Shown: piece by piece, positions 1 through 24,594 of the stretch
Layout of the letters: every line of letters begins with the position of its first letter
Numbering within the stretch: the first letter of the stretch is position 1
NCBI GenBank assembly: GCA_034530615.2
Contig: JAVRCV020000029.1
Span: 1 to 24,594 of the forward strand
Reading direction: 5' to 3'
Length of the DNA: 24,594 nt
From: Aulosira sp. ZfuVER01
GTDB lineage: Bacteria; Cyanobacteriota; Cyanobacteriia; Cyanobacteriales; Nostocaceae
Notes under the pieces: generated by a model
The model's input: the letters and a program-made list of their open reading frames with translations, nothing else
Databases searched by the model: none
What the model was told of the DNA's origin: nothing
Program-made: the position numbers and the translations under genes

Positions 1-43
1 CCCGTTCATTCTCTCAATATTAGTGTACCTCATTTACCTGCAA

Positions 44-73
44 TTGGCTGTAAATGAATATACAAATTATAAT
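44..73 (+). promoter_or_regulatory. Putative sigma70-type promoter of the response regulator/kinase operon
   Basis: TTGGCT (44-49), 18-nt spacer, perfect TATAAT (68-73), 32 nt upstream of the ATG at 106. Confidence 0.4.
49..64. promoter_or_regulatory. NtcA-type binding site TGTA-N8-TACA
   Basis: Sequence is TGTAAATGAATATACA. On the minus strand a TAN3T box (TACACT, 27..22) lies exactly 22 nt beyond the GTA-N8-TAC core, the canonical class II NtcA geometry. Confidence 0.6.
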
Positions 74-105
74 TACAAAAAGTTGTTTTTAATTGAAAAT
101 GTAAA

Positions 106-483
106 ATGCCACACGTTTTACTCGTGGACGATGAAGCAGCCCTGCGTGACAGTCTCACCTATACTCTACAAAAAGAAGGCTACACAGTAAGCACCGCAGT
201 TGATGGGCATAGTGCGATCAAACAGTTCCATAAGGAAGTACCAGATATAATTTTGCTGGATCTGATGTTACCAGAAGTTAGTGGTATGGAAGTCTGTTGG
301 CGCATTCGAGCTTTTTCCAATGTACCCATTGTCATGTTGACAGCTAAGGATCAGGATGTAGATAAAATCTGGGGTTTGGAAGCGGGAGCAGACGATTATG
401 TGACTAAGCCCTTCAATACCCGCGAGTTGCTAGCACGCATCAAAGCTGTGTTGCGTCGTCGTTCCGAGGAGCAGCCTTCATGA
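106..483 (+). CDS. Single-domain response regulator (OmpR-type receiver, no DNA-binding domain)
   Basis: Motifs LLVDDE, LLDLMLP (phospho-Asp), MLTAK, GADDYVTKPF and ELLARIKAVLRR, then stop at 125 aa. ATGA overlap with the kinase gene. Confidence 0.93.
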   Translation: MPHVLLVDDEAALRDSLTYTLQKEGYTVSTAVDGHSAIKQFHKEVPDIILLDLMLPEVSGMEVCWRIRAFSNVPIVMLTAKDQDVDKIWGLEAGADDYVTKPFNTRELLARIKAVLRRRSEEQPS

Positions 484-1901
484 AAGGCTGGTTTCCTCGG
501 ATTAAATTAAACACAATTCATGCCAAGCTGTTAAGCACATACTTGATGCTGACAGCTTTTGGAACGTCACTTTTAGCAGGTTATATCTTGTGGTCGTTCT
601 ACGATTATTTCATGCGATCGCGACAAGCAGATCTGGATAACTGGACGAGTGCGTTGGGTGAAAGTGTTGCAGATGCATTAGAAGAAAAAGATATTCCCCG
701 GGTAAAGATACTGGTAAAACGTTATGGCGCACCACAAACTGTAACGCTGCGTGTTTTCGATCGAAATGGTCATCTGATAGCTACTTCTGACCCAAAGTTA
801 GACTCTCAGGTGAAAGACTGGAATCAAGTTCCAGGAATGCGGGAAGCTCTGCAAAATAGCGTACAACAAGGAGTCTCCAAAGGCGTTTTATCAAACGAGG
901 ATCGTCTCTACATCGCTAGACCGATTGAGCGTAACACTCAACTGTTGGGCGTAATCCGAATGTCGATGACGCTGGAGCAATTTCAGCGACAGTTTGCGAG
1001 AGTGTTTTGGAGTGTTTTAGGAACCCTGGCATTGACGATTTTACTGTGTGCATTAATTAGCAGTCGCCTTGCTCGCAGTTTATCGAAACCGATTGAGATT
1101 ATGCAAAACTTTGCCATTCGCTTGGGTGGCGGTCATTTTGGCGATAAGCTCACGATCCAGGAGAACAATGAATTGGATCAATTAGCCGCAGAACTCAACC
1201 GGATGAGTGAGAGGTTAGCTTCCCTAGATCAAGAGCGACGGGTATTTTTAGCCAATGTTTCCCACGAACTGCGTACCCCGATAAGTAACGTTCAGGTAAC
1301 AGTAGACGCACTTAAAGGAGGTGCTGTTGAAGAACCAGAATTACGCGATCGCTTTTTTCAAACCATCGAAAACGAAACCAAACGTTTATCACGATTAATT
1401 CACGATCTTCTAGATTTAGGGCGTTTGGAAGCGGGAGTTACACAACTTGAACAGCAAAACATTCCACTGAGTGGATTGATTAACCGTGCTGTTAATGCAA
1501 TGGAACCGCGAATGCAATCCGTAAAAATTTCTCTACAAGTGAACGTAGATCACCTGATTATACAGGGCGATCCAGAACGGCTATTACAGGCGATTCTCAA
1601 TTTGTTAGATAATGCAATCAAACACTCACCTGCCAATTCTCAAGTATTGATTTCTGGATACAGTAAAGGAAAACAAGCGATTATTCAAATTCAAGACCAG
1701 GGTAAAGGCATCAATGAGAGCGATCTACCCCGAATTTTTGAGCAATTTTATACAACAGATCCTGCACGCAAAGGTAAGGGTAACGGTCTGGGGTTAGCGA
1801 TCGCCAAGCGGATTATTGAAGCTCATCAAGGTAGTATTACAGCCACTAGTCTCCCCAATCAAGGTGCAACTTTTACTATCTGTTTACCTTTAAAAGGCTA
1901 A
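480..1901 (+). CDS. Membrane sensor histidine kinase (2 TM, HAMP, HisKA, HATPase_c)
   Basis: Two hydrophobic helices, HAMP-like segment, H-box VSHELRTP, N-box NLLDNAIKH, G1 DQGKGI, G2 GNGLGLAI. Confidence 0.95.
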   Translation: MKGWFPRIKLNTIHAKLLSTYLMLTAFGTSLLAGYILWSFYDYFMRSRQADLDNWTSALGESVADALEEKDIPRVKILVKRYGAPQTVTLRVFDRNGHLIATSDPKLDSQVKDWNQVPGMREALQNSVQQGVSKGVLSNEDRLYIARPIERNTQLLGVIRMSMTLEQFQRQFARVFWSVLGTLALTILLCALISSRLARSLSKPIEIMQNFAIRLGGGHFGDKLTIQENNELDQLAAELNRMSERLASLDQERRVFLANVSHELRTPISNVQVTVDALKGGAVEEPELRDRFFQTIENETKRLSRLIHDLLDLGRLEAGVTQLEQQNIPLSGLINRAVNAMEPRMQSVKISLQVNVDHLIIQGDPERLLQAILNLLDNAIKHSPANSQVLISGYSKGKQAIIQIQDQGKGINESDLPRIFEQFYTTDPARKGKGNGLGLAIAKRIIEAHQGSITATSLPNQGATFTICLPLKG

Positions 1902-2079
1902 AGATATGTGAATGAAACGAATATCAAACTCCACTAATCTGAATTATTGCTGAGAAAGCTGTGAAAATTATGCTGCAAATTCCCTTGAATTTCTCAGCCA
2001 AGCTTTAGCTGTTCATCACCTAAGAGTTGCTACCAACCGTGATACTGAGAGCAGTTCACTCGCAGCAACTCATACATCT

Positions 2080-3495
2080 ATGCAGCAAGCGTCTCATCCC
2101 ACAGTCATCCTAGGTGGTGGCTTTGCTGGACTGTTTACAGCTCTGCACTTAAGCCAGCAAAATCACTCGCAACCGATTATTCTCATTGAACAGCGCGATC
2201 GCTTTAGTTTCAAACCGTTGTTGTATGAACTACTCAGCGGTGAATTACATAGTAAACAAGTTTATCCACGTTATACAGAACTGCTAGCAGGTAGTCGTGT
2301 CACCTTTGTGCAAGATACGGTGAAATCGATCGATTTAAATCACCGCAAAGTTACTGTAGCTTCTAGTAAAGTTTTTAACTACAGCAGCTTAGTGTTAGCC
2401 CTAGGCAGCAAAACAACCTATTTTAATACTCCTGGTGCAGCAGAATATGCAATGCCGTTGACTTCGGGTGCAGAAGCGATCGCACTCCGAAAACACTTGC
2501 GCCACAGACTGCATCAAGCTATCCAAACTCAAGATCCAGCACGTCGTCGGTTGCTGCTAACCGTCGCCATTATTGGAGCAGGGCCAGCTGGTATTGAACT
2601 GGCTTGTACCTTGGCAGATTTATTACCCATTTGGTACGACGAATTGGGCGGTGATGCTAATGACATTCGGATTGTTTTAGTCAATCGCAGTCGAGACATC
2701 CTCAAAGGAGATGTGAATAGCCATTTACGCTGCACAGCCCAACGGGCGCTGAAAAATCGTGTAGTTCCAGTTGATTTCTTATTTGATGCGGCTGTCACCA
2801 AGATTCAAGCCGATGGTATCGAGTACCAACAACAAGACAAAATCCAACTTTTGCCAGCAGGAACGATCGCGTGGACTGCGGGAACTACTCCCAACCCTTT
2901 GTTAATGGAGTTACCAGTCAAAAATAATCGTGGGCGGCTAGTGGTAACACCAACATTGCAACTACCTGAGTTTCCCGAAGTCTTTGCAGCCGGAGATTGT
3001 GCCACACATAGCGACGATCCCCAACCACCTACAGCACAAGTTGCTTATCAACAAGGAAGAGCGATCGCTCACAATCTCCAGCGTATTAGAGAAGGTAAAC
3101 CAGCCGTACCTATGCCAATTCAAATGCGCGGTACTTTAATGAAACTCGGACTCAATGAAGGCGTTGCTAACTTGTTCAATAAAGTCCAGATTAAAGGCCA
3201 GCCCGGTCATTTTCTGAGAGAAGCAACATATTTACAGCTGCTGCCAAACTCTGCACATAACCTCAAAGTTACAACTGAATGGCTCACCGATGAATTATTC
3301 CAGCGTCATCGCTCCATTACTCATATGCAACTCGGACAAACCCCTTTACTCTCGGGGATTGCAACCCTTGCTGCTGGGATGATTTTGGCTACTCCTCTGG
3401 CCTGGCGAGCTGCACAACCGACACAATTTCAACAAACCCTCAGTTGGACAGGTGTACCAACATTACTTAATCACCTTGCGCCTTCTTCTCGATAA
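2080..3495 (+). CDS. Type II NAD(P)H dehydrogenase-like FAD oxidoreductase (NDH-2 family)
   Basis: Two Rossmann motifs (GGGFAG, GAGPAGIE), FKPLLYE, WTAG, VFAAGDCA and PPTAQVAYQQG. Confidence 0.9.
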   Translation: MQQASHPTVILGGGFAGLFTALHLSQQNHSQPIILIEQRDRFSFKPLLYELLSGELHSKQVYPRYTELLAGSRVTFVQDTVKSIDLNHRKVTVASSKVFNYSSLVLALGSKTTYFNTPGAAEYAMPLTSGAEAIALRKHLRHRLHQAIQTQDPARRRLLLTVAIIGAGPAGIELACTLADLLPIWYDELGGDANDIRIVLVNRSRDILKGDVNSHLRCTAQRALKNRVVPVDFLFDAAVTKIQADGIEYQQQDKIQLLPAGTIAWTAGTTPNPLLMELPVKNNRGRLVVTPTLQLPEFPEVFAAGDCATHSDDPQPPTAQVAYQQGRAIAHNLQRIREGKPAVPMPIQMRGTLMKLGLNEGVANLFNKVQIKGQPGHFLREATYLQLLPNSAHNLKVTTEWLTDELFQRHRSITHMQLGQTPLLSGIATLAAGMILATPLAWRAAQPTQFQQTLSWTGVPTLLNHLAPSSR

Positions 3496-3561
3496 CTTCT
3501 TTACGCATCCACATCTTTGCGTGACACATTCAAATCACAATCTCATCTTCAGGAGTTCATC

Positions 3562-4077
3562 ATGAAATACTTACTCAACCTCCGGACTGCTATTACTGTC
3601 AATCGCGTCACAATGGGCGTTTTCTTCTTCCTCTCCGGTATTGCTAACTATCTCAACTTCAGCGTTCCCAACGGTTTCTACCAAACAGTCCTCACTCAAA
3701 AACTGCAAATCATCGGCCCGGGAATTCCACCCGGATGGGAAGGTATCGGCCCTCTACCTTGGTTAATTGCAATTCCCTATGCCTGGTTATTACCTTTAGC
3801 AGAAATTCTCCTAGGTGCATTGTTTGCTCTCAACTATTGGGTGCGTTGGACAGGGTTACTACTAATACTGATGACCTTTAGCATCATTCTGGCATTTGGC
3901 ATTGTACCTGCTGGTAGTTTGGTTCCTAATGCAGCAGAGAGCTTTAACAAAAATATCCTATTCATGACTTTAATCTGGATCTGCATTGCCTACGAAGCTC
4001 ATGAACAGAAAATGAGCCGTCGGCGTGCCCAAGCCGCAGCTGATTATACTCTTAACGCTTCTAGCAACGAGATGTAG
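3562..4077 (+). CDS. DoxX-family membrane protein
   Basis: RVTMGVFFFLSG...LPLAEILLG pattern with about four TM helices. Start moved to ATG 3562, which follows AGGAG (3551-3555). Confidence 0.75.
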   Translation: MKYLLNLRTAITVNRVTMGVFFFLSGIANYLNFSVPNGFYQTVLTQKLQIIGPGIPPGWEGIGPLPWLIAIPYAWLLPLAEILLGALFALNYWVRWTGLLLILMTFSIILAFGIVPAGSLVPNAAESFNKNILFMTLIWICIAYEAHEQKMSRRRAQAAADYTLNASSNEM

Positions 4078-4120
4078 AAACTCACGCAGATATGCAAATA
4101 CTTTGATCTGGAGAAAATTC

Positions 4121-5677
4121 ATGAATACTGCACACTACGATTTGATTATTATTGGTACTGGCGCAGGTGGCGGTACACTGGCTTATCGTTTGGCTTCCAC
4201 TGGGAAGAAAATTCTGATACTGGAACGTGGTTCTTTTTTACCTCGTGAGAAGGCAAACTGGGATACAGTTGAAGTTGTCCAAAAAGACCGCTATCACACT
4301 AACGAAGTTTGGTACGACCAAAAAGGAAATGCCATTCATCCGGGTACAGGTTACTTTGTTGGTGGTAATACCAAAGTGTATGGTGGCGCGCTGTTTCGCT
4401 GGCGAGAACAAGATTTTGAGCAAGTAATTCACAAAGGTGGGATTTCGCCGGAGTGGCCGCTAAAATACCCCGATTTTGAACCCTACTACACTGAAGCTGA
4501 AAAGTTGTATGAAGTGCATGGTAAAAGAGGTTTAGATCCGACTGAGCCAACAGCAACTGAAGATTATCCTTATCCTGCGATTCGTCACGAACCGCGTATT
4601 CAAGAGATTCATGACTCTTTGAAAGGAGAAGGTTATCATCCGTTTTCTCTGCCACTTGCTATTAAGCTAAATGAAGTGAATCGTCGTTTAAGTGCTTGCA
4701 TTCGTTGCAACACCTGTGATGGATTTCCTTGTTTAGTCGATGCAAAAGCCGATGCAGATGTGAATTGTGTGCGTCCAGCCGAGCAGTATGATAATGTCAC
4801 CCTCATCACTGAAGCCAAGGTACAACGGCTACACACCAGTTCCTCTGGGCGAGAAGTTACTGCTGTGGAAGTAGAAATTAATGGAGAAATTCATTTCTTT
4901 TCTAGCGATATTGTGGTTGTTGCTTGTGGCGCAATTAATTCAGCCGCTTTGTTGTTGCGTTCGGCTAACGATCAACATCCTCATGGATTGGCTAACAGTT
5001 CCGACCAAGTAGGGCGAAACTTAATGAAGCATCAAAACGGAGCGATTATTGGAGTTAGCTTAAAATCCAATCCAACTTCTTTTCAAAAAACCTTAGCAAT
5101 CAACGATTTTTATTGGGGTGATGAAGATTTCGACTATCCAATGGGTCATGTGCAGTTACTAGGTAAAGTCAATGCAGATATGATTGCCCAAGAATCACCA
5201 TCAGTTCTCGGACTTTCGTTTCGGGAGCGACATACATTTGAAGCGATCGCCACTCACTCGGTAGACTGGTGGCTAACTGCGGAAGATTTGCCTGATCCCA
5301 ACAACCGCCTTACTCTCCGCAATGATTCTGTACAGTTGCATTACACCGAGAACAACACCGAAGCCTACAATCGGTTGCTAAATCGCTGGACGCAAGTACT
5401 GAAAATGATTGGTTGTGGTGAAAAAATTATTCCCGCCTCCTTTTATTTTCGGAAAAAACTGCCGTTACAAGGTGTAGCCCATCAATGCGGTACTTGTCGC
5501 TTTGGTGAAGATCCCAAAACTTCAGTATTAGATATTAATTGCCGCAGCCATGACATTGATAATTTATATGTAGTAGATGGTAGTTTCTTCCGATCTAGTG
5601 CTGCTGTTAACCCTACTCTGACGATTATTGCCAATGCTTTACGTGTAGGCGATCGCCTCATGGAACGTATGGCTTAA
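4121..5677 (+). CDS. GMC-family FAD oxidoreductase with Cys-rich (Fe-S-like) motif
   Basis: YDLIIIGTGAGGG, LILERG, VGGNT, CIRCNTCDGFPC, AHQCGTCRFG and VNPTLT. Start moved to ATG 4121, which follows GGAG. Confidence 0.92.
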   Translation: MNTAHYDLIIIGTGAGGGTLAYRLASTGKKILILERGSFLPREKANWDTVEVVQKDRYHTNEVWYDQKGNAIHPGTGYFVGGNTKVYGGALFRWREQDFEQVIHKGGISPEWPLKYPDFEPYYTEAEKLYEVHGKRGLDPTEPTATEDYPYPAIRHEPRIQEIHDSLKGEGYHPFSLPLAIKLNEVNRRLSACIRCNTCDGFPCLVDAKADADVNCVRPAEQYDNVTLITEAKVQRLHTSSSGREVTAVEVEINGEIHFFSSDIVVVACGAINSAALLLRSANDQHPHGLANSSDQVGRNLMKHQNGAIIGVSLKSNPTSFQKTLAINDFYWGDEDFDYPMGHVQLLGKVNADMIAQESPSVLGLSFRERHTFEAIATHSVDWWLTAEDLPDPNNRLTLRNDSVQLHYTENNTEAYNRLLNRWTQVLKMIGCGEKIIPASFYFRKKLPLQGVAHQCGTCRFGEDPKTSVLDINCRSHDIDNLYVVDGSFFRSSAAVNPTLTIIANALRVGDRLMERMA

Positions 5678-5859
5678 TTTGTATGGTATTAATCACCCCT
5701 TGGAACTTAGAAAAATTACTAAAACAACATCAATCCAAGGGTCTACTTTTTTCAAAAAATGGATTTGATTGCTTTTCAGTAACTTTACTGCAACATTATT
5801 TGTCTACTAAGCATTAAAAAGGTAGATAAAGGTATAAGTTAAGTGTCAGGAAAATTATA

Positions 5860-6456
5860 ATGAATTTCCGCGAGTCTTTCATAAATGAGCTAGTTTCTTC
5901 TGGTATTGTTAACCAAAGTTTAAAACTAGGAGATTTAATTCCTAATTTTACTCTTCCTAATGCTTACGGTGAAACAATAGAAATAGAAAAACTATTAGTT
6001 AATGGGCCTGTAGTTATTTCCTTTTTTCGAGGCTCATGGTGTGCTTTTTGTAACTCAGAGCTAGCAGCACTCCAGCAAGCATTACCTGCAATTAGAACAT
6101 TAGGAGCTTCACTAATTGCTATTTCACCTCAGACTAATCATCACACCGGATTAACTGTGGAAAAACATGAACTAACTTATGAAGTTTTGAGCGATCGCAG
6201 CAATCATATTGCTCGTGAATTTGGGATTGTGTTTCAAATACCAGAGTATCTCAGACCTATATTAAAGGAAAAAGGTTATATGTTACCGAGATACAATGGA
6301 GATGAGTCTTTTGAACTACCTATTCCCGCTACATTTATAGTTTCTCAAGATGGAAAAGTCATTTATGCTTTTGTTGATCCAGATTATACTAAGCGGTTAG
6401 ACACGATTGAAATTATAAGTATTCTCCGAAATGTTACTCTGGTTAGCAAAAGCTAG
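5860..6456 (+). CDS. Peroxiredoxin-like protein (AhpC/TSA family, PRX-like2)
   Basis: GDLIPNFTLPN, FFRGSWCAFC (CxxC), LIAISPQ and LPIPATFIV. Confidence 0.88.
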   Translation: MNFRESFINELVSSGIVNQSLKLGDLIPNFTLPNAYGETIEIEKLLVNGPVVISFFRGSWCAFCNSELAALQQALPAIRTLGASLIAISPQTNHHTGLTVEKHELTYEVLSDRSNHIAREFGIVFQIPEYLRPILKEKGYMLPRYNGDESFELPIPATFIVSQDGKVIYAFVDPDYTKRLDTIEIISILRNVTLVSKS

Positions 6457-6676
6457 AATTACACTTTATTTTTGTAAATTTTTAGACAATACTCAGCATT
6501 ATTTTAGGATAGTCTGCCATTTTAATAATTAGAAAAAATAGGAATCAAGTTTGATTCGTGAAATTAATTGCGTAGATAGGGAAATAGTTTTTGTCAATGA
6601 TTTGCACCAACCTTGGTTAGCTGGAGATCATCAAGGCGAACGGCTAGCTTACGAAACCTGCATTGACTCACCCTGC

Positions 6677-6698
6677 TATCAATGCGATCGCATTGATA
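6677..6698. repeat. Perfect 22-bp palindrome centred on HIP1
   Basis: TATCAATGCGA|TCGCATTGATA is self-complementary over 22 bp. Confidence 0.85.
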
Positions 6699-7307
6699 TT
6701 AATTCTTTAAGCCCACTTTAGAAAACGTTAATGGCTAAGTTCTCTTTCATCAGGAAGAGACACCAATTCATCAATATGTGAACTGATATTAAGAACTTTT
6801 GTAACCAAACCAACGCACAGGCTAGTAACGCTGTGAATTCAAAATTCAATATGAATACAGCCGAGTCGGTATGAATTTTGTTTTTATATATTAAAGCTTC
6901 TAGTAGCGTAAGCACTAACTACCATTACGGTTTACACTACTGTAAGTATAAGTTTATCTAGTTATATTAGGAAAGTGTCAAGGAAATAAATCTAATTGAC
7001 GTAATGAACCTTGAAAAATAAGCAAGACAAAAATAAGTAGCAATAATATTAGTTGGGAAATTCCTACAGGAAGCTAACGCCAAGTTAAATTAGTTTAACC
7101 ATCCTCGAAAATTAGCCTAGAGTTTGAACTCAAAATTATTGTTGAATTGACAATTTACTAGTTAATATTTAGGGTTCTAAGTTTTAGAAATATCTAAAAC
7201 AAAGGGTTGATAGCATTCTCCAATTAATAGCTGGATGTTTCGATAAAAGCTCTTTTCCTCCGATGAGGAGGAAAGCTTTGCCATTCTGGTAAGGAGAAAC
7301 TTTCAGA

Positions 7308-8180
7308 GTGAAAAAAAAGATTTTTGCAGTAGTACTAGCTCTTTTAACTTTTATTATGGTTATATTTGCATCTTCTACGCAGAGTTCTCAAAATGTTCAT
7401 GAAGAGCAAATAAACGAACTCTATGTTTTTGGGGATAGCCTTTCAGATACAGGCAATATATTCAAGGCTACAAATGGAGTTTATCCTCCTAGCCCTCCTT
7501 ACTTTCAAGGACGTTATTCTAATGGACCAGTTTGGGTAGAACATCTTAGCACTAAACTAGGATTGAATAATACTAAAAATATTAATTTTGCCTGTGGTGG
7601 TGCGACTACTATCAGCGGTAATATTAACGGGATTCCTGGAGCGTTAGCGCAAGTTTATAGTTATACCAAATCCCAGCAAAAGCTAAACCCGAATGCGCTT
7701 TATATTCTTTGGGCTGGAGCCAATGATTATCTTTACGGGGCTACTAATACTAGTTCTGCGATCGCCAATTTATCCAATGCAGTTCAATCATTATTAACAG
7801 CGGGAGCGAAAACAGTTATGGTAGCTAATTTACCTGACTTAGGTAAGATACCAGCTACCTATAGTACTTTCAATTCCAGTAACCTGAGTGCAGTGACAAA
7901 TCTGCATAATTTGGAATTGGCTAAATCTATTGATTCACTTCAGCAAAGATTTGGTTTTGGCAATAAAATAATCCAACTCGATGTTAACTCCCTATATCGA
8001 GAAGCAATTTCTAACCCAGCAAAATTTGATTTCACAAATGTCACTAGTTCTTGTCTATCTAATGTGACTACCTGTAGCAATCCAGACAAGTTTTTATTTT
8101 GGGATGGTATTCATCCAACAACGGCTGCGCATCGCATCTTGGCAGACGCAGCACTAAAAGCAATCTCAATATCGCGATAA
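7308..8180 (+). CDS. Secreted SGNH/GDSL-family lipase/esterase
   Basis: Signal peptide MKKKIFAVVLALL, VFGDSLSDTGN, GRYSNG, GAND, FWDGIHPT. GTG start follows AAGGAG. Confidence 0.93.
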   Translation: MKKKIFAVVLALLTFIMVIFASSTQSSQNVHEEQINELYVFGDSLSDTGNIFKATNGVYPPSPPYFQGRYSNGPVWVEHLSTKLGLNNTKNINFACGGATTISGNINGIPGALAQVYSYTKSQQKLNPNALYILWAGANDYLYGATNTSSAIANLSNAVQSLLTAGAKTVMVANLPDLGKIPATYSTFNSSNLSAVTNLHNLELAKSIDSLQQRFGFGNKIIQLDVNSLYREAISNPAKFDFTNVTSSCLSNVTTCSNPDKFLFWDGIHPTTAAHRILADAALKAISISR

Positions 8181-8235
8181 ATCACCAGATTCAAAAATCA
8201 TGCAAAGCGTTAGTTTAATGGTTGTAAATAAGTAA

Positions 8236-9468
8236 CTAAATTACAAACTGAACTACACCCCACTGTCCATTTGTCAACCAAGAAGGGTCAGATTTTGCGA
8301 CTTTTTCGATAACTTCAGATTGTAAACCGACTGCTACTTCTGACTTGAGAGTGCGTAAGGCTAGGATTGGTGCAGGTAAGTAGCAGACTATATCGCCAAT
8401 TTTAGTAGTCATATCCCAGTGGCGATCGCCTAATAATCGCCTGTAATTCGCATCGCCTTTGACTATAATTAAACTCGCATTAGCTAGCTCATTTTTCAGG
8501 GAGTTGGGTATTTCCCAAAAAGCTAAAGGTGATGTCCAAAAATAATCTTCATACAACACTAAACGCCCCGATCTAATATTTTTTTCCAACCTGTGAACAA
8601 AAGATGTCAGTTGTTGATCGCCAGTAGCGGCTAAAAAATCTATTGTATAGTGTACATCCTTAATCGTGGCATCGGAAACAAAAGTTGGATGAGGTTTCAA
8701 GTGCAGATAAACCCGATCGGACAAGCCAGTACTTAACAAAAAATCCGCTAAACATAAGTCACAAACAAGTTCAAAACCAGCGTTATCTACAACAAAATCA
8801 ATGCGTCTCCCCTGAGAACTAGTTAACAATTCACTAATTCTGTCAGCATCATTTACTAATATGTGAGCTAGTTGGCTTTGAATATCAAAACGACTTCTGT
8901 CTGACTCGAATGCTGACCACAAACTCAAGTCAACGCGATTTCCCCACAAAGCAAAATATAGTAATGTAATTAAAGCTGTTTGATTTGCTGTTCCTTCGCT
9001 TTGTGAATCATTAAACCATTGATTTACCTGAGTACAAAGCAGAATAGTCGAGTCAAGAGATGCTTGTAAACCTTGAGATTTTTGTAACTCAAATGGATCG
9101 ATACCTTGCGATATACCAGGGCGAAAATAATTAGTAATGTCTAAAATTAGTCGATAAAAATAAGTTTCTGTAAAGAACCAAGGAACGTCTACCCAACGCT
9201 GACCTTGATAAGATTTAAAATATGTATTCCAATCTGCAAAATCTACACTAGTATCATCCACTAGAGGACGCAAATATCCTTTTGGTAGTTCTTGAGCGAG
9301 GGTTTCTAAGCTTGTATTAATATCATCTGAAAAATTATTTTCAGCAACAACTCGACGGGCGATTGCAGGCATCCGTTGAGTGACTGTAAACTCAGTAAAA
9401 GAACCAACTTCTGAACCAACAAGTGAAGATGGTAGTGGTAATTTAGGGATGGACGATTTATCTACCAC
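8236..9468 (-). CDS. Damage-control phosphatase, ARMT1/DUF89 family
   Basis: PWFFTETYFYR, LWGNRVDLS, VDNAGFELVCD, FVSDAT, KGDANYRRL and LRTLKSE. Confidence 0.9.
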   Translation of the reverse strand: MVDKSSIPKLPLPSSLVGSEVGSFTEFTVTQRMPAIARRVVAENNFSDDINTSLETLAQELPKGYLRPLVDDTSVDFADWNTYFKSYQGQRWVDVPWFFTETYFYRLILDITNYFRPGISQGIDPFELQKSQGLQASLDSTILLCTQVNQWFNDSQSEGTANQTALITLLYFALWGNRVDLSLWSAFESDRSRFDIQSQLAHILVNDADRISELLTSSQGRRIDFVVDNAGFELVCDLCLADFLLSTGLSDRVYLHLKPHPTFVSDATIKDVHYTIDFLAATGDQQLTSFVHRLEKNIRSGRLVLYEDYFWTSPLAFWEIPNSLKNELANASLIIVKGDANYRRLLGDRHWDMTTKIGDIVCYLPAPILALRTLKSEVAVGLQSEVIEKVAKSDPSWLTNGQWGVVQFVI

Positions 9469-9874
9469 AAACTTATCTTGCTCTCGTAATTTCTAGTCAT
9501 TATATAGGATTCATCCCCAAACCGCTTTCAAAAAATCCAAAATTGGCACAACATCACCAATCTGTAATTAACCTGGCTTTCCTGAGCATATATTTAAGGA
9601 CTGTCTCTTCTCGGGAAATAATATCAACTCGACCCTATTAGCACAACTGTGCCGTCGCCATCCAGAAACCTTCCAAGCCGATTGGAGACAATTACTGGCA
9701 GATGTTGGCTTGGAAGAGTTGGCTAATAAACCAATTACTCCATGTTGGACGCTGGAGCGATCGCCCACAGCCTCTGAAAGCCCTTAAGCTGCCAAGCCGC
9801 CATCAAATTGATAAAGATGGATTTTTCGTAGGGGTCTAAGCATTGCTAAACCCTTTGCCATTCGGTTTTCCCAC

Positions 9875-10069
9875 TCATCCTAGGTTTTCGATAGCGGCGC
9901 TCACATCTGTGGGGGTTGCATAGTCCTTGAAAGGTATTTTCTTCAAAACCCGAAGTATTTTTTCATCGGCACCTTTTGCCTCTGCATTTTTAATCAGGGC
10001 AATTTTGCTGGTTGGATAATCAACTTCGTTCAAGCTTTTATTTAGCTGTACCAAGTTTAGTGAACTCAT
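9875..10069 (-). CDS. DUF2795-domain small protein
   Basis: VDYPTSK..LI..A...GAD...L..IP...Y.TP.DV pattern. GGAGG RBS upstream. Confidence 0.8.
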   Translation of the reverse strand: MSSLNLVQLNKSLNEVDYPTSKIALIKNAEAKGADEKILRVLKKIPFKDYATPTDVSAAIENLG

Positions 10070-10236
10070 TATAGCGATCCTCCTAAAATAGGAACAGTTG
10101 TGTACTAATATCAGCAGTCAACATTCATCCGATTTTAAGTTTGAGATTTTGGATTGATTCCACACATTAATCCGCTTACTTGTAGTACCAAGAAATAGTT
10201 AGCCAGTTTTTCAATCAAAAAGAAATTAAAAATCTT

Positions 10237-10252
10237 TGTAAACACATATACA
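10237..10252. promoter_or_regulatory. NtcA-type binding site TGTA-N8-TACA
   Basis: Sequence is TGTAAACACATATACA. TAACAT (10275-10280) lies 23 nt past the core on the + strand. Confidence 0.4.
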
Positions 10253-10446
10253 TTTAAATTTTACATAAGCTTTTTAACATCATACTAATGGTAGATTTTT
10301 AGTTAAAAAATATGTTTAGTTCCTATTAGCAACAGCCTCTTGCTTAGGGATTAAGACTCTTCAATAACTAGTTTATGAAGCTAACAAAAGTTAGAGAAGA
10401 AGTTTCTCAAGATTTGCCAAGTAAGCTTCAAGATTTTAGCGGAATC

Positions 10447-12249
10447 TCACTTTTTACTGGCTAAAGGCAATGTAAACCAAAATGTTGCTCCTGCTGAAGA
10501 TGAACTATTTACACCAATTTCACCACTGTGGGCATTGATGATTTGCTTACATAGATACAATCCCAAGCCCAAACTTACAGAATTGCGGATGTTACTACCC
10601 CGATAGTATAGGTCAAAAAGCCTTTCGCTTTGTTGTTGACTGATTCCGACACCGTTATCACTGACAGTGCAATAAATCTTCTCCCCTTCAGGGGTGGCGT
10701 TGATTGTTAAGAGTAAACCAGGGGGATTGTGTTTAATCGCATTGGCAATTAGATTAGAAAAGACTCGCCATAGTTGCGTAGGATCGGCATTGATTACGGG
10801 TAAATCGGCGTTTACTAAATTTGTGAGAGTAGCTTGATTTTCTGCTAGCATCGGTTCTAAGTCTGCGATCGCAGCTTCTACAACTGTATGTAATTGCACG
10901 GGTTGGAGTTGTAATACTACTCCTTGTACCTCACTAACATGAGTCTCTAGCAAGGAATTAATCAAATTGAGTTGGCGATCGCTACTTTTGACCATCCGTT
11001 CTAAAATCGACCGGGAAATTGTAATTTTGCTGTCTGGGTTTGCTAGCAAGTTCTTCAGCACCATTAAAGTCCCAAGTACTGGGTTGCGTAAGTCGTGAGA
11101 AACTGCATGGAAAAATACTCGCAGTGCTTCCTCAGCTTGCTTACGCTTTGTAATGTCTTCCGTCAGTCCCTCGTAGTAAAGTAGTTTTCCTTGTTCGTCA
11201 CGAACTGCGTAGGCTTTTTCCGAAATCCAAACAACGCTCCCATCCCGGCGATAAATTTGCGATTCAAATTCCGAGATACTGCCATGCTGTTCAATTAAGC
11301 GGATAAACTCGGTGCGACGGTTGGGGTCAACATACAATTGATGTTCAATGTCAGTGAAGTTGGCTGTTACCTCTTCTGGAGAAGAATATCCGTAAATTTT
11401 GGCTAACGCCGGATTAGCTGTAATGTACTGTCCATCAGTACTACTTTGGAAAATCCCTTCAACAGCGTTTTCAAAAATACTGCGATATTTAGCTTCTGCA
11501 ACCTTGAGTTTTTGATAGGCAGATTCTAGTTCTTGATGAGCATAAAAATCGGAACGTTGCAGGCGATCGTAAAGGTAAACACCAATGTCACAAATAGCAC
11601 ATAACCAAAATACATATAAAATGAATGTCACATTATAGATTTCTGGATGTTCGGGTATAGGTGTTTTTAGACCAAGTACTGTATTGACACCAAAATAGTA
11701 AATTAGCAAACCCACCTGCGACATCAGGTGTAAACGCCAGCAAACGGGGATAAATGTGGCTTGACTCAAAAACAGCAGCGACCAAGCTAGGGTATCAGGT
11801 AGGGCAAAACCTTTGATAGTAGCGAAAAATTGTGTTCCTAGACTAATTGACCAAGATGACCCCAAAAATAACATTTCTGGATGACGTTGACCAAACTGAG
11901 TTTTATGCAGGATAAAACAGACAAGTAGAGTCAGCAGCATGGCAAGATTAATGAATAGCCCCTGCGTTCTCAAGGACTCTGGTACTTTTTCAAACTCCTT
12001 TAAGGGGAAAAATACGTCATAAATATTGCGCAAGGTGAATGTCAACAAGCAGATTAATGCTAGTAATAACCACAATTGCAATCTCTGCCACAAAAAACGT
12101 TGTCTAGCAGCCAGCCATTCTGAATCGTGAACACAACTGTTAGCAACAGCAGCAGTTTGATCTGATGTTGATGCGCTAAAGGCTTTTTTGCCCCAGTTTT
12201 GCAGTGTTCTCAATAAGTTAGCCATGAACTTCTTACCAACTTTGCCCAT
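10447..12249 (-). CDS. Membrane-bound PAS histidine kinase
   Basis: About six N-terminal TM helices, PAS/PAC (YRSIFENAVEGIF...DITKRK), H-box VSHDLRNP, N-box NLIANAIKH, G1 DNGVGI, G2 LGLGLYLC. The start may instead be ATG 12225. Confidence 0.92.
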   Translation of the reverse strand: MGKVGKKFMANLLRTLQNWGKKAFSASTSDQTAAVANSCVHDSEWLAARQRFLWQRLQLWLLLALICLLTFTLRNIYDVFFPLKEFEKVPESLRTQGLFINLAMLLTLLVCFILHKTQFGQRHPEMLFLGSSWSISLGTQFFATIKGFALPDTLAWSLLFLSQATFIPVCWRLHLMSQVGLLIYYFGVNTVLGLKTPIPEHPEIYNVTFILYVFWLCAICDIGVYLYDRLQRSDFYAHQELESAYQKLKVAEAKYRSIFENAVEGIFQSSTDGQYITANPALAKIYGYSSPEEVTANFTDIEHQLYVDPNRRTEFIRLIEQHGSISEFESQIYRRDGSVVWISEKAYAVRDEQGKLLYYEGLTEDITKRKQAEEALRVFFHAVSHDLRNPVLGTLMVLKNLLANPDSKITISRSILERMVKSSDRQLNLINSLLETHVSEVQGVVLQLQPVQLHTVVEAAIADLEPMLAENQATLTNLVNADLPVINADPTQLWRVFSNLIANAIKHNPPGLLLTINATPEGEKIYCTVSDNGVGISQQQSERLFDLYYRGSNIRNSVSLGLGLYLCKQIINAHSGEIGVNSSSSAGATFWFTLPLASKK

Positions 12250-12310
12250 CTCATCCCAGGTGTTTCCTTATTTCCAGACTGCCATAACACCTTGGGATTT
12301 GGACGCTGAT

Positions 12311-14800
12311 TTATCGGTGAGTTGTAGAAGATGGAGTTGCTAAAGGTAATGTGAACCAAAAAGTTAATCCTTGCTTGCGGTGACTAATAATACCAATTTC
12401 GCCACCATGTGCCTGAATAATTTGCCGACTCAGATACATTTTTAAAGCAATACTGGTAGAACAACAAGCTTGTGGCTCAGGGACATATAAATCGAAAAGG
12501 CGATCGCACTCTAGTTTGCTCATGGTGACACCATTATCTTGAATTTCTGTGCGAATTATGTCACCTTCAACTTCGGTTTTCAGGGTAAAACTTAATCCTG
12601 GTGGGTTGTTCTGCAAACTATAAGTCAATAAATTTGCCAGAACCTTTTGCAACCGAGTCGGATCTGCCATCACTAATGGTAAATCGTCGGGCACTAAGTT
12701 ATTCAAAGTTGCTTGATTTTGGTTGAGCATCGGCTGCAAGTCTTTGAGGCTACACTCCAGCAGCGTGTTAAAGTGTACCAATTCCCGGCGGAGAGCAATT
12801 CCTTGACCTTCGCATCTATGAATTTCTAGCAATGAATCAATCATCCCTAATTGACGGTCATTACCTTGAATCATGCGTTCAATCACTGAACGAGACATTG
12901 GGATTTGAGATTGGCTAGTTTCTTGAGTTTGTTCTTGAGTTTTGAGTAAATTCTTCAGCACCATTAAGTTTCCCATAACCGCAGTGCGCAAATCATGAGC
13001 GACGGTATGCAACACCACATCTTTGATTCGTTGCATTCCTTCTAGTTCCTGCATTTTCTGCTGTAGTTGGGCGGTGCGTTCTTCTACCTGATGTTCTAAA
13101 TTAGTATTAAGTGCTGCTAGCTCTTGGTAAAGTCGAGCTTGCTCAATGGCGATCGCCAACTGTTCTGACATTTGCTGTAGTAAATCGATTTCTATACCTT
13201 GCCATTGACGCGGCCCAGAACATTGGTTAGCAATTAAAGCCCCAAATAATTCGTTATTGAGCATAATTGGTACAGCTAAGGTAGCTCGTGTCTGAAATTG
13301 TTGATAATGTGCTTTTAATTTTGGCGATACGATGATGTTGTTAACATCTTCAACTAAACGCACACGATTAGTTGTCAGGAGAGTTTTGATTTCCTGGAGA
13401 TAAGTTTCATCCTCTGTCGTCCAACCTAAGATGGCGGGATATTTGGGATCTACTGATTCAGCAACAGCTTTAGCTCCCGTTTTGGCATCGTTGAGACCAA
13501 TAAAAACCCGATCTGTTTGCAAAAATTGCCGCACTTCCGTCACTGTAGTTTGGAGAACTTGGTCGAGGTGAAGGGAAGACCGAATTCTGGCTAGGGTTTC
13601 TGTCAACAGGCGATCGCGCTGTGCGGAAAGGCGCAATTGAGCTTCTACTTGCTTGCGTTCTGTAATGTCGTAAGTAACTGCAAGAATGCAAGGGATACCA
13701 TCTAAATCAATTATTTCTGCTGAAACTAAAGCTGTAATTATCTTCCCAGACTTCGAGCGAAATTCTAATTCTAAGTTCCTAATTAATCCTGTAGCGCGCA
13801 ATTCTTGCAATAATTTCATGCGATCGCTTTTGTCTACCCACATATTTAACTCAAAAGCAGTTTTACCAATCACTTCATCTCGCTCATACTCTGAAAGTCT
13901 CACAAAACTTTCATTAACTTCTATGAAGCGTCCTTCTTGCACGGTGCTGAGGGTGATGGGATTGGGACTGCAACGAAAAGCTTTAGTATACTTTTGAGCG
14001 AGACTTTGCAAATTTGCTTCTGCTTGTTTGCGTTCTGTGATGTCTCGGACAATTGCTAAGACTTCATCTGCACCGCTAACAACTAACCGCGCCTCGTAAT
14101 CTCGGATTCCCAAAGGTGTTGGTAGTTGGTATTCACAAGTTTGCAAATTCTGAGAATCCAAAGTTTTGGCGATCGCTTCTTGGTTAATAGCCGCCGCATC
14201 ACTCGGCAAGACATCCTGTAAATTTTTTCCAACTATCTCTTCTTTAGGAAGAATTATATTTGCACCATCGCCTTTCAAATCGAGATACTGACCATCACGG
14301 CTCAAGCGAAACATCAAATCGGGAATCGCATCTAAAATTGCTTTATAGCGCATCTCACTGTTGCGCAACTTTTCTTCGGCTTGTTTGCGGTCTGTAATAT
14401 CCATTACCAAACCCTCCCAAAGCAGGTCGCCATTAGCTTGTCGTTCTAGTTGTGAAGCACCTTGAAGCCATTTAATTTTGCCAGTTGGGGTAATGATGCG
14501 ACCTTCCCAACGCCAAGGTGACAAAGTAGCTTTAGCAACATCAACAGATTCAGTTAAGGCTTGGACATCCTGTGGATGAAGCAGTTTGTCTAATACCTGC
14601 ATATCTGCCATGATCGCTTCTGGTTCTAACTCATATAGTTCTCGACAACCAGAACTCACGTAAATAACAAGCTGGGAACCATCCTGCCGTTGCAGAACTT
14701 GAAAAATCATCCCCGGTAAATTTGCAGCAATTTTTTCCAACAGAGTCACAGTCCCTTGTTGAAAATCAGGTTTATGCAGTAATTTTACAGTTTCATCCAC
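12311..14800 (-). CDS. Cytoplasmic PAS-PAS-PAS-GAF histidine-kinase-like protein with degenerate ATPase domain
   Basis: Three PAS/PAC units each ending DIT(D/E)RKQ, a GAF domain, and H-box VAHDLRTA. N, G1 and G2 boxes are degenerate (NLLTYSLQN, DNGVTM, STSIALKMY). Confidence 0.9.
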   Translation of the reverse strand: MDETVKLLHKPDFQQGTVTLLEKIAANLPGMIFQVLQRQDGSQLVIYVSSGCRELYELEPEAIMADMQVLDKLLHPQDVQALTESVDVAKATLSPWRWEGRIITPTGKIKWLQGASQLERQANGDLLWEGLVMDITDRKQAEEKLRNSEMRYKAILDAIPDLMFRLSRDGQYLDLKGDGANIILPKEEIVGKNLQDVLPSDAAAINQEAIAKTLDSQNLQTCEYQLPTPLGIRDYEARLVVSGADEVLAIVRDITERKQAEANLQSLAQKYTKAFRCSPNPITLSTVQEGRFIEVNESFVRLSEYERDEVIGKTAFELNMWVDKSDRMKLLQELRATGLIRNLELEFRSKSGKIITALVSAEIIDLDGIPCILAVTYDITERKQVEAQLRLSAQRDRLLTETLARIRSSLHLDQVLQTTVTEVRQFLQTDRVFIGLNDAKTGAKAVAESVDPKYPAILGWTTEDETYLQEIKTLLTTNRVRLVEDVNNIIVSPKLKAHYQQFQTRATLAVPIMLNNELFGALIANQCSGPRQWQGIEIDLLQQMSEQLAIAIEQARLYQELAALNTNLEHQVEERTAQLQQKMQELEGMQRIKDVVLHTVAHDLRTAVMGNLMVLKNLLKTQEQTQETSQSQIPMSRSVIERMIQGNDRQLGMIDSLLEIHRCEGQGIALRRELVHFNTLLECSLKDLQPMLNQNQATLNNLVPDDLPLVMADPTRLQKVLANLLTYSLQNNPPGLSFTLKTEVEGDIIRTEIQDNGVTMSKLECDRLFDLYVPEPQACCSTSIALKMYLSRQIIQAHGGEIGIISHRKQGLTFWFTLPLATPSSTTHR

Positions 14801-15073
14801 TTTTTGCGCCTTTGTTTTGCCAGCAACTGATGTATATCTCTTCTTTCAGATTAATTCTGGTTAAGGCGATCGCATTCACCCAAATGGGTGAACAGTTGCT
14901 AGATGATGAAAAAATTACCTTTTATCCAATCATTCTAGGAACCAAGTTTTCAAATCTTGACTAAAAAGAATCATTAACAAGCCTCTGACTAGAAAGAGGC
15001 AATAGGCAAAAGTTATTAATTATTCTTATTGTCTCCCTTGTCTGTTTTTCATGGGGGCTGCCTCAATCTTTTA

Positions 15074-15107
15074 AATTTTAGATTGGAGAGTTTCCCAATC
15101 TAAAATT
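15074..15107. repeat. 13-bp-stem hairpin built from STRR-like units
   Basis: AATTTTAGATTGG, 8-nt loop, CCAATCTAAAATT. It overlaps the end of the 15078..15707 ORF. Confidence 0.75.
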
Positions 15108-15707
15108 GTCTGACCCACATAATTGTTGAATTTCAACTGCAAAAAACTGCGCTGGCTTCATTTGCTGATTTAAGAACTCAACTATACGCTGAAGTTCAGC
15201 CGGAATCTGTGTAGCTACAAAAACAAGACGGATCTTCACTGCTTGTAAGTTTTTGGTGACTTGTTGCCAAAACCGATCTGGATTGGCATCTTTTTCACCA
15301 AGAAGTTCTATTAATAACTGTTGCGCATTTGGTTTAGCTTCAAACTGAGCGCGAATTTTCTGTAATGACCAGTAATTTACTGCATTCGCTGCATAATCAA
15401 GCATTTGGCTCACTATTTCTCTTCTGATGGGCGTATCATGACCGCGTTTAACTTTTATTAAGGTAGGAATTCCATTCTCGTCGAGAAACAAATGATCTAA
15501 CGCCCAATATCCACCATTGGCTTCTGCATTCGCTATTGTTTCCTCTTGTGAAACTAACAGCCAGTTGCGGTTTATAGCACCATCTATATGTTCGTCAGCT
15601 ACAGCCAACAAATTTGGATATTCAGCTATTAACTTTTGTAATAAAGCTTTTGGTGTTAGTTCCGCTAGTTGAGCACAATCTTGAATTAGGTAAATATCAC
15701 TACTCAT
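15078..15707 (-). pseudogene. Truncated/degenerate NucS-like PD-(D/E)XK nuclease-domain gene
   Basis: LDHLFLDENGIPTLIKVKR...QMLDYAANA resembles the D...ExK...QxxxY nuclease core but has Lys at the expected Glu. The ORF ends inside a repeat hairpin. Confidence 0.55.
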
Positions 15708-15802
15708 AACAATTCTACCTTGTAGACCTAATTTAAGGTTCCCAAATTTATTAAACTGTTAACCATAACTTAGCTAGTTAGCAATATCAATTGCTGTAAA
15801 AG

Positions 15803-16483
15803 ATGAGAATACAAGAAACATTTCTTCAAATATCAGAAATAGAATCATTAACTCATGAAACTTTTATCCATGCTTTGATGGTACTTGCCAATCTTGACAA
15901 AGATTTTGCTCAAATTTTAGAGACATTTGGGCCACCACTTATGTGGGAAAGAGAAACAGGTTTTCCCACGCTGCTGCGGATAATTCTCGAACAGCAAGTT
16001 TCCTTAGCGGCTGCAAGGGCTGTCTTTACACGTCTATGTAATCTTATTCAACCATTAACACCAGAGAATTTTCTCACGCTTGATGATGGGCAATTAAAAG
16101 AAATTGGATTTAGTCGGCAAAAGATGCTTTATTGTCGTGAATTGGCGAATGCAATCCTTAACGATCGCCTTGATTTAGTTCAACTGGAGACAATGGACGA
16201 AACGACTATTAGAACTGAATTAAAGCGGATCAAAGGTATTGGAGACTGGACAGTTGATATTTACTTACTCATGGCGCTACAACGTCCTGATGTCTTTCCC
16301 AAAGGAGATTTAGGAGTAATTATCGCTGTACAAAAGCTCAAAGGATTAACAACACGCCCCACACCCACAGAAATAGAAGCGATCGCCCAACACTGGCGAC
16401 CTTGGCGTGCAGTCGCTACCAGAATTCTCTGGCACTATTACCTCAGCGATATTACGGTCAAGAAAAAACTGAAAATGCTGTAA
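15803..16483 (+). CDS. DNA-3-methyladenine glycosylase II-like (AlkA/HhH-GPD family)
   Basis: ILEQQVS, GFSRQK, HhH motif LKRIKGIGDWT, DVFPKGDLG and WRPWRAVA. Confidence 0.9.
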   Translation: MRIQETFLQISEIESLTHETFIHALMVLANLDKDFAQILETFGPPLMWERETGFPTLLRIILEQQVSLAAARAVFTRLCNLIQPLTPENFLTLDDGQLKEIGFSRQKMLYCRELANAILNDRLDLVQLETMDETTIRTELKRIKGIGDWTVDIYLLMALQRPDVFPKGDLGVIIAVQKLKGLTTRPTPTEIEAIAQHWRPWRAVATRILWHYYLSDITVKKKLKML

Positions 16484-16505
16484 ACTCTCATCCTCTGCGC
16501 CCCTA

Positions 16506-17291
16506 TTACCTCGAACCTTGCTCTTTCAACAAAGCATCCACCCAAATGGCATCCGCTTCCGACAACGGCGGCACAGGCTCACGAGTATAATCTATAGCCA
16601 AATCCAATCCAGCCCGATCGTATACCCCCTGTATCAATGCTTGCAAATCTAATAAAGGTTCTGTATCTCCCTTACGCAATGGTAAAAGAAAAGATGGAAC
16701 TGGTTCTTGCAAATTAAATGGATATAGCTCAGCCTTGGGGCGAGAGTTGCTGCGACTCACCAAAATCCGATAACTTGCCTGAATCTCATTCCCCAAAATA
16801 GGCATAGGTTTTCCGCCTCTGAGTAAGTCAATTTCCACTAGATGAGACAAACTACCTAATACCTGTTGACGCTTCCCTTCGTAAGCATTTCGCCCTTCTC
16901 CAGGACGCTTATTTTTGGGTGAAAGAACTTCAATAACTGTGACAACTTCCCCTGTTCCTACTTCCCTAACCTCTAAGTATCCTTCCTGTACCTTCTCTGG
17001 CATAGGAACATTGACTGTAATCGGCTTAACTGAAGGTGATGCAACTGCAATGCTAGATAATTCTGCTTCTGTTTTTGTTAGCGATCGCCCCACACTCACA
17101 TCAGGGATACCAACTAGAATATAATTTTCATCGGTTATCTGATATACCCGTTTCTCAACTGCCACCCGATATTTTGGGCGTAGCTGAGGAACCAATAACT
17201 CTGCAATGGCTGTGATGATCCAGTGATGGAATTCCGGCCAAAGTTCAGGATGTTCGAGGTAGGGATTCATCCCCGGAAATGGTGAGCGCAT
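16506..17291 (-). CDS. DUF4058-family protein
   Basis: MRSPFPGMNPYLE N-terminus, IPDV, VTVIEVLSPKNK and HLVEIDLLRGG. Confidence 0.88.
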   Translation of the reverse strand: MRSPFPGMNPYLEHPELWPEFHHWIITAIAELLVPQLRPKYRVAVEKRVYQITDENYILVGIPDVSVGRSLTKTEAELSSIAVASPSVKPITVNVPMPEKVQEGYLEVREVGTGEVVTVIEVLSPKNKRPGEGRNAYEGKRQQVLGSLSHLVEIDLLRGGKPMPILGNEIQASYRILVSRSNSRPKAELYPFNLQEPVPSFLLPLRKGDTEPLLDLQALIQGVYDRAGLDLAIDYTREPVPPLSEADAIWVDALLKEQGSR

Positions 17292-17294
17292 AGG

Positions 17295-17328
17295 GGTAGG
17301 ATGTGATTCTCATTGCTCATATCCTACC
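17295..17328. repeat. GTAG-type REP-like hairpin
   Basis: GGTAGGATGTGA, 10-nt loop, TCATATCCTACC (12-bp stem, one G-T). It lies immediately upstream of the DUF4058 start codon. Confidence 0.6.
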
Positions 17329-17376
17329 AAATTCAGTTTTTTGGCATGGCAGGCAAGATACCTACCCACCAAGAAA

Positions 17377-18216
17377 CTATAACTTCCCAGTAAAAACACG
17401 CTCTGCTGGGCCAGTCATATAAACTCGTTGGTCAACTTCTGACCATTCAATTTGCAAGGGGCCACCAGGTAGTTCCACGGTTGCTGTGCGATCGCATTTT
17501 TCGGTCAACACACCAGCTACCAAGGAAGCGCAAGCACCAGTACCACAAGCTAACGTAATACCCGCACCTCGTTCCCAAACCCGCATTTTTAGGTAGTTAC
17601 GGTTCACTACTTGAATAAATTCGGTATTTGTCCGTTGTGGGAAAACTGAGTGATGCTCAAATTTAGGGCCGATGGTTTCTAGGGGAATTGCAGCTACATC
17701 TTCCACAAAGGTAATACAGTGGGGATTGCCCATACTGACGCAGGTAACATCCCAAGTTTGCCCCGCCACCTCTAGCGGTTGATTAATTACTTTTGTATCC
17801 GCAGCACTCAAGGTAGTAGGAATTTCTCCAGCTAGTAATTTGGGCAAACCCATATCTACCTTCACTTGGCCATCAGCCATGAGTTGGGGTGTAATTACAC
17901 CTGCCAAGGTATGAATGCGATATAAATCTTGATTTCTGGATTCTCCCTCCAAATCAGCCAAAAACACACCTAAACAGCGAATACCATTACCGCACATTTC
18001 CGGTTCTGAACCATCAGAATTGAAAATCCGCATGGTGTAGTCAGTACCGTTTTCTCCCGGCAAAGCAAAAATCACACCATCAGCACCGATACCAAAGTGG
18101 CGATCGCACAACTCGATCGCTTGCTCTGGAGTCAGTACTGGCAAGGATGAAAAGCGATTATCAATGAGAATGAAGTCATTCCCCAAACCGTGATACTTAG
18201 TAAATTCGATTGCCAT
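17377..18216 (-). CDS. dapF: Diaminopimelate epimerase
   Basis: [30 protein letters not shown] and [13 protein letters not shown]. Confidence 0.98.
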
Positions 18217-18269
18217 TTACCCAAGGATGAATTATCAAAGATTAGTTACTGTTGATTATGAATGAGAAA

Positions 18270-18318
18270 TTGGGCATGGGGCATTGGGCACGGGGCAATG
18301 GGCAAAAGTCAAAAGTCA
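18270..18318. repeat. STRR-like tandem heptamers
   Basis: Five NNGGGCA units (TTGGGCA, TGGGGCA, TTGGGCA, CGGGGCA, ATGGGCA) followed by two AAAGTCA. Confidence 0.85.
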
Positions 18319-18325
18319 TTCTTAC

Positions 18326-18405
18326 AAAGTTCTGAGCGGAGGAAACCTCCGCAGCCCACTTGCTTTGCGACGCAGGGCGACAGGAACGCAAGTGACTCAA
18401 ACTTT
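18326..18405. repeat. Nested small dispersed hairpin repeats
   Basis: Outer hairpin AAAGTTCTGAGCGGAGG-AAA-CCTCCGC...TCAAACTTT is interrupted by about 44 nt carrying its own IR CACTTGC...GCAAGTG. Confidence 0.65.
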
Positions 18406-18420
18406 GTGCTTTGTCATTTC

Positions 18421-18452
18421 CCCACGTCCCCGCGTCTCCACGTCACCTTGTC
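18421..18452. repeat. Tandem octamer repeats
   Basis: CCCACGTC CCCGCGTC TCCACGTC ACCTTGTC. Confidence 0.7.
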
Positions 18453-18493
18453 CTCCTTCCAGTCCCCAAACTCTTATTAAAACATTCTGCCTT

Positions 18494-18730
18494 ATGCATA
18501 CATCATCACCAAAAACGCTTACAGAATTCGATACTTCACTGCCCAGCATTCGGCAAGTGCAAAACCTGATTAAACAAACAGCAGTAGTAGATTTCAAACT
18601 GGTGACGGGCGATTTACTTACGGGTAGAGTCATCTGGCAAGACCCAAACTGTGTATGTATTGTGGATGAAAACAGCCAGCAAATGACAGTTTGGAAGCAG
18701 GCGATCGCCTACATCAAACCGAAAAGTTAG
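18494..18730 (+). CDS. hfq: Cyanobacterial Hfq (Sm-like) protein
   Basis: EFDTSLPSIRQVQNLIK...KLVTGD.LTG.V.WQD...VWKQAIAYI. Divergent from dapF, as is usual in cyanobacteria. The start is uncertain; ATG 18494 was chosen. Confidence 0.9.
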   Translation: MHTSSPKTLTEFDTSLPSIRQVQNLIKQTAVVDFKLVTGDLLTGRVIWQDPNCVCIVDENSQQMTVWKQAIAYIKPKS

Positions 18731-18787
18731 GCTGGCTAAGATTCTTCAAGTCTGGGTCGTCAGCCTATGTTCGTATAGCCGCGCCTT

Positions 18788-21124
18788 TTAAGGTGTCGGC
18801 TTATCTACAGGCAGAAATTCTTTTAGGGCTTCTGTCTCACCAGCTTTGACTATAGGCAGAGATAGCGGTACTGCGTCAGGTGCAGCAAACAAATGTTGTA
18901 GTTGATTCAGACTTGCCAAGCCACCGCATAACAATACTTGATCGCCAATTCGCAAGTCCATTTTGCCATCAGGTGAGCGAATAAACTTACCATCGCGCCG
19001 GATTGCCTCTACTTTTACGCCATGTTTGTCACTAATATCTAAATCTGTAAGAGTTTTACCTAAGACTGGAGTATCTTTGTTAATTGTCGTCCACTGACAA
19101 GCGCTATTTTCTCCAGGAACTGCTGTTCTACCAACGGCAAATTCAGCCAAAGCTGCTAGTTCTTCGTCTGCTCCTACTACCAGCAAGCGATCGCCTTCTT
19201 CTAAGCGGGTTTGATTATCGGGATAGTCTATTTCTTCGCCGTTAGCGCGGCGAATTGCCATTAAACTCACCCCAATTAAGTAACGCATATCTGCTTCTTC
19301 TAAGCTCATGCCAATTAGGGGTGAACCAGATGGTAGGGGATACCAGCGCCGATTCAAATCGCGAGTTGCTTGCTGTAGATCGCGAGAAACTTCAGATGCA
19401 GAACGTTCTGGCCGCAAGTCTAAATAATGATCTTTGCGAATTTGCTGCATTTCGCGTTGTACGACTGCTGGTGGCAAATCTAAACCTGTTAATAAATGGG
19501 TTGCCATTTCTAAACTAGCTTCAAACTCTGGTTGCACCACTTCCTTTGCTCCCAGTTGATAAAGCACTTCAATATTTTTATCTTGGGTAGCGCGGACAAC
19601 CAAATCTAATTCTGGGCATAATTCCAAAGCGCGTTTTAGACAAAGACGGGTACTCATGGGATCGGGGAGTGCGATCGCCATTCCTTTGGCACGGTTAACA
19701 CCAGCAGTTTCTAAAACGTGAAAACTCACGCAATTGCCGTATACATAAGGAACTCCAGCATCACGTAATTTCTGAATTCTACTTTCCGATTGGTCTATGA
19801 CTACCACAGGTAGCTTGTGTTGCTGCAACAACTTAACTAAATTTTTGCCCACTCGCCCGTAACCACAAACTACTACGTGGTCTTTCAATGGCAAATCGTC
19901 TGAGACATCACGCGGCTGAACTTCTTCTAAATAAGGTTTCAGCCAAGGCATGGATTCCGCCAAAGTAAATAAAAATGGCACCAAACGTAGAACAAACGGG
20001 GTTAGTACAAGTGTTACTGCTGTAGTTCCTAAAATCAGTAAATACACTGTGCGAGAAACTAAACCTAACGCCTGCCCTTCACTGGCAAGTACAAAGGAAA
20101 ATTCTCCAATCTGAGCCAGTCCTAGCCCCGCAATTAAAGCTGTTTTCAAAGGATAGCGGAACAGTTTTACCAAGGGTGTAATAATCAAAAACTTCCCCAC
20201 GAAAACTATTGCTACCAAACCTAAAATTAATTCCAGGTTTTTCCACAAAAATACTGGGTCAATTAACATCCCAATGGATGCAAAAAACAAACTGGCAAAG
20301 ATATCTCGTAGTGGCTCAACATAGGTCAAAGTTTGGTCGGCGTATTCCACCTCGGAAATCATCAACCCAGCGACAAACGCCCCCATTTCAATCGAAAGCC
20401 CTAAATACTCTGTCAACAGGGCAATCCCTAAGCACAGTGCCACTACACCTAATAAAAATAGCTCTTTGCTTTCAGTACGCGCTAGCAGTCGCAACAACGG
20501 CGGGATTAACCAAATTCCTGCGACGACTGCACCAGCCGCAAATAAGCCAATTCGTACCAACGCTGTGACTACTGCTACACCAATCGCTTCACCGGGTTCA
20601 TGCAAGGCTGGTAAGACTGCTAGCATTAGTCCCAATGCCAAGTCCTGTACTACCAAAATACCTAGCATCACCTGTCCGTGGGGTGTTTCTGTTTCATTGC
20701 TTTCCATTAAGCATTTGAGGACAACTGCGGTTGAAGATAAAGACAGAATTGACCCCAAAAACACGCCTTTAGCAGGTAAGGCCCCCCAAGCTCCGGTGAC
20801 ACCACAAACCACAACCGTGATCAAAATCGTCAGCGCAATTTGTAGTCCTCCGCCACCAAGAGCGATCGCCTTTACCTTCTTGAGTTCTGCAAAGGAAAAT
20901 TCTACGCCCAAGGCAAATAGCAAAAAAGCGACCCCAAACTGAGCCAGAGTCTCTACTTGAATAACTTCTTTAATCAATCCCAGCCCCGCAGGCCCCACAA
21001 CCATCCCACCGATGAGATACCCAAGCAATACTGGTTGTCGTAACAGCGCCGCAAACAGTCCGCCACAGGCTGCGACGGCGAGAACTGAAACTAAATCAAC
21101 AATTAACCTAAAATCTTCTTGCAC
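18788..21124 (-). CDS. CPA2/Kef-type cation:proton antiporter with TrkA-N and two TrkA-C (RCK) domains
   Basis: Multi-TM region with LSSTAVV, VVQDL and LAQIGEFSFVL. HVVVCGYGRVG Rossmann motif, then two TrkA-C repeats. Confidence 0.93.
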   Translation of the reverse strand: MQEDFRLIVDLVSVLAVAACGGLFAALLRQPVLLGYLIGGMVVGPAGLGLIKEVIQVETLAQFGVAFLLFALGVEFSFAELKKVKAIALGGGGLQIALTILITVVVCGVTGAWGALPAKGVFLGSILSLSSTAVVLKCLMESNETETPHGQVMLGILVVQDLALGLMLAVLPALHEPGEAIGVAVVTALVRIGLFAAGAVVAGIWLIPPLLRLLARTESKELFLLGVVALCLGIALLTEYLGLSIEMGAFVAGLMISEVEYADQTLTYVEPLRDIFASLFFASIGMLIDPVFLWKNLELILGLVAIVFVGKFLIITPLVKLFRYPLKTALIAGLGLAQIGEFSFVLASEGQALGLVSRTVYLLILGTTAVTLVLTPFVLRLVPFLFTLAESMPWLKPYLEEVQPRDVSDDLPLKDHVVVCGYGRVGKNLVKLLQQHKLPVVVIDQSESRIQKLRDAGVPYVYGNCVSFHVLETAGVNRAKGMAIALPDPMSTRLCLKRALELCPELDLVVRATQDKNIEVLYQLGAKEVVQPEFEASLEMATHLLTGLDLPPAVVQREMQQIRKDHYLDLRPERSASEVSRDLQQATRDLNRRWYPLPSGSPLIGMSLEEADMRYLIGVSLMAIRRANGEEIDYPDNQTRLEEGDRLLVVGADEELAALAEFAVGRTAVPGENSACQWTTINKDTPVLGKTLTDLDISDKHGVKVEAIRRDGKFIRSPDGKMDLRIGDQVLLCGGLASLNQLQHLFAAPDAVPLSLPIVKAGETEALKEFLPVDKPTP

Positions 21125-21319
21125 CAGTTTTAAAAAGAACTATTAAGACCTATTAACCTCAGCATACAAATTTTTATATATCTTCGCTCAGGTTATTGGT
21201 GCAAGGAAGACAAAATTTGCAGATTTATCGCTAAATATTTATATAGCTAGGTAACAGGGATGAGGAAGCAGGGGTGCAAGGTGACAAAGGACAAATGACT
21301 TTTGACTCTTCTTGAATAC

Positions 21320-21353
21320 AAAAAAGCATAAGCGTGCCATTAAAGCACGCTTA
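21320..21353 (-). terminator. Probable intrinsic terminator of the thrC-like/moaD-like operon
   Basis: 9-bp stem TAAGCGTGC/GCACGCTTA with a 7-nt loop, followed on the minus strand by TGCTTTTTT. Confidence 0.55.
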
Positions 21354-21389
21354 AAGATGTATATTTAACAAATTTATAACTTCTCTCTA

Positions 21390-21665
21390 TCAACCACCTG
21401 CAACAGCGGGGACAATACTGACTTCATCACCATCTTTAAGAGGGGTACTTGTCCCATCTAAAAAGCGAATATCCTCACTATTGACATACAAATTCAAAAA
21501 TCGCCGTGGCTTTCCTTCTTCATCGCATAAGCGTGATTTAATACCAGGACAGCTATCCTCTAAGGAATCGAACAATTCCGCAATCGTACTGCCGCTACAT
21601 TCTAGCGTAGCTTGGTTATTGGTAAATTTCTGAAGAGCCGTGGGAACTAAAACTGTTACAGACAT
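21390..21665 (-). CDS. MoaD/ThiS-family ubiquitin-like sulfur-carrier protein
   Basis: 91 aa, [29 protein letters not shown] with C-terminal Gly-Gly. Confidence 0.93.
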
Positions 21666-21671
21666 AGTTGG

Positions 21672-21792
21672 AGTATGAAGTGTGAAATATGAAGTATTTA
21701 GGGCGAAGCCCTAACAGTTCCCTCGTTCGCGTTATTGTCTCCGCAGGAGAAGAGGGTTCTCGCAAGGTAGGGTAGTGTGAAGTATGAAGTGT
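21672..21792. repeat. Heptamer run interrupted by a cassette of small hairpins
   Basis: AGTATGA/AGTGTGA/AATATGA units flank the hairpins TTAGGGC-GAA-GCCCTAA (21698-21714) and TCTCC-GCA-GGAGA (21738-21750). Confidence 0.7.
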
Positions 21793-21829
21793 TTAGTTTT
21801 GCAACCTTCAGCCTTCACCCTTTATCCTT

Positions 21830-23134
21830 TTAGACGAGTACTTGCTGCCATTCCAAACGATCAAGAGTACGTGAACGCTCTAATGCGCGTTCAAAACTAT
21901 CGAGTTTGGCATCAATTGTCAAAGGTTCGCCAATGTAGCCATGAAGTGCTTCTTGGGTTTTCAGACCATTGCCAGTGATGTATACCACAGTAGTTTCATC
22001 TGGATCAATTTTGCCAGCTTCTACCAATTTTTTCAGCACAGCAACGGTTGTACCACCAGCTGTTTCCGTAAAAATGCCTTCAGTTTCTGCTAGCAGTTTG
22101 ATACCTTCAATAATTTCTGCATCATTGACTGATTCAATATTACCGTTTGTTTTCTTAGCTATCTCTACAGCATAAACACCATCTGCTGGGTTGCCGATCG
22201 CAATCGATTTAGCAATAGTATTTGGTTTGACTGGTGTAATGAAATCACGTCCTTCTTTATATGCTTGAGCGATGGGAGAACAACCCTCAGCTTGCGCCCC
22301 GCTAAAACGAACATCTTTGGCTTCTACCAAACCAACTTCTACAAATTCTTTGAATCCCTTATAAATTTTTGTAAATAGGGAACCAGATGCGAGAGGTGCG
22401 ACGATGTGGTCGGGTAATTCCCAACCTAATTGTTCAGCAACTTCAAAGCCTAGAGTCTTAGAACCTTCAGAGTAGTATGGGCGGAGATTAATATTTACAA
22501 AACCCCAACCATGTGTATTTGCTACTTCCGAACAAAGACGATTTACCTGATCGTAATTGCCCTTCACAGCCATTAATGTAGGACTGTAGATCAGGCTACC
22601 CATAACTTTCCCAGCTTCCAAATCTGCGGGGATAAACACACAGCAATCTAAGCCTGCGTGAGCTGCGATCGCTGCTGTAGAATTTGCTAAGTTACCAGTG
22701 CTAGCACAAGAAACAGTAGTGAAACCCAACTCTCTGGCTCTAGTTAAAGCAACTGAAACCACCCGGTCTTTAAAGCTGAGGGTGGGCATATTGACAGCAT
22801 CGTTTTTAATATAAAGCTTATTTAAACCCAGACGACGAGCTAGACGGTGAGAACGAACCAGAGGTGTCATCCCAGTTCCCACATCTATAACATTGTCAGT
22901 TGCGACAGGCAAAAAGGGACGGTAACGCCAAATAGAATTAGGTCCAGCTTGAATTTTTTCACGAGTGACAGAATTACGCAGAGCGTTGTAGTCATACTTG
23001 ACTTCTAAAGGGCCAAAGCATAACTCACAAACATGGTTGGCTTTCAGTTCGTATTCCTCACCACATTCCTTACACTTCAAGGCTTGAAAAGAAATAGTGG
23101 CTGCTTCGGTGAGTGCGGATTTTGTCTGAGTCAT
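21830..23134 (-). CDS. thrC: Threonine synthase-like PLP enzyme (fold type II) with N-terminal CxxC/CxxC motif
   Basis: PTLSFKDR PLP-lysine motif, CASTGN, NLRPYYSEGSKT and ITGNGLK; N-terminal CKEC...CELC. The family is secure but the substrate is not. Confidence 0.85.
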   Translation of the reverse strand: MTQTKSALTEAATISFQALKCKECGEEYELKANHVCELCFGPLEVKYDYNALRNSVTREKIQAGPNSIWRYRPFLPVATDNVIDVGTGMTPLVRSHRLARRLGLNKLYIKNDAVNMPTLSFKDRVVSVALTRARELGFTTVSCASTGNLANSTAAIAAHAGLDCCVFIPADLEAGKVMGSLIYSPTLMAVKGNYDQVNRLCSEVANTHGWGFVNINLRPYYSEGSKTLGFEVAEQLGWELPDHIVAPLASGSLFTKIYKGFKEFVEVGLVEAKDVRFSGAQAEGCSPIAQAYKEGRDFITPVKPNTIAKSIAIGNPADGVYAVEIAKKTNGNIESVNDAEIIEGIKLLAETEGIFTETAGGTTVAVLKKLVEAGKIDPDETTVVYITGNGLKTQEALHGYIGEPLTIDAKLDSFERALERSRTLDRLEWQQVLV

Positions 23135-23172
23135 AAACCTAGCTTCCCTGTTTGTCTGTCAACTGTCGCCTG

Positions 23173-23201
23173 ATAGTAACACGAGTAGAAATACCAGTCA
23201 A
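23173..23201 (-). promoter_or_regulatory. Sigma70-type promoter of the thrC-like gene
   Basis: Minus strand reads TTGACT, 17-nt spacer, TACTAT, with a TGn extension, about 38 nt upstream of the ATG. Confidence 0.65.
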
Positions 23202-23203
23202 AC

Positions 23204-23228
23204 ATATCCGACTATTTTTGTCGGGTAT
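23204..23228. promoter_or_regulatory. Rrf2-family (IscR type 1-like) palindromic operator
   Basis: ATATCCGACTATTTTTGTCGGGTAT matches 23 of 25 positions of the IscR type 1 consensus as I recall it (ATASYYGACTRWWWYAGTCRRSTAT). It sits 2 nt upstream of the -35 box. Confidence 0.6.
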
Positions 23229-23379
23229 TGTTAGTTTGTCAAAAAATTTGCAAATCGCCAGAAACTTGCAGTGGCTTGTCAAAGACATTGCTTTCAAGTT
23301 TCCTTGGCTGGAGGAGCGATCGCTTTTGATATGTCTACGCCAAAAACCGCCAACTCTCCTGAAAATTGGCAATGGGAAA

Positions 23380-23961
23380 TCTTATATCTTGCACCTGGAA
23401 ATTTTGATGTCAATTCCATGACTAAGTGCCAAGTTTCTCAGACGTTCAATGTCTTGTAAAAGAAGTAACAGCACTAATTGTGGAAAGATAATTTGGAATA
23501 CAATTTCTGCGGCTTGTCCCCAATTGGGTAAATTTGTAGATGCAATTGTTGTAGATAAGTAAGCCCAATGGGCCAAGATGTAGGCGAGCAAAGACAGTAT
23601 CAACCAACGGTAAACGCCTAAGAGTGTTCCTTGTCCAAAACGGTGTAAACCAAAACGGTGTTTGGCAGTTTTAAACCAACCTTCTATCTGCCATCGTCGT
23701 TTACCCCACCAAGAAATGGTGCTGGATTTGAGAGCTTTAGTAGACAAGACAAAGCGTTTTTCATATTTGCCATCATCACGCTTGAAATAGTACCAAGATA
23801 GATAAACAGGAAACTTTAAACCTCGAAGACGCAAGTGTTGTCCGCGTTTATGTAGTTGAGAAAGGCTGTATCCCGAAGTTAATTGCTGCGTCCTGGCGAT
23901 ACCAGCAATGACGTGATATTTGAGCTTTCGCACACCATGTAGAAATTCCACACTGCCGAAA
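23380..23961 (-). mobile_element. 5'-truncated DDE transposase remnant (IS701/IS4-like)
   Basis: KRFVLSTK and RRWQIEGWFKTAKHRFGL (R-W-x-I-E...K signature). The frame is closed by a stop at 23969, so only about 190 C-terminal residues remain. Confidence 0.8.
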
Positions 23962-24374
23962 AGTAATTAAACCAGTTCTACTAGTTAAGCCAAACACTTG
24001 AAGAACCTCAGGCAGCCCTTAAGAATGCCCTTTTTGACTAGGCATGGCTTGGTGACTTAACCATGACTCTGAATAAACTTAGGAAATTAGCTCTATATGA
24101 GCAGTAGTTTTACGGCAAAAAATCTGAGAATGTGAGATACTAACTACCTTCTGCCAAAAATCGCTAAAACTGTCCGTATTACTGCTGTATTTAATCTTTA
24201 GCCTTGCTTAATCGTGGCGATAGTCAAATCAAACTCTCGTAATCATCTCAATGTATAAATTTGAGAATTAACTGATCGCACTGATCCTAAACTATGGTGA
24301 TTGTCGGTGATGCTTGGTAACGCTATAAAACCTAATGACAGGAATTGAACGCACAATAAAGTAATCTTAACAAT

Positions 24375-24412
24375 ACAAAAGCCCCTGCAAAATTACATGG
24401 AGGGGCTTTTGT
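24375..24412 (-). terminator. rRNA-operon-type terminator, copy 1
   Basis: 12-bp stem ACAAAAGCCCCT/AGGGGCTTTTGT just 3' of the 5S sequence. Confidence 0.8.
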
Positions 24413-24422
24413 GAGATTATAA

Positions 24423-24487
24423 ACCTGGCATCGAGCTATTGTGGCGGGAGGCAACCCTCCAACTATCGTGGCCGCAGCAGCGTTTCA
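24423..24487 (-). pseudogene. rrf: 5S rRNA fragment (3' half only)
   Basis: Minus strand reads TGAAACGCTGCTGCGGCCACGATAGTTGGAGGGTTGCCTCCCGCCACAATAGCTCGATGCCAGGT, the 3' ~65 nt of a cyanobacterial 5S rRNA. The 5' half (GAACCAC...CCGAAC) is absent. Confidence 0.88.
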
Positions 24488-24537
24488 ATAAAACCTAATG
24501 ACAGGAATTGAACGCACAATAAAGTAATCTTAACAAT

Positions 24538-24575
24538 ACAAAAGCCCCTGCAAAATTACATGGAGGGGCTTTTGT
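24538..24575 (-). terminator. rRNA-operon-type terminator, copy 2
   Basis: Identical to 24375..24412. Confidence 0.8.
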
Positions 24576-24585
24576 GAGATTATAA

Positions 24586-24594
24586 ACCTGGCAT
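24586..24594 (-). rRNA. rrf: Extreme 3' end of a further 5S rRNA copy, running out of the window
   Basis: ACCTGGCAT in the same context as 24423..24431. Whether this copy is complete cannot be seen. Confidence 0.55.

Follow-up and report, generated by a model that had tools for sequence, protein, structure and literature searches.

The mycobacterial CysM/CysO/Mec/MoeZ pathway is built around CysM, a member of the cysteine-synthase family that carries out a beta-replacement on O-phosphoserine. A route from O-phosphohomoserine to homocysteine, MetM/MetO, has been described in Streptomyces albulus (Hasebe 2024, as cited in PMC12172450, PMC13759103 and bioRxiv 10.64898/2026.09.15.751699; these sources and the review below were accessible in part). 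MetO, Mec, MoeZ and MetM of this species are listed as experimentally supported, and MetM is stated to be often misannotated as threonine synthase (GapMind 2026, PMC13759103). It is this system that corresponds to the Streptomyces ThrC-like enzyme and carrier from which the original prediction for our locus was drawn.

Homologues in cyanobacteria were found by Hasebe 2024, according to Kim et al. 2025 (PMC12172450). In the accessible text of the latter, an enzyme and a carrier of Microcystis aeruginosa PCC 7806 are named MetM/MetO homologues (51.6% and 47% identity); the enzyme has about 433 aa with an extra N-terminal domain, lies beside the MetO-like carrier, and is accompanied in the genome by a separate ThrC2. 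Upon addition of threonine, enzyme and carrier are co-induced 10.5-fold and 6.8-fold, thrC2 and ilvA are uninduced, homoserine goes up, and methionine and SAM go down; methionine reverses the induction and rescues growth. Assayed without the carrier, the homologue displays threonine synthase activity (Vmax 0.0176 umol/mg/min, or about 0.014 per second by our hand calculation for a 47-kDa subunit; Km 4.4 uM; A400 readout), with kinetics described as near those of the Thermus enzyme, and also threonine deaminase activity. As far as the accessible text goes, homocysteine was not identified in carrier-free assays with Na2S, a peak near methionine, its identity not assigned, appeared with O-phosphohomoserine with or without Na2S, HPLC indicated limited threonine accumulation, and there was no methionine rise in the cells despite the induction. 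The authors read this 'ThrC' as a moonlighting threonine synthase/deaminase and conclude that it is not fully MetM in threonine-treated cells (Kim et al. 2025, PMC12172450).

The pathway and its homologues in cyanobacteria have both been published, and the idea of a homocysteine synthase is not new. Our literature search, with most subscription journals outside its reach, returned no assay of a cyanobacterial enzyme together with its carrier. A 2020 review describes the steps of methionine synthesis before homocysteine as not determined in Synechocystis (PMC7133116).

The two-gene operon and its genomic context

The window, i.e., the whole stretch of DNA analysed here, comprises 24,594 nucleotides of contig JAVRCV020000029.1 of Aulosira sp. 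ZfuVER01. The operon and its putative control sites are the following:

21390..21665, minus strand: ubiquitin-like sulfur carrier of the MetO/CysO type, 91 aa, free Gly-Gly end (ORF list, Pfam, PDB matches)
21830..23134, minus strand: PLP enzyme, MetM-type with ThrC fold, 434 aa (ORF list, Pfam, NCBIfam, structure model, identity comparisons)
21329..21353, minus strand: intrinsic terminator, 10-bp stem and T-rich tail, 3' of the carrier gene (hairpin scan)
23173..23201, minus strand: sigma-70-type promoter, TTGACT-N17-TACTAT, extended -10 TG (promoter scan; layout recurs in relatives)
23204..23228, no strand assigned: 25-bp palindrome, putative operator, consensus ATACCCGAC-N7-GTCGGGTAT (conservation in cyanobacterial loci)

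We consider it probable, at about 85%, that this operon is the cyanobacterial MetM/MetO pair, a carrier-dependent homocysteine synthase. A two-gene unit of a 434-aa PLP enzyme and a 91-aa Gly-Gly protein had been predicted here, and the ORFs at 21830-23134 and 21390-21665 confirm it. The promoter and terminator claimed for the unit were likewise recovered (23201-23173 and 21353-21329); the promoter scan alone did no better than chance (8 found vs 7.9 expected), and the layout is conserved in relatives, with TTGAC 1-3 nt after the operator in 62 of 69 loci. The two genes are 164 nt apart on the minus strand; the gap (21666-21829) holds three copies of short TGAAGTATGAAG-type repeats, and its length varies widely among relatives.

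A ThrC-like enzyme followed by a carrier of about 91 aa is also the arrangement of MetM/MetO in S. albulus. The Microcystis 'ThrC' resembles the window enzyme in its size, extra N-terminal domain, carrier and separate ThrC2, a published description that suggests orthology. Carrier type and activation logic are the same as in CysM/CysO, from which the locus differs in that its enzyme belongs to the ThrC family.

The enzyme matches PALP in Pfam (E 6e-75) and passes the cut-off of TIGR00260 (thrC; 341.8 bits, cut-off 167.1), a model that cannot tell the paralogues apart, the canonical ThrC of the same genome scoring 338 bits; with PRK08197 it falls marginally below the cut-off (300.6 vs 303 bits). 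Among its named homologues the closest belong to Nostocales and other cyanobacteria, and all of these are annotated as threonine synthase, a label that for the present enzyme is probably wrong and that recalls the frequent mislabelling of MetM. The structure model (pLDDT 91, from a 40-row alignment) finds its best fold matches among threonine synthases, at 24-37% identity; no solved MetM structure was found by sequence or fold search. With canonical ThrC (PDB 2zsj, 1uim, 6cgq, 2d1f, and the gene of the same genome) the enzyme shares fold-type II PLP architecture, the PLP lysine motif (K122, inside SFKDR) and probably the substrate, but identity is 33-37% (36% to the paralogue in its own genome), it falls in another clade, and it has an extra N-terminal Cys-pair domain and an obligate carrier partner.

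It also lacks the RxEGQKT and PVGNxGN motifs, both of which have catalytic roles in threonine synthases. In their place are NINLRPYYSEGSKT (residues 214-227) and PLASGSL (247-253), in contrast to the four of four canonical or plant-type ThrC proteins that we compared. The replacement, RPYYSEGSKT (NINLRPYYSEGSKT) and P[LI]ASGSL, is found in 69 of 69 cyanobacterial orthologues.

Of the N-terminal CxxC/CxxC motif noted originally, the presence stands (residues 21-24 and 36-39) but its importance for the family does not: in 10 of the 69 cyanobacterial orthologues only one of the four cysteines is left, so that metal binding would not be required in those ten and the motif is not essential to the family. 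We accordingly rejected the four-Cys motif as a defining family feature. The ten (L183, L185-L187, L189, L191-L195, from families f6, f8, f9, f11 and f13) carry SKEG...CEET instead and are otherwise 82-86% identical, which looks like a lineage-wide loss of a putative metal site.

The carrier ends in IVPAVAGG and matches the ThiS family of Pfam (E 8e-18), with a ThiS/MoaD fold. In the PDB it is matched best by 4n6e_B (E 1.5e-22) and 3dwg_C (E 2.5e-21), which we take to be CysO-type carriers. Identity to the MoaD and ThiS of the same genome is 31% and 25%, and since these are separate genes elsewhere (contigs C52 and C3) the carrier is the third one in the genome. As stated originally, no molybdopterin or thiamine gene is nearby, in that Pfam detected none among the 19 window ORFs put through it. 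The free Gly-Gly end recurs in 66 of the 67 cyanobacterial carriers read; the carrier of genome G074 (L186) ends in Gly-Gly-STRN and would need trimming. Genome G255 has, next to a Mec gene, a second carrier gene that is more distantly related (41% identity; C1:2170191-2171183).

The genome, 8.03 Mb in size and 99.99% complete, encodes a second, canonical ThrC of 363 aa (contig C50), as well as ThrB and MetH, both above cut-offs. Profile searches of this genome detected no MetA, only short alpha/beta-hydrolase pieces for MetX (best E 1e-6), and no full-length protein of the PF01053 family (MetY/MetB/MetC/MetZ), the best match reaching 44 bits over half of the model and the three best looking like other PLP enzymes. 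Because MetA, MetX and a full-length PF01053 protein are all missing, there is no recognised homocysteine route in this genome unless the pair supplies it. On contig C64, a Mec-type Prok-JAB (JAMM) gene (153 aa) lies directly before a gene for a MoeZ-type E1/rhodanese protein (390 aa, 69340-70512; PRK07411 819 bits; MoeZ model 523 bits, below its cut-off of 647). MoeZ and Mec homologues are a further likeness to the MetM/MetO system, and the two proteins presumably act on this carrier. A second thrC, MoeB/MoeZ and JAMM/Mec partners, and absence of metA, metX and metY were what the original prediction had looked for, and its proposed conversion of O-phosphohomoserine to homocysteine gains support from these genes and from the clade described below.

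The Streptomyces activities are those in print, and it is from the reported function of MetM, together with ThrC and CysM/CysO chemistry as we know it, that we infer the activity of the present enzyme, its chemical steps and its sulfur donor. ThrB would phosphorylate homoserine to O-phosphohomoserine, and the MoeZ-type protein (C64:69340-70512) would adenylate the C-terminal glycine of the carrier, leading to a thiocarboxylate. O-phosphohomoserine would be bound at K122 and its phosphate eliminated as in threonine synthase; the carrier thiocarboxylate would then attack the gamma carbon, in place of the addition of water to the beta carbon. Release of homocysteine would be followed by its methylation to methionine by MetH, and the separate ThrC would turn the same substrate into threonine. 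With no carrier present, threonine or 2-oxobutyrate would arise by decay of the intermediate, a possible explanation for the activities in the Microcystis assays. Threonine toxicity in Microcystis may also be re-read as methionine starvation caused by a shortage of O-phosphohomoserine.

Distribution of the pair and competing explanations

We surveyed 301 genomes of the phylum, 136 from the class of the window and 165 others. An orthologue of the enzyme is present in 126 of the 136 class genomes at E < 1e-200; the 165 others gave no match better than 1e-82. From the class we examined 80 genomes further (all 30 class-level rows, 37 order-level genera with one genome each, and 13 from the family). 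Of these 80, 70 have both enzyme and carrier and 10 have neither, and never does one occur alone; the genes are adjacent in 68 of the 70 (median gap 104 nt) and separated in two. All 70 pair-bearing genomes have another threonine synthase beside the pair. Canonical ThrC is found in 79 of the 80; the exception, G247, has a plant-type threonine synthase of 463 aa instead of the usual cyanobacterial one (L228, C4:241614-245585). A third ThrC-like gene occurs in G074 and G183 (L229, L230).

Of the 70 pair-bearing genomes, 19 encode a full-length PF01053 protein and 2 encode MetA; all 10 pair-less genomes encode both, and in them metA adjoins the PF01053 gene, which by its size and position can be read as metY. 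With MetX counted at 1e-58 or better, a complete acyl-homoserine route (MetY-like plus MetA/MetX) is present in 15 and absent in 55 of the 70 pair-bearing genomes. As all ten losses of the pair fall within one family (f24) and could go back to the same event, they are to be taken as one clean swap, not ten. Two genomes, G053 and G125, have the pair plus an adjacent metY-like/metA pair, the state expected of an intermediate before loss. The pair is thus an obvious candidate to fill the cyanobacterial gap before homocysteine, being present in 126 of 136 class genomes and swapped with metY-metA where missing, and this gap is now directly testable. If our reading holds, the label 'threonine synthase' would be corrected in thousands of cases, and metabolic models with it.

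Mec was found in 55 of 70 pair-bearing and 6 of 10 pair-less genomes; it does not track the pair, and we rejected it as a pathway marker. Since the carrier already ends in free Gly-Gly, maturation by Mec should not be needed in cyanobacteria, and the 15 of 70 pair-bearing genomes that show no Mec fit a maturation enzyme that many cyanobacteria can dispense with.

Outside cyanobacteria, we compared 80 actinobacterial loci (the best 80 of 597 confirmed in named genomes) plus one Nonomuraea record, 81 in total, and found a carrier at 76 of these 81. All 52 Streptomyces loci among the best 80 of 597 encode an enzyme 52.8-56.4% identical to that of the window, with carriers at 45-53% identity and the same replaced active-site motifs. 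The first replaced motif is present in a variant form in 81 of 81 orthologues of this set (best 80 of 597 plus Nonomuraea), a count that is partly circular because the motif was one of the two search patterns. Of the 76 carriers in the same set (best 80 of 597 plus Nonomuraea), 20 end in Gly-Gly-Cys, which sets them apart from the free Gly-Gly of their cyanobacterial counterparts. A SAM-I riboswitch lies immediately upstream in 19 of the 20 loci of this set (20 of the 81, from the best 80 of 597 plus Nonomuraea) that were put through Rfam. In a quick 66-row tree, with MetM of S. albulus (A0A059WBP2) itself outside the comparison, the cyanobacterial and actinobacterial enzymes form a 40-row clade (SH-aLRT 99) with canonical ThrC outside. 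The phylogeny suggested originally therefore places the enzyme with Streptomyces enzymes under SAM-riboswitch control.

Several observations run against the homocysteine reading. The 15 pair-bearing genomes with a MetY-like plus MetA/MetX route have both systems, the losses are perhaps one event, the presence of Mec does not follow that of the pair, and threonine synthase and deaminase activities are reported for the Microcystis homologue in carrier-free assays (PMC12172450, accessible in part).

These activities speak for a second threonine synthase with an additional threonine deaminase function, in which case the carrier would be a bystander or serve some other pathway, and the TIGR00260 score slightly over that of canonical ThrC is in keeping with it. 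Such an enzyme would be hard to reconcile with the other ThrC kept in 70 of 70 pair-bearing genomes, with a carrier whose presence matches that of the enzyme in 80 of 80, or with the replacement of RxEGQKT and PVGNxGN in every cyanobacterial orthologue. It would also leave 55 of 70 genomes with no known homocysteine route, orthologues lie behind SAM riboswitches, and threonine accumulation by HPLC was limited in the accessible part of the Microcystis paper. We regard this explanation as unlikely.

A cysteine pathway, the alternative named in the original prediction, would make the enzyme a carrier-dependent cysteine synthase that uses O-phosphoserine like CysM/CysO, or else a cysteate-synthase-like enzyme. 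The closest solved structures of the carrier, presumably CysO-type, would suit the former, and cysteate synthase is a ThrC-fold relative, but the enzyme scores only 87.1 bits with its model (TIGR03844), far below the cut-off of 324.9. No cysK or cysM model is among its 25 best NCBIfam matches, and in the quick tree its branch is separate from the CysK/CysM family. The genome already has three CysK-type genes plus a fourth that is cysteine-synthase-like, which makes another cysteine enzyme unlikely. Furthermore, loss of the pair accompanies gain of metA, a methionine gene, and SAM control in the orthologues indicates methionine, so that we give a cysteine function very little weight.

The least probable explanation, to which we assign a very slim chance, is that free sulfide or cysteine reacts with O-phosphohomoserine to give homocysteine or cystathionine, the carrier being only an aid: it could draw on the peak near methionine in the Microcystis assays and on the two of 70 genomes with the genes apart, but all 70 retain the carrier, nearly always with its Gly-Gly end, and a PF01053-family match at 1e-50, as a cystathionine beta-lyase would give, is absent in 51 of 70.

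Upstream control region and neighbourhood

The operon of the window differs from MetM/MetO in that it has no SAM riboswitch and instead a putative protein-type operator. No Rfam riboswitch was found in the window at gathering score, and the interval 21200-24594 gave three chance matches only. The 25-bp palindrome is placed upstream of the -35 box at a distance of two bases and resembles what we take to be an IscR/Rrf2 type-1 site. An operator-like site with at most 5 mismatches from the IscR type-1 consensus, as we assume it, occurs in 61 of 69 cyanobacterial upstream regions, against 0 of 260 in a shuffled control (shuffles of 52 regions). In the four f24 loci the operator arms are kept and the spacer is GC-rich; G053 has no site.

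Within its own genome no other site is strong: the operator scores 35.8 and the next site 16.4, against a maximum of 16.2 in the shuffled control. A wider regulon was not apparent there, the strict matrix giving 2 matches scoring at least 13 vs 1 per shuffle and the soft matrix giving matches at shuffle level, mostly within genes; nor was a site found upstream of the four Rrf2 genes of the genome. Three of these four are CymR-like and one is IscR-like without cysteines (C53:75778-76254). Two CymR-like genes each lie immediately before cysK (C80:3322-4844 and C56:56932-58645), the C56 gene also adjoining a divergent cysE-looking gene.

Among 53 genomes searched at a threshold of 1e-35, the IscR-like protein is present in all 39 from outside f24 and in none of the 14 from f24, an absence that at this threshold may only reflect divergence. 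In 10 genomes whose operator is intact, the search detected no CymR-like paralogues. Judged by this distribution, the IscR-like protein is a better candidate for the operator-binding factor than the CymR-like ones, and a factor from outside the Rrf2 family is also conceivable. A literature search on the operator, its regulator and cyanobacterial genetics gave nothing usable, and the IscR consensus was not found in PMC4683182. In RNA runs, 5-6% of words matched; the contigs were mostly 90-95% alike and came from relatives, so that strand, start and co-transcription were not readable.

One may tentatively go further and suppose, though we would not expect all of it to hold, that oxygenic cyanobacteria made methionine ancestrally, and still make it mainly, through MetM/MetO, with metY-metA taking over only in a single small-genome picocyanobacterial family, and that their substitute for the SAM riboswitch is the 25-bp operator, which hardly varies and would be recognised by the IscR-like Rrf2 protein without cysteines. 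The latter protein would then be an unrecognised regulator of methionine or sulfur status.

Just upstream of the operon promoter (23382-23951, minus strand) is a 189-aa fragment of an IS4/IS701-like transposase, with weak DDE matches under NCBIfam cut-offs. Further on, an exact 107-nt direct repeat (24325-24431 and 24488-24594, period 163) reaches the contig end, each copy with a strong hairpin. The repeat has no Rfam match, a 5S rRNA at the contig end was considered and dropped since Rfam gave no support, and the repeat is possibly an assembly edge at a repeated locus. The remaining neighbours (106-1901, 10447-14800, 15078-15707 and 17377-21124) are unrelated to the pair: a response regulator that consists of a receiver only, with a HAMP histidine kinase; two kinases of PAS/GAF type; a 209-aa ORF to which Pfam assigns no family; and dapF, hfq and a CPA2/TrkA antiporter.
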